Virus record (IMG/VR): IMGVR_UViG_3300024312_000003
Span: 32,001 to 96,000 of that record
DNA length: 64,000 bases
Origin: a virus
Reading direction: 5' to 3' (one strand)
Numbering within the stretch: the stretch's first letter is position 1; each line of letters starts with the position of its first letter. The position numbers and the translations under genes are program-made. Positions 1 to 64,000 of this stretch are shown here, piece by piece. The notes under the pieces are model-generated. The model saw nothing but the letters and a program-made list of their open reading frames with translations, had not been told where the DNA came from and searched no databases.

Positions 1-1
1 T

Positions 2-163
2 GAGGTGTACCCAGAAGCAGTGGGTCCTACTTCTTTCAGTCCTGAATATTTAACTGTTAAACATCACCGCATGGTTCCTCTGTTAATATCTAGCGTTATA
101 GAACTTAACGATAGACTTAAGAAAGCAGAAGAACAAATAAAGATTCTTTTGGAGAATAAGTAA
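2..163 (+). CDS. C-terminal end of a tail fibre with a peptidase S74-like intramolecular chaperone domain (5' truncated)
   Basis: Manual translation EVYPEAVGPTSFSPEYLTVKHHRMVPLLISSVIELNDRLKKAEEQIKILLENK* matches the EV.PEAV...L.V.Y..MVPLLI.AI.EL plus coiled-coil pattern of S74 chaperones. Stop overlaps the next start (TAATG). Confidence 0.7.
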   Translation, partial: EVYPEAVGPTSFSPEYLTVKHHRMVPLLISSVIELNDRLKKAEEQIKILLENK

Positions 164-1188
164 TGGCTACTGCAACTGCAACTATTTCAGTGGCGGTTAT
201 AAAGCAGCCGCAATACTTAGGCTCCGGTACGGTTGCTGCTAATAGAGTAAGCATGGGTGATTTAAAGAATGTTTACGGCGGCAATACAAATCCAAAGATT
301 TCAGAATACTACTCTGGAGGTAATTTTGTCTCTAAACCACCTCCAGTTAGTGCTTCTCAAAATGGAGTGATTCCAGAAAATGGTGATATAAGTTTGGGTA
401 AGTTTCTGGGAACAACAAACGAATATCTTAATACCATTGAATATCCAATCATCAGTAGAGCCGGTAATTGGAGATTGTATTTACCTAAACTACCATCTGG
501 TTGGCCTTCTGCCAAACTAGCAGGAAGATTGATAGGTGGCGGAGGTGGCGGAGGTGGCGGTTGGGGTAACGGAGCACCAAATCACGTAACTCCAGCCGCT
601 GCCGGTGGTGGTGGTGGCAGTGGTATTGATATAGACTTAACTACTTTAAACACTAATTTTAATACCAACCAAATGACTAAGGTTGATCAAATAGCTGCTT
701 CTGAAGCTAGTTATTTTGACTTAGTTATAGGTGGTGGTGGCGGTAGAAGCTGGAGTACTGGAGACTGGAATAACGGAGGAGATACTTCGCAACATCCGGG
801 CGGTGCTGGCGGATATAGTTATTTAAACCTATACAACAGAAGTACTGGACAATCCTCTAATATTGCGACTTCTCCCGGCGGTAACGGTGGTGAAGGAGGT
901 ACTTATGGATGGTCTAATGCCGGATATACTGAAGGTGGATGGCCTAATGGTGGGCGAGGTGGTGCCGGTAGAGGCGCTTGGTTCACTGGTGGTAATGGCG
1001 GCGGTAACAGTTTAGGCGCTGGTGGTAATGGCGGTTACGCTGATGGATGGGGCTCAGACGCTGTCAATCCGGGAACTGGAGGCGGTGGCGGTGGAGCCAG
1101 AGCTGTCAGTTCGGATTATGGCGATGGCGCGCCAGGAGGCAATGGTGCTGCTGGTTATGGAAGAATAATACTACAGAAGGGTACATAA
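163..1188 (+). CDS. Glycine-rich tail-fibre adhesin (gp38-like)
   Basis: N-terminal SMGDLKNVYGG...ISEYYSGG...IPENGDISLGKF motif, then many poly-Gly runs with Trp/Tyr loops. Translationally coupled to the fibre gene. Confidence 0.65.
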   Translation: MATATATISVAVIKQPQYLGSGTVAANRVSMGDLKNVYGGNTNPKISEYYSGGNFVSKPPPVSASQNGVIPENGDISLGKFLGTTNEYLNTIEYPIISRAGNWRLYLPKLPSGWPSAKLAGRLIGGGGGGGGGWGNGAPNHVTPAAAGGGGGSGIDIDLTTLNTNFNTNQMTKVDQIAASEASYFDLVIGGGGGRSWSTGDWNNGGDTSQHPGGAGGYSYLNLYNRSTGQSSNIATSPGGNGGEGGTYGWSNAGYTEGGWPNGGRGGAGRGAWFTGGNGGGNSLGAGGNGGYADGWGSDAVNPGTGGGGGGARAVSSDYGDGAPGGNGAAGYGRIILQKGT

Positions 1189-1424
1189 TGGCACTATCCA
1201 TAGCTCAAGACTATCTTGGTGTGATATTCGTTAAAGACGTGCAAGTCGATTTCACAGCTGTGCGAATAACATCCAGCATAGGACTAGTAACCGCATCCAT
1301 ATCTCCAGCATTACCAAATGGACTATCTTTAAGTGTTGTCTCTGGTAATGTAAAAATAACAGGTAAGCCAACTGTTGATGTTAACATGGCGGATTATGTT
1401 ATTACAGTTAATGACCAGTCATAA
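1188..1424 (+). CDS. Small putative Ig-domain (He_PIG-like) protein, 78 aa
   Basis: Start taken at the TAATG overlap (MALSIAQD...) rather than 1047. SPALPNGLSLSVVSGNVKITGKPT...YVITVND is typical of putative Ig repeats. Confidence 0.55.
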   Translation: MALSIAQDYLGVIFVKDVQVDFTAVRITSSIGLVTASISPALPNGLSLSVVSGNVKITGKPTVDVNMADYVITVNDQS

Positions 1425-1430
1425 CAGCAT

Positions 1431-1453
1431 AAAGAGGGGAATTCCCCTCTTTA
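1431..1453. terminator. Bidirectional intrinsic terminator
   Basis: aaagagggga-at-tcccctcttt hairpin between convergent genes. Confidence 0.8.
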
Positions 1454-1462
1454 TGCCTTGTG

Positions 1463-2059
1463 TTATTTTAGGGATTGATTATAAACCCTAAATACTTCTT
1501 TGTATATGTTTCCAATTTTCTGTCTCTCATCTTCTAATTGAGTACTTCCCTCAATTAGTTCAATGTATTTAAATGGAATTTTTGGAATGTCTTGATTTAG
1601 ATTATCTTGTATTTCTAAATCTATTTTTATCCATGTTTCTCCATTAAGTTTATTAGTGCTCGTATCTATTTCAAATTTAAACTTAACGCCTTGTTCATTT
1701 TCAACAGGTATGAAGTATCTTCTCTTTAACAGACCATCAGGACAAATGGTCTTGAACATCTGAAATATATCGTTCGTAACAGGTAGTGAAGCTTCATTAC
1801 GTCCAGTTTGTTCTTTTGTTTTAATTGTTTGGACGTAAGTTACAACTCCATCTTTATTGATGGTTTTTCTGCAACGAACAGATCCAAGCATTACATCTTT
1901 ATTCTTAGAAGGAATACCCCATTGTTCTTGATCTTCCCAACCTTGTGACAAATTAATTATCTCGTCTAGATTTTCCACACGAGCGTAGTATTCTAATTCT
2001 ATTTCTTTTCTGGAATTTCCATCGGAAATATCTTCCATCGATATTTTTAAATGTTTCAT
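1463..2059 (-). CDS. CYTH-domain (triphosphate tunnel metalloenzyme-like) protein
   Basis: KEIELEYY (ExExK-like), SVRCRK, YVQTIKTK, RNEASL, LLKRRYF, FEID and IKIDLEI motifs. Start moved to MKHLK because the longer start lies in a terminator flank. Confidence 0.7.
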   Translation of the reverse strand: MKHLKISMEDISDGNSRKEIELEYYARVENLDEIINLSQGWEDQEQWGIPSKNKDVMLGSVRCRKTINKDGVVTYVQTIKTKEQTGRNEASLPVTNDIFQMFKTICPDGLLKRRYFIPVENEQGVKFKFEIDTSTNKLNGETWIKIDLEIQDNLNQDIPKIPFKYIELIEGSTQLEDERQKIGNIYKEVFRVYNQSLK

Positions 2060-2104
2060 TATTTCTAAAGAAAATGATTGATCTATACAATAATGAAACG
2101 GCAT

Positions 2105-2133
2105 AAAAAAGAGATGGAGTTACCCATCTCTTT
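2105..2133. terminator. Intrinsic terminator
   Basis: gagatgg-agttac-ccatctc hairpin with A/T tracts. Confidence 0.7.
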
Positions 2134-2139
2134 CAAGAT

Positions 2140-2433
2140 TCAGCTGAGTATGAATTTAGTCAAATCAACGAATGAGCTTAGAAAAGAACCCAGTAGACTT
2201 TCATTGAAAGGTTTACCTTGAACAACAACAGTGTAGCTCATTGATAAAACAATAACAGTAAAAGAAAATACCAGAGAACCAACTAGAGATTTAATAACCC
2301 AATGCTTTAGCTCTCGATTATCTCTATTTTGTTCGTACTCTTCTCTATGTTTAAAAATATTCCACGGATAGGGTTGTCCGTGTGTTTTGGGCACTTCTTG
2401 CCCTTGATTATCTTTATTTAGTTCTTGAGTCAT
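2140..2433 (-). CDS. Small membrane protein, possible holin/antiholin
   Basis: Long hydrophobic segment VIKSLVGSLVFSFTVIVLSMSYTVVV plus an amphipathic tail. Follows the spanin-like pair. Confidence 0.4.
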   Translation of the reverse strand: MTQELNKDNQGQEVPKTHGQPYPWNIFKHREEYEQNRDNRELKHWVIKSLVGSLVFSFTVIVLSMSYTVVVQGKPFNESLLGSFLSSFVDLTKFILS

Positions 2434-2448
2434 ACTGCACCCCTATCG

Positions 2449-2781
2449 TTACTTAGGTAATGCCTTATCTGATTCTTCTGCAGCTTTTTCTTGGTTAAGC
2501 TTCCACTGTCGAATATTAGAAAAACGGACATTACATAAGATTATTGATTTCTGATGTTCTGTCAATGATGCAAACAGTATTCTTTCTTTTTCAGAAGGAA
2601 GAGAATCTAGATACGTGTCTATATCTGGAGGAGTTGGTAACTCACAGCCTTTGAGCATTTCTTCAGGAGGAGCAATAACTGTTGTCTTATGTTGAACAAC
2701 GGTTATTACTTTATCCTCTCCTCTATTGATGATGCCGGTGAGGATACCTAAAGCAGCAATTACAGCTAAGAGGATTTCCAT
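2449..2781 (-). CDS. o-spanin (Rz1)-like protein
   Basis: Hydrophobic N-terminus, Pro-rich APPEEMLKGCELPTPP and ILCNVRFSNIRQW. Directly follows the i-spanin-like gene. Confidence 0.55.
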   Translation of the reverse strand: MEILLAVIAALGILTGIINRGEDKVITVVQHKTTVIAPPEEMLKGCELPTPPDIDTYLDSLPSEKERILFASLTEHQKSIILCNVRFSNIRQWKLNQEKAAEESDKALPK

Positions 2782-2790
2782 GATTTTAAC

Positions 2791-3243
2791 TCACTTACAT
2801 CTTTCGTGTTGTGGATTTTGCTTGCAATAGAAAAGCCAAGCTCCCTTTATGCGTTCCGAACTTATTTCACGTTCCATTGCAATTTTATTCGCATCGGTCT
2901 TTGGAAGAGCATCGTACTTCTTAATGATTGCTGTAATCTTTCTGTCAATGTCTCTCTCAATACCGCTCAGAATCTCATTTTTTTCCTGTAGATCTCGAGA
3001 CAATTGTTTAATTGTCTCTTCACTTACTTTTTGAATGCGATTCTTAGATTCAATATCTTTTTCAAGATTAGCTTTAGCAATCAACAAAGAATTATTTTCA
3101 ATGCTTAGATTGGTTAGAGCGGATTGTTGTTGCTTATACAGAAAAGCGAAAGTTACACCAACTATCAAAGCTATCAAAGTTATGATAAGCATCAATCTGT
3201 TAAGAACATTACTCATAAATGAATCACTGTTGGGTTTTTCCAT
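2791..3243 (-). CDS. i-spanin (Rz)-like protein
   Basis: Single N-terminal TM helix, long coiled coil and C-terminal Cys pair (FYCKQNPQHERCK). Confidence 0.6.
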   Translation of the reverse strand: MEKPNSDSFMSNVLNRLMLIITLIALIVGVTFAFLYKQQQSALTNLSIENNSLLIAKANLEKDIESKNRIQKVSEETIKQLSRDLQEKNEILSGIERDIDRKITAIIKKYDALPKTDANKIAMEREISSERIKGAWLFYCKQNPQHERCK

Positions 3244-3833
3244 TTTAACATTTCCTTATCAAAGTTCTCTTTGAGTTTACGATATTTCCAATAAGCTATA
3301 GCTATAGCGTCTATTGAATGTTCGTCCAATTTATCTAAACTTACTTCTCCAACGTAGTTGAGATTATTAAGTTTTAAGATGGCTTCTTGAACTTGCTCTT
3401 TTTTGGCATTACCTTTTGCACCAGTTGCAATTTTAGCAGTAGGTGGATCGACCAATTCAAGAGACAATAATCTAGAATATTCAAAACAAGCATATCTGAT
3501 TGCACAAACCACCTCAGTTAATGCAGCGAAAGCGCTTGGTCTTCTTGAATTATAAAAAGGAGACTCACAAACAATTGATATTGGATTTACATCACAGAGT
3601 ATCGAAATGATGTTTTGTTTATGAGCTTCTATTCTTGCAAATTTATCGCCAAATATTGAGGCGATTTCTTTAGACATTCCTAGTTTAGAACCTATATATG
3701 TCTTCGATGTTGTTTCTATTATTTCGAATGTGGTGACGTCTATATGCATGACACATAGACCCAGGGTTTCGGACCCTGGGTCTATGCCTATGATGCTACC
3801 AACATTACCAGCTTGAGCTGGTAACAAATTCAT
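3213..3833 (-). CDS. ruvC: RuvC-like Holliday junction resolvase
   Basis: IIGIDPGSETLG, IVCESPFY, PPTAKIATGAKGNAKKEQV and EHSIDAIAIA catalytic motifs. Confidence 0.9.
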   Translation of the reverse strand: MNLLPAQAGNVGSIIGIDPGSETLGLCVMHIDVTTFEIIETTSKTYIGSKLGMSKEIASIFGDKFARIEAHKQNIISILCDVNPISIVCESPFYNSRRPSAFAALTEVVCAIRYACFEYSRLLSLELVDPPTAKIATGAKGNAKKEQVQEAILKLNNLNYVGEVSLDKLDEHSIDAIAIAYWKYRKLKENFDKEMLKWKNPTVIHL

Positions 3834-3835
3834 AC

Positions 3836-4681
3836 TTAACCAACAAACGACCAAAGTGGCTCTGTTGCACCAACATCCAAAGCAACAGAAGTACCATTGT
3901 TCGCAGCCGAAGCAGGAATAAGGGTTGAAACAAAAGATGCAATTTGAGTTGCTATTGTTTCGTTAAAGTTAAACGTACCACCGTTAGAAGCATTGACCGT
4001 TATAACACGATCAATACTATAGCATAGTCCGATCTCAGAGATGATCGCATACCCTTCATCATTATAGATGATTTGTGCAACATTCTTAAATTCAGCAATA
4101 TCGTCAGCTGTCAAGCTTAGATTAAGTCTTGCAGCAACAGTGGTGTAATCACCATCGACAGTATTGGTGCCGTTGTTATTAATTGCTGGAGGAGTGGGAT
4201 TTAGATTCGATGCAGTGGGAACAAACGAGCTGGATGTTTCTTGTCCGTTTTGAATGTTCTTCTCTTCCATGGTTACGGTTAGATTGGTTTTATCTATCCG
4301 ACGACCATAATACGCAATATAGGAAGTACCGTTATGCGTTTCTGTTCTTCTGAGACAATACTTAGCTCTTTGAACTGGAGACAAGTCGTTGTTGGTTTCT
4401 CTTAGAACAAAGGGAAGTTGATTATACAGGCTTGCATCAGTACCCCGATGCACTACTGGTTCAGGTTTAGCAATACCATTAGCCCCAACCGAGAATGAGT
4501 GACCGCCATTACCAATCACATAACATGCAATCGAAGGGAATTCACCGGCTGAAGGTAACGTGCTCGCTAAGATGCTGAGTTTTTCATTTACTCGTGTAAA
4601 TTCCTTGTATTCCGGATCTACTTTGAGAGAGAGGCAAGTTTGAATATAACTGCCGTATATCGATCTTGTGTTATTGTCCAC
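3836..4681 (-). CDS. Virion structural (baseplate/tail-associated) protein
   Basis: 281 aa with IACYVIGNGGH and ISEIGLC motifs. Syntenic position between portal block and RuvC as in phiKZ-like phages. Confidence 0.6.
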   Translation of the reverse strand: MDNNTRSIYGSYIQTCLSLKVDPEYKEFTRVNEKLSILASTLPSAGEFPSIACYVIGNGGHSFSVGANGIAKPEPVVHRGTDASLYNQLPFVLRETNNDLSPVQRAKYCLRRTETHNGTSYIAYYGRRIDKTNLTVTMEEKNIQNGQETSSSFVPTASNLNPTPPAINNNGTNTVDGDYTTVAARLNLSLTADDIAEFKNVAQIIYNDEGYAIISEIGLCYSIDRVITVNASNGGTFNFNETIATQIASFVSTLIPASAANNGTSVALDVGATEPLWSFVG

Positions 4682-4730
4682 GTTTTTTCCTTACAAAGAT
4701 AATCAAAATATTTAAAATCAAAGTAAAAAA

Positions 4731-6923
4731 TCAATAATTCCATATATCTTTTAACATAGACTTATTCTGATCAGTCATGCTTAGATAAAGGTCAACTCCT
4801 GGCACAGGTTCTATTTGAACATCGCCAGTATTTATGACAGGATTTACAGATCTTACATCGAGGGATAGTGCTTGTCGATAAATGTATGCGGTTATAGAAT
4901 CAGAAACCAAAGGCTCTGATGTTAACTCATAGTTTATCGTCTTATTAACGCGTATACCAACATTCATGTCAAATTCTTTCGAACCAAGCTCGAAAGATTG
5001 TTTATCGTTGATTGTGGTTTTAGTATTTTCCACATCTAAGACATTGACAATTTTATTTTGCTGATCCATTGTTTGTTCAAAGTTATCTAACCTGAGAACA
5101 TTACAAGGAGCATCCATTATTGGTGTTGCATTGACAATAACAGAATACTGAGTTGAATAACTGCCTAACTGTTCCATGAGTTTTATCATGGCTGCTTGAA
5201 TCTGTCTTAATCCAATCTCATCTTCTAAAGAACCACCTATTGCTTTCTTTAGTATTTCTTTATACAGATTCTCTAAGTCGCCATTGCTGTAGCTAGAAAT
5301 ATCTATATTCTGCTGAGAGAACCATTGCGCGTATGTTTGCCCAGCTGTGCCTAATTGGATAACTGAGTTACTCCAGCACCTAGACATCATTGCTATTTTT
5401 TGTCCTCTGGCTTCTGACTTCTGCTCAGCAACTACCATGTAGTATTGTTTAAGAGCTGCTTTGTGTAACTTCACACACCATCTTCTAAAAGCAAGTGTCG
5501 TGACGTATTGTTCGTTAGGCGGTAATTCCGATAATAGAGATTGTGCAAAATCAGAACTAACTCTTTTACTATCCACAACAGACATTAAATCAGAGACTCC
5601 GGGTCTTGGTAGTCTGAGTACTCTTTTTGCAATGATTTTCGGCAGATGTGTTAGTTCTATACCTATTGTTTTGTAATAGGCATATATGAATAATTCTAAC
5701 GCTCTATTTGCTCTGATGGTTAGTACTTCAGCAGTGGATGGCATTTCAATAGGTAAAAAAGTCCTATACAAACCAGTACCGCTTAAATGGAACCATTGAT
5801 TCAACAATGTGTCTGCAAGAGTATAGTGTTCACTTCCAGCATAATCAATCATTGTAGATTCTACTAACTTAGTCCTAAGACTGTTAGATAGTGAATTCTG
5901 CATTGTCTTAATTATCTTTGGCTCATACTCTTCTCTGTACTTAATGTTATCTCTTGCCAAGCTGTCTTCTTTATTAAGTACTTCTTCAAGAGTAAACAAA
6001 TTCTTAGAATCAAAATTGTTTCTTGTATTCAGAGGATTCTTTCTGAACTTAACAATTGGTCTAAGTTGAGTAGGTTGATCTGTTAAATCGTGCTTCATCT
6101 TGTATTCTGCCAGAGGAATGCCTCTTACAGTTAACAAGTTATCCATCAACCAATGAAACACAGCGTTCTTACCATTATTTCTAGCAATGTAAGCTATATT
6201 TCTATAAAGAAACAACTGCTGTTTTCTACTCATATACGGAATATACCCATCAAGCATTCCGTGACTGGCTAAATATTGTTTGAGGTGGTAAGAGTGTACT
6301 TCGTTCGTTTTACAAGCTTTTAAACGAAAATTAATGATTGCTGGTACTAAATTCAAAAACAAATTACCCAGCATTGTAGCTGTGTATAAATTGTCTGACA
6401 GCTTGAATTGTATGTTATCCCATCTACCAAGATAATCATATATCCAATTTTGAATCTTACCAATTAGAGAATATTCGTGTTCTTCAATTAGATTTGGTGG
6501 ATACGAAAGTATTGTTCCAGGCCGAGATTCTATGGCGTATCCTATGTCGCAAGGATAAAGAATGCCTAAAATCAATCTTTCCTGGTCAGGATATCGACTT
6601 ATGAGTTCTTTATAGTTTCTAGTTCCATATTGATAAGCAGAGGCCGTACCAGTATGGATCTGTAAATTAGCTTTAGAGAAAGTAATTGTCTCTAAGGTGT
6701 CCAAAGAAACAACAGTCATCGGAGTGTCTTCAGAATGATATTCCCCTGAAACATTTAGGTAATACCTCCATGTGGTGGGACTATATTCATCAACAACTTG
6801 ATCACCGTATTTCTCTATCAGTTGTTTATTTAAAGCTATAGCAGTATCGTGGCTCTTTATAACTATCGAAGAAGCCAGCTGTATTATGCTATCAGTGTAA
6901 ATTTGATAATAGTTGTTTTTCAT
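4731..6923 (-). CDS. Virion structural protein (baseplate-wedge-like)
   Basis: About 730 aa with WRYYLNVSGEYH, ACKTNEVHSYH and LFLYRNIAYI motifs. Divergent from the portal gene, as in phiKZ-like genomes. Confidence 0.65.
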   Translation of the reverse strand: MKNNYYQIYTDSIIQLASSIVIKSHDTAIALNKQLIEKYGDQVVDEYSPTTWRYYLNVSGEYHSEDTPMTVVSLDTLETITFSKANLQIHTGTASAYQYGTRNYKELISRYPDQERLILGILYPCDIGYAIESRPGTILSYPPNLIEEHEYSLIGKIQNWIYDYLGRWDNIQFKLSDNLYTATMLGNLFLNLVPAIINFRLKACKTNEVHSYHLKQYLASHGMLDGYIPYMSRKQQLFLYRNIAYIARNNGKNAVFHWLMDNLLTVRGIPLAEYKMKHDLTDQPTQLRPIVKFRKNPLNTRNNFDSKNLFTLEEVLNKEDSLARDNIKYREEYEPKIIKTMQNSLSNSLRTKLVESTMIDYAGSEHYTLADTLLNQWFHLSGTGLYRTFLPIEMPSTAEVLTIRANRALELFIYAYYKTIGIELTHLPKIIAKRVLRLPRPGVSDLMSVVDSKRVSSDFAQSLLSELPPNEQYVTTLAFRRWCVKLHKAALKQYYMVVAEQKSEARGQKIAMMSRCWSNSVIQLGTAGQTYAQWFSQQNIDISSYSNGDLENLYKEILKKAIGGSLEDEIGLRQIQAAMIKLMEQLGSYSTQYSVIVNATPIMDAPCNVLRLDNFEQTMDQQNKIVNVLDVENTKTTINDKQSFELGSKEFDMNVGIRVNKTINYELTSEPLVSDSITAYIYRQALSLDVRSVNPVINTGDVQIEPVPGVDLYLSMTDQNKSMLKDIWNY

Positions 6924-6955
6924 CTCGATTATACTCCAAAGGAGTTTTTTCAATC

Positions 6956-9793
6956 ATGAGTAAAGATAAAGTAATCAGTCTTTCTTCTTCAGCTGGTGCT
7001 AATTCGTACCCGGCTTTGAATGTATTGACAAACAATCATGAACTTGCTGCTTTGGTTAGTAAATTGGTGGAACCAGTTAGAAAACCAACAAGAGACAGAC
7101 AAGGTAATGTCATTGGTAACGGTACCAGTGGTGCTGAGTTGCAAAAGATATCTTTGGATAAAGCCAGAGATATAACTGATGCACAATCGATCATTCAACT
7201 CCTACCAGATATGGAGTTGTCGATTCAGATCTTAATCAGCTCAATCATGTCACCAAAAGACATGATGACTGGTGAGCTAACTTTCTCTGGTCCTGAATCC
7301 ATATTGACAACTAAGTCATCATCAGCCATAACAAATTTGATCAGACAACATTTTGATCAGTCCTATAAAATAAAGCAACAGCTACCTAACATACTAAAGA
7401 ACGTCTTGTTTGAAAGAGGTTCGCACGTATTGACCGTTATTCCTGAAAACAGTGTGGATGAATTGATTAATAGAAATCAAACCATCACCATGGAAGACTT
7501 GAATCAAACTAGAATTTATGATTCAAATGGAATTGTCAATAATTTAGGAATCTTAGGTAAAAGAGAAGTAGATTCTAGTTCTCAAAAATTTATCGGGATT
7601 GCTAATGAAAATTTTAGCGATATAAATCCATCTTCCGGTTCCGGCGAATTTTTAGTAATGGAAGACAGTAGTGAAAAGATAGAAATCAGATCTTGCCTAA
7701 TTACTGATAACATCAATATTCTTCGTTTACCATTTATTGCTGACAAACTAAGAAGTCAGAAGATAAATAGATACGCAAAGAATGCCGGTTTGGAAAATAT
7801 CAGCACCAGTACATTAGAAGTTGGTAGGTTGGTAAAAAGTAAAGATAACAAAGATAATCCTTTTAAGGATTTGACCGCAGGCAAGATTCAATCTATTCTC
7901 TATAAACAAAGTCCAAATAGATTTACCCCGATCATTCGATTAAAGGGAGATTCTGAACTTAAGAGAAGATCGATTGGTGCTCCATTGGTGATGGAGCTTC
8001 CTTCTGAATCTGTTATTCCTGTTTTTACTCCAGGTAATAAAAACAGACACGTTGGTTATTTTGTTCTTATTGATAACAACGGAAATCCCGTTTGTAAAGA
8101 TAACACAATCGATTATTACAAACAACTTGAAGACCGTTTTAGTGGCAGTACAACTACGTCAGGTAATAATCAAGCCAGTAAAATAATTGAAATGGTCAAG
8201 AGAGGAATGGGGGCTACAACAGGAACCCACATGAATCGAGACCACGTTGATGCCATGGCTAAAGTCTTTGAAGACATGATCGAAAAAGATCTTATAGCAA
8301 GACTTAAGAACGGTATATATACCAACGGTGTAGAAATAGGTAGTAATGCTGAAGTTGCACGCATTATGATGTCTAGAGTTCTGGCAGGTCAAAATACTCA
8401 ATTATTGTTCATTCCATCAGAGATGATGACGTACTTTGCTTTGAAGTATGATGAGAACGGTATGGGTAAGAGCATGCTCGACGACATGAAGATTTTAAAT
8501 AGTCTTCGAGTTGTTCTGATGTTCTCGAATATCATGGCCAGTATTAGAAACTCTATCGGCAAGACCAACGTTAACATCAAATTAGACGAAGACGATCCTG
8601 ATCCGCAAAAAACCGTAGACATGATGATGGATGCGGTAATGAAATCTAGATCTAATTCGTTCCCAGTTGGTAGTAGTAATCCGGCAGACATAGTCAATTA
8701 TCTGCAAAGAGCAGGTATAAGTTTTACATATGAAGGTCATCCAGGTTGGCCAGATGTCAAGGCAGACATAACTGAGGCTGGTTTGTCATCAATTAAACCC
8801 GATAATGAACTTGATGAGATGCTTAGAAATAGAAGCATCCAGGCAACGGGTGTTACTCCGGAAATGGTTGATGCTGGCAGCGGTGCTGAATTTGCAACGA
8901 GCGTTGCAAATAATCATATTCTTCTGTCTAGACGAGTTCTTCAGATTCAGGAAATGATTGAGCCTGAGTTAAGTTCTCATGCTAGGAAGATATTCTACGC
9001 CACTCCTTCGCTTGTTGAGGAAGCTAAAAATATCATCAAAGAAGATTTTGCTAACAACGTTTCAAAACTTTCTGAAGACGAGAAGAAAATTTTCGAAGGA
9101 CCCGAAGCTAAAGATCAATTAATTGATTTGATGTTAGATCAATTCATCAATGGAATTGAGCTGAAGTTCCCAAGACCGAACTCTGTAACGATGGAGAATC
9201 AAAAAGATTCTTTAGAGCAATACGTTGATTTGCTTGATAAGGCTTTGGAGTTTGTTATTTCTCCAGAATTTATGAATCAAGATATGATTGGAGATACATC
9301 CACATCAATTGATTCGATTAAGAATTCTGTAAAAGCCTATATGGTTAGAAAGTACATGATTGAAAATGGCATTCTTCCAGAACTAGGTGAACTAACAGCA
9401 CTGGACGAATTCGGTAAACCAAAATCAGACATCTGGCAAGAACAAGAGGATCACTATAGAACTCTTGTTAATAATTTGCAAGATTTCTTAAAGAAAAGAG
9501 TCCCAGATAAAACGACCTCTGATTCTGAACTAGAAGCTAATGGCATACAGTTATCTGGATCTTCTGGAGGTGGTTCGGATTGGAATTCTTCATCATCTAA
9601 TGACAATTCTGATAATGGATCGTCAGGCGGGAATGATTTTGGAATTGACAGTGGTATGGATGAATTAACTTCAGACCAACCTGTAAGTGATGATTCCACA
9701 GTCACTCCTGAAGCTGATTCCGATAGTGAAGCTAAGTCTTCGGCTGATGGTGATCAATCTAATAATCCCAGTCAGGACGAAACTGCATCTTAA
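6956..9793 (+). CDS. Portal protein (phiKZ gp129-like)
   Basis: 945 aa with QLLPDMELSIQILISSIMSPKD, ELPSESVIPVFTPG..HVGYFVLID and acidic Ser/Asp tail. Synteny. Confidence 0.8.
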   Translation: MSKDKVISLSSSAGANSYPALNVLTNNHELAALVSKLVEPVRKPTRDRQGNVIGNGTSGAELQKISLDKARDITDAQSIIQLLPDMELSIQILISSIMSPKDMMTGELTFSGPESILTTKSSSAITNLIRQHFDQSYKIKQQLPNILKNVLFERGSHVLTVIPENSVDELINRNQTITMEDLNQTRIYDSNGIVNNLGILGKREVDSSSQKFIGIANENFSDINPSSGSGEFLVMEDSSEKIEIRSCLITDNINILRLPFIADKLRSQKINRYAKNAGLENISTSTLEVGRLVKSKDNKDNPFKDLTAGKIQSILYKQSPNRFTPIIRLKGDSELKRRSIGAPLVMELPSESVIPVFTPGNKNRHVGYFVLIDNNGNPVCKDNTIDYYKQLEDRFSGSTTTSGNNQASKIIEMVKRGMGATTGTHMNRDHVDAMAKVFEDMIEKDLIARLKNGIYTNGVEIGSNAEVARIMMSRVLAGQNTQLLFIPSEMMTYFALKYDENGMGKSMLDDMKILNSLRVVLMFSNIMASIRNSIGKTNVNIKLDEDDPDPQKTVDMMMDAVMKSRSNSFPVGSSNPADIVNYLQRAGISFTYEGHPGWPDVKADITEAGLSSIKPDNELDEMLRNRSIQATGVTPEMVDAGSGAEFATSVANNHILLSRRVLQIQEMIEPELSSHARKIFYATPSLVEEAKNIIKEDFANNVSKLSEDEKKIFEGPEAKDQLIDLMLDQFINGIELKFPRPNSVTMENQKDSLEQYVDLLDKALEFVISPEFMNQDMIGDTSTSIDSIKNSVKAYMVRKYMIENGILPELGELTALDEFGKPKSDIWQEQEDHYRTLVNNLQDFLKKRVPDKTTSDSELEANGIQLSGSSGGGSDWNSSSSNDNSDNGSSGGNDFGIDSGMDELTSDQPVSDDSTVTPEADSDSEAKSSADGDQSNNPSQDETAS

Positions 9794-9816
9794 ACAAAAA
9801 AAAATAAGTAAGACAT

Positions 9817-9852
9817 ATACAGGATAGACCTTAGTGGTCTATCCTGTAATAT
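9817..9852. terminator. Bidirectional terminator
   Basis: tacaggatagacc-ttagt-ggtctatcctgta hairpin between convergent genes. Confidence 0.8.
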
Positions 9853-9863
9853 GCCGTTGTTGA

Positions 9864-11957
9864 TTAAGATTCCAGTCGAGCAATGATCAGGTCTTTATTC
9901 AAAGCCCCAACCACAATTTCGATCTTAACCTTATCGCGAGTCACAATGTAATTTGCTTTATTCAGCTCCACATGCTGGGCGTTATTCTTAAGAATATCAC
10001 TAGCAATAGAATACAGTGCAGGAGTCAACTCAGGAGTCAACATCGAGACTTTGTTCGGGAAAGAAATGTTCAAATCACAAGCATTCAGATTGATGTGCGT
10101 CAGAGATACAGAGTGAGTCAAGCTCACAATGCAATCTGCTTTCAGCAAATCCAAATCTTCTTTACCAGTGATGTTCGCGATGATTTGATAAAGTTCAGCC
10201 CGATCAGAAAGACTAATGGTCTTAGTGATGATGTCGTCTTCAGAGAACTTCAGAGTTTCAGCAATTCGATGACCGTGTCGTTTACGCAATTCGGCATCAA
10301 GCACCATGGCGTCATCAACAAAGTCATCAATCTTAAGAGTCAGCATCATTTCTGTACTAAGGAAATGATTGACTGCTTCCGTCAACTTAGTGTTAACGAT
10401 GTTGTAGATTTGACTGAAATCCTTACTATCATGCATCTTAAGAACGTCCACCGCTTTCTCAAACGTTGTGGCGTTTGCAATAGCGTTGACGAACTCACCA
10501 TACTTCTTCGCAAGTTCAATTGAACCTTCAGTATCGCAAGCGCCGTTCTCATCAAAGTATTGTGCTGCGATTGGTGTGTGAATTTGGAAAGTAGTCATTG
10601 CTGCAGAGTCAATATCGTCGAGCTTGCCAGCAAAAATACTTTCGATTCGAGATTCATAAATAGAACTATCTTCACTCACCGTAACCGGAATGCTATCTGA
10701 GAATGACAGTTTAAACTTAGTCAGTTCTGGCTCCGGCATGTTCACGATCTTCTCCTTTTCAACTTCACTCTTATTACTTGGAATGAAACGACTGGTATTT
10801 CGATGTGTTCGACCAATCGCGTGCTTGTCTGGGTCCACAGTATCTCCTTCTCTGATCTTCTTTAGAACAACAATCACGTTATTCTCATCATCAACTTTCA
10901 TGTATGGACGATGAGTTTTAGGGTTGTATGCTGGAATATATGGTTGCTTATCGGTGGGTTTCCATTTAAGCTCGCCAAATTCATACAGCTTATTTTTATC
11001 GATCACACTTGTCTTGGTAATCTCACTGGCAACAGGTTGTTGGACCTGTTGATTTTGAGAAGACATTGGTTGCTGATTAAAGTTATGATCGGGTAGATCA
11101 ACAGCACTTACCGAGGAACTGGCAACTCCAACGATCGCATCCGAATTAAACGACTTATTCGATTGCCTCCAACCACCAGATTGCGCCGGTTGCTGAACTT
11201 GATCATTGGTAGGCAGACTCCAACGAGACGGTTTATCGGTGGTTGCGTTATTGCTAAACCGATTAGGGATCGTCTGTTGCTGCGATTGAGTCTGACGAGG
11301 AGGATGGTCCCAGCGAGTGTTAACAGGCGAATCCATGGTCTTTTGAGGCTGCGAGAAAGGGCTATTCTGCTGCATCGCATTCCATCGTGCCGGTTGGGTT
11401 TGTTGCATACCCATGCCTTGCATTCCACCCATCATCATGCCGCCACCCATTGACATAGTGCCTCTGGATTGGTTCTGGGCATTCTGAATCTGTTGTTGCA
11501 GATACGACATTGATCCAGCTGCTTTATTCGCTTCCTGAATCTGTTGTGGATTCAAGTATTGACCAAGAGCCTGATAGTTAAAAAGAGCAGCCGAAGCAAA
11601 CCCTTGACAACATGTCGCTACTGCTTGACCAATCGCACTATTAACAGCAGTACCACCCTGCATTACTAGCAAAGTAGCTACATCACCAATCATCTGTACC
11701 AATTCGGCAAATTGTTGATTGTTGAAATGATTCTGCCCAAACATGTTGTACATGAACATTCTCAGAGGATTCTTACCGGCGTTAGCCTGAATCTCCGAGA
11801 TGGCACAAGTTGTAATGTACGGAAGGTATTCAGCCATACCAGGATGAAGACCAACTTGCGGGAGAAAGTGTGGATTACCCGATACAACTTGAATTGGTTG
11901 CATCATCATCCGAGTTGGATCTACGGGTAGTTGCATTTGGTTTGTCTGAAAATTCAT
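9864..11957 (-). CDS. Conserved core hypothetical protein with a Q/M/N-rich low-complexity region
   Basis: Start at MNFQ with AAGGAAAC RBS. Lies between the nvRNAP subunit gene and portal, a core position in phiKZ-like phages. Confidence 0.75.
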   Translation of the reverse strand: MNFQTNQMQLPVDPTRMMMQPIQVVSGNPHFLPQVGLHPGMAEYLPYITTCAISEIQANAGKNPLRMFMYNMFGQNHFNNQQFAELVQMIGDVATLLVMQGGTAVNSAIGQAVATCCQGFASAALFNYQALGQYLNPQQIQEANKAAGSMSYLQQQIQNAQNQSRGTMSMGGGMMMGGMQGMGMQQTQPARWNAMQQNSPFSQPQKTMDSPVNTRWDHPPRQTQSQQQTIPNRFSNNATTDKPSRWSLPTNDQVQQPAQSGGWRQSNKSFNSDAIVGVASSSVSAVDLPDHNFNQQPMSSQNQQVQQPVASEITKTSVIDKNKLYEFGELKWKPTDKQPYIPAYNPKTHRPYMKVDDENNVIVVLKKIREGDTVDPDKHAIGRTHRNTSRFIPSNKSEVEKEKIVNMPEPELTKFKLSFSDSIPVTVSEDSSIYESRIESIFAGKLDDIDSAAMTTFQIHTPIAAQYFDENGACDTEGSIELAKKYGEFVNAIANATTFEKAVDVLKMHDSKDFSQIYNIVNTKLTEAVNHFLSTEMMLTLKIDDFVDDAMVLDAELRKRHGHRIAETLKFSEDDIITKTISLSDRAELYQIIANITGKEDLDLLKADCIVSLTHSVSLTHINLNACDLNISFPNKVSMLTPELTPALYSIASDILKNNAQHVELNKANYIVTRDKVKIEIVVGALNKDLIIARLES

Positions 11958-11981
11958 TGTGTTTCCTTTAATAGCCAAATC

Positions 11982-13619
11982 TTAAGAATCTAGATTCTTT
12001 TGAATGGCGTCCAGCATATCTTTAGTCTTAGGATTGCGAACAATAACACCCTTCTCATCTGTCATGCAGTGGAAGTTAATGCGTTCTCGTCCAGTCGGGC
12101 CACTCTTAGGCATACCGCTATATGCTGCTACTTCAGCAATAGAAACATGCAGTGCTTTACTTGGGTCTTGGATGGCTGCTCGATCATTATTCTTGCCTCG
12201 TCCTCTTCCAGAAGAATTAGACTGGGGAACAAGTGTAGAAGTTATCTTAAAGGTTTTGTTATCACCAGAATAACTGCTACTTGATACGACGCCTGAATCT
12301 TTAATCAGACTGTAAATCAAACCAGTTTTCAAATACTTACCGATGATGTTATCACATTCCTTATCAGTCAATCCCTTCTTCGCTGCAGACTTAAGTTTGT
12401 AGTGAATAAGGAAGAACGATTTAATGATGGAATAAGTGACGTGATACAGAACGTTTAGCTCTTTATCATACATCGTGTTGATCTTCGTTCGATAGTTCAA
12501 CAACCAATCGTTAAAATTATTGATGATGAATGCCAGGAACTCATAGAAGTCGTTTACAACGATTCCGATCTCACGCATTCTCTCAATCATGATTGGATCA
12601 ATGTATTCATCGAGAGATTCGATGTGATTCTTCATGTCGTCATAGATTCTACCATGATTGGTATCTCCAGAGAACAACATCAGACCCATCATCAACATCC
12701 AGTGCCTTGGATCATCTATGTAGCGAGCACTAATTTGCTGCGGGAAATGATCCGCGACATAATAGAACCCAGCAATAAGAGATCTTACGGTATCTGTGTA
12801 TTTGGTACGAGGAATGACAATGGCAAGATTAGTCGGGGTGTAGAGTGATCTATTGAAATTCTTAGTCGGCTTAATACCGCTACTATTACAGACAACCCAA
12901 TCTTCTTCCGGCCATTCGTTGTAATTGATGTTTTCAACTACAATCGGTTCACAATCAGCGAACTTTTTAAATGTTTCTTTCAGCCCGTATTTACAAAAGA
13001 GGTAATGAACCGCTGTCGTACATGCCGGAACCGCTGGTCGATTTTTTCTGTTGTTAGAATGGTAAATCTGACCATGCACAACAGGCACAATTTCACGCCT
13101 CTCTGGCGTCATATACTCGTAAGTCAATCTCTCGAATGTGAGCTTATCGCGCAACAACCGTGCAAAGATATTTGTTTCTCCAATCGAAATGACTCGATCA
13201 GAGATGACTGGAGATATGTTGAATCGACTGCCGCTGATAACAATGCTACCAGCGTCTGAAACAAATGGCAAATAAACGTATCTTGTTTGAAGTGGTTTTC
13301 CCTGAAATTCAAAGAAAAACTTCATCAAATACAAATCTGACCTGGCTGTCTCGAACGTGCTTCGAGTTTGTTTTTTAAGACCTCTTCGGGTGTTTCTTTT
13401 TCTAACTGCTTCAGCGTACTCTTCTCTAGGCGTACATCGTTCGCAACGAACATAACGCACTCCTTCAGGAAAGTCCTTAGAAGCAATTCTGAAGACATCA
13501 TCAATGTATTTTTCAACATGCTTTAGATGCTTCGTTGCTAATCCATTTGCCAAATCTGGATTAAGCTTAGGAGTATCTTGATCAATTAGGCGAGCCAGTT
13601 CTGGATCGAAGGAAGCCAA
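11982..13619 (-). CDS. Non-virion RNA polymerase beta-like subunit (phiKZ gp123-like)
   Basis: 545 aa with YVYLPFVSDAGSIVISGSRFNISPVISD and LHVSIAEVAAYSGMPKSGPTGRERINF motifs. TTG start with GGAG RBS, two genes downstream of the MCP. Confidence 0.8.
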   Translation of the reverse strand: MASFDPELARLIDQDTPKLNPDLANGLATKHLKHVEKYIDDVFRIASKDFPEGVRYVRCERCTPREEYAEAVRKRNTRRGLKKQTRSTFETARSDLYLMKFFFEFQGKPLQTRYVYLPFVSDAGSIVISGSRFNISPVISDRVISIGETNIFARLLRDKLTFERLTYEYMTPERREIVPVVHGQIYHSNNRKNRPAVPACTTAVHYLFCKYGLKETFKKFADCEPIVVENINYNEWPEEDWVVCNSSGIKPTKNFNRSLYTPTNLAIVIPRTKYTDTVRSLIAGFYYVADHFPQQISARYIDDPRHWMLMMGLMLFSGDTNHGRIYDDMKNHIESLDEYIDPIMIERMREIGIVVNDFYEFLAFIINNFNDWLLNYRTKINTMYDKELNVLYHVTYSIIKSFFLIHYKLKSAAKKGLTDKECDNIIGKYLKTGLIYSLIKDSGVVSSSSYSGDNKTFKITSTLVPQSNSSGRGRGKNNDRAAIQDPSKALHVSIAEVAAYSGMPKSGPTGRERINFHCMTDEKGVIVRNPKTKDMLDAIQKNLDS

Positions 13620-13646
13620 CTTGATCTCCTTTGTTAGTGGCTTTAT

Positions 13647-14777
13647 TTATTTTGTTTCCTTACTAAACAAGGAAACAATACCGATGATTCCCAAGATAAT
13701 TGCTGGTACTGACTTAATGAGTTCTGCTGCATTCTTGCGCTCCTGAGACGCGGCTTCATACCGATCTTTTACTCTCATTGTCTCTCGTTCCTGTGCTTCT
13801 CTTTCAAGCTGCATTTTCATTTGATGCATCTTGTTTGCGAAGTCATTAGCCTGTATCTCCATTTGTCTTTCTAAGTTATCTCTTTCCATTGTTGCTTTTT
13901 CCAATGAATTTTCAGATAACTTAAGATCCGCTTCAATCTTAGTGATCTTAGCTTGAAATTCGTTACACTTTAGCTGATCTTCATCTTGCCTGGTGTATCT
14001 AGCTTCATGATAGGCTTTATGGAGCTTAAAATACGGAGGTTCCTGGTCTAGTTCATAACGTTCCGCAAAACGACCAGATTCATCGAGTCTGCCGTTTTGT
14101 GGTTTGTTAGTCCATACATAGATTCCGTCGGTTCGAGTGCTGTCAATTACTGGATCTATCTTTACCACATCGTCACCGATGCGGAGCCATCTAGTTCCAA
14201 TTTTTCCAAAATTATCTACAATATTGATGGAGTAGATAAAATTTCCACCAGTATTGTCAATCACCTCTGATTTTTGTCGATCTAGAAACTTATGTAACTC
14301 TGCTTCTCGACTATATGGGTGAAAGGGTATCGATCTGTGTCCTTTAGTGGATAGCACAAGATCTAAATCAGTTATATAAACCAGTCCTCCAGACTCTACT
14401 AAGTCATTCTCAAATATAACATATTCAAACTGATACTTACCTCTATTTAAATAGCCGGGTTTCTCATGAATGTTATATTCTTTAATTAGATTTAATTCTG
14501 GAGAATTATCGCAAATATGCGAATTTACAAACTCGATTAAGTTTTCTCGAGTCGGATGTGTGAACACATATTCAATTTGAACAACGAATGCATTGTTTGG
14601 CTCCGGTTTAGGAAGGATGTCAAATTTAATTCCATCTCTAGATGCTACTCCGATTGTTTTACATGTACCGTTTCGATATTTAACATGTCGAGATACGGGT
14701 GGTTCAATACGGCTAGAATGGAAATCAACTCCTCCGTTGGTCCATCGCTGAATGCTATTTGCCTGCTTATGTAGCAT
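13647..14777 (-). CDS. Conserved hypothetical protein with coiled coil and C-terminal TM helix (gp122-like position)
   Basis: 376 aa, heptad-rich C-terminal third, ends in hydrophobic VPAIILGIIGIVSLF. Confidence 0.65.
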   Translation of the reverse strand: MLHKQANSIQRWTNGGVDFHSSRIEPPVSRHVKYRNGTCKTIGVASRDGIKFDILPKPEPNNAFVVQIEYVFTHPTRENLIEFVNSHICDNSPELNLIKEYNIHEKPGYLNRGKYQFEYVIFENDLVESGGLVYITDLDLVLSTKGHRSIPFHPYSREAELHKFLDRQKSEVIDNTGGNFIYSINIVDNFGKIGTRWLRIGDDVVKIDPVIDSTRTDGIYVWTNKPQNGRLDESGRFAERYELDQEPPYFKLHKAYHEARYTRQDEDQLKCNEFQAKITKIEADLKLSENSLEKATMERDNLERQMEIQANDFANKMHQMKMQLEREAQERETMRVKDRYEAASQERKNAAELIKSVPAIILGIIGIVSLFSKETK

Positions 14778-14832
14778 AACGACCTTCCAAGGATGATTCT
14801 AGTTCTGCTGGATATATTTCCAGCTCACGATA

Positions 14833-14848
14833 GTAATATGTGTCTGTT
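14833..14848 (-). promoter_or_regulatory. Putative early promoter (AACAGACACATATTAC)
   Basis: Matches a motif recurring at 31856, 39570, 47462 and 50537, and resembles the phiKZ early element TATATTAC. Confidence 0.55.
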
Positions 14849-14869
14849 TATCTTTTCATTTTTAGGGCA

Positions 14870-14899
14870 TAAACAGGGAGGCTTAGCCTCCCTGTTTAT
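14870..14899 (-). terminator. Terminator downstream of the major capsid gene
   Basis: aaacagggagg-cttag-cctccctgttt hairpin. Confidence 0.8.
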
Positions 14900-14938
14900 T
14901 ATCTCAATAATGGACAGTTACCCATCCATTACTTTTGA

Positions 14939-17119
14939 TTACTTCTCGTCAGTCCAGACAGCGATCTTGTTAGCGACCACTTCGCTCAGGTTGCTGACTT
15001 CCACAACACCCAGAACCGGCAGGTTCGTGACGTGCAGGAACGAAGCTTGAGCAGTCAGTTCCTTAGAAGTCTGACCGTTACGGCTGATCGGCAGCACGAT
15101 GGTCATTTCAGGCTTGAAGGCCATGTTGCCGAAGTGCAGCGGGTTAGGCGTACCGCTGGTAGCGGTGCCGAAATCACCGAAGGTCACGAAGATCTTACCC
15201 TTGACGCGTTCGTCCAGAGTGGTGACGATCTTGCAGTTGAAGCCTTCACCCAGAGTGCGGATGTCGCCAACAACTTGCAGGTAACCAGCGGTCACCGGAT
15301 CGGTAGCCAGGATGACGGTAGGCTTGGCAGCTTCACCACCATTGATGGCATCGGCAGCAGCCTTGTAACCCGAGTCACGATACAGGTTGTAAGCGATGTC
15401 ACGAGCAGCGTTCACCAGAACAGCTTGAATGTCAGCAGCACGTTCATGCGACTTCGTCGAGTCGATGATTGCGCCAACGCCATTCACACCGAAGTCCAGA
15501 GGCTTCTTGATGAAAGCAGGCGTAACCAGATAACGACCAACACCCAGAACTTCCACGCGATCGAACGCATTGCTCTTTTCCAGAACGGTCTTTTCCAGAA
15601 CGTCAGCAGCGCGCAGCAGCTCGGTCACGGCAGCGTTGCTGGTTTGCACGCGAGTAGCGGTAACCAGAGCGCGCAGATCTGAAGGATCCGTGCTATCACC
15701 ATTGCCCAGAGGACGAGGGATAGAGATAGGAGCCAGCAGAGGAACGAAGTAGCTTTGCTGATAAGTGATGGTGTCCAGCAGCTTACCGCGTTGACGACGG
15801 TTCAGGTTCGAACGACGACCCTTCAGCTCGTAACCAATCAGAGTAGCGCCTGCGAAGGCAGCGACCACAGCAGCCACAGCGCCGTCAGTAGGGGCGTACT
15901 TGGTACCGTTAGCGTCGGTAACCGACACGACTTCCACAGCGCCAGCGTTCAGAGAAGTGGTCGAGTCTTGCAGGTTAACACTACCAGTCACGCTCACCGA
16001 CAGAGCAACGTTCCAGTTACCAGAAGCCACAACTGCCAGAGCTTGCAGAGCGGTGCCGTCGTAACGCTTGGTGTCAGGCTTAATCAGCAGTGAGCTGTTT
16101 TCGAAGAACAGCTGCATCGTGCGAACAGCACCTTGTTGCGAAGGATTGAACACCGAGGTGAACAGTCCAGAGGTCGACAGACGAATCACGTCGTCGTCGG
16201 TAGTGCCTGCACCACCAGGAGCGCGCAGGATCAGGGCTTCAAGCGACAGAGCCGGATCGACTGAGTCGGTTTGATCCATCAGACCAGCAGCAACGAGAGT
16301 GTCGGTTTGCGAAATACCCAGCAGGCTGAACTTCTTACCGAAAGCCAGAGCCGAAGTAGTAACGTTTTCACCACCAACGCTAACAGTACGGGTAGCCAGA
16401 ACGCTGGTGTCAACGAAGTTGGCGGCCGATGCAGCGCGGTAGACGGGCACGATGTCGGTGCTATCGTTACGCAGGATCGAAGAGTCACGCACAGCGTGAA
16501 TGATGTTGCGACGGTTGAAGCTATCAACGGCACCCGATACTTGACGACGGAAATCATCAACCACGGTAACCAGCTCAACAGCGACACGATAGCCGAAGTT
16601 GTCAGGAGTAACCACCACGGTCGGGAACAGAGTTTCGCCGAATTCGTCTTGCTTAGCAGCCATCATGTTGTAAGCAACAGAGTAGATGGCGGCGTTGCGG
16701 TTGTCACGCTCGTCGTAAGCTTCAGTAGCAACCGACAGACGATCGACGCTTTCCATAGCAGGAACAACACGGTGATCTTCAGTCGAAGCAGGAGTTTGAT
16801 GCTTTTGCGAGAAGTAAGCCAGGGGGTCAGCAGACACCACAGCAGCAACGCGCATTGCTTCGATCTGAGCCACAGTCAGGCTTTCCAGACCAATTTCCAT
16901 GGCCGATTGCTTAACAGCACGTTCCAGAGTTTCAATGCTGGATTCAACGTTCTGAGTCGAAACAGAGTCAATCGACTCCATCGAAATAAACGACTTAGCG
17001 GTGTTCTTGCTAACGAAAGTGCTACCACCTTGTGCCAGGGCGACTTCCTGCAGTTTGGCAACCAGATGACCGATGGTCGAATTCTGAGTAGCCTTGGTCT
17101 TGTAAATAGATTTGCTCAT
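14939..17119 (-). CDS. Major capsid protein (phiKZ gp120-like)
   Basis: 726 aa with ATEAYDERDNR, QDEFGETLFPTVVVTPD and PLHFGNMAFKPE motifs. Strong codon bias. Divergent from DnaB as in phiKZ. Confidence 0.9.
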   Translation of the reverse strand: MSKSIYKTKATQNSTIGHLVAKLQEVALAQGGSTFVSKNTAKSFISMESIDSVSTQNVESSIETLERAVKQSAMEIGLESLTVAQIEAMRVAAVVSADPLAYFSQKHQTPASTEDHRVVPAMESVDRLSVATEAYDERDNRNAAIYSVAYNMMAAKQDEFGETLFPTVVVTPDNFGYRVAVELVTVVDDFRRQVSGAVDSFNRRNIIHAVRDSSILRNDSTDIVPVYRAASAANFVDTSVLATRTVSVGGENVTTSALAFGKKFSLLGISQTDTLVAAGLMDQTDSVDPALSLEALILRAPGGAGTTDDDVIRLSTSGLFTSVFNPSQQGAVRTMQLFFENSSLLIKPDTKRYDGTALQALAVVASGNWNVALSVSVTGSVNLQDSTTSLNAGAVEVVSVTDANGTKYAPTDGAVAAVVAAFAGATLIGYELKGRRSNLNRRQRGKLLDTITYQQSYFVPLLAPISIPRPLGNGDSTDPSDLRALVTATRVQTSNAAVTELLRAADVLEKTVLEKSNAFDRVEVLGVGRYLVTPAFIKKPLDFGVNGVGAIIDSTKSHERAADIQAVLVNAARDIAYNLYRDSGYKAAADAINGGEAAKPTVILATDPVTAGYLQVVGDIRTLGEGFNCKIVTTLDERVKGKIFVTFGDFGTATSGTPNPLHFGNMAFKPEMTIVLPISRNGQTSKELTAQASFLHVTNLPVLGVVEVSNLSEVVANKIAVWTDEK

Positions 17120-17171
17120 TTTTATATCCTATTCATGCATGAATATTGAGAAAGGGTACGTCTTTTGAATT

Positions 17172-17759
17172 TTAATCAACAGACATCAACGACTCCAAAT
17201 ACAGAGTCATAGCTGGATGACTAGCAACACTCGTTGATGATTCGTACACATACAATTGCTTGATAATGTCACGAATCAACTCAGAACGTAAACTATGCAT
17301 TTTCTCGGGAGAGAAACCTTGGTCATTTATCACAATACCGATTGCTCGATCTTGCAAGTCAATTAACTCATAACTCTTTTCAGAATCAGAGCTTATACCA
17401 AGTTTAGCAACAACACTGCCTTGAGCGTTGGTCTTGCTGAATAGTCTGTCTCTAATCAAATCTAATACGCCTTCAGTGTGACTGATGGCAGTAATTTGAT
17501 TCAATAGATAAGACTGATCTTCTGGTGTAGCGCGCACACTCCACTCATAAAAGATATTGGAAAAAATCTTACTATTTTTATTTTTGAAGATTTTTAATTC
17601 GAATTCATCAGAGGCAAGAGCTGATATTCCTGCCAAATCAGACGCAGAAAGCGTTGATTTTATTTTAGAAAATTGGAGTAAGTCTGATGCATTCAGACCG
17701 TTTAAGCGCAATGCACTTATAACCCAATGCGGTATTAGATATATCTTGGTGCTGAACAT
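17172..17759 (-). CDS. Conserved hypothetical/virion protein (gp119-like position)
   Basis: 195 aa ORF between MCP and DnaB. Call rests on synteny only. Confidence 0.6.
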   Translation of the reverse strand: MFSTKIYLIPHWVISALRLNGLNASDLLQFSKIKSTLSASDLAGISALASDEFELKIFKNKNSKIFSNIFYEWSVRATPEDQSYLLNQITAISHTEGVLDLIRDRLFSKTNAQGSVVAKLGISSDSEKSYELIDLQDRAIGIVINDQGFSPEKMHSLRSELIRDIIKQLYVYESSTSVASHPAMTLYLESLMSVD

Positions 17760-17880
17760 ATTCTTTATCTGTTTAGATGGAAACTTGAGATCATCATCTA
17801 CACAATTGGTTATTTTTTCCTATATTTCTCTTTTCTATGTCGAGTTAAATCTCAGAAAAATTTAAAATAGAAGAAAGAAA

Positions 17881-19431
17881 ATGGATAATAAACTGATCTT
17901 GATCCAGGCTATTACTCTTCTAGCTAGAGAAAGTCAATTGGAAGATGGTGGTGTAGATTCGTCCGCTATCATTCGACCTATTGCTGAAAGTGTTCAATTA
18001 CCAGACATCAGCATTGGTCTTGTGGATTCCGAAAGAGAAATACTCATCGGACTAAAAAAGATTTGCATTGACATGTGTGATGCACCTGTCAAGAAATTTG
18101 AAGTACTAGATATTCTTCAAAAAGTACAATACATTTGTAGAAATGAAGAATCACTATATAAGACTCTACATAGTGGTATTTCTACAGAATTAGAACAAAA
18201 TAAACTTAAGAAGGTCTGCGCTTCAATTCGTCGTTCAATTAAGAAACACGAAGATGAGAAGAAGATTTCTGAAATTCTTCAAAAGGCAGCAACTGACGTT
18301 AAATTCAACAGAGACAAAATCACAGACATTCACGCATTTGTTGCAGAAATGTATACAAAGCTAGATCCTTTTAGGACTGGTAAAGATGATGTTGATCCAG
18401 CGATTGTTGGTTGTGTTGATTTCAGTGATAAAGAATCTCTTGAAAAAGAATTTGAACTTGGTAAAGAGCTAAACGATGATCGAGGTATCCTTAAGACCGG
18501 ATGGCAGGGTATTAATCGTCTTACTCAAGGTGGATTGAGAAGAGGTGAGTCGATTGTTGCGCTTGGTTTACAACATAATTTTAAAACAGGCTTTACTCTA
18601 TCTTTATTTAAACACATCGCTCTTTATAACAAACCATTTATGCTTGATGAGAAGAAGAAGCCCATGCTTCTACATATCTCATTTGAAAACTCTTTGAGTC
18701 TTAACATGCCGTTCTTGTATAAGAACATCTATGAAAATAAGACTCTGCAACAAGCGGATATAGCTAGTAAAACTTCCGAAGAAATGGCAGCTTATGTCAT
18801 TGAGGAATTGAAGGTTAACGGATATGAAATCAGATTCATTCACGTTAATCCTTCCTTGTGGACATATCTGGATATTCAAAACTACGTGACGTCTCTTGAA
18901 GCTGAAGGTTATGAAATTCATCTGTTGATGACTGACTACCTGAATATGATTCCAAAAACTGGTTGCGATAACACTGGTCCTCAAGGAAGTAACATTCGGG
19001 ATTTGTTTAGAAGAATGCGTAACTTTTGTGCTGCAAGAAAGACAACCTTTGTTACCCCTCACCAGCTTTCCACTGAAGCAAAGATGCTTATCAGAAATGG
19101 ACTAGAGGATACCTTTGTTAAAGAAGTTGCTAATAAAGGTTACTATGATAGTTGTAGAACGATTGACCAGGAAGTAGATCTGGAAATCTATTTCCACATT
19201 GTTAAGGTCGATGGTAAGTCATATTTGACAGTGCAGCGCGGTAAACATCGTTTGATCCATCAGACGAAGCCAGAATATCTTTATTGTGTTCTTCCATTTG
19301 AAGACATTGGCGATATTCGAGATGACGTTAATGGACCGGATACAACCCGTAAAAAGCCAGGTCATGGTCCTATGGGATCTACAACCTCTGTTCCTTTTTG
19401 GGATTTTAGTGGTGAAAACTCACCTACTTAA
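17881..19431 (+). CDS. dnaB: DnaB-like replicative helicase
   Basis: LKTGWQGINRLTQGGLRRGE, Walker A-like GLQHNFKT, LLMTDYL, VTPHQLS and LTVQRGKHR motifs. Confidence 0.9.
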   Translation: MDNKLILIQAITLLARESQLEDGGVDSSAIIRPIAESVQLPDISIGLVDSEREILIGLKKICIDMCDAPVKKFEVLDILQKVQYICRNEESLYKTLHSGISTELEQNKLKKVCASIRRSIKKHEDEKKISEILQKAATDVKFNRDKITDIHAFVAEMYTKLDPFRTGKDDVDPAIVGCVDFSDKESLEKEFELGKELNDDRGILKTGWQGINRLTQGGLRRGESIVALGLQHNFKTGFTLSLFKHIALYNKPFMLDEKKKPMLLHISFENSLSLNMPFLYKNIYENKTLQQADIASKTSEEMAAYVIEELKVNGYEIRFIHVNPSLWTYLDIQNYVTSLEAEGYEIHLLMTDYLNMIPKTGCDNTGPQGSNIRDLFRRMRNFCAARKTTFVTPHQLSTEAKMLIRNGLEDTFVKEVANKGYYDSCRTIDQEVDLEIYFHIVKVDGKSYLTVQRGKHRLIHQTKPEYLYCVLPFEDIGDIRDDVNGPDTTRKKPGHGPMGSTTSVPFWDFSGENSPT

Positions 19432-19432
19432 A

Positions 19433-19909
19433 ATGAAAAAACTACTTAATAAACTAGTCACTAAGTTTTTTAAATGGATCGAATATGAAGGCATCATCGG
19501 TCCCCCTGGACCTCCCGGACCACAAGGATTGCGTGGTTTAGATGCCAAAGTACCAGATATCAACAAACATCCCGGATATACAACCATGTGTCCTTTTAAC
19601 ACTAAGGGGGATGGTTTGGGAATTGAAACAATTAACATAGATTGTAACTTCACTTCCTATTGCTTCAATCTGGAGAAGAATAAGGAATATATTCTTTCCT
19701 TTATTAATTACCCGCAAGAGCAATTTGCAGTAACTAAAATAAAATTACTGTTCATCAAATGTAAAGGCGGGTATATCAAGTTTGGTGACAATATTGTTTT
19801 TAATTCACCTTCTGAAATGCCGATATTTAAAGAAGGTTCAACTGTTGTTTTGGAAGTTATGACAATGGACGGTGTTACGTGGTATGCTAAAACAATTCAT
19901 GGATATTGA
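19433..19909 (+). CDS. Small protein with a short collagen-like G-X-Y repeat
   Basis: Start at MKKLLNK right after the DnaB stop. GPPGPPGPQGLRG followed by a beta-rich domain. Confidence 0.6.
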   Translation: MKKLLNKLVTKFFKWIEYEGIIGPPGPPGPQGLRGLDAKVPDINKHPGYTTMCPFNTKGDGLGIETINIDCNFTSYCFNLEKNKEYILSFINYPQEQFAVTKIKLLFIKCKGGYIKFGDNIVFNSPSEMPIFKEGSTVVLEVMTMDGVTWYAKTIHGY

Positions 19910-19943
19910 TGTTGATCCTATGAAATAAATAGGAGAATCTTCC

Positions 19944-20684
19944 ATGTCTAAGAAACAATTAGAAGACCACATATTGACTTACCCAGATTCAAAGTCAAAA
20001 GAACTCACGGTATTTACAAGAGATGAAATCGGTGAACTCTACCACATCTCTAAAGATACTACTATCAGAGAATTTACACCAAGATTCTCTAAAAGACAAA
20101 TGAGTACTGAAGACATAACCATATCTAGAGTTGTTAGTTGCCCAACAATTTATGGTTGTATACTTGCATATTCATCTATGCATGCCGATTATACGAATCT
20201 AATCACTAAAATAAATGACAAAGATTCAACGTGGAAAGGTGGGTATGTCATTTATAGATTGGATTACGAGTTTGGATTGAGTCCGAGTTCTAAATTGGTT
20301 CCTGATGTAAATTATACCGATGAAAAATGGTTAGTTGCTTACAATGAATTAACCAAAGGATACAGACCGACTAAGGTAGGTAAGATCTTTGCACAACAAA
20401 TTACATATAAGCCAACTGATGACAAATTACCAACCATAGAAAGCATTTTGTTTATTGAGGTCAATGATTCTAAAGGTATTCAGTTAAGTAAGAATATAAA
20501 ACTGGATAAAGGCTACTGGATTATTGAATTGCCAATATGGGATCATCAATCGTGGAAAAATCTATCTTTTAAGAACGATAATAACATTGTTGTTAAGCAG
20601 ATAAACAGAGATGAATGGTTGTCTAATAAAGATGTCGTAGCAAGCATGCTTTCCGCAGAAGCTCCATCTTATTTTAATTGGTAG
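19944..20684 (+). CDS. Hypothetical protein, possible ART-like fold
   Basis: LYHIS...FTPR...EDITISRVVSCPTIYGC pattern. AGGAG RBS. Confidence 0.5.
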   Translation: MSKKQLEDHILTYPDSKSKELTVFTRDEIGELYHISKDTTIREFTPRFSKRQMSTEDITISRVVSCPTIYGCILAYSSMHADYTNLITKINDKDSTWKGGYVIYRLDYEFGLSPSSKLVPDVNYTDEKWLVAYNELTKGYRPTKVGKIFAQQITYKPTDDKLPTIESILFIEVNDSKGIQLSKNIKLDKGYWIIELPIWDHQSWKNLSFKNDNNIVVKQINRDEWLSNKDVVASMLSAEAPSYFNW

Positions 20685-20689
20685 GGCAT

Positions 20690-20712
20690 AAAGAGGGGAT
20701 TTCCCCTCTTTA
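20690..20712. terminator. Bidirectional terminator
   Basis: aaagagggga-tt-tcccctcttt, near-identical to the hairpin at 1431. Confidence 0.8.
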
Positions 20713-20717
20713 TGCCC

Positions 20718-23294
20718 TTATGCTAAACTTCTATAGGTCAAAGCATTTCCTTGTTGAATCCAATATGTTCCATCAAATTTAAATTTGATGGAACCAACCC
20801 CTGAATTTAAACCAGCAGGATCATCATCTTTCTTAAAGATACTATTCCAAATTATTGTTCTTGCGGTGGCTGATTGCCTTATTGTGAATGTTAACTCATC
20901 ACCAGTTTTAGCATATAACGGTGCATTTATTGTAACATCGGCATCCGGGACAAGAACTGTCACATTATCACCAACTAGAACATTATGCGTTACAGAGGTA
21001 GCTCTGTAGTTTCTGTTTTTATAAGATAATCCTTCGACATTCTTTACTCTAACTATAGGTAAAGATGAAGCGTTTGCTTCTATCGGATTATCTACTTGTG
21101 CAAAATCGCAATCACTTACATTTAAATACGTTGCTCTCGGAGGACTATTACTAGCAGCTCCAATCCCAATCACACCTGTTGCACCTGCTGCTTTTCTAAC
21201 AGTTAAATTTTGTACAAAAAGAGTATTGTTAGCAAGTGATATACTACCAGGTGTGGTGACTGTAGCTCCATTTAAAATGAAGTTATTACCGTCTAGGTCC
21301 TTTAAAGTAATTGTGGTCGAATTTACAATTTGACCGATGCTGTAGAAACCATTAGCAGAACCAACACTGAGCACATTACCAGTTATCGATACAAAATCTC
21401 CCTGCTTCCATCCTAAATAAGCACACTCAATTGCTGCAGCAGAAGCAGAAGCAGAAATATTAGAGATCGTTTTAGTCTGCCAAACATTACCGGAGAATGA
21501 GAACCTAACCGCAAAAGCGTTAGTTGCTAATTCTTCAATTAATCCACTTATTGTTGTGTTTTCAGAATTATGTAACGTAATAGCTGCCGTAGTAGACGGC
21601 ATGTTGGTGCAGACCATGTGACAATTTATTAAATTGTCTTTCGATTTCTGTATTGTTGATTCATTAGTAACCCAAACACCACCATTCGCAGGTACATTTG
21701 GTAAACTAAAATTGAGTTTATTAGACTGAGTGTCTATTAAGTAAGCGCCTTCAAATCTCTGAGCTGTTCCTGTGGTGTCGTTTATATCTATTCTACCGTT
21801 GACAGTTATATCACTGGTTCCAATAGAATGTAAGCCGTGTGAATTGATACCGCTGTGAGATAGTTCTAGATGAAGAATACACCCTGTTCCAGAGCCACCA
21901 GTCGGTGAGTTAGGAGTGCTAGGTAAGACACTATATTTACCTCTTGATATCGGCCTTACAGCTTGCACAGCTCCATTGCCGTCAACTTGAGTTACTCTAT
22001 ATACAGCAGGTTCATCAAAAGTACCACCAGCTATAGTTAAATCTTCTCCAACTTTATAACCTGTACCAGCGGAACATCTTATAAGTTTACCAGACGTCCA
22101 AGCAGTAAAAGTAGATCCGTCTAAACCTACATTGCTTCTGAAAGCATTGTCAGATAATTGTAACGTATCTGTTGCCGGGCTTCTAACTTGATAGAAGCCC
22201 ACTAAATTCTGCATACCGTCAGAGGGAATATCAATAAATGACACAACCTCACCGGTTACTAATCCATGTCCCGCAAGACTTACTTGAACTGGATTGGCTG
22301 CAGTGACTGCAGTTGGAGTTCCGATTATTACTCCAGGAACAGCGGAATAAACGCCCTTACCATCGAAACCAGTTTCAATGTTGACATGGGCAGTTATATC
22401 TCTTAAATCATTTACCACACGGTTGTCCGGGGTGGCGTGATTCATGAACGATATTGCACCATTTCTTAGTATTCCAGCTTTTCCAATGATGTGAACTTTA
22501 CCACCATAAACCTTACCAGTCTTGGTATATCCTAATGCTGAGAATGGTTTTGCGGCTGGAGTGTATGCTTTATATCCATTACCTCTGGTAGATATAACTG
22601 TAACGTTTTCTACACTAAAATTCTTCAGACTCTGGTCATCACAATACACACTGGCAGTAACTTGATCATCTCCAGTTGCAACGCCGTCGTCTCCAGATTC
22701 CACATACCCATTGGTTACACGAATATCTTCTCCGTAAAGTATGTGTAGTCCATCTTGAAATACTCTGGTTGCACCTAGTATTTTAAAGTTATTGATGTTT
22801 ATTCTTTTACCGCTGATTCTAGTTGTCCAGTTGAGTGACCATAATCCAGCAATCATAGTTACGTTGTCGATATCGAGATCTTCTGCATTCATGTAATCCA
22901 TGACTGCTAAATAATTCTTGTTATTTGAATCAAGAATTATATTTCTCAAACCCATCTTCCTGGCAGATCCATACCAGCTACCGTTTTTAAGTATCCATTT
23001 AGCTTTTATACACGCTACCTTGTTACTGGTAAACATGCTTTCAGAATAACTCAGATTTGTTACTTTTTTAAGAGTAGAACCATTACCATCCACTATTACA
23101 AACTCTGGATGATTGATACCATCGACGTTATATTCGTGTTCTTTTCTCAATAATGCTGTTAAAGGTCTTCCTAAAGCCAAGGCGTCGGAACTTGTATCGT
23201 TTAAAAATTCCTCAATCCTAGCCGTGTCATTGTATCCAGTACCGGGAGGTCCGATTCTGATGTCTTTTAGTTGATTTAAACTAATTAATGGCAT
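20718..23294 (-). CDS. Tailspike/tail fibre with a beta-helix (pectin-lyase-like) domain
   Basis: 858 aa with DGLHILYGEDIRVTNGYVESGDDGVATG (GH28-like beta-helix) and DDTA-like N-terminal GYNDTARI. Confidence 0.75.
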   Translation of the reverse strand: MPLISLNQLKDIRIGPPGTGYNDTARIEEFLNDTSSDALALGRPLTALLRKEHEYNVDGINHPEFVIVDGNGSTLKKVTNLSYSESMFTSNKVACIKAKWILKNGSWYGSARKMGLRNIILDSNNKNYLAVMDYMNAEDLDIDNVTMIAGLWSLNWTTRISGKRININNFKILGATRVFQDGLHILYGEDIRVTNGYVESGDDGVATGDDQVTASVYCDDQSLKNFSVENVTVISTRGNGYKAYTPAAKPFSALGYTKTGKVYGGKVHIIGKAGILRNGAISFMNHATPDNRVVNDLRDITAHVNIETGFDGKGVYSAVPGVIIGTPTAVTAANPVQVSLAGHGLVTGEVVSFIDIPSDGMQNLVGFYQVRSPATDTLQLSDNAFRSNVGLDGSTFTAWTSGKLIRCSAGTGYKVGEDLTIAGGTFDEPAVYRVTQVDGNGAVQAVRPISRGKYSVLPSTPNSPTGGSGTGCILHLELSHSGINSHGLHSIGTSDITVNGRIDINDTTGTAQRFEGAYLIDTQSNKLNFSLPNVPANGGVWVTNESTIQKSKDNLINCHMVCTNMPSTTAAITLHNSENTTISGLIEELATNAFAVRFSFSGNVWQTKTISNISASASAAAIECAYLGWKQGDFVSITGNVLSVGSANGFYSIGQIVNSTTITLKDLDGNNFILNGATVTTPGSISLANNTLFVQNLTVRKAAGATGVIGIGAASNSPPRATYLNVSDCDFAQVDNPIEANASSLPIVRVKNVEGLSYKNRNYRATSVTHNVLVGDNVTVLVPDADVTINAPLYAKTGDELTFTIRQSATARTIIWNSIFKKDDDPAGLNSGVGSIKFKFDGTYWIQQGNALTYRSLA

Positions 23295-23400
23295 TTTATT
23301 CTCCGAGAATTGAGAGCTAGTACGTTTTAGTACTACAATCTTCCCTGGTGTGTATTTAATTACAAACTTATGATATTGCCTAGCTCATACAGTACGGCAT

Positions 23401-23429
23401 AAAAACGAAAGGATTAACCTTTCGTTTTT
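23401..23429. terminator. Intrinsic terminator
   Basis: aaaaacgaaagg-attaa-cctttcgttttt. Confidence 0.75.
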
Positions 23430-23455
23430 ATGCATTTAACGTGATGTGTTAAATA

Positions 23456-24058
23456 TTAATTCCAAGTTAGAAATTGAATATACTCGCCAACAGCATGATC
23501 TTTTACTTGGTTTAGAAGAATACTTAAATCCATTCCTTGTTTAAGATATTCGCCTTCTTTGGTATACAATTTATAAGCTGTAAAACTTGGATAAATGTAT
23601 ATCTTTAATAAATAAGCTACCTCACCATATATTTCCAAAGTTCTATTAAATATATTGAGCCTGGATATGTCCGGTTGATTGGTGAACTTTACAGATACCG
23701 ATTTATCGTAGAAAATCTTAAATAGGATTTTAAGATAATTATTGATGACTGAATTAGAAATCAATTCATGATAAACTTCAGTTCTACCTGTTACTTCGTT
23801 GGTTCTGTATGGATATGTGTATCTTTGATTTGTAAGTATGATCGCTAGTATTTTTGCAATCGTGCTTGGAACCCTAACACTATTCCAGTAAAAGTTATCA
23901 TAATGTTTTCTATTAATCGGAGTTTCATTAAATAGCATATTGTAATTCTCATGTATGCTAATTATATCAACACTAAACTTTTGTTTAATTTCTTCAGAGT
24001 GTAATAGTAGAAATGTATTTTCTGAAGTTTTTAAAATACTTGACAGTGTACCATCCAT
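23456..24058 (-). CDS. Hypothetical protein
   Basis: 200 aa ORF with AAAAGGT RBS. Confidence 0.6.
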   Translation of the reverse strand: MDGTLSSILKTSENTFLLLHSEEIKQKFSVDIISIHENYNMLFNETPINRKHYDNFYWNSVRVPSTIAKILAIILTNQRYTYPYRTNEVTGRTEVYHELISNSVINNYLKILFKIFYDKSVSVKFTNQPDISRLNIFNRTLEIYGEVAYLLKIYIYPSFTAYKLYTKEGEYLKQGMDLSILLNQVKDHAVGEYIQFLTWN

Positions 24059-24098
24059 GATTTTACCTTTTTAAGCAAAAAAAAAATAACATAGAGCT

Positions 24099-24130
24099 TT
24101 TAGAGAGTAGGCATTAGCCTACTCTCTAAA
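24099..24130. terminator. Intrinsic terminator
   Basis: tttagagagtagg-cattag-cctactctctaaa. Confidence 0.75.
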
Positions 24131-24133
24131 GTA

Positions 24134-24736
24134 TCAAGGACGTGAATTTGCTTGGAACTCACGCAACTCAGCTGTACGAACATCTTCCAAATACTGATGA
24201 TACTTGGAGATGAAGCCGCGACTCACCAGTTTGCCGTACAAAACATCGTGCCCGTGATATTCGTGATTTTTGGTGCCGGTACTTTCATTTGGATTGTAAT
24301 CCATGTCATTACCGGCATGCCGCATGATCAGGCTCCAAATTTGCTCACCAGTCAGTTGTTCAGCCAATCGCATGCGTTGCATGGTGAAAGGGTAAACGGG
24401 TGCCATACACAAAACCTCAGTGTCGGTGAGGTAATTGTAGATCACCGGGGTCGGAATTTCAGCTCGTGATACCATTTCGTATCGAACAACAAAACCAACG
24501 ACTGGACTGGAATTGTTATTACCAAAAGCAATAACTGGCCGCCCAATCATCATCTCCATCTCAATGTTTTGATGACGAATTTTATTTTCTTCCGCCGCTT
24601 TCTCAATTTGTAGAGCTTTCCTGGTCATGATTGAATTGCTCAATCGAGCCATCTTCTTCGGGAAGAAAGCATACAGCATTTCAATCAGCAGTCCGTTTTG
24701 ACCACTGGCTTCTTTGATGATTTGTTCATTTGTCAT
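24134..24736 (-). CDS. Hypothetical protein
   Basis: 200 aa ORF with AAGGAAAC RBS. Confidence 0.7.
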   Translation of the reverse strand: MTNEQIIKEASGQNGLLIEMLYAFFPKKMARLSNSIMTRKALQIEKAAEENKIRHQNIEMEMMIGRPVIAFGNNNSSPVVGFVVRYEMVSRAEIPTPVIYNYLTDTEVLCMAPVYPFTMQRMRLAEQLTGEQIWSLIMRHAGNDMDYNPNESTGTKNHEYHGHDVLYGKLVSRGFISKYHQYLEDVRTAELREFQANSRP

Positions 24737-24784
24737 GTTGTTTCCTTGTGTATTCTTAAGATTGTGCTTGCTTGTAAAAAACTA

Positions 24785-25066
24785 TCAGTGAAGAATTATT
24801 TTTGGGGGAGCTTTCCGATTGTGGAAAACCTGCATAGAGCCGTCTGAAAATACCAACACTGCAGTCGGACTGGTCATTGTATTCAAGATATTGGTAAATT
24901 GCTCTTTATATTCCCATTTCAAAATCTTGACAAAATCACAATTAATAGCGTTTCCAGAGACCATGTGTTCGACGTATTGTTCCTCAGTCAAATCACACTT
25001 GTAAATCGCGACGTCGTCTGGACGGTTGAACGTTGGTTCTTTATCAACAGTGATGGTAATTGCCAT
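24785..25066 (-). CDS. Hypothetical protein
   Basis: 93 aa ORF, tightly packed in the operon. Confidence 0.6.
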   Translation of the reverse strand: MAITITVDKEPTFNRPDDVAIYKCDLTEEQYVEHMVSGNAINCDFVKILKWEYKEQFTNILNTMTSPTAVLVFSDGSMQVFHNRKAPPKIILH

Positions 25067-25068
25067 AC

Positions 25069-25329
25069 TTAACTCACTAAATGCTGAATGTTGATTATTT
25101 CGTAATTATTCTTCTGGCATTGAAAGTTCTTCAATTCAATACCTTTTAGCGACTCAATTGTCTTTTGCGCTATTTCAATTGTGGTGAAGAATACTCCTTC
25201 AATTGTGGAGCCAATATCAGATTTACTCACCTTTCTAAAACAAGCTTCTGTCTTGTTATTAGAATTCATGATTAAACCAGCATAGACGAGGAATTCATCC
25301 TCGTCTTTTATGCCGATAAAATAAATCAT
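25069..25329 (-). CDS. Hypothetical protein
   Basis: 86 aa ORF with ATGA overlap to the upstream gene. Confidence 0.55.
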   Translation of the reverse strand: MIYFIGIKDEDEFLVYAGLIMNSNNKTEACFRKVSKSDIGSTIEGVFFTTIEIAQKTIESLKGIELKNFQCQKNNYEIINIQHLVS

Positions 25330-25592
25330 AGATGGTATTTAGGGTGAGCCAGCGCTCGTCCGACCCAAATCTCATCGGCTTCACCAACGCCGACTCCCAG
25401 ACCTTTGGATTCACCAAATACCTGGACACCTTCGGCGGTTTGCGTGAAATAACCAGCCCCAGTAATTGTTCCAGGAATGAAACAGTGTTTGATTGCATCG
25501 TGAGGAACCACTTCTGGAATCAAAATGGCACCATCAACGATGACTGTGCCTGCGATGATTTCGCCAGTCACGTATTTTCCTTTTTCGTACAT
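25326..25592 (-). CDS. Hypothetical protein
   Basis: Start moved to MYEKGKY, which has an AAGGAG RBS. Confidence 0.6.
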   Translation of the reverse strand: MYEKGKYVTGEIIAGTVIVDGAILIPEVVPHDAIKHCFIPGTITGAGYFTQTAEGVQVFGESKGLGVGVGEADEIWVGRALAHPKYHL

Positions 25593-25593
25593 T

Positions 25594-26121
25594 TTATTCT
25601 CCTTGATAAACAATGAATGATTGATTTTTTGCTTTGGAGATTTCTTTCCAAAGCATTTCAGGAACAGTGATGTCGTTGAAAGCAGGAATGAATGAAGGCA
25701 TGAAACCGCTTGACTTGTTAACAAGGGTCGACTTCAGAATCCACCTCTTAGAAGAATCAACTCCAGGCATTTGAGAAGGATACCACCAATCCATGATTGA
25801 CGGATTGATATTACTCTCATCAATGAACTTTTGCCGTATGACTCCAAATGAAATCATATCCTGACATGACTTGATCATCATCTCAAACAACATCTCTTGC
25901 ATGCTGTCTTTCTGAATTTTCAACCATCCGTTGAAAACAAAGTAAACGCTTGCTTTGAGGTTATCGAACAAAAGCTCATCCAAAGGCTTGTTGTCAAGTT
26001 CCTTTTGTGCGTTGATTTCAATCTCACATTTCAACAGTGAGACCCCAACTTTATTCATGACTTCGTTACCAAGCATTTTTTCAAATGCATTGTCGAAGTT
26101 CTCGCAAGTGTAAATGCTCAT
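25594..26121 (-). CDS. Hypothetical protein
   Basis: Start moved to MSIYTC, which has an ATGA overlap. Confidence 0.6.
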   Translation of the reverse strand: MSIYTCENFDNAFEKMLGNEVMNKVGVSLLKCEIEINAQKELDNKPLDELLFDNLKASVYFVFNGWLKIQKDSMQEMLFEMMIKSCQDMISFGVIRQKFIDESNINPSIMDWWYPSQMPGVDSSKRWILKSTLVNKSSGFMPSFIPAFNDITVPEMLWKEISKAKNQSFIVYQGE

Positions 26122-26636
26122 TTGATTTTCATTGCGTGAATATCCCAACGATGATCGTAGAGGTCGTTGAGAAATTGTTGATGTGGCAACCAAGCTTCGT
26201 ACAACTTCTCATCCAAATTCACATTCGGATCATAATGACACTTACCGCCTTCGACAGGGATGAGTTGTTGACAGACATATGGACGTTCATCGAAACGCAA
26301 TGAACACCCAGTTTCTGTCAAATTGACACATTGACCAAAGTTATCCCCTCTGGATGTTTTGGTGCTCCATTGCTTACTGATTGATGTCGTCGGTTGCAAA
26401 ACCAAAAACGAGTAATCGGGAGCTACGAGAGTATCGCTATCAGGGTAGATATCGATCTGATTGATGACAACCAAACCATCATCCATCATCTTATCGATGA
26501 TTTCAAACTGATTAGTTTGCCCTTTGAGAATTTGGTTTGGCATGAATGAGCCGGGACTGCTCTTGCAGCACTGACCTCCGCAAGGTGTGCAGATGTCTTT
26601 GTTCTCGTTTTGAATTGGAATGACTTTTTGATTCAT
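26118..26636 (-). CDS. YkgJ/FliB-like cysteine-cluster (Zn/Fe-chelating) protein
   Basis: CTPCGGQCC...CVNLTETGCSL..DERPYVC pattern. Confidence 0.7.
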   Translation of the reverse strand: MNQKVIPIQNENKDICTPCGGQCCKSSPGSFMPNQILKGQTNQFEIIDKMMDDGLVVINQIDIYPDSDTLVAPDYSFLVLQPTTSISKQWSTKTSRGDNFGQCVNLTETGCSLRFDERPYVCQQLIPVEGGKCHYDPNVNLDEKLYEAWLPHQQFLNDLYDHRWDIHAMKIK

Positions 26637-26895
26637 GACTTGGACCTTTTCGCCTTACACTAGCGTACTTTTTCCATTCTCCAGAATACATCATTTTTTC
26701 ACACAGACCCTTAGCGGCTGAGAGCTTATGCCTCGGCATGTAAGTGGTTTGGTCTGTTATGATTTCTAGTTGGTTGACTAGATAGATGTTGTATCCTTTA
26801 TTTTGTTTGTAGTTTGGATCGATTAGGAACATCCACTCCTTATCCAGGAGCAGATATTCCCAGCCATACTTATCGACTTGCCAATAACCAAACAT
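26512..26895 (-). CDS. Hypothetical protein
   Basis: 127 aa ORF. Its 3' end overlaps the next gene by about 125 nt. Confidence 0.5.
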   Translation of the reverse strand: MFGYWQVDKYGWEYLLLDKEWMFLIDPNYKQNKGYNIYLVNQLEIITDQTTYMPRHKLSAAKGLCEKMMYSGEWKKYASVRRKGPSHESKSHSNSKREQRHLHTLRRSVLQEQSRLIHAKPNSQRAN

Positions 26896-26897
26896 TT

Positions 26898-27533
26898 TTA
26901 TTTTGTCTTAACTTTTGCAATAGAAGTATAGACACCTTCTTTAGCCTTTTGCATCTCTGGATTTTCCAGAGATTTCTCATAGTAGTGTTTGTTTACCAAC
27001 CAAATGGACTCACCTGTTGGGAATTTCACTTTTCGCAACATAGTAAGTTTATGACGATATTTACAGTCATATTGGTAATATTGCTCCAACAAGACACTAC
27101 CATCGTCAAATACTTCAGATTCACCATTCAGACGAGTACGCCAATGTCCTGAATTTGTTTTTTGTTCGATATTGAACAAAGCCAATTCTTCAGAAATAGG
27201 AATGAATTGAAGTACAATGGTGAAACCAAATCTGTTGATGTGTTCCAAATCATAATCTGGACGAATTTTCAGAAGTTCCAAATTCAAGGCAATCATTTCT
27301 TGATAGATGTCTCGAACCCTGGACGTTGAAATGCTGTATTGTTCAGCCAAGTCTTTGACTTTTGCATTGTGATTATAGATTTTATCCATGATCACTTTGT
27401 TTCTTGCAGGAATTCGATTGATCTTTTCGAACAATCGGATATAGGCTTCATGTTGCCAAATTTGTCTGTTGTGGTAATCGATTTCCTCAACAGCTGCGGA
27501 ATTAGTGTTAACAAATCGGACAGAGTTAGTCAT
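26898..27533 (-). CDS. Hypothetical protein with an HTH-like segment
   Basis: KVKDLAEQYSISTSRVRDI resembles a sigma-r4/Mor-type helix-turn-helix. Confidence 0.5.
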   Translation of the reverse strand: MTNSVRFVNTNSAAVEEIDYHNRQIWQHEAYIRLFEKINRIPARNKVIMDKIYNHNAKVKDLAEQYSISTSRVRDIYQEMIALNLELLKIRPDYDLEHINRFGFTIVLQFIPISEELALFNIEQKTNSGHWRTRLNGESEVFDDGSVLLEQYYQYDCKYRHKLTMLRKVKFPTGESIWLVNKHYYEKSLENPEMQKAKEGVYTSIAKVKTK

Positions 27534-27535
27534 GA

Positions 27536-28393
27536 TTATTTCTTTCTGTACTTTTCAATAGGTTGAGCATTTGCATAAATGTCTTTTAGGATGGCTGCGC
27601 CTTCATCAATTCTAACAGACATTCCGCTGGCAAATTTATGACCACCACCGTTAATAGTTTTATGTTTAACGGCGTGATTAGAAACATCAAAGCTGTTGCT
27701 TCTAAGAGAAAAGACCATATGTCCTTCGCTTGTTACGAAGTACATGGCTGCGAAATCAATCGCGTAATCCGTGTATAGTTTCTCTCCGACTTCAGAGAAA
27801 AGTCCAGTCACGTTAACAACCGCACACAAAGCACCATCCCATTCGCCAACTACTGCTTTTGAAACAAACGAATCGACTACCGCAGATTCGTATTTCATCA
27901 AGTAAGGCGCTTCTGTCAATAGTTCACTGGTATCGTGAAGATGTTTCTCATATTCGCGAAAATCTTTAATTCCTTTTAGAACTGAAGTTACTTTTCTAGT
28001 ATCTTCAATTTTGAATTTCCACAAATCTCGATCCTGAATGATTTTTATCAGCTCAGGCGGTTGTTGGTCTTTGTGAAAATATTCCCAAGCCAACATGGCT
28101 CCAGATTTATCCATGTCGAATTGTGCAAAAGGTAACCCGCTTAGCTGATCCATTGCTGTTTTATGATGATCCAAAACAATCAAAGAATTCGATCGATCAT
28201 TTAGAGAAATCAGAGTTTCTTTTGGATATGAAAAATCCAGAATGAAAATGTTTGACCCAGACTCGATTTCCGGCAATGGTTTGTTGTAATTGACAGGAAT
28301 ATAAATTGCATTTTCCCTGAATTTCAGAAACGCAGCCAAAGCCGCTCCGCTACCATCGGTACAGTTTTCATGGAACAAGACGATATTTTTCAT
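27536..28393 (-). CDS. DHH/DHHA1 phosphoesterase (NrnB/oligoribonuclease-like)
   Basis: FHENCTDGSGA, ILDFSY, LDHHKT, QDRDLWKF, FSLRS and GGGHKFASG motifs. Confidence 0.85.
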   Translation of the reverse strand: MKNIVLFHENCTDGSGAALAAFLKFRENAIYIPVNYNKPLPEIESGSNIFILDFSYPKETLISLNDRSNSLIVLDHHKTAMDQLSGLPFAQFDMDKSGAMLAWEYFHKDQQPPELIKIIQDRDLWKFKIEDTRKVTSVLKGIKDFREYEKHLHDTSELLTEAPYLMKYESAVVDSFVSKAVVGEWDGALCAVVNVTGLFSEVGEKLYTDYAIDFAAMYFVTSEGHMVFSLRSNSFDVSNHAVKHKTINGGGHKFASGMSVRIDEGAAILKDIYANAQPIEKYRKK

Positions 28394-28406
28394 GATTTAG
28401 TTTCCT

Positions 28407-29273
28407 TTACTTATAACGTTTGACTTTGTGATCGTTAACGAAATCTTCATCCCAAACACAGAAAGCGCGATGCCGAATGTTGCTATTGGTAATCATACCG
28501 CCAGGATACTCCAGTCCACGATAACCGTATTCTTCCAACATCACGCGAATGCGTTGATAATTGAGTTTTCGATAAGGGAAGTGATGATGCTTCACCACTC
28601 GAAGGAAATCATCAAATTTCTCAATTTGAATAACTTTACGACGTTCATCGTGTACCCAGCTTCGAACCACAGACCCTGTTACTGGATCGCGTCGAGCCAC
28701 CAGTCTCGAATTTTCACGAATGGTGACTTCAATCTTGTCAGCAACACACCCCCAATCAAAGAACATTTTCAAATATTCTTCAGGAGTGGTACGGTCGAGC
28801 ATCAACATCGAGTCGTTGAACAATCTTTCAGGGAAATTGAATTCGCTGATGTACCCGACTTGTTTGGGTTTCTCTTTGTGATACGTGTAGTTGCAAGAAA
28901 GTGGTTGAGCTTTATCGAACAATGTGGATCGATCGATCTTAACCTCAATGAAACCTTCCTCAATCTTGTCAAGGAATTGATAGTGATCGAAGCTGGTAGC
29001 TTCTTCAATCTTTTTCTTCAAAACTTCAGTCACGTATCGACCGTACGCGATTTCTTGAGCGTGTTGTTTGGTTGCAGCTCTTCCTTGAAACAAGACCACT
29101 TTGGAGTCACGAGAATATCGCTCATAGTGACCTTTGGTACGATAAGTTTCAGCCACATTCTTCTTGGTGGTCAGATAAATACCTTGACCAACCAAACAAC
29201 GTTTGTTTGTTTTGTTGAAGTCGAATTCTTTGATTTTTTCAGCGTCACCGCGATAGAGTGTGATCGTGCTCAT
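28407..29273 (-). CDS. ADP-ribosyltransferase-fold protein
   Basis: LYRGD...F...GQGIYLTT....AETY N-terminus and GYRGLEY C-terminus. Confidence 0.55.
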   Translation of the reverse strand: MSTITLYRGDAEKIKEFDFNKTNKRCLVGQGIYLTTKKNVAETYRTKGHYERYSRDSKVVLFQGRAATKQHAQEIAYGRYVTEVLKKKIEEATSFDHYQFLDKIEEGFIEVKIDRSTLFDKAQPLSCNYTYHKEKPKQVGYISEFNFPERLFNDSMLMLDRTTPEEYLKMFFDWGCVADKIEVTIRENSRLVARRDPVTGSVVRSWVHDERRKVIQIEKFDDFLRVVKHHHFPYRKLNYQRIRVMLEEYGYRGLEYPGGMITNSNIRHRAFCVWDEDFVNDHKVKRYK

Positions 29274-29661
29274 GATTCAAAATGTTTTCTAAATATTGTT
29301 TCGAATTCAATACAATCGATTCAGTACTTGATTGCTTAAATCCATTTATAAGAATATCCCAATGTTCTTGAAGATGCTCTTCAAGTTCTGTGGATTTATT
29401 CCTTTTATTTATTCTATTTATGTATTCTTCTTTTAAAGATATGTCTGGATAAATTATTTTGTATTTAATTTGTCGTTTATTTAATTCTTGTCTTAGAATA
29501 CCCCACATTGGTAAAAGTGGAATTTTACCACAGTTTTCATTTTCTAGAGCAAGATTTACAATTTCATCGACTCCCAAATACGGAATGTCAAGATCAATAA
29601 ACCTTGAATTCTTCCTACTTAGAGTAGTTTTACCTGTAGCGTGAAAGCAACAATAAATCAT
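29245..29661 (-). CDS. Small P-loop (NMP-kinase-like) protein
   Basis: CFHATGKTTLS Walker A-like motif, then FIDLD and LKEEYINR. Confidence 0.55.
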   Translation of the reverse strand: MIYCCFHATGKTTLSRKNSRFIDLDIPYLGVDEIVNLALENENCGKIPLLPMWGILRQELNKRQIKYKIIYPDISLKEEYINRINKRNKSTELEEHLQEHWDILINGFKQSSTESIVLNSKQYLENILNHEHDHTLSR

Positions 29662-29707
29662 AAGGGTCCTAATTATTAAGAACTCAATTAAAAAATCTTA
29701 ATAATTA

Positions 29708-29735
29708 GGACAGAGATACAATTGTATCTCTGTCC
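29708..29735. terminator. Intrinsic terminator
   Basis: ggacagagatac-aatt-gtatctctgtcc. Confidence 0.75.
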
Positions 29736-29742
29736 TGTTTAG

Positions 29743-30057
29743 TTACTTCTTACCGAAATGTCGTTGGACAAAGCCTTCACGATTGATGATCGTGAAACCC
29801 ATCTGCTTGAGTTCAGCAAAGCGTTTGAGAACCATCTGCGGAGACTTGTAAGGCTCTCCCGTCTTCTTGTTCAACAAACCACTCCATTGGACCTTGTAGC
29901 CGTCTTTGAGATGGTTATAATCTGGTCGACGAGAATCGACTTTCTTGAAGGCCGCAGGAAGCTTATCAGGATTCCATTTCTCATTGACTGCCACAATGAA
30001 GCAGTTCGAGCCATGGATCGAGAAAGAGATGTAAATTTTGGTCAGTTTCTTTGTCAT
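29743..30057 (-). CDS. Hypothetical protein
   Basis: 104 aa basic ORF. Confidence 0.65.
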   Translation of the reverse strand: MTKKLTKIYISFSIHGSNCFIVAVNEKWNPDKLPAAFKKVDSRRPDYNHLKDGYKVQWSGLLNKKTGEPYKSPQMVLKRFAELKQMGFTIINREGFVQRHFGKK

Positions 30058-30063
30058 GTTGTT

Positions 30064-31527
30064 TTATCCGTTACTAGATGCTAGTGGTTCATCGGGAGCT
30101 GGTGGATTAAAGGGAGACGCGTTAATTCTGCTATTTCTTTGAGTTTGAGAAAGATCAAAATCCCAGTTCAAATCTTTATTTGTTTGAAAGGGAATATTTC
30201 GATGTCCTACCTCATTACTGATAGACCCATGAATTCCGTGTTGAAACATCTTTACTGAGTCACGCACAATTTCGGCTGCTGACGGCCATCCGGTTGGATA
30301 ATGAATATCCTCTGCGTGTGGATGTTCAAGACGTACCGGAGCAATATTGCTCCTGTCGTTAGGATTATGATTCTTCAAACTTTCAGAATCTTTGATGATT
30401 GCCTCATCTGATCGATGCTCTGTATCGAAAAGATAATTCTTAGTCTTGAATTTAAGAGTATCAGTCTCAATTTCAAATCCAGAATCACCTAGGGTGATTT
30501 TCAATTCAGAAAAATCACCTCTTGTAATTTGAGTAGTTTCAGAGTAGGCAAATTCAAATTCGTTAATTTTTTTAGTTCTCTTAAAGATAGTGTAATAACT
30601 ATAATCCCCATTAATCCTTAGGAAATAGGTTTCTTCCTTTTCGTCAAAGCAATTAATGCACGAATATTGATCACCAAATGTGCCGTTTGTTTTAAGCTCA
30701 TAAAACACTTCATTGGAAATTGCTTCAATCGAATTCACAATACTTTCGTTATGAATGTTAGATTCAGTAACGTAAGCTTTCAACAAATCGTAAGTGATCT
30801 TAATTTGTTGAGTCATGATGGCGAGTTGAATTATTTCTTTTGTGGTCATTCCTCGTTTGTAATTATCTTTGAAATATTCAATCACTTCAGGGAATTTCAA
30901 AGATTCGAAGAATTTAGAGTATCGAATTCGACCCGGACGACCTTTCAAGTATTCGTTTACCCGACTGTAATCGTTGGCGCAAATGATTGTCAGCTTCTTA
31001 CCACCACCACACGAACCATCAAGAATGCTCAAAATACCATTTTGAGCAGACGTCTCTTCGTTGAGTTCAGGATTGTAATAATGCTTGTCAAATTCATCAA
31101 ACATCACAACGATGTTTTGCTTGATCTTTGCAAAAAGATTTGCAAGCATATTCAGAGGAATTGCGTGATCAACAATCACCACTGGATAATCCATACCGAG
31201 TGCTGTTTTTGCGATCACCTGCAGCGTGGTTGTTTTACCAGTACCTTTGAGACCGTAGAGGCCAATACCCATGCAGGTGTCTTGGGTTTCAAAAGTCTTG
31301 AGGTATCGAGCTGTGTCTTTGTGGACACTTCCGTAAATCTTGGGAGGTGGGTTTGGAAATTCAGAAAGTTCCAGATAGAGATTTTTCTCCTCACCATCAA
31401 ATCGGATTCGATAAATTCCAGTTGGAATTGCATCATGAATGTTTCCAGGAACCATCGTCATGGCGTCGACGCGGCCATCCGGATGAACATTAAAGGCGAA
31501 CTTACGAAGATTTTGAGTAGAAGTCAT
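30064..31527 (-). CDS. AAA+ ATPase
   Basis: GLYGLKGTGKTT (Walker A), VVMFDEFDK (Walker B) and LKGRPGRI (Arg finger). Confidence 0.85.
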   Translation of the reverse strand: MTSTQNLRKFAFNVHPDGRVDAMTMVPGNIHDAIPTGIYRIRFDGEEKNLYLELSEFPNPPPKIYGSVHKDTARYLKTFETQDTCMGIGLYGLKGTGKTTTLQVIAKTALGMDYPVVIVDHAIPLNMLANLFAKIKQNIVVMFDEFDKHYYNPELNEETSAQNGILSILDGSCGGGKKLTIICANDYSRVNEYLKGRPGRIRYSKFFESLKFPEVIEYFKDNYKRGMTTKEIIQLAIMTQQIKITYDLLKAYVTESNIHNESIVNSIEAISNEVFYELKTNGTFGDQYSCINCFDEKEETYFLRINGDYSYYTIFKRTKKINEFEFAYSETTQITRGDFSELKITLGDSGFEIETDTLKFKTKNYLFDTEHRSDEAIIKDSESLKNHNPNDRSNIAPVRLEHPHAEDIHYPTGWPSAAEIVRDSVKMFQHGIHGSISNEVGHRNIPFQTNKDLNWDFDLSQTQRNSRINASPFNPPAPDEPLASSNG

Positions 31528-31542
31528 TTTTGATCAGTTGAT

Positions 31543-31812
31543 TTATTCAGAAATGTACTTGGTGATGATTTCTTCAAGAGTGTGACTGCGAAGCAAACCT
31601 TCGATTTGACCGACGGCTACGAGCACATCACCCGCGTCCAGATCAGTAGGCGCATCAATTGCCAGACGCTCTTCCCCGTCTTCGTATTTGATTTTTACAA
31701 TTGTGAAAGAGCCGGGATCCCAGTCTAGAAATGTTGAAAACAGTTTATTCAAAAAACTGATGTCAAAAGCAGTGACTGCGCTTGCTTGGATTGGAATGAA
31801 TTTGAGTTCCAT
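31543..31812 (-). CDS. Hypothetical protein
   Basis: 89 aa ORF downstream of the promoter motif. Confidence 0.6.
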   Translation of the reverse strand: MELKFIPIQASAVTAFDISFLNKLFSTFLDWDPGSFTIVKIKYEDGEERLAIDAPTDLDAGDVLVAVGQIEGLLRSHTLEEIITKYISE

Positions 31813-31855
31813 GATTTACCCAAAATAAAAAGAATGTTTTACCTATTACACTTCA

Positions 31856-31871
31856 GTGATATGTATCTGAA
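31856..31871 (-). promoter_or_regulatory. Putative early promoter (TTCAGATACATATCAC) inside a 16-bp inverted repeat
   Basis: Recurrent motif. Repeat arms at 31841-31856 and 31867-31882. Confidence 0.55.
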
Positions 31872-31892
31872 GTGTAATAGGTTTTATGTTGT

Positions 31893-32288
31893 TTAGATCA
31901 CGATGTCTTCAGCAAGAACAGGCGCTGGAAAATACTCCATGTAGTTCTTGCCGAGTTTCTCCCAGACCATGTTGATCTTCATCTCCAACTCTTCGATTGT
32001 CGAAGCGTGCGGATAGATCCCGGTGCCAAAGCTGATACTCAGATGTCCGATCGGTTCTTCAGCACTGACTTGCGCACTGAATTCATAAACCACTTTGACA
32101 GGGCAGTTGGCGGGCATGGAATAGCCCTTGACCTGGATGGTGAATCGCTTTCCTTGCGTGTCCTTGATGGGTTTGTAGAATTGACAAACAAGCCCACTCA
32201 TCGAATCGGCAGGGGAAGCGATTTGATGATTGCGACGATAACCTGCTTCAACGAAGTGTTGTTCTGTCAATTGAAATTGATTTTTCAC
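31893..32288 (-). CDS. Hypothetical protein (similar to the C-terminal domain of 38332-39249)
   Basis: LTEQHFVEAGY...KDTQGKRFTIQV. Confidence 0.65.
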   Translation of the reverse strand: MKNQFQLTEQHFVEAGYRRNHQIASPADSMSGLVCQFYKPIKDTQGKRFTIQVKGYSMPANCPVKVVYEFSAQVSAEEPIGHLSISFGTGIYPHASTIEELEMKINMVWEKLGKNYMEYFPAPVLAEDIVI

Positions 32289-32374
32289 GTCTTTCTCCTA
32301 AGCTGTTGTTTAAAATTAATGATCGAATTATTGGTGGTTTTAGATTTCAACGATGTCTGTGTAAAACGTAGCTT

Positions 32375-32782
32375 TCATGGCGGATTAAATCCATTTTGAA
32401 TTGCCAAGAGTTTAAGTTCGTATTGAATTTTGTCAGAATCCAATACCTTCCACAATTCCATGACCTTGAAATCAACTCCATCAGAATATTGTTCTGGATT
32501 TCGTTGTTTCAAAGTATCGCTGATTCGTTGGGCTTCAGATTCAGCGTACTCTCGAGACGAAAACGTCATGGCCATCAAGGAGTAGTTCTTTGAATCAGTT
32601 GTCGTGACTCGTGCAAGGCGAATATCGAGTTTCTTATCGGAGTTTGGGGGTATAAAAGTGATCGGATCAATGAAACGATCAAAAAACGCCATTCCGGCAA
32701 TGTAGTTTTTCCCAGTGGTTTCAAGAACGTACATGCCTAGTTCCTTATCGAGGAGTTTGCTCATTGATGCTTGCAAAAGCAA
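32375..32782 (-). CDS. Hypothetical protein
   Basis: 135 aa ORF. True start may be about 9-17 codons later. Confidence 0.55.
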   Translation of the reverse strand: MLLQASMSKLLDKELGMYVLETTGKNYIAGMAFFDRFIDPITFIPPNSDKKLDIRLARVTTTDSKNYSLMAMTFSSREYAESEAQRISDTLKQRNPEQYSDGVDFKVMELWKVLDSDKIQYELKLLAIQNGFNPP

Positions 32783-33104
32783 TCTTGCGAGCTTTGTGTT
32801 CTGCCGCCAATCGCATTGCTTTGTCCAGCTCTTCTTGAAAGATTTTGTCGGCGTGATCCTTCATGTATTGTTCCCATTTGGGATCAAGCGCAGTCTCAGT
32901 CAAGTAACCGTTGATTTGCTTGAGAATCAAACCTTCATCAGGATGTTGAAGAGAGTATCCCTTTCGATGCTTGTCGTGAAAGAGAATTCGGATTTGATCC
33001 AGCAATTTCTCTTTGGCGGTAGCCAGCAGAGTCCGTTCAGCATCACCTTGCAGTTTTTGCATCATGGACTCGATGAACTTTTGATCAATTTTGATGAGAG
33101 ACAT
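32745..33104 (-). CDS. Hypothetical protein
   Basis: 119 aa helical ORF. Confidence 0.6.
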   Translation of the reverse strand: MSLIKIDQKFIESMMQKLQGDAERTLLATAKEKLLDQIRILFHDKHRKGYSLQHPDEGLILKQINGYLTETALDPKWEQYMKDHADKIFQEELDKAMRLAAEHKARKIAFASINEQTPR

Positions 33105-33495
33105 ATTTTTGATTCAGAATGTGAATTTGATCGATGATCTTTTCTTCAAGAATATCGATGAAAGGTTGTTTTCCTTCCATCGCCAGATGACTCTTAGGTT
33201 GAAGAGATTCCAACCAATTCTTGAATTCATAAACACCATTGAGTGTGGTTCGGAAACTCAACGAATGTACACCACCGTTGTGAGGATAGCCGAAACGACT
33301 CTCCCAAGGAAGTCCAGGCCAGTTGTTTTGACAACTGTAGTACAAATAGCCTAGAAAATAGCCAGCGGGTTCGTGTTGGGGTTGAGACATGTCGATTCGT
33401 ACGATTTTATCGTCGAATACGCCGAGTTGCCAACGAAAGTATTCAGTCATCATGACTGTATGGCCAAGTTCATTGAGTTGTTCGGTAATTTTCAT
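33085..33495 (-). CDS. Hypothetical protein
   Basis: 136 aa ORF. Confidence 0.6.
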   Translation of the reverse strand: MKITEQLNELGHTVMMTEYFRWQLGVFDDKIVRIDMSQPQHEPAGYFLGYLYYSCQNNWPGLPWESRFGYPHNGGVHSLSFRTTLNGVYEFKNWLESLQPKSHLAMEGKQPFIDILEEKIIDQIHILNQKYVSHQN

Positions 33496-33573
33496 GGTGT
33501 ATTTTCTATTGTTTTAATATCGCACAAACGACAAAAGGTGGAATAAATTCCATGCTTTACACAATTACCCATT

Positions 33574-33882
33574 TTAGATGACTGTTGTTTTTCTTGAAAG
33601 TTTAATTACATTACCGTTGTCGTCGATAACCGGTTTTGATTTAGGGAAGAAAATCAAACTGGTAACGGGAAAAGTAATGATGTCTTTCGGTTTAGGTTTT
33701 ACGCCGTTGATGATAACTGCGGATTGTTCAAGCCAGCGACGCACTTCGGAATTGCTTGCAGCAATGCATGGAGTCTCAATGGACATTGGAAGACTCGGAC
33801 GCATCGACAGAAGGAATTCAAAGGCAGTAGTCGGTTTTACTCGATTGATGTGAATGATTTGGTCTTCTGCGATTTGTGTCAT
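33574..33882 (-). CDS. Stand-alone S4-like RNA-binding domain protein
   Basis: AASNSEVRRWLEQSAVIINGVK matches the S4 core (S.SEARR.I.QG.V.ING). Confidence 0.6.
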   Translation of the reverse strand: MTQIAEDQIIHINRVKPTTAFEFLLSMRPSLPMSIETPCIAASNSEVRRWLEQSAVIINGVKPKPKDIITFPVTSLIFFPKSKPVIDDNGNVIKLSRKTTVI

Positions 33883-33888
33883 GATTTT

Positions 33889-34680
33889 TCAACTGTTGCT
33901 TGAGATTGAATCCAGAACGTCACCAGTTTGTTTAAAGTACGGACTCATCAAAACTGTTTTTGACTTTCGATCAGCGTTCACATTTGGATTAGATTTTACC
34001 AAAGGACGAAGATGACTAATAGGGTTATCCATTGCAGCAAGATCCGGATACTTCTTAGACCCAGCCTTATAGATTGCTTGCTTAACATTAACGCCTGATT
34101 CTAGAACGATCTGATTGTCGTTCCAGCGAATCTGGTAAAGATTCGTAATACCATTGTCGTACCAAGCAATGTTTTCGATATTCTTTTCAGTATTAAAACC
34201 AGAACGTTCAAGCGCGTGATATAGATCGACACCTTCAACGACAGATCGAGTGTTGTCTTTCCAGTAAACAGTGTATTTTTTGATTTTGAATTTATTACCG
34301 TTTACTACTTTACTTTCCATCCGGTAGATGGCAAATTCTTCATTGACGTATTGGTTAGAAAGCCGTTCAGCTTCCAACTCAGCTTTTGTTTTAGAACTGT
34401 GGACACGGGGACGACTGGTGAATTGAGGAAATCCAGCATCAGTCATGCGCGCAATGATGAAATGCGTTTTTCTTCCATCATTTTGTTTCACATTTCGCAT
34501 TTCAGAAAGCATGAATCCCAACCAATATGCTTGAGTGGTTGGGTTGATGTAGTCGCTTTCTTCATTTTTACGGAAATCGAAATGTCCAATACACACTTTT
34601 TCGAATTCAGGTTGAAATTGTTTCGTCAAGATGGAACTGATCTTCATGATGATTATTTCCTTTAGTTGTGAAAATAACAA
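33889..34680 (-). CDS. Multidomain hypothetical protein
   Basis: 263 aa. Contains a YTVYWKD..VEG module shared with 40582-40809. Confidence 0.6.
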   Translation of the reverse strand: MLFSQLKEIIIMKISSILTKQFQPEFEKVCIGHFDFRKNEESDYINPTTQAYWLGFMLSEMRNVKQNDGRKTHFIIARMTDAGFPQFTSRPRVHSSKTKAELEAERLSNQYVNEEFAIYRMESKVVNGNKFKIKKYTVYWKDNTRSVVEGVDLYHALERSGFNTEKNIENIAWYDNGITNLYQIRWNDNQIVLESGVNVKQAIYKAGSKKYPDLAAMDNPISHLRPLVKSNPNVNADRKSKTVLMSPYFKQTGDVLDSISSNS

Positions 34681-34722
34681 GGTAAGGAGTCTTGTTACTT
34701 ATTTATTCCGGAATAAATAAGA

Positions 34723-34959
34723 TTAATCCGGAATATGGCATACACAAACATACTTCCAATGTCGTGTTGGAACATACATACTTGTTCCAACATTACCTGA
34801 ATGACTCCAACGTTTTGCTCCAGGATTCCATTGCAGAACGATTCGGCCAAAGTAATGGCCGTCACTATCGTAATGATCGAGCCAATGATGATTGGCTAGT
34901 TTTATTTCGTTTCCTGGAGGTTGAGGTTCGTCTTGAAATTCAGAATTTAGATTACCCAT
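34723..34959 (-). CDS. Hypothetical protein
   Basis: 78 aa Trp-rich ORF. Confidence 0.55.
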   Translation of the reverse strand: MGNLNSEFQDEPQPPGNEIKLANHHWLDHYDSDGHYFGRIVLQWNPGAKRWSHSGNVGTSMYVPTRHWKYVCVCHIPD

Positions 34960-35187
34960 TTAAACCTCTTCAACGACGATATTGACTTGCTTGGCCATTT
35001 CCAAAAGATCAGTGAGATTCATATTCTCAATTTTCTCTTGAATTTTAGCAACCAATTCGTTACGAATTTGATTCTGAGTGATGTGTGCTACTTCATCAGG
35101 GTACGGACGTGAGCCTTCGTCGTAGACAATGTAGGTTTTGTTATCAGAAGTATCAGTGATTTGAGGCATGTCGAGTCTTTCACTCAA
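34960..35187 (-). CDS. Hypothetical protein
   Basis: 75 aa ORF abutting the next gene. Confidence 0.55.
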   Translation of the reverse strand: MSERLDMPQITDTSDNKTYIVYDEGSRPYPDEVAHITQNQIRNELVAKIQEKIENMNLTDLLEMAKQVNIVVEEV

Positions 35188-35212
35188 TGTGGTTCGTACG
35201 GAGTAAATCGTA

Positions 35213-35848
35213 TTAGTCTTTTATCGATTGAGCATTGTCAATTGACTTAGCGAAGAAATTTCTTTCAGCATCAGCTCCTGGATAAATAGTACCGGCTACG
35301 ATTTGATCGGACGGACATTCATTCTTTTGAATGTATTTATTTACAAACCTTTCATCGACTACACGATCAAACTTGATAGTGTATTGCGATCCATAGATGT
35401 GTTTATAGGTCCATTCTTTGCTGAGAACTGCGAGTTCTCCAGGAACATCTACTGGTTCCAAAGACTTAGCAGTGTATCCAGAAAAGATAGTCGTTGTCAT
35501 TTTTTCGAAATGAGCGTACTGTTTATTCTCAGCACTCTCGTGATTATCAGAGATGATTCTTTCGCATTCTCGAATCTTCTCTACCTTGTTTCGATCAGGA
35601 ACAAGAACATAGAGAGGCTCGCCGTCGCAATCCCTGTTGAGAATTGCGACGTAGGCCAAAATGTGTTGATCCCATTGATCGTGAAAGAAGCGAACTCGAT
35701 CATTGACAGCAAACCCATGTTTGATTTGCATGTTGTTTTCACGAATGGTTTTACCATTCTTTTCAACGAGACGATGAGTAACTTGTACATTAGACACTTT
35801 GATGTTCCTTTTAACTGGGGATTTTACACTGTTGATTGGAATTGGCAA
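35213..35848 (-). CDS. Hypothetical protein
   Basis: 211 aa ORF. True start probably MQIKHG. Confidence 0.55.
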   Translation of the reverse strand: MPIPINSVKSPVKRNIKVSNVQVTHRLVEKNGKTIRENNMQIKHGFAVNDRVRFFHDQWDQHILAYVAILNRDCDGEPLYVLVPDRNKVEKIRECERIISDNHESAENKQYAHFEKMTTTIFSGYTAKSLEPVDVPGELAVLSKEWTYKHIYGSQYTIKFDRVVDERFVNKYIQKNECPSDQIVAGTIYPGADAERNFFAKSIDNAQSIKD

Positions 35849-36353
35849 CCAACTCCATGCTCAAAGCTACCGCGAGTTGTTCGATACCGCCGTGTTGATC
35901 AATGGTGGATTTCATGGCTTCACGATGTTGATTGTCGAAGACAACCACATCATCACCCATTCGATAATCCGAATACCAAACACCACAGTAATCCATGGCC
36001 GCTTGTCGAATTTCTTGACTGTTCTTGATGCGGTATTCGCCTTCGATTTGCTCAACAAATCGAGTGACTGCTTCAGACTTCAGCATTTCGGCGACTCGTT
36101 CATATTGGTGGTTCCAGATGAGGAAGCGAGTCATTTCTTCGAAATGATACGTGATTTTTTGTCCTGTCTGAATTTCCCACATGCTGATGCCGAGAATGTC
36201 TTCAACGATGGCTTCTCGCAGTTCATCGTCGTCCATGGCGTCGATGGACCACATCACTTCACCATCGATGATTTCATGACGCACTGCACGAGAATCAATA
36301 CATTCAAGAAAAGCAGACGAGTTCTTGTGATCGGGATGAAAATCAAAGTTCAT
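35811..36353 (-). CDS. Hypothetical protein
   Basis: 180 aa acidic ORF. Confidence 0.6.
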   Translation of the reverse strand: MNFDFHPDHKNSSAFLECIDSRAVRHEIIDGEVMWSIDAMDDDELREAIVEDILGISMWEIQTGQKITYHFEEMTRFLIWNHQYERVAEMLKSEAVTRFVEQIEGEYRIKNSQEIRQAAMDYCGVWYSDYRMGDDVVVFDNQHREAMKSTIDQHGGIEQLAVALSMELVANSNQQCKIPS

Positions 36354-36393
36354 GATGGTTTATTCGTTTAAAGTTGAATTAGTTCAGATTGAA

Positions 36394-36840
36394 TCAGTTA
36401 TTCTTGATGATTTCACCAACAACTATTAGGGCGCTACCGAAATCACGATGAAGTGTTCCCTGATCTGAATCATTCCGTTTGATGATTACTTGTTTTTCAT
36501 TTAGAATGATGCTGATCTCAAAATCACCAGATGCGATTTTGATGGTCTTTTCAGTCGGTGTCTGGATCTGATCGACATTGTTGAGTTCGTAATGATTCTT
36601 ACGACTCGCATAGATGTCTTGATTGTGGCTGAACAATTCCCACTTCTTGAAGAAAGTGAAATAAGGAACATCGTTCTCACCCCACTCCACTGTTGCGAAG
36701 TCTTCCCCGCAATAGGTCAATCTACCCTCATTGACCAATACCACTGTTTCGACAATTCGAAGAGGAATGTTAATCGTATCGAGTTGGTGAAGAATTCGAC
36801 CAAGACTGCGACCGCTGTTTTTGTACTGACCGTATGCCAT
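36394..36840 (-). CDS. Hypothetical protein
   Basis: 148 aa ORF with AAAGGAAACTAAAAATG start context. Confidence 0.7.
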   Translation of the reverse strand: MAYGQYKNSGRSLGRILHQLDTINIPLRIVETVVLVNEGRLTYCGEDFATVEWGENDVPYFTFFKKWELFSHNQDIYASRKNHYELNNVDQIQTPTEKTIKIASGDFEISIILNEKQVIIKRNDSDQGTLHRDFGSALIVVGEIIKNN

Positions 36841-36871
36841 TTTAGTTTCCTTTAGTAGGTGAGCGTTGAAC

Positions 36872-36912
36872 CAATTCTAATGATAATTTAGTATTGATTA
36901 TCATTAGAATTG
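36872..36912. repeat. Perfect 16-bp inverted repeat with a 9-nt spacer
   Basis: caattctaatgataat / attatcattagaattg. Confidence 0.9.
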
Positions 36913-36918
36913 ACTCTT

Positions 36919-36951
36919 AGAGTCTAAGGGTGGAATCCACCCTTAGACTCT
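36919..36951 (-). terminator. Intrinsic terminator
   Basis: agagtctaagggtgg-aat-ccacccttagactct. Confidence 0.75.
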
Positions 36952-36952
36952 C

Positions 36953-37264
36953 TTATGTTTGAACCACAAAGACCCCGTCACTGACGCATACGTCCTTGTA
37001 CAGAATCCTGATCTGGTTACGCATGTTTCGAGTGATCACCGCGTAAAGCTTACCAGTTTCACGGCAGTGAATTTCTGCGATGGAAGCGCGATAGTCGTTC
37101 GCCTGCATGTGCTTGATGCAGTTCAGGACTGCCAAATCCACACGGGTGCTCAGATTCACCTTCATGATTTCTCGCTTGAAGGTGTACGTCGTCTCGATCG
37201 TCAAGATCTTCTTTTTGAGACGGTAGTTACCGTTGTGTGGTTTGGTGTCTTTTGCTTTTGCCAT
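36953..37264 (-). CDS. Small basic hypothetical protein, codon-biased
   Basis: 103 aa with AAGGAAACTAAAATG start and GC-rich third positions. Confidence 0.75.
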   Translation of the reverse strand: MAKAKDTKPHNGNYRLKKKILTIETTYTFKREIMKVNLSTRVDLAVLNCIKHMQANDYRASIAEIHCRETGKLYAVITRNMRNQIRILYKDVCVSDGVFVVQT

Positions 37265-37349
37265 TTTAGTTTCCTTGTTTGACTATTTTAATAATAGTCC
37301 GGTGGTTGAGTATTTATTATTTTTGTTTTAAAGAACGAAGTGGTGCTTC

Positions 37350-37733
37350 TTAATCTTCGATAGCACTGCGATAACCGGGCACCGAAGAGTACATCTCAGG
37401 AACCATGCCCCAGCGGAACCCAAACTCGGAGACGCAGGAGATGTCTTCCAAGTATTCGTCGATTTCAGAAAAGTCTTTGAAATTGATACTCAGGTATCCA
37501 CCTGTCACTTCGGAGAAATGCATGGGGAAATGCTTGAGTCCTTCAAAACTACTGTTCTTGAGAGGAATCATCTCAGAATGGTTGTTGAGGTAGTCGTAAA
37601 ACTCACCGGAGGTGACTACCACACCAACACTGTCGCCACGGGAAGCATAATGCTTACCCTTACCAACGATCTTGTTATCCTTGATGAAGAGAACTTCACC
37701 ATTCGTCATGTTCGAAAGTGCATTGTGATGCAT
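37350..37733 (-). CDS. Hypothetical protein
   Basis: 127 aa ORF with AAGGA RBS. Confidence 0.65.
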   Translation of the reverse strand: MHHNALSNMTNGEVLFIKDNKIVGKGKHYASRGDSVGVVVTSGEFYDYLNNHSEMIPLKNSSFEGLKHFPMHFSEVTGGYLSINFKDFSEIDEYLEDISCVSEFGFRWGMVPEMYSSVPGYRSAIED

Positions 37734-37756
37734 GATTATTCCTTTATGATGATTTA

Positions 37757-38320
37757 TCAGATACTGACCAATCCGTAGTGTTTGATTTCAGGAATGTCCG
37801 GATAAGGACAATTCCATTCCAGTTTCTTGCTGAATCGAGTTGCGATTTCTTGATCGATTTCTTTGATCAAGCGAGCCACTCCCTCAACGATAACTGGCTC
37901 GCGGTCTCGATGAATGTTATCTTTGAGGAACTCGTACTGCTCACTGAGCAGATGATAATGAACCGCCTTGTGTTTCTCGATGGCCTGTGGTAACTTACCG
38001 GGTTCTACAACTACGCGGAACACTCGATCAGCTGTATCAGAGATTTGTCCGTACGATGCGTGTGGATACTGATTGCGGAAGGAGACACCATCGGCAGTCA
38101 GAATGTATCCGTCGTACTTCTTTTCGGGATTCTCCGAAGTATCATTTGCATCACCAACTTTGTGATGTTCGATGACTTCAAGCTCAATGATCTTGAACTT
38201 CCAATTCAAATGGGGGGTTGAAATAACATATCCAATCGAATTGATGATCATTTTAGTAGCTTCATCACTTTCATGATAGAAGCCAATTGCCAAAATCTTT
38301 TCATTGAGTTGATAACGCAT
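37757..38320 (-). CDS. Hypothetical protein (paralog of 42200-42757)
   Basis: MRYQLNEK start and AAAGGAAAC RBS. Confidence 0.7.
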   Translation of the reverse strand: MRYQLNEKILAIGFYHESDEATKMIINSIGYVISTPHLNWKFKIIELEVIEHHKVGDANDTSENPEKKYDGYILTADGVSFRNQYPHASYGQISDTADRVFRVVVEPGKLPQAIEKHKAVHYHLLSEQYEFLKDNIHRDREPVIVEGVARLIKEIDQEIATRFSKKLEWNCPYPDIPEIKHYGLVSI

Positions 38321-38331
38321 TTTGTTTCCTT

Positions 38332-39249
38332 TTACAAGAGTTCGCAGTAATAACCGCCGAGTTCACGATAGAGTTGTTCAGCGGTGTCTTGAGCTTCAAC
38401 AAAATCCACAACTGAACCACTTGTATTAATTGGGATTTTGACATCAATCCATTGACCGAGTTTAGAATTCGGGATACGAACTGACATGACCCATTGAAAC
38501 TCGTAACCAAGCTTCATGTCTTTGAAGCTTCGGAAGTCATATTGATCAATGTTGATGAAATACTTGATACCAGTCGAATCTTTGTATTTCTTCTGGTAAC
38601 ACTCAATCAGACCCGGCTTATTGGTGTATTTTCCAATTCCAACGTAGCCGGAGTTAACCAGAAACTCTGGAGTAATGGGTTGTTCTTTTTGTTTCATCAA
38701 CGCCTGAATGGCTTGGATGGACAAACCAGACCATTTGGTGGACGCGCGATACGGTCTGTCTGAATTGATTCGATCCAGGAAACAGTTGATAGCTTCTTGC
38801 AAACCCTTGGGAGTTTGTTGAAAGTATTGAGATTGGCTACTGTAGTATCCGACATTTTTATCATCAATCATTGTTCGTTCACCAAAACGAACAATGTAAC
38901 AGGATGTCTTGTTACCAGAATAACCAGCATTGAGTTCAAGCTCCAGAGTAACGATGTCTCCGGAATCAGAAATCCAAACCAGAAAGTCTTCACTCTTGTA
39001 TTGATCTTCTGGCAAGATTTCATACATGTCACCCTTCTCACGCATTTGGAAAATGATTTTATCATCCACTGTCAGATTGGTGATTTGAATGAACGGAACG
39101 ATGTAGCGCAGGGCTTCGTATTGGGTGGTTGAACATTCAGTTTCAATATCCTTACCATCTTGCATGTTAACAATCCAGTTATTTGTAGAAGGACTGCGAA
39201 CGATAGACTTGATCTTGATGGTCTTTTGAATGAGTTGATTGATATTCAT
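38332..39249 (-). CDS. Multidomain hypothetical protein
   Basis: 305 aa ORF. Confidence 0.7.
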   Translation of the reverse strand: MNINQLIQKTIKIKSIVRSPSTNNWIVNMQDGKDIETECSTTQYEALRYIVPFIQITNLTVDDKIIFQMREKGDMYEILPEDQYKSEDFLVWISDSGDIVTLELELNAGYSGNKTSCYIVRFGERTMIDDKNVGYYSSQSQYFQQTPKGLQEAINCFLDRINSDRPYRASTKWSGLSIQAIQALMKQKEQPITPEFLVNSGYVGIGKYTNKPGLIECYQKKYKDSTGIKYFINIDQYDFRSFKDMKLGYEFQWVMSVRIPNSKLGQWIDVKIPINTSGSVVDFVEAQDTAEQLYRELGGYYCELL

Positions 39250-39274
39250 GATTTTTTAAAAGATAATAGCTAGT

Positions 39275-39493
39275 TTATTGAATGTAAGGATGGAGTTCAG
39301 CGTATTCTGGGTGATTGCGATATTTGTTTTGGAAATTCTCAGCATCTCCAAGATCGGAGAAGTAAGCTTTTAGCAAGTCACCACTGGTTTGATAAGTCAT
39401 GTCCTTTCGATACCAGAAAGTAACAACGTACTTCGTATCTTCTTGCGGAATATCGATTCCACCTAGAGAAATGATGTCTTGATAATAGCTCAT
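39275..39493 (-). CDS. Hypothetical protein (paralog of 43326-43538)
   Basis: ISLGG...AYF...AE.F pattern. Confidence 0.6.
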   Translation of the reverse strand: MSYYQDIISLGGIDIPQEDTKYVVTFWYRKDMTYQTSGDLLKAYFSDLGDAENFQNKYRNHPEYAELHPYIQ

Positions 39494-39533
39494 GATTTAT
39501 ACTTAATTTTAAACAAATGAAATATGCATACGG

Positions 39534-39571
39534 ACTAAATTGGAATAAGATTAATCTTATTCCAATTTAGT
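39534..39571. terminator. Long hairpin/terminator abutting a promoter motif
   Basis: actaaattggaataaga-ttaa-tcttattccaatttagt. Confidence 0.7.
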
Positions 39572-39585
39572 TATATGTATCTGAA
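39570..39585 (-). promoter_or_regulatory. Putative early promoter (TTCAGATACATATAAC)
   Basis: Recurrent motif. Confidence 0.55.
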
Positions 39586-39592
39586 ATTAATT

Positions 39593-39898
39593 TCATTGAA
39601 TTGGATTGTTTTTGAACATCTCCTTCACTTCATCAATTGTTTTATCGATAAAGATGGAAATAACTTTAAAATGCCATTCTTCCTGAGGAGGAAAAGGAAT
39701 GTTTGTGTTGAATATTTCTGTGAATGTTTTCCATCTCAGAGGAATCAGTTCAGGAGAAGAATAAGAGATAGATGATTTCAAACTTTCCAATTGATGAATG
39801 AAATCATTATTTTCCCCAGGAATTTCTTTCAAAATACTTTCGACAACATCCTCGATTTTTCTGTCAGACGGTGTTTGTTGTGTCATTCTAATTTCCAA
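39593..39898 (-). CDS. Hypothetical protein
   Basis: 101 aa ORF. Confidence 0.6.
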   Translation of the reverse strand: MEIRMTQQTPSDRKIEDVVESILKEIPGENNDFIHQLESLKSSISYSSPELIPLRWKTFTEIFNTNIPFPPQEEWHFKVISIFIDKTIDEVKEMFKNNPIQ

Positions 39899-39966
39899 TT
39901 AAATTGGTTGGTGATAGGGCTGGATTCAAATCCAGATTACCCCAAATGATGTTTTTCACAATTACC

Positions 39967-40200
39967 TCACTGAGTCATGTCGGTTCGAGAACGAACCATG
40001 GCTTTTGCTTTCTCATCGCTCTTTTCATTGTAGAGTCGATCGAGGAAGTTCTTGTCAGTATTGCAGCGCTCGAGTTTCATGAACTGATGAAAGCCCTGAC
40101 CCCAGCGCAAATGCTTGTTGTTGTGATGGTATTGCTGCACCATCGAATTGCTGAAAGTCACCATGCCGGTGTTGGAGATGTTGAAGTTTTCTTTTGCCAT
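39967..40200 (-). CDS. Hypothetical protein
   Basis: 77 aa with AAAGGAAACTAAAATG start and LRWGQ motif. Confidence 0.7.
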   Translation of the reverse strand: MAKENFNISNTGMVTFSNSMVQQYHHNNKHLRWGQGFHQFMKLERCNTDKNFLDRLYNEKSDEKAKAMVRSRTDMTQ

Positions 40201-40235
40201 TTTAGTTTCCTTTGATGTTTGTTTGGATTTCTGGA

Positions 40236-40559
40236 TTAATCGTCAATGAACTTAATCCAAGACTCACCAATTGGTTTGTAAATGTCGATCTTATCGAAGT
40301 ACTTGTTTCCTCGATGATCTTCCTTGGGAATGTCGTGAAAACCAATCAACTCCTTAGGAGCGTCACTGGTTTGATGATGATTCTCGTCGTAACCATTGGT
40401 GGTGTCAACCGAATGATAGACGTCAAGTTTTGCCTTACAATGCGGACAGATTCGGGTCTGAAACATCGATTCTGGCATGTGGTAGTTTGACAATGTTGCG
40501 TTTTCGGTGAAGTAGTGACCATTGACACAAATCACTTCTTCGTAACCGCGATATCCCAT
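40236..40559 (-). CDS. Zn-ribbon-like hypothetical protein
   Basis: Start moved to MGYRGY. ICVNGH...ICPHC. Confidence 0.6.
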   Translation of the reverse strand: MGYRGYEEVICVNGHYFTENATLSNYHMPESMFQTRICPHCKAKLDVYHSVDTTNGYDENHHQTSDAPKELIGFHDIPKEDHRGNKYFDKIDIYKPIGESWIKFIDD

Positions 40560-40581
40560 TTTAACCTCGTTGTACGTTTGA

Positions 40582-40809
40582 TCAGTTCGGATTGAAGACG
40601 GGAGTGGTACGAACCCACTCTTTACCAATTCGCTCGTAATTGGTATCTTCACCATTTGCGTAAAAGTCAATGGCTCGAGCTGCGCCAGCGCCGTAACCTG
40701 CCTTGGTGAACGCATCTTCAATGGTTTCACCGGTCACGACTTCTCGCTTACCATCCAGCCAGTAGATGGTGAATTTGTTCAGAGGCTTTTCTTCAGTATT
40801 AGTATTCAT
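40582..40809 (-). CDS. Hypothetical protein
   Basis: Start moved to MNTNTEE. FTIYWLDGKREVVTGETIEDAF. Confidence 0.65.
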   Translation of the reverse strand: MNTNTEEKPLNKFTIYWLDGKREVVTGETIEDAFTKAGYGAGAARAIDFYANGEDTNYERIGKEWVRTTPVFNPN

Positions 40810-40870
40810 GATTTTTCTTAAGAGATGTCTAAAATTCAAACGATGAGTCAGATGGATGAAATCATACAGC

Positions 40871-40906
40871 AGGAGAATACATGTATCGAGTATTCTCCTT
40901 TTTATG
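40871..40906 (-). terminator. Intrinsic terminator
   Basis: aggagaatac-atgtatcga-gtattctcct. Confidence 0.65.
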
Positions 40907-40920
40907 CTGTAAATCATGAT

Positions 40921-41421
40921 TTACATGATTGCTTCAATCCAAGGATTCACATTGAAAAGATCGAGATCTTCATTTTCCAACCAAGGTTCAACCGTGGACA
41001 GGAGGAAATTGTTGATCTTGTCGAAATTGACAGAAGCAATGAATTTTGGTTCAGCCAAAATCAACAATTTAACGACTTGAAGACGATTGAGTTCATGATT
41101 GAATCGATAACGAACGTGTTCGTCATTGATCGGATTGGTGAACTTCCAATACGCTGACTTAGGAGATTCCTTCCGAGGAAGCAACTTACGCTGCGAATCG
41201 ATGCCTTGAAACTTCTCGCTGATAATGCCCCAGTTGAACTGCTTTTGCAAACAATCAACAGGCATGGTTGTGAATGAACTGATTTCGGTGATCGAGTACG
41301 ATTTCACATCATGATTCTTTTCGACCATCATGATGACTTCGAACAAAGAGCTTTTATCCGAAACGCTGAGGTGATAACCAATGTTACCAACCCCACTTTG
41401 AATGTGAATGATGTATTGCAC
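40921..41421 (-). CDS. Hypothetical protein
   Basis: 166 aa ORF. Confidence 0.6.
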   Translation of the reverse strand: MQYIIHIQSGVGNIGYHLSVSDKSSLFEVIMMVEKNHDVKSYSITEISSFTTMPVDCLQKQFNWGIISEKFQGIDSQRKLLPRKESPKSAYWKFTNPINDEHVRYRFNHELNRLQVVKLLILAEPKFIASVNFDKINNFLLSTVEPWLENEDLDLFNVNPWIEAIM

Positions 41422-41426
41422 GATAA

Positions 41427-41888
41427 TTACTCCTTGAGTTTGGATTCGATGATTTTAACGAACTTATCTGTGAAATAAAATTCGTATTGAATTTCCTGAG
41501 ATGGGAGGTAACCGCATTCGCCAAAACAGAACAGAGTCTCTTTTGTGAATCGCATGGATCCGTGAATTCGTAAAATTTCGTTAGTAAATACAACGTCATC
41601 GTACGATCTCTCATAATGGTACGTTCTGGGAGATTTGAACATCTCAAAGAAGACAACCAGTTCTTTACCGAATTCCTTCTTCAAATCAAACACCACAGTT
41701 TTTGTTTCACTGTAGGGTCTGATACGGGATTGCATGTCTCCAGTGGCCTGGTAAAAACCATGTTCCGGAGTCATGAACATCACAAGACTTTTGTACAGCT
41801 TGATCTTTTGTTCGTCATTCAAAATACTCAGTCGTTGTGAGAGAGTGCCGTTCTCAGAAATGGCTTTGGAGAGTGCGTTTTTGAACAC
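41427..41888 (-). CDS. Hypothetical protein
   Basis: Start moved to the GTG (MFKNALS) preceded by AAGGA. Confidence 0.55.
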   Translation of the reverse strand: MFKNALSKAISENGTLSQRLSILNDEQKIKLYKSLVMFMTPEHGFYQATGDMQSRIRPYSETKTVVFDLKKEFGKELVVFFEMFKSPRTYHYERSYDDVVFTNEILRIHGSMRFTKETLFCFGECGYLPSQEIQYEFYFTDKFVKIIESKLKE

Positions 41889-41901
41889 GATTGTCCTTCT
41901 A

Positions 41902-42186
41902 TTAAAGATTAACGATTTGCAGCAAACCGTTTTTGATGTTGATCTGCAACCATGTCCGAACATTGTCGGGACCATCAATGGACATCATGGCCTGGATGTC
42001 TTTATGGTAATAAGTTGGGTGTGTTTGATCGATTTCCGGATAAATGGTCTTCATGATCCATTGGCCGAAAGTCAGATCGAGGTTTTCGTTCTTACAAATA
42101 GCTTGTTCGAACAACTCAAGAAGCTTTTGAGAGAACTTGATTCGGGCGTCAAGCTTTTCCACCGTGTCTTCGTTACTGTTATTCAT
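41902..42186 (-). CDS. Hypothetical protein
   Basis: Start moved to MNNSNED with AAGGAG RBS. Confidence 0.6.
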   Translation of the reverse strand: MNNSNEDTVEKLDARIKFSQKLLELFEQAICKNENLDLTFGQWIMKTIYPEIDQTHPTYYHKDIQAMMSIDGPDNVRTWLQINIKNGLLQIVNL

Positions 42187-42199
42187 GATGGTTTTCTCC

Positions 42200-42757
42200 T
42201 TAGATCGGTTCGAACGTGGCTTTCGGAATGTGCGATACTCGATCGCCGAATTTGTAATACCCGGCAATGACCTTGAGCTTCAGCTCCTTAGCTACGAGTT
42301 CAACCATGTCATCGTAGTGCTTTTGCAAAGCAGGAAGCCAGTTCTTTGCATTGGTTCGCTCTTCGACGGAATCTGACGATTCCGATTGTTCTTTGAAGTC
42401 TCGCAAACCACGCAGGATCGTGCCGAAGAATTCCTGCAATGTCTCCATGTTGGCGATGGTGTTTTCATCATCCCAATCGATCTGGCGATCAACCTTAAGT
42501 TTGGTCAGATGCGCTCGATCACCGGAATAATGCATTTGAAACTCATCGCCATTTTGACGAATGAATTTGTGAACAAACACTTCGGTACCTGGTTCGGAGT
42601 CAACCTGAACCTTTCCGACAAAAGTCAACATCTCAAGATGGATCTTGATGATCTTGTCTTCAGGTTCCCAGGGGTAATACAGATTACCAAACCGAGGACT
42701 GCTGGTTTTGAACTTGAAAGAAATGAATGGGACTTGTTCGTTGATTTGATAACGCAT
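42200..42757 (-). CDS. Hypothetical protein (paralog of 37757-38320)
   Basis: MRYQINEQ start and AAGGA RBS. Confidence 0.7.
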   Translation of the reverse strand: MRYQINEQVPFISFKFKTSSPRFGNLYYPWEPEDKIIKIHLEMLTFVGKVQVDSEPGTEVFVHKFIRQNGDEFQMHYSGDRAHLTKLKVDRQIDWDDENTIANMETLQEFFGTILRGLRDFKEQSESSDSVEERTNAKNWLPALQKHYDDMVELVAKELKLKVIAGYYKFGDRVSHIPKATFEPI

Positions 42758-42799
42758 GATGGTTCCTTTAAGATTTATGTTTAGTTTGAAAATAATTAT

Positions 42800-43324
42800 T
42801 TATTTCTTGGAGTATTGGTCAGAAATGGCACGTTCAAAAATGTCGTTCGAGTAACGATCGCGATCGACGTGCTGACCTTCTTTATCAAAGACCAACCAAA
42901 GACCGCCTTTCTCGATGTCTTCACGCTTACAGCGATAGTGAAGATCACCGTCGATCCAGATCTCGAATTCCTGATCGTCGATTTCTTTTCGAAATTCATG
43001 ACGCGACAGTGAATCCAAAGCCTGCTTTACCGGACCATCTTGGGTGATTTGTTTGATCAACCACTCTTCAATAGACACCCAGCCGGATTCTGTTTGTCGA
43101 ACAGTCTGTGACCAGGGATACTCGTAAGACAGCAGATAGACCAGCAGAATCTTGCCGTACGAAATATTGTTTTCTTTTCCAAGACCAGAGTATTGACGAG
43201 CCTTATCTCCGTGAGCGGTCAGCATCAAAGACAAAGGTTGCTTGATGTTGAGTTGTTGACAGAACTTGACAGAAACGTCTTCAACGTACTGATAGGGAAC
43301 GTTGAGAAAAGGAGTGTGTTTCAT
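42800..43324 (-). CDS. Hypothetical protein
   Basis: Start moved to MKHTPF, directly after the upstream stop. Confidence 0.55.
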   Translation of the reverse strand: MKHTPFLNVPYQYVEDVSVKFCQQLNIKQPLSLMLTAHGDKARQYSGLGKENNISYGKILLVYLLSYEYPWSQTVRQTESGWVSIEEWLIKQITQDGPVKQALDSLSRHEFRKEIDDQEFEIWIDGDLHYRCKREDIEKGGLWLVFDKEGQHVDRDRYSNDIFERAISDQYSKK

Positions 43325-43325
43325 C

Positions 43326-43538
43326 TTAAGCCTTGTAAGGAATGATGATTGCCAGTTGTTCAGAACGACAGCTCTTGAAGAATTTTTCAGCATTTTCAAT
43401 GCAGTCGAAGTATGCATTGACTGGATATGCCATTTCGTAATCGTAGCCACCGGGAATGTGGTAGTAACTCACCAGGTGAGACGTATTTTCTTCAGGGTTG
43501 ATTGTTCCACCCAAAGAAATAGCGGTTTGAATATTCAT
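43326..43538 (-). CDS. Hypothetical protein (paralog of 39275-39493)
   Basis: ISLGG...AYF...AEKF pattern. Confidence 0.6.
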   Translation of the reverse strand: MNIQTAISLGGTINPEENTSHLVSYYHIPGGYDYEMAYPVNAYFDCIENAEKFFKSCRSEQLAIIIPYKA

Positions 43539-43542
43539 GATC

Positions 43543-44043
43543 TTACTTGTTAAAGTTTCGGATCATCAAATCCAATTCAATACTGGATTCAGTATTGAGA
43601 CCAATCAGTGTGGTTGACACAATCGGTCGCTCGATTGGTACGTCAAACAGCTTGTGACTGCTGGTCCGGATTTGAATGACACATTTGAATTCGCAGCGTT
43701 CACGGCGAAACACGCAGTCGTCATAAGAGCGATCGCGATAAACTGCCTGAGTTACCGGAAGAATCCAGATGCTGGTATAGGTGATGTCTTGACGACCAAG
43801 ATCATCGTTTTGCCGATTTCCGATGAACATCTCTTGATTTTTGATGACATCGTAAATCTCAGGACTGAGTTGGATTCCTTTGACTTCCAACTCAGTCAAC
43901 TGGACAAAACTGGCTTTCTTGATGATCTCGTGTTTGAGCCACTTGATGATCTGTTGGCGTTGTTCAACAGGAATTTCTTCAAAACACTGATGTGTTGTTT
44001 TATCAGTGATCTGACTGATAAGCTCTTTTTGGCTTTCGCTCAT
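43543..44043 (-). CDS. Hypothetical protein
   Basis: 166 aa ORF with ATGA overlap. Confidence 0.65.
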   Translation of the reverse strand: MSESQKELISQITDKTTHQCFEEIPVEQRQQIIKWLKHEIIKKASFVQLTELEVKGIQLSPEIYDVIKNQEMFIGNRQNDDLGRQDITYTSIWILPVTQAVYRDRSYDDCVFRRERCEFKCVIQIRTSSHKLFDVPIERPIVSTTLIGLNTESSIELDLMIRNFNK

Positions 44044-44486
44044 TGTGTTTCTCCCTGATTGTTGAAGATCTCACGAAACATCTTTTGCATGAATGCAAGT
44101 CCAATGACTGCCGCTACTTTAGAGATTGCTATGGATGTGTCGTGATAAAGTCTATGAGGTTTGCTATTATTAACGAGCAAATCGTATTCATTTTGCAGAA
44201 GATAATCACCGAGTTCATCGACGTGATCTTCGTTGATTTTGATACCGATGTTACCGTGACTGTACTGAATGTTCAGTCGGAGATCCACCGCCAGCATTTG
44301 CGCTTGAACTGGATCATATGTTGGATACCAGTAGAGACCTCGAATATGATCGATGTCGACCAGCAAATTATCCAGCTCTTTTAAAAAACTATTTTTGTAT
44401 TGAGCATTATCGAACATCTCTCGATTATGAGCAATCGCAGTCAGGGCGAGAATTTCAATATTCGAAAAGTTATTGAGTTCGTTCAT
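44040..44486 (-). CDS. Hypothetical protein
   Basis: 148 aa ORF. Confidence 0.65.
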   Translation of the reverse strand: MNELNNFSNIEILALTAIAHNREMFDNAQYKNSFLKELDNLLVDIDHIRGLYWYPTYDPVQAQMLAVDLRLNIQYSHGNIGIKINEDHVDELGDYLLQNEYDLLVNNSKPHRLYHDTSIAISKVAAVIGLAFMQKMFREIFNNQGETQ

Positions 44487-44490
44487 GATT

Positions 44491-44844
44491 TCAGTAGCTA
44501 AAAAGGTTGTCGATTTCTTCCTTGCTCAAAACTCGATATTTGCAAGGAGTGTTGATCTGGGCTTTTTGCTTATCAGCAGAAGTCCACGAGTTTTCTTTTT
44601 TATGCTCGCAAACCCCAGAAGCCTGAAAGTAAGAAGAATCTTTGAGTTCACCATCGTATTCAATCTCGATGATGACTGCTTCACCATGACGAATGTGTCT
44701 GGATGCACCTTTGTTCTTCTTGGACGAGATTCGTTCGTACCAAGTAAAAGCTTCCATGAACTTGTTGGTAACAGTTCCAGGAATATAGTTGTTCTTCAAG
44801 TCATTCTTGAGAACGCCTTTGTAGAATTTCATTTTGAAACTCAA
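44491..44844 (-). CDS. Hypothetical protein
   Basis: 117 aa ORF. Confidence 0.55.
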   Translation of the reverse strand: MSFKMKFYKGVLKNDLKNNYIPGTVTNKFMEAFTWYERISSKKNKGASRHIRHGEAVIIEIEYDGELKDSSYFQASGVCEHKKENSWTSADKQKAQINTPCKYRVLSKEEIDNLFSY

Positions 44845-45037
44845 GAAGGTTATTAGCCTTCTTGAGTAATTAAAGTCTGTCTATTTTTAATTAGACACTG
44901 TTATTCAAACCGACTTGTGGGATCGGAAGAGAGCCAAGAATTGGTACAAAGATTAATGAATTGCCATGTGAATTCAGGAAAGTCTGGTTCACAAAACTCA
45001 CGAGTCAGATCGTAGATTCGATAAATGTCAACCACGA

Positions 45038-45409
45038 TTATTTACCCATGCTTTCTTCAATGATCACGTTCAGAATGATGGACACCTCCACTGGGTCATT
45101 GATGTACCCGACCACTTCGGAGTAACCCATTTTCTCAGAAACGATTTGGGTAAATCGTTCGGTGACATCTTGTTTGTAATGCAGATCGTTTTCGTCCGCG
45201 CGTTTGAAGACACGAACTTCAGTGCGCGTCAAGTCACCATCGCCGTGACTGGAATCCATGGCAATGGAGATCTGATAGTCACCGATGGTCATGACTGTGT
45301 TGGTCTGACGCATTTTACTGCGACGCAGCTCCTCATTGTTTTCGATCATGTTGTAATGAGCGCGAGGAGTATAAATTTGGCGGTTACCGATGATGCGATT
45401 GTAGTTCAT
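45038..45409 (-). CDS. Hypothetical protein
   Basis: 123 aa ORF. Confidence 0.6.
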   Translation of the reverse strand: MNYNRIIGNRQIYTPRAHYNMIENNEELRRSKMRQTNTVMTIGDYQISIAMDSSHGDGDLTRTEVRVFKRADENDLHYKQDVTERFTQIVSEKMGYSEVVGYINDPVEVSIILNVIIEESMGK

Positions 45410-45414
45410 GATTA

Positions 45415-45981
45415 TTACCTGTTTCTGATTCGATTAATGATTTCGTCACGACCAAAGCCAGTGACACGATTTTGTCGGTAGAAAAACTTTTTGAGAAATT
45501 GAAAAGGAGAAATCAGTTTTTGAATGGTGGAAGCTTGCTTGTGTTTGATGATCTGGACGTGAGTTTGCAAACTTGCAAAATGAATTTCTTGTACCAAGTC
45601 ATCAAAAGGAGTAGCCCAGTACCATTGGAATTCAGACTTAATAGCCTGCGCATCGATTATCTGATCGACTTCAGAATCAATCAGTTTTTGATTAATACCG
45701 TTGACCTGATTGTTTGTGTTTTTGTATTTTGTTTTCGAAGCCGGAATCAGAATTCGACTCATGTTGAGTTTTTCTTCAAATGAGACGATGATGGTGTAGA
45801 TTGGCAAATCGGTGATGGATTCAATCACTGAGATGCTGAGGCCGGCTTCGTCGAAAATCAAGTTTACATCGACGAGTCTGGAATCAGTGTTCCAAATGAC
45901 GGCGTCTTGCAAACGCATCAGGAGTTGTGTCAGTTTCTGAGTCTTGAAAAATGGATGGCAAGAATAGGAATTGTATTGCAT
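45415..45981 (-). CDS. Hypothetical protein
   Basis: 188 aa ORF. Confidence 0.6.
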   Translation of the reverse strand: MQYNSYSCHPFFKTQKLTQLLMRLQDAVIWNTDSRLVDVNLIFDEAGLSISVIESITDLPIYTIIVSFEEKLNMSRILIPASKTKYKNTNNQVNGINQKLIDSEVDQIIDAQAIKSEFQWYWATPFDDLVQEIHFASLQTHVQIIKHKQASTIQKLISPFQFLKKFFYRQNRVTGFGRDEIINRIRNR

Positions 45982-46036
45982 GATTTTAAATTGATTAGTT
46001 TGTTTATGTTGAAGCTAACTCGTAATCCCAACATAA

Positions 46037-46064
46037 ACAGAGAGTGGAATAGTCCACTCTCTGT
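46037..46064 (-). terminator. Intrinsic terminator
   Basis: acagagagtgga-atag-tccactctctgt. Confidence 0.7.
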
Positions 46065-46077
46065 AATCACGATTAGC

Positions 46078-46281
46078 TTATGGCTTGTGAATTAATTGAC
46101 GGGGCTTGCGAACGCCTGAATTATGAATTTCAGGAATATACACAACCACATCAACTCCGCCAGCTACAGTGTGTGACTTACGTGTTTCAATCACAACACC
46201 AGCTGGATAACTGGTTTGCAAAAGAATACGAGAGGCCAGAGTACTGGTTCGCCGACGGACGCCAACTCGAGTGTCACTCAT
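46078..46281 (-). CDS. Small basic hypothetical protein
   Basis: 67 aa with AAAGGAG RBS. Confidence 0.55.
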   Translation of the reverse strand: MSDTRVGVRRRTSTLASRILLQTSYPAGVVIETRKSHTVAGGVDVVVYIPEIHNSGVRKPRQLIHKP

Positions 46282-46347
46282 ATTGGCTCCTTTCTTATTT
46301 GTTGCTTCATCAGATACATGACTCTGATAAAAAACTCATAGGTGGGG

Positions 46348-46872
46348 TTAAACTACTAGTTTTTCTCCTTTTGAAATGTGTTTCACAACTGATTGACTCG
46401 GATTATACATCCGAATACAGATCAGAGCGGAAAGTACTGTATTCTTGTCTTTATTCTTGATTCCTTTTCGAAGAATCCTCAGACTCCTAGCGATGTCCGT
46501 CGTGATGGAGATGATCAAGTTTTGATATGCTCGACCTTTTTCGCAAACACATTCTTCGTTAAAGATTTGTTGTTTTTCTTGTTCAAGAATTTTCCACATT
46601 CTTTTGTACGTGATACCGTCTTCTACGAACGTGGCTGCGACTTTAGAATACTCTGGAGGTATCATGTCGCTACTGCTGAAATCTGAAATGATTTCAAACA
46701 GTTTGTCTTCTACTTGTTGTAATTTCTGAAAAAACTCTTCATACATCGTCATAGAGACAAAAGGTTTCTTCAGTTCCAGATTGATGCTTTTCAAACCCTG
46801 ATGAAGTTTCACGATGTTCCGGCGCAATGCGTCGGTGGGTTTGAACATCGCTTCAAATTCTGCGTTTGGCAT
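46348..46872 (-). CDS. Hypothetical helical protein
   Basis: 174 aa ORF. Confidence 0.65.
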   Translation of the reverse strand: MPNAEFEAMFKPTDALRRNIVKLHQGLKSINLELKKPFVSMTMYEEFFQKLQQVEDKLFEIISDFSSSDMIPPEYSKVAATFVEDGITYKRMWKILEQEKQQIFNEECVCEKGRAYQNLIISITTDIARSLRILRKGIKNKDKNTVLSALICIRMYNPSQSVVKHISKGEKLVV

Positions 46873-46898
46873 TCTTATTTCTTTTCCCTGATGGCTCT

Positions 46899-47336
46899 TT
46901 ATGAGCCGGATGGAATTAGACCATTGATTGTTGATGTACTTCGGATTTTCTTACCGCCAGCATCACCACAGATTTCAAGAGTGAAAACATCTGTTTTATC
47001 CACGTTGCCTTTGTAAGTAATCCAAACTGATCGATCTTGTTTTTGCAGATTGGGATCACGAATGATCTCATATGCTACAACCATTGCTTGTAGAAATGGT
47101 CGTACATTCATTTCAAAAGAAGGATCAATACCAAGCCCTTCTTTAACCTTTGCCCTGGAATGGTCAATTCGTTTATTGACCATTTCAAACAAATGAAAGT
47201 TCTTGGTTGTGATCTTGGAACGACGAATGACTGGATAATCTTCATCATGTTCCTTGCGCCATTGATGAGCAAACTCTAGCAAAGCAGCATTGAGTCCTCC
47301 ATCAATGAACTTATTAAAAATACGCAACTTATTCAT
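46899..47336 (-). CDS. Hypothetical protein
   Basis: 145 aa with GAGGA RBS. Confidence 0.65.
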   Translation of the reverse strand: MNKLRIFNKFIDGGLNAALLEFAHQWRKEHDEDYPVIRRSKITTKNFHLFEMVNKRIDHSRAKVKEGLGIDPSFEMNVRPFLQAMVVAYEIIRDPNLQKQDRSVWITYKGNVDKTDVFTLEICGDAGGKKIRSTSTINGLIPSGS

Positions 47337-47461
47337 ATTGTCCTCTCAGTACTGCCTTTTATAGCTCAAAGCTTAAAATAAACGCTCAGCTATAAAAGGA
47401 CTTAGAAAAAAGAAAAGCTAAATAAAGAAATACACTAAGCTAATGCTTAGTGTTCAATGTA

Positions 47462-47477
47462 GTTATATGTAACTGAA
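47462..47477 (-). promoter_or_regulatory. Putative early promoter (TTCAGTTACATATAAC)
   Basis: Recurrent motif. Confidence 0.55.
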
Positions 47478-47497
47478 ATTTTTTTCATTAGAACGGC

Positions 47498-47529
47498 ATA
47501 AGAGGTAGGGTAATTACCCTACCTCTTAT
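47498..47529 (-). terminator. Intrinsic terminator
   Basis: ataagaggtaggg-taatta-ccctacctcttat. Confidence 0.75.
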
Positions 47530-47537
47530 ATTGCTTT

Positions 47538-48008
47538 TTAGCGAGCCACTGGATCAAAACGGCTAACACCACTCACACGACTCGTTGAAACATGTTGGTA
47601 CGTGTGAGAATTGTTTTCGATTCGCTTTTCAATATCCGCCAAAGACGTACCCTTGGCAAGCTCATCGAGCATGAACTTCATCTTGACTTCAGCCTTGACC
47701 GTCTCTTCATAAATTAGAGCCAATTCGTTACGCATGACTTCACTGCGAGCGGCATCAGCACGCATGATTGCAGCGTGTCGCAAACTCGAGATACGAGCAT
47801 GTTCTTGCTTCAAAATCTGATCTGCCAGCTGTTGCTGAATCGTAGGTTGACGACGATTAAAAACCATCGCAAGCCAGGTGAACGGAAAGATTACCACTTC
47901 CATGATTTTTTCAACAGGACCAATCTTTCGCATTTGATCATTGTTGATCAATTCGTCCTGACGAAGGAAAGAGCGATGTGCAAAAACAGAAGTATTGGAA
48001 GTATTCAT
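47538..48008 (-). CDS. Hypothetical protein, codon-biased, one hydrophobic segment
   Basis: 156 aa with VVIFPFTWLAMVF. Confidence 0.65.
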   Translation of the reverse strand: MNTSNTSVFAHRSFLRQDELINNDQMRKIGPVEKIMEVVIFPFTWLAMVFNRRQPTIQQQLADQILKQEHARISSLRHAAIMRADAARSEVMRNELALIYEETVKAEVKMKFMLDELAKGTSLADIEKRIENNSHTYQHVSTSRVSGVSRFDPVAR

Positions 48009-48047
48009 TTATTACTCGCTATTCTCTTTAAAGAGGTTGAGGATTGA

Positions 48048-48686
48048 TTATTCACACACAAGAGTATCACAATCTTCTTGAACGATCGCTTTACTCGTTT
48101 TCTTTTGAAACCAAGAAACAGGGATGCTTATTGTCATCTCTTCTTTTCCAGAAACAAAAACAGTTATTTTGATATTTCGAGTTTGAACCTCGATGTTGAA
48201 GTTTGTGTTCTTCTCACCTGCATGATGCGTGATGACTTCGAAAATAGCTTTTGCCAAGTTCTTAGTCTTAGGTTTAAGAAGCTCGCCGCTGTTTCGAAGA
48301 AGAGCATTCATTCGAAGCGGACAGATATTCGAGATTTTAGACCCAGGAGAAGAAAACGGAATCAATTCATGGTTTATTTCTTGTTCGTACGTTTGGTGAG
48401 TCAGTTGTTTATTCCTGTAGTACAACTGTTGTTGACCCAAAACCACACCGCTATTGTTCAAGAACAGAACGATGATTGATTCATCTTGTCCTTTACCATG
48501 AACGTAATTTGTTTGAAATGCTGCGACCAACTTATTTGTTTTCTGGTCTTCAAATTCTTTGCACTTTGAGAAAAGAAAACCAATGATCTCTGATGCTTTT
48601 TCTTCAGTACAAAAATCAATGATTGCGGATCTCAGATTAAAGAGTCCTTTGAATTGAGTCTTGTCCAGGGACTGCAAAGTAGACAT
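48048..48686 (-). CDS. Hypothetical protein
   Basis: 212 aa with AGGA RBS. Confidence 0.65.
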   Translation of the reverse strand: MSTLQSLDKTQFKGLFNLRSAIIDFCTEEKASEIIGFLFSKCKEFEDQKTNKLVAAFQTNYVHGKGQDESIIVLFLNNSGVVLGQQQLYYRNKQLTHQTYEQEINHELIPFSSPGSKISNICPLRMNALLRNSGELLKPKTKNLAKAIFEVITHHAGEKNTNFNIEVQTRNIKITVFVSGKEEMTISIPVSWFQKKTSKAIVQEDCDTLVCE

Positions 48687-49024
48687 ACTTGATCCTATTG
48701 CTTAACGTTATTTTGTTTAACACTCACAGCAATACTGATGATTTTTACTCACCAGTGACTCATTGGAATAGTTGTCTGTGTAAAAAATAAATAAGCACAC
48801 AGACAAGTGACATAGATTACTCCATGTCACTGAAGTCATATGTGTTTATAAATCTTTTGATTTCAGTTTGTATACAGTTCGTCCATTTTTGAATAAACTG
48901 CCAATCCATGAATGCGTTTGTAATTCTGAAGCAGTTCACCGAGCTTAGGAAAGCCTTGCGGTTTACCTCCGCAATCATTTGCTAATTCAACAATCTTAAC
49001 TGCGAATTCATCGGGTGAATAAAC

Positions 49025-49219
49025 TTACCCATTAATAGAAGCTTCTGCCGATTGACAGTTAGATTTCTTATCTTTGAGAAGTTGTTTCAGTTCATCGATC
49101 GTCAAAACAAAATCACCTACTTTGAATCGCTTGTTTTTCAACTCTTGTGAATTGAAAAACTCATTATCAAACAATTCAATTATTGTCGACAGAAAAGCAA
49201 TGTTATCGCCATTGGTCAT
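49025..49219 (-). CDS. Hypothetical protein (frame stays open after the TAA)
   Basis: Start moved to MTNGDN with AAGGAAG RBS. See finding. Confidence 0.5.
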   Translation of the reverse strand: MTNGDNIAFLSTIIELFDNEFFNSQELKNKRFKVGDFVLTIDELKQLLKDKKSNCQSAEASING

Positions 49220-49260
49220 TTTAGCTTCCTTAATAAAAGCGGCATAAAAGAAGGAGTTAA

Positions 49261-49288
49261 GAGACGAGTAGTTGCCGCTACTCGTCTC
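49261..49288 (-). terminator. Intrinsic terminator-like hairpin
   Basis: gagacgagtag-ttgccg-ctactcgtctc. Confidence 0.7.
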
Positions 49289-49419
49289 CCCCACGTCGGC
49301 AATTTAACCTTCCCAGGTATTGATCCAGCATTCCTTCTGGACTTGATTACGACGATTACTGTTTGTAGAGACTTTTGGCCGTTCTCTACACATTAGTTAC
49401 TGATGTGGTAAATAAATAC

Positions 49420-49761
49420 TCACATGCGATAACTGAAACCAAGAATTGAGTTTTTAGTTTCAATAGTCAGCATGATTTGTTGCCCAACAAAATGAATGGA
49501 TATGATCCTCACACCTTCAACGTGTTTAACAGATTCATTGAGCTTATTCATCGCTTCCTTTTGATCTACGTTGTTGAGGATAGATCGAAAGTATTTCTGA
49601 ACACCACAATATTGTTCATAGACTTTACTCAGTAGTCCATAAACTTTCAAATATACGAATTCTGGAATTTCCAATTTCTGTACTTTTCCAGTCTTCATGA
49701 TTTCGACTTCAGAGGCAGCGTTATCGATGTCTCGGATTCGATTAGTCAATTCACAATGCAT
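49420..49761 (-). CDS. Hypothetical protein
   Basis: 113 aa ORF. Start uncertain. Confidence 0.5.
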   Translation of the reverse strand: MHCELTNRIRDIDNAASEVEIMKTGKVQKLEIPEFVYLKVYGLLSKVYEQYCGVQKYFRSILNNVDQKEAMNKLNESVKHVEGVRIISIHFVGQQIMLTIETKNSILGFSYRM

Positions 49762-50251
49762 TATTTTTCTTATGGACGATGTTATCGGGGGTTATGTATT
49801 CATTATTCAAATATGCGATCTGACAAATATCTGAACGAAATAATTGAAGATACATACATACCTGATTAAGAATCTTCAATAATTCTTCGTAACCAGACAC
49901 TTCTTCTGTTAAACTATTGTTCTTGTCCTGAGCTTTCTTGTGCAACAGTTGAATTTTACCAGAAATATAGTTTACTTCTAAAACACGATTTATGCGTTTA
50001 ATAATGCATTGTAGGTGATGCTTATGCTCGATGTCATTATATCGAGAATGCAGAGCCATTGCGATTAAATATAGACTGTGTAGTCTATTATGGATGTCTA
50101 ATTCAACTGAAACACACCGACGTTTCAAATTATTCAAGTCATTAATTTTTTGAATTTTACCACATTCAAAAAGATAAGCTTTATACCGATTATCTTGCTT
50201 TTGTTTTTCAAGATCACCGGTTATCGTACCTGTTGTATTTTGAGTTTCCAT
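49751..50251 (-). CDS. Hypothetical helical protein
   Basis: 166 aa ORF. Confidence 0.6.
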   Translation of the reverse strand: METQNTTGTITGDLEKQKQDNRYKAYLFECGKIQKINDLNNLKRRCVSVELDIHNRLHSLYLIAMALHSRYNDIEHKHHLQCIIKRINRVLEVNYISGKIQLLHKKAQDKNNSLTEEVSGYEELLKILNQVCMYLQLFRSDICQIAYLNNEYITPDNIVHKKNNAL

Positions 50252-50253
50252 TT

Positions 50254-50520
50254 CTAATTCAATTTTCGATTATTGTAAGTTTGATTACACTCATCTTGAT
50301 GATAGTAATCCTCGGCATAGCTTACAGCGGACGCTCTACCAGTTAAGACTAGCCATGCGTGATATAGTCTTTCTTTAAGAGTAAGCCAGCCTCCGTATTC
50401 TACCGGCTTAGCAATAAACCAAACGTATCTACATTGAGATGGTTTGCTTTTGTCAGTCACACACAACTGAACTGAACAATTTGAATCTTTTAAAGAATCA
50501 ATTAGTTGAGGTTTTCGCAT
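50254..50520 (-). CDS. Hypothetical protein
   Basis: 88 aa with LKERLYHAWLVLTGRA and GGAG RBS. Confidence 0.6.
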   Translation of the reverse strand: MRKPQLIDSLKDSNCSVQLCVTDKSKPSQCRYVWFIAKPVEYGGWLTLKERLYHAWLVLTGRASAVSYAEDYYHQDECNQTYNNRKLN

Positions 50521-50536
50521 AGGTATCTCCAGTATT

Positions 50537-50552
50537 GTGATATGTGACTGAT
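50537..50552 (-). promoter_or_regulatory. Putative early promoter (ATCAGTCACATATCAC)
   Basis: Variant of the recurrent motif. Confidence 0.5.
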
Positions 50553-50558
50553 ATATTT

Positions 50559-50888
50559 TTAATACCTATTAGTACCTTCTACTGCACGCTCTAGTCTGTC
50601 TTTAGTTCTTTTTGCAAAAGCTTCATTTGCTTTGTTCAGGTGAAAGATAGCTTCGTCATTCTCACAACAAGGAAGAATGTTGTTCAAAATCTTTGTTCGA
50701 TCAAGCAAAATCTCAAGAAGAATTTCATTAGTCAAACCATTCAATCCAGCATTATCGATTGGACCTGATTGAAAATTTAATTTGATCTCTGTCCTATTAG
50801 CAAGATTGACAGTGTAATTAGTTCCTTGCTTACCTTTGCTTTCATCAAGAATTACAGTATCACAAGTTTCGTAAACCAAACGAGGCAT
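50559..50888 (-). CDS. Tad1-like anti-defence sponge protein
   Basis: FQSGP...NGLTNEILLEILLDR...ENDEAIFHL......KRTKDRLERAVEGT matches the Tad1 family pattern as recalled. Confidence 0.7.
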   Translation of the reverse strand: MPRLVYETCDTVILDESKGKQGTNYTVNLANRTEIKLNFQSGPIDNAGLNGLTNEILLEILLDRTKILNNILPCCENDEAIFHLNKANEAFAKRTKDRLERAVEGTNRY

Positions 50889-50897
50889 GATATTTCC

Positions 50898-52919
50898 TTA
50901 AGATAATAATTGATTGAACTCGGTTTCACTCAAAATGGGAACTCCGAGTTTCTCGGCTTTTTGATACTTTGACTTTGGGTTTAATCCAGCAATCAAATAT
51001 GAAGTGTTTTTAGAAACAGATCCCGACACTTCACCACCATTGGACTTAATGATGGATTCATAACTTAGTCTTGGTTTGGATAAAGTTCCGGTTATAACAA
51101 ATGATTTACCAGAGAAGATATTGCTTACAGTTTCAACCTTGTCATATTGAATATTAACCAGGTTACTTAGTTCAACAATCTTATCCAGATTGTTTTTGAT
51201 GTAATTGATTACACTTGTTACTCTAGCTGGTCCAAAGCTATCAACCAAAGACAATTCATCTGCAGTTGTATTGATAAGCTCATCGACATGCTTAAAACGA
51301 TCTGCTAGTTTTTCAGAATATCCTTTATTGATACCGTCTATTGCTAGGGAGCAAATAAATCTAGAGAAAGAAACATCTCTGGATTTGTTAACCTGATCAA
51401 TTATGTTCTGAATTGTTTTATGTCCGTAACCAGCCAGTCTTCCAAGTACATTGTAATCAACTTTATAGATATCATTAGGCTCAGCAATAGCGTTTAAATC
51501 GATCAGATCGCTTATGGTTGCTTCTCCGAGACCATCTATGTCCATACACTGCTTCGATACGAAATAACTCAACCTGGTGAGTTTTTGATCGGGACACTTA
51601 AGATTGCCTGTACAGTAATGATCTGCTCCATCTTTTATAACAGCAGAACCACAAGACGGGCAACCGATTGGCGGAGTGTAGATTACCTCAGATCCATTAC
51701 GCATGTGTGTAACCGGCTCAACGACTTCAGGAACAACATCGCCCGCTCTTTGAACCACCACCCAATCGCCGATTCTCAAATCTTTTCTCAAAATTTCACC
51801 TTCATTGTGCAGTGTGCAATTGCTAACCGTCACACCGCCAACAAACACAGGTTCCAATTTAGCAACAGGATTAATTGTTCCTGTTCTTCCGACTTGATGA
51901 TCGATAGATAGTAGTTTTGTAATTACCTTCTGAGGCTCAAACTTATAAGCGAATGCCCATCTCGGAGCTGTTAGAGTATTACCCATCAGTTGCCGATGGT
52001 GTAAATTATCGATCTTGTAAACAATACCGTCTATTTCAAATGGTAAATCATTTCTGATTTCTTCTTGTGTTTTGAAATAACTCAAACAATCATCAATGCC
52101 TCTGAGTAGACGACTGTGTTTTTCAACATCTTCAAATCCGAGTAGTGAAAACAACCGAATATTGATGTGGTGTGATGTAACAGCAATATCCAAATCACTT
52201 CCACGAGTGTTCATTGCGTAAGGCATGAACATGGCGTCAGACATTTCTGCGTATTTTGTATCGAGTTGTCTGATAACACCAGCAATTGCGTTTCTGGTGT
52301 TCTTATATGGTTTTTGTTTATCTTTTTCTCTCTCAGCATTTAGAATACTCATACTGGACTTTGGTAGAATTATCTCACCAATAATTTCCAATATAGAATA
52401 TTCCGAACCTTCTTTTATATTTTTTATTTTCTTAGGAACATTTTTTATTTTGCTAACGGTGTGTGTTACGTTTTCACCTTCGACACCATTACCTCTTGTG
52501 ATTGCTTGCGATAGTACTCCATTGACGTAAATTAACTTACAAGATAATCCGTCATACTTTAGCTCAGCAACCATGTCGACAAAACTAGGTTGAATTTTAA
52601 GCAGATTGCAAATTGCAATAATTTTAGAAAATGCTTCGTCACGATTGAGAGCATTATCAAGGGACAGCATGGGTGTCTCGTGTTTGACTGCTTCTAGTTT
52701 CGTGGTGAAATCAGAACCCACCAACTGAGTAGGGCTATCGCTATCAATCAATTCAGGATGCTGTCTTTCGATTGACTCTAGTCTTTTCTTAAGCGAGTCG
52801 AATTCTTCATCACTGATGACGGGATCATTTAGATCGTAGTATTGTTTACTGAAATGAATCAGATTTGATTTCAGTTCTTTGTACTCTTTAGAAATTGATC
52901 CCGTCATTTTAAAACTCAC
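50898..52919 (-). CDS. ligA: NAD-dependent DNA ligase
   Basis: PMLSLDN, ELKYDG (adenylation Lys), TRGNG, DGIVYK, AYKF, VGRTG, Zn finger CPSC...C...C and C-terminal BRCT. Confidence 0.97.
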   Translation of the reverse strand: MSFKMTGSISKEYKELKSNLIHFSKQYYDLNDPVISDEEFDSLKKRLESIERQHPELIDSDSPTQLVGSDFTTKLEAVKHETPMLSLDNALNRDEAFSKIIAICNLLKIQPSFVDMVAELKYDGLSCKLIYVNGVLSQAITRGNGVEGENVTHTVSKIKNVPKKIKNIKEGSEYSILEIIGEIILPKSSMSILNAEREKDKQKPYKNTRNAIAGVIRQLDTKYAEMSDAMFMPYAMNTRGSDLDIAVTSHHINIRLFSLLGFEDVEKHSRLLRGIDDCLSYFKTQEEIRNDLPFEIDGIVYKIDNLHHRQLMGNTLTAPRWAFAYKFEPQKVITKLLSIDHQVGRTGTINPVAKLEPVFVGGVTVSNCTLHNEGEILRKDLRIGDWVVVQRAGDVVPEVVEPVTHMRNGSEVIYTPPIGCPSCGSAVIKDGADHYCTGNLKCPDQKLTRLSYFVSKQCMDIDGLGEATISDLIDLNAIAEPNDIYKVDYNVLGRLAGYGHKTIQNIIDQVNKSRDVSFSRFICSLAIDGINKGYSEKLADRFKHVDELINTTADELSLVDSFGPARVTSVINYIKNNLDKIVELSNLVNIQYDKVETVSNIFSGKSFVITGTLSKPRLSYESIIKSNGGEVSGSVSKNTSYLIAGLNPKSKYQKAEKLGVPILSETEFNQLLS

Positions 52920-52921
52920 TT

Positions 52922-53356
52922 TTAAATCGTTCCATAAAGTCCAATTAGTCTCTGGACAGCTCGTTGATCTTCAGGATCACAATTCTTACTGGCTTGCTGA
53001 AGCAGTGATCCGTTCTCATGTTCCAGCGTGATTGTAAACTTTGTGATTTTTGAAGCCATTGTTCGAATGTAGTGACAAATCACAACTCTATTGACAACAT
53101 CCATGCTATACGACAAACCCGAACACAGAAGAGCCTCATCGTCTCTTTGGAATTTGGTTAAAGTTTCATCGTTGTGTAGTTCTACCAAACGCTGATAGGT
53201 GGGTTCGTATTTTTGTCTCAGCTCTTGAGCTGGATTTAATTCAGCATTAAAATTACTGCATTCTAGAGCAGTCTTATTAAGCAAAGTAACTAGTTGACGA
53301 AATGCCGAATCAGTCAACATCAGCTTCTTGGTGACTCTGGAAGGAATTTTAAGCAT
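52922..53356 (-). CDS. Hypothetical protein
   Basis: 144 aa ORF overlapping the upstream gene. Confidence 0.55.
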   Translation of the reverse strand: MLKIPSRVTKKLMLTDSAFRQLVTLLNKTALECSNFNAELNPAQELRQKYEPTYQRLVELHNDETLTKFQRDDEALLCSGLSYSMDVVNRVVICHYIRTMASKITKFTITLEHENGSLLQQASKNCDPEDQRAVQRLIGLYGTI

Positions 53357-53762
53357 GTTGGTAAATCGTATCGTTATTAGGATGCGGAATTAATTCACCT
53401 TTGTATTCAACAGTCCGCCCATTCTGCTGAAGGTAACTAACCAATAAGTTTGTAAAAAGATATCGATGACAAAAGTTTCCAGCCGGACAATAGCAACCAA
53501 GTACTATATCTTTTTTATTTAGAAATTGATCCCACAATGACCTGTCTGTTTGCAGACTATGCATCATTTTCTCATGGTATCTTCTGGAATACTCTAACAT
53601 TCCTATTTGACCGCGTCTGTATTCGTAGAGGTCTTCCCAAGTTGGTGAAAAGGCTTGTATTCCTGATTTAACAGTTATATCAGTTATTTGAAGACCGAGA
53701 TCTTTAGCATATCTCCATCTGGCCATTTGTATGGTCCAGATCCATATAACATCATTACTCAT
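53349..53762 (-). CDS. DUF488-like protein
   Basis: AFSPTWE...EYSRRY...IVLGCYC....CHRYL pattern. Confidence 0.55.
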   Translation of the reverse strand: MSNDVIWIWTIQMARWRYAKDLGLQITDITVKSGIQAFSPTWEDLYEYRRGQIGMLEYSRRYHEKMMHSLQTDRSLWDQFLNKKDIVLGCYCPAGNFCHRYLFTNLLVSYLQQNGRTVEYKGELIPHPNNDTIYQHA

Positions 53763-53826
53763 GATTGCTTGTATAGTTAACTATACTAATTGAGCAATCT
53801 GTAAAAAGTAACGAAATGAGCAGCAT

Positions 53827-53851
53827 AAAAGAGAGGATAACCCTCTCTTTT
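53827..53851 (-). terminator. Intrinsic terminator
   Basis: aaaagagagg-ataac-cctctctttt. Confidence 0.7.
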
Positions 53852-53853
53852 AT

Positions 53854-54381
53854 TTATTTTGGACTAACGTTAACTTCACTGACGTCGTCGGGATATATAT
53901 TTGAAAATTCCCAATTTGGAAATAGAAGATCAATACCAGCCCAATTAACACTCAATGAGATTTGCCAGTCATTAAAAGAAATATCGTAGACGTACCGAAT
54001 ATGTGAATCTTCGGAATCAGAATCATCACAGTATCTAAATCCTTCTACTTTAAATCCTGGATTTGTTCTACATATCTCATTGAAATATCCATGAATACCA
54101 AATCTACCGCTTGAATAGATAAGCTTACTAAAAACAATACTTAGATTATCTTCAATGTTTTCAAAAGTATCTGAACTTTTAAGATTATGAATCTGAGCAT
54201 TTCTCAATCGGATACTAGGAATAATTTTCCTTTTTTTGATATCCGTAAGCGATCTTAAACTATCTAGAACTTGTTTTAAATTGCTAAGATAGGTTCTGTC
54301 GGTTTCTGAAATATACCGATCAGGAAACTTGATTCTATATGTGATGTTCTTGATAACATCAGTGGCATTAGTTGTCAACAT
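53854..54381 (-). CDS. Hypothetical protein
   Basis: 175 aa ORF. Confidence 0.6.
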   Translation of the reverse strand: MLTTNATDVIKNITYRIKFPDRYISETDRTYLSNLKQVLDSLRSLTDIKKRKIIPSIRLRNAQIHNLKSSDTFENIEDNLSIVFSKLIYSSGRFGIHGYFNEICRTNPGFKVEGFRYCDDSDSEDSHIRYVYDISFNDWQISLSVNWAGIDLLFPNWEFSNIYPDDVSEVNVSPK

Positions 54382-54383
54382 TT

Positions 54384-54599
54384 CTATTCTTGTTTAAATT
54401 CAGTTACAAACTTACCGTAATTGTCAACACCAAGTTTCTTCAGATCAGTCATCACTCCATTATCAGAATCAACTACTTTGAACGCTTTAGCATAAGCGCT
54501 TGATTCCAATAATTTACACATGTTATCCAAATCTCTGGATGATGCGCAAGAATATTCAGATCTGTTGTTTTCTATGGTTTGTACAATGATGGTTAACAT
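54384..54599 (-). CDS. Hypothetical protein
   Basis: 71 aa ORF. Confidence 0.55.
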   Translation of the reverse strand: MLTIIVQTIENNRSEYSCASSRDLDNMCKLLESSAYAKAFKVVDSDNGVMTDLKKLGVDNYGKFVTEFKQE

Positions 54600-54601
54600 A
54601 T

Positions 54602-55078
54602 TTAAATTTTCGTTACTCCGGAGTCTGACGATAATCGATCATGAATGATGTCAGTTGCTTTACGGATGTGTTTAGCAGGAACGTTAAAGATTACATCCAT
54701 GTATAGATCCAAAAGCATGTTCATGGCATGTTTGTCATCGTCTGGAATAATGTAATCTTTATTCTTTGCTTGGTTTTTAATGGTGTTCTTGATGACTTCA
54801 CAGATTTCAATACAGAATTCATTGGCTTGACCGCCAAGAATACCTGGAACACTAACTAGCGCATTGATTGTGTTGTAGACATCAAGCAGTTGATTTCTTT
54901 TAGTCAAATCTAGTTTATTGGATAACAAACTAGTAATTGCTTCTTGAGCTATTTCTACTCTTTTTAATTGTTCCGATTGACTTAACAAAGCAACTGATTG
55001 TTTTGCCAGTTCTATCGTTGATTTATAGTTTGCAATTTTTATATTTGACATATTTCTAATTATTTTAGTACAATGCAA
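54602..55078 (-). CDS. Hypothetical helical protein
   Basis: 158 aa ORF. True start probably MSNIK. Confidence 0.55.
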   Translation of the reverse strand: MHCTKIIRNMSNIKIANYKSTIELAKQSVALLSQSEQLKRVEIAQEAITSLLSNKLDLTKRNQLLDVYNTINALVSVPGILGGQANEFCIEICEVIKNTIKNQAKNKDYIIPDDDKHAMNMLLDLYMDVIFNVPAKHIRKATDIIHDRLSSDSGVTKI

Positions 55079-55314
55079 TCTTTGATTTCTTCAGGGAAAT
55101 AAAACTTTTTGTTGTTCTTAAAGTTAGAGTCAAGAATGATGGTGATGTTTTTAATATTACCATCTATGTTAGTCAGTGTAGATACAATGCCCTCGTGCCA
55201 AATACTACTTTGTTTTAAACAGAATTTAACCAATGTACCTACTAAAGGTATTTTACACTCTTGTCTAATCTCTTCGAAAACAGCAGCCATGTTAACTCCG
55301 TGAGAATAAGTCAC
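55060..55314 (-). CDS. Hypothetical protein
   Basis: 84 aa ORF. Confidence 0.5.
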   Translation of the reverse strand: MTYSHGVNMAAVFEEIRQECKIPLVGTLVKFCLKQSSIWHEGIVSTLTNIDGNIKNITIILDSNFKNNKKFYFPEEIKDCIVLK

Positions 55315-55380
55315 ATTAAATGGTGAAGTAATAAAAACTATTTTATGAGTTGTTTTGATTCAACTTCTAAGGAAATAAAA

Positions 55381-55674
55381 ATGCTGAATATTACTCTTAT
55401 TGACAACTGGAAATCTGCTTATCGTTTTTACACGATTTGGATTTATTCTTTTATTATTGGTTTTCCAAGTCTTTGGAATGAATTGGTTGCGGCTGGCGTT
55501 ATTCAGAGCGACACATTGCCTGCTGAATTTAAGGCTGCCTTAGCTGTCATTGGTACAATCGGTATTGCTTCTCGAATAGTGAAGCAAAATTTAGAGAAGA
55601 TTACACAAGACGCTGCTGCTAAACTGCAAGCAGAGCAAGCCGATTCTGGATCTTCAGAATCAAGCTCTAAGTAA
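55381..55674 (+). CDS. Putative holin
   Basis: Start at MLNITLIDNWKSAYRFYTIW with AAGGA RBS. Two hydrophobic segments and a charged tail. Only plus-strand gene in the accessory region. Confidence 0.55.
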   Translation: MLNITLIDNWKSAYRFYTIWIYSFIIGFPSLWNELVAAGVIQSDTLPAEFKAALAVIGTIGIASRIVKQNLEKITQDAAAKLQAEQADSGSSESSSK

Positions 55675-55679
55675 AAAAA

Positions 55680-55705
55680 AAAGAGAGGGAGCAATCCCTC
55701 TCTTT
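55680..55705. terminator. Bidirectional terminator
   Basis: aaagagaggga-gcaa-tccctctcttt between convergent genes. Confidence 0.8.
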
Positions 55706-55719
55706 ATGCCTGAGGCATT

Positions 55720-56526
55720 TTAAGTCTTTGGTAGAGTTACTTCAGGTTTTTGTCCCTGATATTTACCACCTCGATCAGAATAAGTTACTCTCGGTCGTTT
55801 GCCTCGATAGAACTGAATCTGAAGCCCGCCTTCATTAGCGTAAAGCTTAGCAGGTAGTGGAGTGGTGTTAGCAAATTCCAAAGTCAAATAACCATTCCAT
55901 CCTGGCTCAACAGGAGTTACGAGACAGTTAATCCCAACTCGCGCAATGGTTGACTTACCCACACAAATACCAACGACATCATCAGGCATGTGGAACATTT
56001 CCACAGTTCTGGCCAATACAAAGGAGTTTGGTGGAATGATGCAAACATCACCTTCGTGATGGACAAAAGCTTTTTCATCAAAAGCTTTTGGATCAACAAT
56101 TGTGTTGTTGATATTCGTAAAGATTTTGAATTCAGGAGCAATTCTGAAATCATATCCAAACGAAGAAAGTCCATAACTTAGAATTTTCTCATTCTTTTCA
56201 TTCCTATTTACAGAATGATTAACAAATGGGAAAATCATTGGTTTTGTTTCGAGTTTTAAAACATTATCTAAATTCAAATCTACCAATTTAATACTGGTGA
56301 TTTCATCTTGAAATGATTTTCCAACTCGATTAGATAACTCTAATGTGAAAAGGTGTTCAAACTTATCAGACGTTATCTTTTCATTGTAAGGTATCTTTTC
56401 TAGAAACCATTTCAATTGAAAATCTTCTAGTCCGATATAAGTAGACTCTTGTCCAGATTGTTCTACTTCCAATACGGCGGATACTTGACAAAGTTGTTCA
56501 ATCTCATGATCGCAAAGAATAGTCAT
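55720..56526 (-). CDS. dcd: dCTP deaminase with an N-terminal insertion
   Basis: [49 protein letters not shown] and [11 protein letters not shown] motifs. Confidence 0.92.
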
Positions 56527-56529
56527 GAT

Positions 56530-58176
56530 TTATTCAAGTCCATTAATAAAATATTTAGTTTTGAATTTACCAGACGTAACAATCACTGTTGCTCCTTCAA
56601 CGTAATAGCCAAGAATAATCTTTTCTTCGTCCGTGCGAATCATGTTCTGTCGGCAATATTGTTCAATTACTGAACGATAAGAGTGCAGTTCATGGAGAAT
56701 TACTTCCGGGAACAAAGGAGTTGGGACTTCAAGTATTGCTTTCTCGCTGATGAATGCAAAATATTCATGATTGTTAAGTTCAGAATTACGAATACCGACA
56801 ACATCAACCTTTTCGGGAAGATTAAAAACGTGACGATCGATCGGATGAACAAAACTAAAGGAGCAAGTGGTCTTCCGATTGTCGATTTGATCATACCTAA
56901 AAATAGGTTTAGCTTCTTGATTAACCATTTGAGAAATCATCTCAAAATTTTTACAAGTGCTATTCAAAACCAATTCAATAGAATCCGCTTTATTGAGAAC
57001 ATCTCTTTTAAAGACATTCCAAGTAATGGAACCACCATCAGTAATGTTGATTTGCTTATCGTCAATTTTCTTATCTTCTTTAGAAGTTAGGTTGTCAAAT
57101 GGAGTGCCTGAAACAACAGGTTCTTCGATTTTCTTTGGAGTCCAACTATAATCATTGACGTCCTCAGGGGTAGCGAAACGCTGAGGGAGAGAGTCAAACA
57201 AACCCAGTTCAATAAATTCCTTTTTAGCTTGTTCGATCAGTTGTTGAGAAGGCGCTACAGTTGGACGAAGATAGTTCTCAGGTTTTGTGTTTGTCAGGAA
57301 TGAATTAATAGCGTAGTTATTGGTAAGAGTTTTAAGACGGATAGAGTCTTGCAGATCTTCAATAAATTGTCCAATAACTCCGTTCTTAAAATTAATAACA
57401 TCAGGAGTATTGTTGGTAACAATTTCCCAAATCAGATTTGATTTTTGTTTTGAAGACTGCTTCGAGCGATCCCATTCTTCAAAAATAGCTAGGAATTTCT
57501 GAAGAGTAGCTTTATGTTTTTGTCGAGTTTTGATTTCGGCGTGATTTTCGAATAGATGGGTAGCTAGTTCAAGTGCTTCTTTATAGTGCGGACTTGACTT
57601 ATAGATGCCGAAAGTATTTGTTACAAACTTATGATCCTGAATGGTTTTAGAAATCATCTTACCGATTTCGCGTTCACCATTTGTAAATGTTTTAAGTTTT
57701 GCATTAAAATTCAGGTGATTAAAACCATCCCATACTTTAAAACCAAACTGAGTTTCATTTGAAGTATAGCCAAAACGAATCTTAGAAGATTCGACAGTAT
57801 TCTTCATTGACTCGAACGACTTTTCAAACTTTGGGTCTTCTGAATAGTTAGACCAAATCAGAGATTTGATTTTGTACTCACCATCAAGATATGCAAGAGA
57901 TCCAAACTTCTTGATGAAGTGATAACAACAATCACAATTGAATCGTTGTCGATGTTCTTCAGGAATACCCATCAGATATTCCACGAACAATGGATTCTTT
58001 GCGTATTTCTTACCAACGATTGGAACGATGCCAGGAATAACAGGTTCTTCATCCAAATGTTTAATATCAACAGAATAAACAGATAGATTAGGATTCAGAT
58101 CAAAAATATCACGAACAGCATTGGTGATCATGGTATCGAGCTTATCGTGATTAAAATCAATAACGATGTCAGTCAT
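56530..58176 (-). CDS. Large hypothetical protein
   Basis: 548 aa with RFNCDCCYHFIKKFG. AAAGGAAACTAAAATG start. Confidence 0.7.
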   Translation of the reverse strand: MTDIVIDFNHDKLDTMITNAVRDIFDLNPNLSVYSVDIKHLDEEPVIPGIVPIVGKKYAKNPLFVEYLMGIPEEHRQRFNCDCCYHFIKKFGSLAYLDGEYKIKSLIWSNYSEDPKFEKSFESMKNTVESSKIRFGYTSNETQFGFKVWDGFNHLNFNAKLKTFTNGEREIGKMISKTIQDHKFVTNTFGIYKSSPHYKEALELATHLFENHAEIKTRQKHKATLQKFLAIFEEWDRSKQSSKQKSNLIWEIVTNNTPDVINFKNGVIGQFIEDLQDSIRLKTLTNNYAINSFLTNTKPENYLRPTVAPSQQLIEQAKKEFIELGLFDSLPQRFATPEDVNDYSWTPKKIEEPVVSGTPFDNLTSKEDKKIDDKQINITDGGSITWNVFKRDVLNKADSIELVLNSTCKNFEMISQMVNQEAKPIFRYDQIDNRKTTCSFSFVHPIDRHVFNLPEKVDVVGIRNSELNNHEYFAFISEKAILEVPTPLFPEVILHELHSYRSVIEQYCRQNMIRTDEEKIILGYYVEGATVIVTSGKFKTKYFINGLE

Positions 58177-58244
58177 TTTAGTTTCCTTTATTTAAAAGAT
58201 ATAAATAAGAGTAATGGGTCAATCCCATTACTCTTATATGTTTC

Positions 58245-58988
58245 TTACTTATTCAGAAGCATTTCTAGGACAATCTTAGTCCAAGGTTCGGCTTTACCAG
58301 TGTCAAGAATCTCCTGCATATCCATGTCACCAATCATCTCAATACCTTCATTTTCTTCATTGGACTTGAAGGTAACATTTTCATCAATGTCAAATACAGT
58401 GACAAGTGCGAAATGATAGATGCCAACGTCCTTATCGTTATCGATAAGAATGAATTGCGGGACAGAATCAAAAAGCAGATGAGAAATGGTTTCATCACTC
58501 ATCTCGTCAGATTGAGAAGATAGCTCTTCGCGAATCTCGCGACATTTAGATTGTTGAATAGTCAGGAACAAATCAATTGAACCCGGCACTGCTTCGAAAC
58601 CGATGGTTCCTTCAACCGGAACACCCTTAGGCATGACGTCATCAATTTCAATATGACCTCCAAACCCAACACTATAGTTACCGAGAAGTCGCTCTTCTCC
58701 CAAGCCCTTTGCTCGACGATAGGTAACAAGCTTGTTACCTTTACGGAAAACAGTGTAAGGTAGAATTTGACGGAACTGACTGTTCTTTTCAAGACCAGCG
58801 CGTCGGCCGATGAAAAGGTGGTCTTCAAGTTGTTCTGTGAATTCTTCAAAATCAAGACCAAGAATCTCTTTCTTTTCTTGAATCTGATATCGTTCATGAA
58901 GAGTTTCAAAATAACTCACCAGTGCGCTTGACTGAATTGCGAGAATGAATTCTTGATGCTTTTTTGCAGGTTGTTGATTTTGCGACAT
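58245..58988 (-). CDS. Nudix-like hydrolase
   Basis: FRQILPYTVF, ERLLGNYSVGFGGHI, REIREEL and VGIYHF motifs. Confidence 0.7.
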   Translation of the reverse strand: MSQNQQPAKKHQEFILAIQSSALVSYFETLHERYQIQEKKEILGLDFEEFTEQLEDHLFIGRRAGLEKNSQFRQILPYTVFRKGNKLVTYRRAKGLGEERLLGNYSVGFGGHIEIDDVMPKGVPVEGTIGFEAVPGSIDLFLTIQQSKCREIREELSSQSDEMSDETISHLLFDSVPQFILIDNDKDVGIYHFALVTVFDIDENVTFKSNEENEGIEMIGDMDMQEILDTGKAEPWTKIVLEMLLNK

Positions 58989-59057
58989 GTGTGGCTTTCG
59001 TGCAATCGGGTTTAAACAGGACTACCATGTCATATGGTAGTCCTGTATTTTTTAGCA

Positions 59058-59606
59058 CTAGTTCATAGCCATAAGAAGTAATGTCGGGAAGCTATCTTGC
59101 TTAACAGCTACCTGAAATTTCTTTTGGTGATTTGTGACTTTACGATAGTATTGGTTAGCGCCACCTGAATAACAAGACACCGCTTTGCGGATATTATTCT
59201 TGTTTTTCTGAATACACTCAACCAAGACGTCAACACCAACATCCACATTCACCACCGGATTATAGATGTTACGATTTCCTATCTTGTCACGATGCCAACG
59301 CGGAATAACCTGCATTAGCCCAGCGGCACCAGCAAATGATTTAGCGCGAGTATTGAACTCACTTTCTTGCAAAATCATGCCGAGCACAAAGTGTGGGTCA
59401 AGCCCATTTGTTTGCGATTTCGCATACACCATCCGAACTGTTTCTCGAATCCTTTCTTCGTTCATGTTCGTTTTGGTGTTCTCGGTAATCCAAATCACAA
59501 TCTTTTCTTGTTCTGTATAAGAATCAATGAAGTTTGCAATTGGATCAGCCAAGACTGTCATTGAAATAAAAAACCCAATGACAAAAGCTAAAGTTTTTTT
59601 CATCAT
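59058..59606 (-). CDS. Lytic transglycosylase (SLT family), exported
   Basis: ILQESEFN, AGAAGLMQV, NVDVG and AVSCYSGG motifs. Start moved to MMKKTLAFVIGFFISMTVLA (signal peptide). Confidence 0.85.
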   Translation of the reverse strand: MMKKTLAFVIGFFISMTVLADPIANFIDSYTEQEKIVIWITENTKTNMNEERIRETVRMVYAKSQTNGLDPHFVLGMILQESEFNTRAKSFAGAAGLMQVIPRWHRDKIGNRNIYNPVVNVDVGVDVLVECIQKNKNNIRKAVSCYSGGANQYYRKVTNHQKKFQVAVKQDSFPTLLLMAMN

Positions 59607-59847
59607 ACTTTCTATAACCTTAAGGTTTTGGGAACACTGATGAAAGTTCCCGTTTGAAAAATACTTCCGAAGAAGCCCAAGAGCTGAATTGCATCTCAAT
59701 CCAAACTTAGTATCTTTCGATGTTTGAATTATGCTGGAGTGCCTTTACTGATCGTGGTTTTAGCACTCATTCAGGTTGTGATCGTTTTAAGTCAGATCAA
59801 AGACTTTTAACAGACTGTTTATCTGTCAGTTTTTTGGTAAATTTTGT

Positions 59848-60027
59848 TCACCAAATTTTGCCAATCAGATACGAAGTCATAGTCATCGAATTCACGACGT
59901 AGTGATCATTTACGTCACGAACTTTAAATCCTCCATCGTATCGCATTTTGATATTTGCAACCACATCAGGAGTGACGGTTCCGACATAACAGACTTCGTT
60001 ACCGATTTGCATGAAAGTTGATTTCAT
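59848..60027 (-). CDS. Small hypothetical protein, 59 aa (not in ORF track)
   Basis: Manual translation MKSTFMQIGNEVCYVG...YLIGKIW*. ATGA overlap with the upstream gene. Confidence 0.5.
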   Translation of the reverse strand: MKSTFMQIGNEVCYVGTVTPDVVANIKMRYDGGFKVRDVNDHYVVNSMTMTSYLIGKIW

Positions 60028-60779
60028 TTTACGAATCTCCTAATAAATCTCTTTAAAAGAGAGGGTTTTTCTCGCTCAAGTTTTATTTCTTGAACAAGTT
60101 CTTTGATTGAAGAGTTAAGATTCTGTAACTCTTCAACGATTTCTGATCTCATACTTGAGACAGAATCAGTAATGGTGGAATGTCCTGAAGTCAACACTGA
60201 TGCTGTTAATGTTTGTTCTAGTTTACCAGTTGATACAGTATCGTTTACTAGTTGTGAAAAAGCATCATCTCCAGATTGAGTTAATTCAAAATGAACGGGC
60301 TTGTATGTTTTAAGACTATCATTACTATTGATAATACTAATTGTGGATAAATTAGAAATTATAGATTCGATATTCTCTTGTTTGTCTTCTGGTTTTGAGT
60401 CGTACTTTTTCATGATGTCTTTAAGTATGTTTTCGACATCATGATCTGGTTTATTCTTTGATTCAATCTTTTTGAGATTACTGTATAAAGTAACCCAAGC
60501 TCTGTGCTTCAATTCCCAGAATGCTTCGATTGGTTGATTTGTTTGATCATTGAAATCTTCGAAGTCGAAAGGAAGATTCAAAGATATCGAATAAACGATC
60601 TTGTCATTTACGATACTTGAATCTACTTTAAACGATACCTGAAAAACAAACTCATTAGACTGAACTTGCATGTGGATTTTAGTATCATCCAACGTTACAT
60701 GATTCAGTCTGTTTTCTTGATAAATCAATTGTCTGATGTTATTAATCGAAGATTTGTATTTTTCGATTTTTTCAAACAT
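60024..60779 (-). CDS. Hypothetical protein
   Basis: 251 aa with a C-terminal coiled coil. Confidence 0.6.
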   Translation of the reverse strand: MFEKIEKYKSSINNIRQLIYQENRLNHVTLDDTKIHMQVQSNEFVFQVSFKVDSSIVNDKIVYSISLNLPFDFEDFNDQTNQPIEAFWELKHRAWVTLYSNLKKIESKNKPDHDVENILKDIMKKYDSKPEDKQENIESIISNLSTISIINSNDSLKTYKPVHFELTQSGDDAFSQLVNDTVSTGKLEQTLTASVLTSGHSTITDSVSSMRSEIVEELQNLNSSIKELVQEIKLEREKPSLLKRFIRRFVK

Positions 60780-60952
60780 TGCTCGTCTTCCTTTTTAACA
60801 ATATTTGTTTTTGGTTTACTCTTGACTTGGTATTTGTACATTAAAGACTTAACATCAGAAGTTACAATTCCAAAAAAGAATATCTCACCATTGAGCATAC
60901 AGAGTTTTTGAGTATTTGGAATATTTGGAAGATAGACTAATTGCGAGATCAT
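60725..60952 (-). CDS. Hypothetical protein
   Basis: 75 aa ORF. Confidence 0.45.
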   Translation of the reverse strand: MISQLVYLPNIPNTQKLCMLNGEIFFFGIVTSDVKSLMYKYQVKSKPKTNIVKKEDEQCLKKSKNTNLRLITSDN

Positions 60953-60964
60953 ATTCTACCTTCC

Positions 60965-61354
60965 TTAATCTTCTAACAAAGGCTGCCATTCTTGCGGGAA
61001 TGAACAATTAACAGCCGTCTTAAACAATGGTGCAATATGGCGGTCTTTATAACCAGCCAACCCGCATCCCACTGCTGTAACAAAGAACTTCTTACCATCT
61101 CCGTAATTGCGAGTGTAGTCGCAAAATTCTTTGATTCTGAATTCGATGTCTTCGAGTGGCAGAGTCTGGATGTATTGATCTTTTGTAGGTATGGCGTAGG
61201 TATTGCCTCGCAAACCAATACCTACGCCATACTTGGCTCCAAACCTAATAGCTGCTTTGGCAGCACCAGCACCATGAATGCCTGCTAGATTAGATCCAAA
61301 TACGAATATCTCACCGTTCTGTGGTAGTGTGCCATTTTGATGATAAGTTCTCAT
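60965..61354 (-). CDS. A1S_2505-like phage protein (macro-like fold suspected)
   Basis: EIFVFGSNLAGIHGAGAA, TYAIPTK and FFVTAVGCGLAG motifs. Confidence 0.7.
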   Translation of the reverse strand: MRTYHQNGTLPQNGEIFVFGSNLAGIHGAGAAKAAIRFGAKYGVGIGLRGNTYAIPTKDQYIQTLPLEDIEFRIKEFCDYTRNYGDGKKFFVTAVGCGLAGYKDRHIAPLFKTAVNCSFPQEWQPLLED

Positions 61355-61367
61355 TGTTTATTCTCCG

Positions 61368-61406
61368 ACATAAGTGACTGGTCTTTTTAGTTACCAGTCA
61401 CTTATG
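61368..61406 (-). terminator. Intrinsic terminator
   Basis: acataagtgactggt-ctttttagtt-accagtcacttatgt. Confidence 0.7.
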
Positions 61407-61416
61407 TTTTTATTAA

Positions 61417-62070
61417 TTAATTAGATTGTGACAAAACAGTTGGAGCGGGAGGAACGAAAGATTTAGGTCCATCAAGACGCTTCTTCTTTGGTTGAAACTC
61501 ACCTTTTCGTTCAAACTTTTTAGGTTGCTTTGACTTCTTTGGTTCTTTCACATCATCGGGTTTAGAAGTCTTGGCTTCGACCGTTTGTGTGTTATCCAAT
61601 TCAGCTCGTTCACGACGTGCTCGTTCTTCACGATAGAATGGATATCCGTGAGGATAGTGTTGGTACTTACGACACATCTTCACCACAAACTTATCCGGGA
61701 TACCAATGGTCGATTTCCCTTCATGATGATTTTCCATGGACATCACATGAACAGTGTATCCATTATTTCGACCGCGAGTGATGTAACTTGCGTACTCAGA
61801 GAAATGTCCGTTGATATTCGTTACAATGATGACTTCAGTTTTCTTTTCTAGAAGTTCATTGAATCGAACATAACATTGAGAAAAAGACTTACTAACATTC
61901 TCCTGCACGAATTCGTATTGTTTCGTTTCAGGATTGATCATGAAGTCATTTGCTTCAATGATTTCAACTGTCTTACCGATGCCTTTGTACAGAGCAAGGA
62001 GTTCGTTAGCCAGAGTAGTGCGACCAGAACCAGGAGTACCTTTGATGATGAAGATTTTCATATAGCTCAC
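61417..62070 (-). CDS. P-loop kinase (AAA_33 / N4BP2-like, polynucleotide-kinase-like) with a basic tail
   Basis: IFIIKGTPGSGRTTLA, ANDFMI..Y.F, IIVTNIN and HEG...IPDKFVVKM pattern. Confidence 0.7.
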   Translation of the reverse strand: MSYMKIFIIKGTPGSGRTTLANELLALYKGIGKTVEIIEANDFMINPETKQYEFVQENVSKSFSQCYVRFNELLEKKTEVIIVTNINGHFSEYASYITRGRNNGYTVHVMSMENHHEGKSTIGIPDKFVVKMCRKYQHYPHGYPFYREERARRERAELDNTQTVEAKTSKPDDVKEPKKSKQPKKFERKGEFQPKKKRLDGPKSFVPPAPTVLSQSN

Positions 62071-62090
62071 TTAAGTAGAACTGTTTACGA

Positions 62091-62235
62091 TGGTGGAGTG
62101 TCTAAAGATTCGAACTTTAGTAAGTGCTTGTAGATTACTCTATCAAATTGCACACAGGAATCATTTACACCTATTTCTAATCCCGTCGAATTAGAAAATT
62201 GGAGACCTGCTAGTTTTCCAATTCCATACCACTCC
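62091..62235 (-). ncRNA. Atypical tRNA-like RNA (145 nt) with a 38-nt anticodon-loop insertion and an extended variable arm
   Basis: GGAGTG/CACTCC acceptor stem plus ACCA, CTAAAG-TTCGAAT-CTTTAG T-arm, TGG/CTA D-stem with GG loop, and CAGG/CCTG anticodon stem. Confidence 0.7.
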
Positions 62236-62260
62236 AAAATATTGAATTACTTTGTAAAAA

Positions 62261-62776
62261 TTAATCTACATTCTCTAAACAACCACATCTACAACACATT
62301 GATTCTGTTGCTCGAAATGACTGAATGGTCTTACTTGATTCATCGAGAGAAATTTCTTGTCCTGGATTAAAAAAAGAATGTTCACAATCAGGGTATAGGT
62401 GTGCTACGAGATGGATGAATATGTCCTTACGCAATGATTCTGAATAAACAGTCATGTGTAAATCATCTTTCACTCCAAGATAACTAGTTATAAAACGAAT
62501 GTCTGTAAGCTCTTTGTGTTTGAAGACATGTTTAAATGGATTTTTATCTGAGAAAATTTTAACCAATTCTCTCTTGTGATTGATCCATTTATGACTGTTG
62601 TATATATTCTCAGGATATCGACCATACATGCCAGAGTCAAATTTTTCAACAACACTAGAAAGACTAATCTTCCAACCAGGCTGAGGAGCTTCTAGATAGA
62701 AACCATTTTTTCCAACATACAGATCAAAAGCATACCTTCCGTCTATAGGTATGTTTAAATATCCTGAGAATCTCAT
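62261..62776 (-). CDS. Hypothetical protein
   Basis: 171 aa with a C-terminal Cys cluster. Confidence 0.6.
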   Translation of the reverse strand: MRFSGYLNIPIDGRYAFDLYVGKNGFYLEAPQPGWKISLSSVVEKFDSGMYGRYPENIYNSHKWINHKRELVKIFSDKNPFKHVFKHKELTDIRFITSYLGVKDDLHMTVYSESLRKDIFIHLVAHLYPDCEHSFFNPGQEISLDESSKTIQSFRATESMCCRCGCLENVD

Positions 62777-62782
62777 AATATC

Positions 62783-63172
62783 CTACTTTCCAGTTAAACG
62801 ATCAATTCGTTTCAGAATTTTATCATCTTTTTTCTTTTGACGTTTTTCATCCACGGCTCGATTCCATTCTTCAATTTCCAATTGTTCTTTTGTTTTGAAG
62901 AATGGATTTGTCTTATATGATCTTGTTTGTTTATTGAGTTTCACGATTTGATTAGTTCCAGTAATTGCATCGGATTCTTTATGCTCAATTGTAATTTTAT
63001 TGGCATCAGAATTGTTACGCAAGTCAGCAATTTCTGAGATCTTTTTGAGTTTTTGAGAATCGTCACATTCAATATCAACAACATCATAACCTGTCTTAGA
63101 CAGAACAGATGCAATTGTTGAACCTAATAGTCCAGAATTCCCACCTCCTAAAACCACGACTCGTTTATTCAT
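62783..63172 (-). CDS. Hypothetical protein
   Basis: 129 aa ORF overlapping the upstream gene. Confidence 0.55.
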   Translation of the reverse strand: MNKRVVVLGGGNSGLLGSTIASVLSKTGYDVVDIECDDSQKLKKISEIADLRNNSDANKITIEHKESDAITGTNQIVKLNKQTRSYKTNPFFKTKEQLEIEEWNRAVDEKRQKKKDDKILKRIDRLTGK

Positions 63173-63440
63173 TCCGACTATTTCCTTGAATCAGTTTATA
63201 AACACTATTTGGAATTTCTTCACCAAAATGATTTCGGTAGATGTTATCAAACACTCTGGTTCTAATCAACCTTGTCTTTGCGATTTTAGCAGACGAAGAG
63301 TAAGCATCTGGAATATATAACAACTCCGATACGGCATGTGCTTTACAGAAAATTAAATCAAGAAGTAAATTCCATGATAGTTTAATCATGGGAGTTTTTT
63401 CTTTATGTTCGTCGTTTATCATTTCTGGAATTTCTTGCAT
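63165..63440 (-). CDS. Hypothetical protein
   Basis: 91 aa ORF. Confidence 0.55.
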   Translation of the reverse strand: MQEIPEMINDEHKEKTPMIKLSWNLLLDLIFCKAHAVSELLYIPDAYSSSAKIAKTRLIRTRVFDNIYRNHFGEEIPNSVYKLIQGNSRNE

Positions 63441-63464
63441 TATAATTTCCTAGATACGTCATAA

Positions 63465-63495
63465 ATAGGTAGTGTGGACTATCCACACTACCTAT
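63465..63495 (-). terminator. Terminator downstream of tRNA-Asn
   Basis: ataggtagtgtgga-cta-tccacactacctat. Confidence 0.75.
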
Positions 63496-63499
63496 GAAT

Positions 63500-63575
63500 T
63501 GGCTCCTCGACCTGGGCTCGAACCAGGGACCTGCGGATTAACAGTCCGACGCTCTACCAACTGAGCTATCGAGGA
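63500..63575 (-). tRNA. tRNA-Asn (GUU), CCA encoded
   Basis: TCCTCGATAGCTCAGTTGGTAGAGCGTCGGACTGTTAATCCGCAGGTCCCTGGTTCGAGCCCAGGTCGAGGAGCCA, a 76-nt canonical cloverleaf. Confidence 0.97.
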
Positions 63576-63582
63576 ATGGCTA

Positions 63583-63780
63583 TCAATATTTAATCAGATA
63601 TGGACCAAATGTTCCAGTACAAACAATATATCTGATTTTTCGTATATCGTAATATTTCTTCTTGATATTAAATCTTGCTTTATCAGCCAGAATTACCATC
63701 TCAAACAATGGAGCAATTACGAGTACAACTAAAATGTTCATCACTAATTTAAAAATCAGCTCTTTTAGTCGATTCACCAT
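63583..63780 (-). CDS. Small membrane protein
   Basis: 65 aa with one hydrophobic helix. Confidence 0.5.
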   Translation of the reverse strand: MVNRLKELIFKLVMNILVVLVIAPLFEMVILADKARFNIKKKYYDIRKIRYIVCTGTFGPYLIKY

Positions 63781-63974
63781 TTGAGATAATCAGGTAAGAG
63801 TATTTGTGATTCTTGAGATGGTTTGAATTCAATCCCGAACTTCTTGAGATTGGATATCTGTTGTTCGTCTCCGAACTTTTTAGAACTATCCCAAGCCCAT
63901 TGAAGTAGACCTTGTCTCTGAACAGGTCTACAATCTTTATTCTTCAGATCACAATTTGCATTGATCTGACCCAT
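63774..63974 (-). CDS. Hypothetical protein
   Basis: 66 aa ORF. Confidence 0.5.
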   Translation of the reverse strand: MGQINANCDLKNKDCRPVQRQGLLQWAWDSSKKFGDEQQISNLKKFGIEFKPSQESQILLPDYLKW

Positions 63975-64000
63975 GTGGCGAGCAACGAATGAACGCCATC

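Follow-up and report, generated by a model that had tools for sequence, protein, structure and literature searches.

The 180-kb linear IMG/VR virus record whose bases 32001–96000 are analysed here (this whole stretch of 64,000 nucleotides is called "the window" below) encodes a 109 amino acid protein that is a genuine member of the Tad1 family of immune-signal sponges, an assignment fully supported by sequence, profile and fold. It is an ordinary free-standing member of that family and not a new kind of system. Made from a DNA ligase operon, it is probably a cytoplasmic sponge, at least a head-to-tail dimer, that encloses gcADPR and/or cyclic dinucleotides and is without the canonical trinucleotide site; its dimerisation, ligand identity and phenotype are inferred.

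The gene is an ATG-started open reading frame of 109 codons on the minus strand, and its translation matches the peptide quoted in the initial annotation. The surrounding open frame is 112 codons in total, with just three codons before the ATG, so a longer form of the protein is impossible at this locus; the sole open reading frame on the opposite strand has 42 codons. The gene and the neighbours that matter here are the following:

50559..50888, minus strand: free-standing Tad1-family coding sequence, 109 amino acids (open reading frame, phmmer, profile, AlphaFold2, Foldseek and dN/dS evidence)
50895..50899, minus strand: AAGGA, a Shine-Dalgarno-like motif 6 nt before the ATG that overlaps the stop codon of the ligase gene
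50898..52919, minus strand: complete NAD-dependent DNA ligase (LigA), the upstream gene (Pfam Nlig-Ia, adenylation, OB, Zn-finger, HhH and BRCT)
52922–53356, minus strand: 144 amino acid protein of no assigned function, overlapping the DUF488-N3a gene and kept in contig L006
53349–53762, minus strand: DUF488-N3a protein, upstream of the ligase (PF22751, E 8.5e-12; PHROG 2450), kept in contig L006
50254..50520, minus strand: conserved 88 amino acid protein, downstream of Tad1 (PHROG 21988, E 1e-6)

These lie in a minus-strand run that contains, in order, a dCTP-deaminase-like gene, several genes of no assigned function, the DUF488-N3a gene, the 144 amino acid protein gene, the DNA ligase gene, the Tad1 gene, and genes for 88, 166 and 113 amino acid proteins, again of no assigned function. 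The Tad1 ATG lies 9 nt past the TAA of the ligase gene. The 88 amino acid downstream protein contains five cysteines and has no Pfam match, and its gene is probably co-transcribed with the Tad1 gene. A 17.7-kb metagenomic contig from a related phage (L006) has the identical gene order, the same AAGGA motif and a Tad1 orthologue that is 82% identical; dN/dS between the two Tad1 genes is 0.10 at a dS of 1.19, indicating a real protein under strong purifying selection, and that of the 88 amino acid protein and its L006 orthologue is 0.08. Megablast of the 6 kb around the Tad1 gene against phage records gave no match, and a search for related loci in viral contigs with the Tad1 protein alone gave no confirmed relative. 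A LigA-Tad1 read-through fusion (50886–50900) was also considered, as the two genes are in the same frame and 9 nt apart here; the spacer is 10 nt and out of frame in L006, so the shared frame is probably a coincidence.

The Tad1-family assignment made in the initial annotation holds at every level of comparison. A phmmer search of all PDB sequences matched only Tad1 entries and the phage phiKZ protein gp184, with E values of 8.2e-8 for CmTad1 (8KBB), about 3e-3 for CbTad1 and 4.9e-4 for gp184 (8Y6V chain I), and the protein also matches PHROG 2428 (E 6.8e-26). A word-indexed protein search found just two close relatives; the family becomes visible in an exhaustive phmmer search of 1.84 billion representatives, which gave 2087 relatives at E<=1e-3 and 127 at E<=1e-10. 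A family profile built from 100 of these relatives matches CmTad1 at 5e-25 (residues 22–131 of 132), CbTad1 at 3e-20 (residues 7–124 of 125) and gp184 at 5e-18 when run against the PDB. By tblastn 101 phage records contain the Tad1 domain; among the proteins that carry it is the Tad1 annotated in RefSeq for Bacillus phage SPG24, to which the window protein is 38% identical over 90 residues by BLASTP (pairwise E 1e-16). Neither Pfam nor PADLOC gave a match for the window protein, and Pfam has none for any of phiKZ gp183–187, gp184 among them, so the Pfam miss reflects poor model coverage and is not counter-evidence. In a FastTree phylogeny the window protein groups firmly with its own two orthologues alone (support 0.997) and, beyond them, loosely with short metagenomic proteins; neither gp184 nor gp131 of Burkholderia phage FLC9 joins it, with weak support for the deep branches.

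An AlphaFold2 model of the protein, made with an alignment, has a pLDDT of 94 and a pTM of 0.78. DSSP places strands at residues 3–7, 11–15, 24–29 and 35–39 and helices at 54–71 and 75–100, which together with the alignments gives three parts:

50772..50882, minus strand: N-terminal four-stranded antiparallel beta-sheet, residues 3–39 (DSSP on the model), with T23 at the CbTad1 H29 position
50589..50729, minus strand: C-terminal two-helix hairpin, residues 54–100 (model and HMMER alignment mapping)
50562..50588, minus strand: C-terminal tail, residues 101–109, including G105-T106-N107 (aligned to CbTad1 G120 and N122)

An invariant loop, F39-Q40-x-G42 by the column tallies, follows just after the sheet. 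The HMMER alignments place R64, L68, L72, N77, R94 and R98 of the pocket on the hairpin, together with substituted trinucleotide-site and hexamer-interface positions (C75, F82, H83, N85, K86, E89 and A90), and the tail corresponds to the lid with which CbTad1 covers its ligand. Absence of a Tad1 fold had been named at the outset as a result that would count against the assignment; Foldseek of the model against the PDB instead returned Tad1 structures only (TM 0.83, E 2.4e-7; 8KBB and 7UAW), the top 17 matches all being Tad1 and the next non-Tad1 fold appearing at E 0.8, and its matches in BFVD are Tad1-type phage proteins. The likeness to the Clostridium prophage proteins CmTad1 and CbTad1 (PDB 8KBB–8KBH, 7UAV, 7UAW and 8SMD) thus includes the fold, full-length profile homology and the G-T-N lid motif; the window protein differs from them in its length (109 versus 122–125 amino acids, with shorter sheet loops), and identity is 22–27%. 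With the Tad1 proteins of the Bacillus phages SBSphiJ7 and SPG24, the founding and experimentally verified clade, it has FQxGP, EN and R..R...EGT in common, whereas the 142 amino acid SPG24 protein, unlike the window protein, has the canonical C-R-E-N, T and W of the trinucleotide site and hexamer. Acb2 (anti-CBASS 2) works in a similar way, as a small homo-oligomer sequestering cyclic nucleotides, and UniProt groups the helical hairpin as an "Acb2/Tad1 hairpin domain", but it is a different family, and no Acb2 structure was matched in the PDB sequence or Foldseek searches with the window protein.

Residues were mapped onto CbTad1 and CmTad1 through the HMMER alignments, with functional residues taken from Leavitt et al. 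(bioRxiv 10.1101/2022.05.03.490397) and Li et al. (PMC10680739). Eleven CbTad1 residues contact gcADPR: H29, G55, R57, R78, F82, F87, N92, R109, R113, G120 and N122 (bioRxiv 10.1101/2022.05.03.490397); F82, N92, R109 and R113 are pocket residues shown by mutagenesis (PMC10680739), and H29 contacts the ribose-ribose linkage on which gcADPR specificity rests (bioRxiv 10.1101/2022.05.03.490397). R90 of CbTad1 (R88 of CmTad1) is the phosphate-binding arginine of a separate cyclic-trinucleotide site, and R88, T95, K96, Q98, E99, M102, W103 and K106 of CmTad1 form the interface of the hexamer, a trimer of dimers, W103 being a hexamer interface residue (PMC10680739). The trinucleotide-site pair R90/T97 of CbTad1 is reported to be kept in about 94% of homologues. 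Column tallies below are from a 154-sequence alignment of the query, its best 150 relatives, FLC9 gp131 and phiKZ gp184:

gcADPR pocket, CbTad1 G55: G42 in the window protein; G in 151/154
gcADPR pocket, CbTad1 R78: R64; R in 153/154
gcADPR pocket, CbTad1 N92: N77; N in 153/154
gcADPR pocket, CbTad1 R109: R94; R in 153/154
gcADPR pocket, CbTad1 R113: R98; R in 154/154
gcADPR pocket, CbTad1 G120: G105; G in 149/154
gcADPR pocket, CbTad1 N122: N107; N in 58/154
gcADPR pocket, CbTad1 H29: T23; H in 98/154, T in 8/154
gcADPR pocket, CbTad1 R57: I44; V in 82/154, I in 52/154 (CmTad1 also has Ile)
gcADPR pocket, CbTad1 F82: L68; L in 117/154, F in 29/154
gcADPR pocket, CbTad1 F87: L72; F in 101/154, L in 17/154
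Trinucleotide site, CbTad1 R90 (CmTad1 R88): C75; R in 9/154 only, Glu or Asp being commonest
Trinucleotide site, CbTad1 T97 (CmTad1 T95): F82; T in 17/154
Hexamer interface, CmTad1 K96, Q98, E99, M102, W103 and K106: H, N, K, E, A and K; at the W103 position W in 21/154, A in 69/154

Seven of the eleven gcADPR contacts are therefore identical in the window protein, a count that is consistent with gcADPR binding but no proof of it, and among the residues tested by mutagenesis N77, R94 and R98 are identical to those of CbTad1 and only F82 is changed, to L68. In the profile of 100 relatives F39, G51, R64 and R98 are invariant, and N77, R94 and G105 are present in 90% or more. Both adenosine-touching aromatic residues are lost, with Leu at the F82 and F87 positions, and the hexamer interface keeps one residue of its eight (CmTad1 K106, K93 here). 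The family pattern given in the initial annotation agrees with CbTad1 in the HMMER alignment, and the differences it listed are present (LPCC in place of PFSSR and no Trp, with EN, DR..R and EGT kept), but its description of a divergent pocket needs to be divided. Only the F of PFSSR, CbTad1 F87, belongs to the gcADPR pocket; the R belongs to the trinucleotide site and the missing W to the hexamer interface, the counterparts of N92, R109 and R113 are all kept, and Leu at the F82 position is what most of the aligned sequences have. The phiKZ and FLC9 proteins gp184 and gp131 likewise lack the Arg and Thr of the trinucleotide site and the Trp of the interface. Loss of the trinucleotide site does not decide Tad1 membership, since gp184 too is without the Arg and Thr, and loss of R, T and W is by itself no argument for a new ligand, since it is the norm in the relatives and common to gp184.

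The modelled protein has the Tad1 wedge, a four-stranded sheet with two long helices, and by analogy with the solved Tad1 proteins two such subunits would pair head to tail to enclose two pockets per dimer. The adenine would lie between R94 and L68, its Hoogsteen edge recognised by N77; the diphosphate would be held by R94 and R98 and the riboses by R64, G42, G105 and N107, with the C-terminal tail as the lid over the ligand. The signal of type I Thoeris, TIR-made glycocyclic ADP-ribose, would be trapped in pockets of this kind, perhaps along with CBASS cyclic dinucleotides, so keeping the host effector off. As the protein has neither the Arg nor the Thr of the trinucleotide site and keeps one of the eight hexamer residues, canonical binding of cA3 or cAAG is improbable, and the protein may not assemble beyond the dimer.

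The initial annotation proposed that the sponge may bind a different signal. Such a shift in ligand, to His-ADPR, N7-cADPR or another TIR-made ADPR isomer, a cyclic mononucleotide or a signal not yet described, would be due to three pocket changes, H29 to T23, F82 to L68 and F87 to L72, and we consider it unlikely. The combination T-L-L is found only in the window lineage among the 154 aligned sequences, and it is kept in orthologues that are 98% and 82% identical, except that the latter has V for T (V-L-L); the first of the three positions is the one that contacts the linkage on which gcADPR specificity depends, and retargeting is known for sponge families such as Tad2 and Acb2 (PMC12393519). 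These lineage-specific changes lend the proposal weak support. Against it, the adenine, diphosphate and ribose core is intact (N77, R94, R98, R64, G42, G105 and N107), most of the subclade has Leu at the F82 position, and CmTad1 binds gcADPR although it has Ile in place of R57 (PMC10680739). A survey of sponges collected 1,587 non-redundant Tad1 homologues from IMG/VR and assayed 20 diverse ones, which inhibited only CBASS and type I Thoeris; none of the 20 acted on Pycsar or on type II or IV Thoeris (PMC12393519). It is improbable that the T/V plus Leu/Leu pocket, in a protein without the trinucleotide site and hexamer interface, is the sign of a Tad1 subtype that has been retuned to a signal not yet assigned to Tad1, for which another TIR-derived ADPR isomer or conjugate would be a candidate; if this were true, the window protein could serve as bait to recover that signal from the host.

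The phiKZ protein gp184 (PDB 8Y6V chain I) is from the same broad phage lineage, has the domain in common with the window protein at 34% identity, and like it keeps N, R and R of the pocket, but at the R78 position gp184 has Leu and the window protein Arg. A published capsid model places gp184 among the minor proteins of the inner vertex complex (PMC11297242). A phiKZ transposon study calls gp184 Tad1, citing Li et al. 2024, and describes it as non-essential, its N-terminus as wedged in the capsid and its C-terminal part as released by the head protease and injected (PMC12676376); a 2026 review citing the same work gives the same description and adds that gp184 blocks CBASS and Thoeris (PMC13282480). 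Since gp184 is already published as Tad1, a Tad1 in a chimallivirus-like phage is not new. A virion-packaged, injected or structural role like that of gp184 is nevertheless very unlikely for the window protein. The same domain does occur inside a capsid, reportedly for injection, and several phage homologues are annotated as structural proteins, but the gp184 anchor is an N-terminal extension of about 120 residues with a protease site, in a protein of 230 amino acids, and the window gene has three codons before its ATG and no room for such an extension. It also lies at a different locus, in a replication/accessory operon behind DNA ligase and not among head genes, and the tree, with weak support, places its product with the short metagenomic proteins.

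FLC9 gp131 (L002:5206–6222) shows another arrangement of the domain. It is a 338 amino acid fusion of a cyclophilin-type prolyl isomerase (PF00160, E 2.5e-44) with a C-terminal Tad1 domain, and over its last 70 residues it is 41% identical to the window protein. The window genome has its cyclophilin as a separate gene (record positions 125273–125749), about 43 kb from Tad1, and the product is 63% identical to the FLC9 cyclophilin. Orthology between the window Tad1 and gp131 was considered and rejected, as the FLC9 neighbours match the cyclophilin locus and not the Tad1 locus, and the tree separates the two proteins (with weak support). On these same grounds, the FLC9 neighbours and the tree, the window Tad1 is a separately placed module and not a positional orthologue of gp184. 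The gene that adjoins the FLC9 fusion encodes gp132 (250 amino acids; L002:4435–5187), which aligns with the central part of the phiKZ major capsid protein model (PF25620, E 2e-14) and also with the window capsid gene, and it looks like a truncated capsid-protein paralogue.

N-terminal extensions of 40–290 residues are present in 36 of the 154 aligned Tad1 sequences, including gp184 and gp131. Two of the extended homologues carry a fused WDGH domain (PF25311), and most extensions have no Pfam match; the extended homologues may be packaged forms like gp184. We note that Tad1-domain proteins of phages other than phiKZ are annotated as "putative structural protein" in NC_020873 (Bc431v3 orf166), MT151604 (P59) and BFVD entry A0A7R8MJE9 (Klebsiella phage Eowyn), which hints that virion packaging of Tad1 may extend beyond phiKZ.

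Finally, that the protein has kept the Tad1 fold but is no longer a sponge, and instead binds a host or phage protein or a housekeeping nucleotide, is highly improbable. In favour of it, the trinucleotide site and hexamer interface are lost, and in the survey 19 of 84 sponge homologues tested (about a quarter) inhibited none of seven systems (PMC12393519); against it, the gene is under strong purifying selection and the invariant residues are exactly the ligand-contacting ones.

The phage that carries this gene is related to phiKZ. The major capsid protein belongs to the phiKZ type (PHROG 3231), with the closest match in Burkholderia phage FLC9 (47% identity) followed by Ralstonia phages RP12 and RP31; the helicase gene and a PHROG-annotated polymerase gene of the 180-kb record are also phiKZ-like. 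The initial annotation described a nucleus-forming phage, and this is a plausible and reasonable inference from relatedness, given the capsid type and the chimallin homologue encoded by FLC9 (E 8e-29 to phiKZ gp054), but searches of the record, whose completeness CheckV estimates at 65%, by tblastn and phmmer with chimallin, PhuZ and gp055 of phiKZ and the FLC9 chimallin homologue detected none of them. As the FLC9 chimallin gene is located far from the FLC9 capsid gene, the chimallin gene of the window phage may fall outside the 180-kb fragment. NAMPT (PF04095) and Tad2 (PF11195) are likewise absent from this 65% complete record.

The window phage is thus one more uncultured phiKZ-like phage that carries a Tad1 sponge, which is consistent with the view that phages protected by a protein shell still need protection from small-molecule signalling defences. 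The residue map of this part of the family, gp184 included, shows the gcADPR/dinucleotide pocket to be invariant and the trinucleotide site and hexamer interface known from the Clostridium and Bacillus proteins to be mostly absent, so that, judged from these alignments, the "two-pronged hexamer" model in the literature is probably not valid for these homologues from jumbo phages and metagenomes. Related giant phages use the Tad1 domain in three ways: free-standing in the window phage, packaged in the capsid in phiKZ, and fused to cyclophilin in FLC9.

What the first reader, a model, noticed from the sequence alone, without database searches (positions are those of the whole stretch)
62091..62235. 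Giant tRNA-like RNA with an intron-like hairpin at position 37/38 and a 34-nt variable arm
Seen, minus strand 5'-3': GGAGTGG TA TGG AATTGGAAAA CTA G CAGGT CT-CCA-A [TTTTCTAATTCGACGGGATTAGAAATAGGTGTAAATGA] T TCCTG TGTGCAATTTGATAGAGTAATCTACAAGCACTTA CTAAAG TTCGAAT CTTTAG ACACTCC A CCA. Canonical numbering holds from 1 to 37 (T8, D-loop GG, T33, anticodon CCA, A37). A 38-nt insert containing its own hairpin (TTTCTAAT/ATTAGAAA) then sits exactly where archaeal and eukaryotic tRNA introns lie. The variable arm is a three-part stem (GTGC/GCAC, TTG/CAA, TAGA/TCTA) closed by a GNRA loop (GTAA). The T-stem has 6 bp, so acceptor plus T is 13 bp as in tRNA-Sec. There is a G7-A mismatch and a T31-T39 mismatch after removal of the insert. 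The body looks class II (Leu-like D-loop, A73), but the anticodon reads Trp. Intact pairing in every arm argues against simple decay. Inference: a spliced non-cognate or recoding tRNA, a decoy for anticodon nucleases, synthetases or T-box/stringent sensors, or a new tRNA-mimic ncRNA.
Basis: partly seen in the sequence, partly recalled or inferred. Interest (0 to 1): 0.9.

Follow-up and report, generated by a model that had tools for sequence, protein, structure and literature searches.

The report
Anticodon-less tRNA-shaped phage RNA gene
A large environmental phage carries a real, conserved gene for a 145-base RNA that keeps a tRNA's outer frame but has a long hairpin where the codon-reading loop should be, so it almost certainly cannot decode; it resembles phage T4's still-unexplained 'species 1' RNA.

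Summary
Three further lineages carry it at the same place, between a 168-171-aa ORF and a Pnk-like kinase gene.

On the four-sequence alignment, 97.9% of pair cells are paired (36-51% in slid controls). Thirteen pairs show compensatory double changes (0-1 in controls), and every helix has at least one.

The intron/recoding-tRNA reading is not supported:
- The 'anticodon' differs between sister phages (CCA, CUG, CCG, CCC). Its bases stay paired with nearby conserved segments.
- Removing the insert still gives no tRNA that ARAGORN accepts at default.
- The contig holds no splicing endonuclease or RNA ligase.
- RNA-library contigs show only the unspliced form (weak evidence).

Best reading: a non-decoding small RNA on a class II tRNA frame. 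tRNA enzymes would cut it out, and its working part is the conserved extended arm. Its target is unknown.

It is in no Rfam family. It shares architecture, not sequence, with T4 rnaC. My own IMG/VR scan found 94 frames (78 distinct) of a large phage class built on a tRNA-Leu frame. This scan has noted that kind before on other DNA, in at least 112 genomes.

The parts
62091..62235 (-). Whole tRNA-shaped RNA gene (145 nt, GGAGTGG...ACACTCC-A-CCA)
   Evidence: Sequence as described. Conserved with covariation in 4 lineages. Model R1 finds one copy in the phage contig.
62229..62235 (-). Acceptor stem, 5' strand (GGAGTGG)
   Evidence: Pairs with 62095-62101. The first 4 bp (GGAG/CTCC) are invariant. 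Pairs 5 and 6 change on both sides (T-A to A-T, G-C to A-T). G7.A becomes T-A in L012/L013.
62211..62226 (-). D arm: 3-bp stem TGG/CTA and invariant loop AATTGGAAAA
   Evidence: Pair 12-23 changes G-C to C-G, and pair 11-24 changes G.U to G-C. The loop is identical in all full-length homologs.
62154..62210 (-). Extended arm replacing the anticodon stem-loop (57 nt): basal 5-bp stem, conserved internal loops, distal hairpin
   Evidence: The basal stem covaries (C-G, U.G, U-A at pair 27-82 of the alignment). The 'anticodon' bases pair with the GTGTAAATGA segment; C35-G69 becomes U-A in L012.
62174..62197 (-). Distal hairpin TTTCTAAT / ATTAGAAA with loop TCGACGGG
   Evidence: Four of its seven counted pairs (helices 5 and 6) change on both sides. 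The loop motif YCGACRG is kept in L012 and L013, and is similar (TCCGAGGG) in L015.
62159..62169 (-). Near-invariant segment TGTAAATGATT on the 3' side of the extended arm
   Evidence: T92...T105 are invariant columns of alignment A1 across all five distinct sequences. This is the candidate functional surface.
62124..62153 (-). Variable arm (30-nt three-part hairpin, GTAA loop)
   Evidence: Folded as described. Replaced by a 3-bp mini hairpin in L012/L013 and by an unrelated 9-bp palindromic hairpin in L015.
62102..62120 (-). T arm: 6-bp stem CTAAAG/CTTTAG, loop TTCGAAT
   Evidence: Canonical T-loop. Pair 120-132 changes A-U to G-C. One extra base compared with the phage's tRNA-Ser makes the acceptor+T stack 13 bp.
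62091..62101 (-). Acceptor 3' strand ACACTCC, discriminator A, encoded CCA
   Evidence: The discriminator is T in L012.
61417..62061 (-). Neighbour: Pnk-type P-loop kinase with a basic tail, starting 29 nt after the CCA
   Evidence: PHROG 2071/505. Pfam AAA_33 in 59 of 64 relatives. Model pLDDT 87; best fold match is the T4 polynucleotide kinase domain. Orthologues at 44% identity lack the RNA.
62261..62776 (-). Neighbour: conserved 171-aa ORF of unknown function directly upstream
   Evidence: No Pfam or PHROG match. Syntenic in L012-L014. The protein atlas gives no lead.
63500..63575 (-). Neighbour: canonical tRNA-Asn(GTT) 1.3 kb upstream on the same strand
   Evidence: ARAGORN and Rfam. tRNA-Leu(TAA) lies a further 0.8 kb upstream in the genome, and also upstream of the element in L013.

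Best explanation
The element is a gene for a non-decoding small RNA built on a class II tRNA frame.

Shown:
- It has a tRNA-like acceptor stem with encoded NCCA, a D arm with the GG loop, a canonical T arm and a variable hairpin.
- The anticodon stem-loop is replaced by a 57-nt imperfect hairpin.
- The gene is conserved with compensatory changes.

Inferred:
- It is made as part of the leftward transcript that also carries tRNA-Leu, tRNA-Asn and small ORFs.
- RNase P and the 3' tRNA-trimming enzymes release it at G1 and CCA.
- The L-shaped frame makes it stable.
- It cannot read codons, because there is no free 7-nt anticodon loop and the triplet is not conserved.
- The 13-bp acceptor/T stack would also disfavour EF-Tu.
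- The working part is the extended arm. Its internal-loop sequences (GGTCTCY and TGTAAWTGATTCC) and its apical loop (YCGACRG) are better conserved than the helices around them. It most likely binds a protein, as a sponge or as the RNA subunit of a complex.

In short, the tRNA body acts as a processing and stability chassis for that arm. The target is unknown.
For: Reality and structure:
- Homologs sit at the same place in L012, L013/L014, L015 and L016.
- RNAalifold gives a cloverleaf with 13 of 34 pairs changed on both sides.
- 97.9% of pair cells are paired against 36-47% when partners are slid. Thirteen double-change pairs against 0-1, and 0 of 500 shuffles reach the observed score.

Not a decoder:
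- ARAGORN default and Rfam tRNA/tRNA-Sec/tmRNA models miss it.
- The triplet varies: CCA, CTG, CCG, CCC.
- C35-G69 changes to U-A.
- 'Spliced' constructs are still rejected at default.

tRNA origin:
- The acceptor stem and T arm are nearly those of the phage's own tRNA-Ser(GCT). The D-loop resembles its tRNA-Leu.
- Ordinary tRNAs align to model R1 end to end.

Payload:
- The invariant columns cluster in the D-loop, the T-loop and the two sides of the basal part of the arm.
- The variable arm is swapped wholesale.

No own promoter or terminator.

Precedent:
- T4 rnaC (139 nt) has a terminal stem, a canonical T arm and long hairpins. It is a validated stable RNA of unknown function (PMC9697503, PMC3014915).
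- 94 of 115 IMG/VR pattern hits are 123-157-nt single frames. They have a tRNA-Leu D arm, at least 6 of 7 acceptor positions paired (mostly 7 of 7) and unrelated bodies.
Against: - There is no direct evidence of a discrete, stable transcript. The RNA-library contigs are about 3x deep, extend into both flanks, and may derive from DNA.
- Only four distinct full-length sequences (three lineages) plus one partial are known. Covariation therefore has little statistical power, and the inner-arm pairing is not settled. A D-loop/'anticodon' pseudoknot is equally well paired.
- No partner or target was found. The phage genome holds no antisense match.
- The element is missing from the next-closest phage group, so it is dispensable in that lineage.
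Confidence: 0.6

Rival explanations
1. Charged tRNA mimic. The frame is aminoacylated by a synthetase that ignores the anticodon (LeuRS or SerRS, established for class II tRNAs). The charged or uncharged RNA then acts off the ribosome. It could be a sponge for the synthetase or for an acceptor-end-modifying toxin, or an amino-acid donor. This refines the best explanation, with the frame rather than the arm as the active part.
For: - The first four acceptor pairs GGAG/CTCC, the encoded CCA and the D-loop are invariant, while pairs 5-7 covary.
- A73 is present in four of five sequences.
- The body is class II, with a variable hairpin in every homolog.
- The acceptor stem and T arm are nearly identical to the phage tRNA-Ser, and the D-loop is Leu-like.
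- The huge Leu-frame class keeps the frame rigid while its bodies are unrelated.
Against: - L012 has U73.
- The D-loop is one base shorter than in tRNA-Leu, and the discriminator is not the G73 of the phage tRNA-Ser.
- A 13-bp branch reduces serylation of tRNA-Sec according to the review PMC7609411.
- The arm's internal loops are conserved, which a frame-only function would not require.
- Charging cannot be tested with these tools.
Confidence: 0.15
2. Cis-acting leader of the kinase mRNA. The tRNA-like fold serves mainly as an RNase P or RNase E/Z cleavage signal or as a stabiliser. It would set the 5' end or the translation of the downstream Pnk-like gene. The released RNA would be a by-product.
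For: - The CCA ends 29 nt before the kinase start codon, with no terminator or promoter between them.
- The linker AAACAGTTCWACTTAAGTGAGCTAT is invariant.
- RNA-library contigs run from the element into the kinase leader.
Against: - Kinase orthologues in L162-L165 keep the upstream and linker motifs but lack the element. The gene therefore does not need it.
- A cleavage signal needs only an acceptor stem and T arm. It does not need a conserved D-loop, an encoded CCA or a conserved extended arm.
Confidence: 0.12
3. Intron-bearing tRNA. A 38-49-nt intron at 37/38 is removed to give a decoding class II-bodied tRNA (Trp CCA here).
For: - Relaxed ARAGORN calls tRNA-Trp(cca) with a 49-nt intron at 37/38.
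- U33, C34 and A37 are invariant.
- Pairing of the anticodon with intron bases is normal in pre-tRNAs (established knowledge).
Against: - The anticodon would differ in each sister phage: Trp, Gln, Arg, Gly.
- Constructs with the insert removed fail ARAGORN at default, and the window's fail even at relaxed thresholds.
- I found no bulge-helix-bulge motif by eye.
- The insert is too short for a self-splicing group I intron.
- The contig has no EndA, Rnl1, Rnl2 or RtcB, though it is only about 65% complete.
- The phage encodes an SLT transglycosylase and a tmRNA, which points to a bacterial host.
- No joined form was seen (weak).
Confidence: 0.06
4. Decaying tRNA pseudogene disrupted by an insertion, with no function.
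For: - It is absent from a related phage group.
- It has a G7.A mismatch and a T.T mismatch.
Against: - Every helix, including those inside the insert, shows compensatory changes across lineages whose kinases are only 70-87% identical.
- The loop sequences are invariant.
Confidence: 0.03

Closest known systems
Bacteriophage T4 species 1 RNA (rnaC, 139 nt) and species 2 RNA (rnaD), annotated in NC_000866 next to tRNA-Arg
   Same: - Phage-encoded and about 140 nt.
- Lies among tRNA genes on the same strand.
- Has a terminal stem adjoining a canonical T arm (CCGGG-TTCGAAT-CCCGG) and long hairpins in place of a decoding arm.
- No Rfam family covers it.
- Its function is still unknown (PMC9697503, PMC3014915).
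   Different: - No detectable sequence relation: model R1 does not hit T4 at E<=1.
- rnaC shows no recognisable D arm and no encoded CCA.
- The window element keeps a full D arm, a variable arm and the base of the anticodon stem, and has a 13-bp acceptor/T stack.
Large class of phage RNAs on a tRNA-Leu frame with unrelated bodies. I could not find it described in the searched literature. Earlier notes of this scan report it, and re-found it here.
   Same: - Length 123-157 nt.
- At least 6 of 7 acceptor positions paired (mostly 7 of 7), a class II D arm, a canonical T arm, and discriminator A in most.
- The interior is replaced by a closed structured domain.
- ARAGORN default rejects them.
   Different: - Different frame sequence: D-loop AATTGGAAAA rather than GAATTGGTAGA, and acceptor GGAG....
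- 13-bp rather than 12-bp acceptor/T stack.
- Encoded CCA, which most of that class lack.
- Keeps a separate variable arm.
- Cross-scores with R1 are only 23-26 bits, the level of ordinary tRNAs.
Class II tRNAs of the same phage, tRNA-Ser(GCT) and tRNA-Leu(TAA)
   Same: - The acceptor stem and T arm are nearly identical to tRNA-Ser(GCT), and the D-loop is close to tRNA-Leu.
- tRNA-Ser(GCT) is the next-best hit of R1 in the genome, at 23.7 bits.
   Different: - No 7-nt anticodon loop.
- One extra base between the T stem and the acceptor stem.
- A73 instead of the G73 of tRNA-Ser.
tRNA-Sec
   Same: A 13-bp acceptor/T domain and a long variable arm (features listed in PMC7609411).
   Different: - No UCA or any conserved anticodon.
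- 3-bp D stem with a 10-nt loop, instead of a 6-bp stem with a 4-nt loop.
- The Rfam tRNA-Sec model does not match.
Engineered 'tRNA scaffold' RNAs and viral tRNA-linked small RNAs such as the MHV68 TMERs (from my own knowledge, not checked here)
   Same: A tRNA body supplies the processing signals and stability for an RNA module that it carries.
   Different: These are laboratory constructs or eukaryotic-virus RNAs. They are analogies of principle only, with no relation of descent.

Membership tests
Canonical decoding tRNA (Rfam RF00005) | Cloverleaf with a 5-bp anticodon stem and a free 7-nt loop; detected by tRNA models | tested here: not met
   There is no Rfam hit, even at E<=10. ARAGORN default finds nothing. 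The loop is replaced by a 57-nt arm.
Canonical decoding tRNA (Rfam RF00005) | Anticodon conserved among orthologues | tested here: not met
   CCA, CTG, CCG and CCC in four lineages.
Canonical decoding tRNA (Rfam RF00005) | Acceptor stem, D arm with GG, T arm with TTCRANY loop, NCCA end | tested here: met
Intron-containing tRNA (archaeal/eukaryal type) | Bulge-helix-bulge motif at the exon-intron junctions | tested here: not met
   By inspection of the sequence and of the consensus fold. The junction has a 2x2 internal loop and a 5-nt bulge, not two 3-nt bulges 4 bp apart.
Intron-containing tRNA (archaeal/eukaryal type) | Splicing endonuclease and ligase available | tested here: inconclusive
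   The 180-kb contig has none of PF01974, PF09511, PF09414 or PF01139. However, the contig is about 65% complete, the host is unknown, and the PF09511 control found no match in any control genome.
Intron-containing tRNA (archaeal/eukaryal type) | A spliced product exists and is a credible tRNA | tested here: not met
   No joint in the RNA-library contigs (weak). Constructs with the insert removed are rejected by ARAGORN default.
Group I intron in a tRNA (the bacterial/phage type) | Intron of about 200 nt or more with a P3-P8 core | tested here: not met
   The insert is 38-49 nt. There is no Rfam intron match.
tRNA-Sec | 13-bp acceptor/T domain | tested here: met
   7+6 bp (or 8+5) in L012/L013. 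In the window it is 6 bp, one mismatch, then 6 bp.
tRNA-Sec | UCA anticodon, 6-bp D stem, match to RF01852 | tested here: not met
tmRNA | G3.U70 alanine identity pair, tag reading frame, pseudoknots | tested here: not met
   The third pair is A3-U70. ARAGORN -m finds nothing here, yet it finds the phage's real tmRNA elsewhere.
T4 rnaC (species 1 RNA) family | Sequence or profile similarity to rnaC | tested here: not met
   R1 has no hit on the T4 tRNA region at E<=1.
T4 rnaC (species 1 RNA) family | About 140-nt RNA in a phage tRNA region with a terminal stem, a canonical T arm and long inner hairpins | tested here: met
T4 rnaC (species 1 RNA) family | Accumulates as a discrete stable RNA in infection | not testable with these tools
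   Only about 3x contigs from RNA libraries are available.
Phage tRNA-Leu-frame RNAs with swapped bodies | Frame TG-GCG-GAATTGGTAGA-CGC with a 12-bp acceptor/T stack | tested here: not met
   The D arm and the stack length differ. Cross-scores are only generic.
Phage tRNA-Leu-frame RNAs with swapped bodies | Class II tRNA frame kept, decoding arm replaced by a structured insert | tested here: met
YrlA / bacterial Y RNA | Ro (TROVE) protein partner; RNA ends form the Ro-binding stem | tested here: not met
   No TROVE gene in the contig. The ends form an acceptor stem with CCA. No Rfam match.

The most novel reading that the evidence does not exclude
The RNA would be one small branch of a vast, apparently undescribed class of phage 'tRNA-chassis' RNAs.

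In this reading it is charged by an anticodon-blind synthetase (LeuRS or SerRS). Its missing anticodon loop and its 13-bp branch keep it off the ribosome. It then works in phage-host conflict in one of three ways:
- as a decoy for toxins that modify or cut the tRNA acceptor end;
- as a synthetase sponge;
- as an amino-acid donor.

It may also be acted on by the adjacent kinase, whose fold also resembles O-phosphoseryl-tRNA kinase.
Probability: 0.12. Interest if true: 0.85.

Novelty: new variant of a known kind. Interest (0 to 1): 0.58.

Why it matters
Phage T4's tRNA-like stable RNAs have had no known function for about fifty years. This element, together with the 94 frames (78 distinct) on a tRNA-Leu frame that a single narrow pattern recovered from IMG/VR, shows that tRNA-framed non-decoding RNAs are common in phages. 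Standard tRNA finders and Rfam do not detect them.

This family is small but well defined. It has a conserved arm that is a candidate binding surface, and a natural control: sister phages whose otherwise syntenic locus lacks it. That makes it a workable entry point for asking what such RNAs do. It also warns annotators that relaxed tRNA callers will report these genes as 'intron-containing tRNAs' with arbitrary anticodons.

Tried and rejected
- **Searches for more homologs, all empty.**
  - blastn against deposited phages.
  - An exact 3' 30-mer and a D-loop/AGGTCTC motif in IMG/VR.
  - The pattern TGATTCCT...GTTCGAATC in IMG/VR, which returned only ordinary tRNAs.
  - The pattern TAAWTGATTCCT...GTTCGAATC, submitted as its reverse complement, in JGI metagenomes and in bacterial genomes.
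  - A kinase protein scan of IMG/VR.
  - A homolog search with the 171-aa ORF.
- **Synteny in distant phages.** X1 and ACP17 are not syntenic.
- **RNA libraries.** Two metatranscriptome runs of one study each hold one short contig, about 3x deep, covering the element without a joint. This shows neither transcription nor the absence of splicing, because DNA carry-over is not excluded and contigs cannot show RNA ends.
- **Antisense targets.** The conserved loops have no match in the phage genome beyond the element's own complement.
- **Promoter idea.** The motif TTTACA-N10-ATWNTT just upstream occurs only twice in the genome, against about one expected by chance. There is no sigma-70 promoter or terminator next to the element.
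- **Other tRNA frames with inserts in this genome.** None was found, but my filter required 7/7 acceptor pairs and so also misses the element itself.
- **Kinase as PSTK/KTI12.** Pfam KTI12 is only a weak secondary hit. AAA_33 and the T4 Pnk fold dominate. The first structure model was too poor to use.
- **171-aa ORF.** The protein atlas gave no lead.
- **Other known RNA types.** Small ribozymes, riboswitches and Y RNA were considered, but Rfam gives no relevant match at E<=10.
- **attP-type tRNA fragment.** Rejected, because a covarying 5' acceptor strand is present.
Full report
**1. The observation**

- Its minimum-energy fold is -43 kcal/mol against -29 +/- 3.7 for dinucleotide shuffles (z = -3.75, 0 of 200 as good).
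- That fold contains the acceptor stem, the inner hairpin, the three-part variable arm with a GUAA loop, and the 6-bp T arm.
- ARAGORN in default mode and Rfam at gathering thresholds see only the tRNA-Asn at 63500-63575.
- A permissive Rfam search of the locus returns nothing relevant.
- Only with the score threshold lowered to 80% and introns allowed does ARAGORN call a 'tRNA-Trp(cca) with a 49-nt intron at 37/38'.

**2. Context**

- The window is bases 32001-96000 of a 180,490-bp IMG/VR viral contig. CheckV rates it about 65% complete, so this is probably a jumbo phage.
- The contig carries nine canonical tRNAs and a permuted tmRNA, all on the minus strand.
- The DNA occurs in river, wastewater and groundwater metagenomes.
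- The element lies between a 171-aa ORF of unknown function and a P-loop kinase gene whose ATG is 29 nt beyond the CCA.
- No sigma-70-like promoter or intrinsic terminator adjoins it.
- tRNA-Asn lies 1.3 kb upstream and tRNA-Leu(TAA) 2.1 kb upstream, on the same strand.

**3. It is a conserved RNA gene**

- The kinase has relatives at 70-87% identity. Their contigs (L012, L013/L014, L015, L016) all have a gap of about 178 nt at the same place, and it holds a homologous element.
- The alignment shows textbook compensation:
  - acceptor stem GGAGTGG/ACACTCC becomes GGAGAAT/ATTCTCC;
  - D stem TGG/CTA becomes TGC/GCA;
  - the closing stem of the inner arm runs C-G, U.G, U-A;
  - there are further changes in the T stem and the inner hairpin.
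- RNAalifold returns a cloverleaf in which 13 of 34 pairs have a change on both sides.
- Counted on that structure, with the seventh acceptor pair added (35 pairs), 97.9% of cells are paired against 36-47% when the 3' partners are slid by 1-3 columns. There are 13 double-change pairs against 0-1, and no shuffle of 500 reaches the observed score. Every one of the eight helices has at least one compensatory change.
- The caveat is depth. Only four distinct full-length sequences are known, representing three lineages, plus one 5'-truncated sequence.

**4. What is conserved and what is not**

- Invariant: the first four acceptor pairs, the D-loop AATTGGAAAA, the T-loop, the CCA, and two stretches flanking the base of the inner arm (AGGTCTC and TGTAAWTGATTCCT).
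- Freely replaced: the variable arm. It is a 30-nt three-part hairpin here, a 3-bp mini hairpin in L012/L013, and an unrelated 9-bp palindromic hairpin in L015.
- Not conserved: the 'anticodon'. It reads CCA, CTG, CCG and CCC.
- In the consensus fold those bases are not in a loop.
  - They pair with the conserved GTGTAAATGA segment.
  - C35-G69 becomes U-A in L012, and A36-U68 becomes G.U.
  - An alternative in which they pair with the D-loop bases TTGGA is also 100% paired, but through one-sided changes only.
  - I cannot decide between the two, and both may form.
  - Either way there is no free anticodon loop.

**5. The intron hypothesis**

- The insert is an order of magnitude too short for a group I intron, the only tRNA intron type known in bacteria and their phages (established knowledge).
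- I see no bulge-helix-bulge motif.
- The contig encodes no splicing endonuclease, T4-type RNA ligase, Rnl2 or RtcB. The genome is incomplete, and the Rnl1 control was uninformative.
- An SLT transglycosylase and a tmRNA point to a bacterial host.
- When I removed the insert in silico, ARAGORN at default still called no tRNA in any homolog. At relaxed settings it called Gln(ctg) in L012 and Arg(ccg) in L013, and nothing for the window.
- A tRNA whose identity changes between sister phages is not a credible decoder.
- Four RNA-type libraries were laid on the locus. Short contigs of two metatranscriptome runs, and of a third library that is only guessed to be RNA, cover part or all of the element contiguously, and no joint was reported. 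At about 3x, with DNA carry-over possible, this is only a weak hint.

**6. Origin**

- The acceptor stem and T arm are nearly those of the phage's own tRNA-Ser(GCT). The D-loop is close to that of its tRNA-Leu(TAA).
- tRNA-Ser(GCT) is also the second-best hit of model R1 in the genome.
- Compared with tRNA-Ser there is one extra base between the T stem and the acceptor 3' strand.
- The element therefore looks like a class II tRNA gene whose anticodon arm was rebuilt.

**7. The neighbouring kinase**

- 59 of 64 relatives match Pfam AAA_33; KTI12 is a secondary hit.
- A model built on a 64-sequence alignment reaches pLDDT 87.
- Its best structural matches are the T4 polynucleotide kinase domain (E = 2e-6) and fungal kinases that I recall, unchecked, as tRNA-ligase (Trl1-type) kinases. 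O-phosphoseryl-tRNA kinase ranks lower but superposes well.
- It is thus a Pnk-type kinase with a basic tail.
- A more distant orthologue (44% identity) lies in fully syntenic contigs L162-L165. These keep the TTTTTACA motif and the GTTCAAC-ATTAAGTGAGCT leader but have only 115 nt of AT-rich spacer. Neither R1 nor ARAGORN finds any tRNA-like element there.
- The RNA is therefore a lineage-specific insertion or loss. The kinase does not depend on it, which weakens both the 'kinase substrate' and the 'mRNA leader' ideas.

**8. Distribution and known relatives**

- No further homolog exists in deposited phages, IMG/VR, JGI metagenomes or one genome per prokaryotic species, as far as my patterns and model R1 can reach.
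- T4 rnaC (139 nt) and rnaD lie directly after tRNA-Arg in the T4 tRNA cluster.
  - rnaC folds into a terminal stem, long hairpins and a canonical T arm.
  - Both are validated stable RNAs 'of yet unknown functions' (PMC9697503; also PMC3014915).
  - Rfam has no family for them.
  - R1 does not hit them.
- Earlier notes of this scan report anticodon-less tRNA-shaped phage RNAs in at least 112 genomes. I treated these notes as a lead and tested it.
  - The pattern was a Leu-type D-loop followed by a canonical T-loop 75-105 nt later.
  - 94 of the 115 are single frames of 123-157 nt. In these a 7-nt strand, 13 nt before the D-loop in almost all of them, pairs at 6 or more of its 7 positions (mostly 7 of 7) with the strand after the T arm, mostly followed by discriminator A.
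  - The 78 distinct sequences share a rigid frame but have unrelated bodies. ARAGORN default finds no tRNA in 75 of them.
  - The window element scores no better against these loci than against ordinary tRNAs (23-26 bits).
- It therefore shares the architecture of that class but is a separate small family, with three features of its own: a 13-bp stack, an encoded CCA and a retained variable arm.
- I found no paper describing the class. The phage structured-RNA catalogue PMC10690425 mentions only five tRNA-overlapping candidates.
- The Ro/Y-RNA model mentioned for jumbo phages in PMC7824862 does not apply, because there is no TROVE gene.

**9. Most likely mechanism**

- Shown: a conserved, structured, tRNA-framed RNA gene without a decoding loop.
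- Inferred: tRNA-processing enzymes release it from a polycistronic transcript. The L-shaped frame stabilises it, and the missing anticodon loop and 13-bp stack keep it out of translation.
- Inferred: the conserved internal and apical loops of the extended arm are the active surface, most likely for a protein.
- A close variant is that the frame itself is the active part, charged by LeuRS or SerRS and acting as a sponge, decoy or donor. The invariant GGAG/CTCC, A73 and CCA fit that variant. U73 in L012 and the conserved arm argue against a frame-only role.
- A leader function for the kinase mRNA and a spliced tRNA are less likely. Simple decay is effectively excluded by the covariation.

**10. 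Verdict**

The headline interpretation (intron, Trp or recoding tRNA) is not supported; the fallback ('new tRNA-mimic ncRNA') is.
- It is a new, small family of a kind known since T4 rnaC. That kind is evidently widespread, unexplained and uncatalogued.
- Interest is moderate to high as an entry point to that class. It is not a unique oddity.

Noticed in passing
genome C1:117334-117703 (minus strand; 21.3 kb beyond the window's end): ARAGORN calls a permuted (two-piece) tmRNA with tag peptide AANDSTFAQRLAA in this phage.
   Followed up: partly
L173-L287 (IMG/VR loci): A very large class of 123-157-nt phage RNAs has a rigid tRNA-Leu frame and unrelated 70-100-nt bodies. Many share the acceptor AGTCAGG/CCTGACT, most lack an encoded CCA, and ARAGORN with introns allowed gives them arbitrary anticodons.
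   Followed up: partly
window 62062-62090 and 62236-62260; L162:3341-3455: The 29-nt linker between the CCA and the kinase start (AAACAGTTCWACTTAAGTGAGCTAT) and the TTTTTACA motif after the upstream stop codon are better conserved than the flanking coding sequence. Both persist in phages that lack the RNA. Their role is unknown, and the motif is not a recurrent promoter in this genome.
   Followed up: partly
genome C1:113294-113600 (minus strand): A second exact copy of the 5' acceptor strand of tRNA-Ser(TGA), GGAAGCG, lies 217 nt upstream of that tRNA, inside the ORF-free structured stretch that earlier notes flagged. This may be chance.
   Followed up: no
ARAGORN lists tRNA-Gly, Thr and Met there but no tRNA-Tyr, so that note needs checking.
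   Followed up: no
L136:2909-3047 (T4 rnaC): Rfam's weak tRNA-Sec alignment pairs an internal ACGGAACG with the 3'-terminal CGUUUCGU of rnaC. This suggests that the 3' ~93 nt form a tRNA-like unit with an 8-bp acceptor stem and a 46-nt 5' extension. I did not test it by covariation.
   Followed up: no
window 62096: One metatranscriptome contig carries G>A on the plus strand. That changes acceptor pair G2-C to G2.U in the RNA, so pairing is kept.
   Followed up: no
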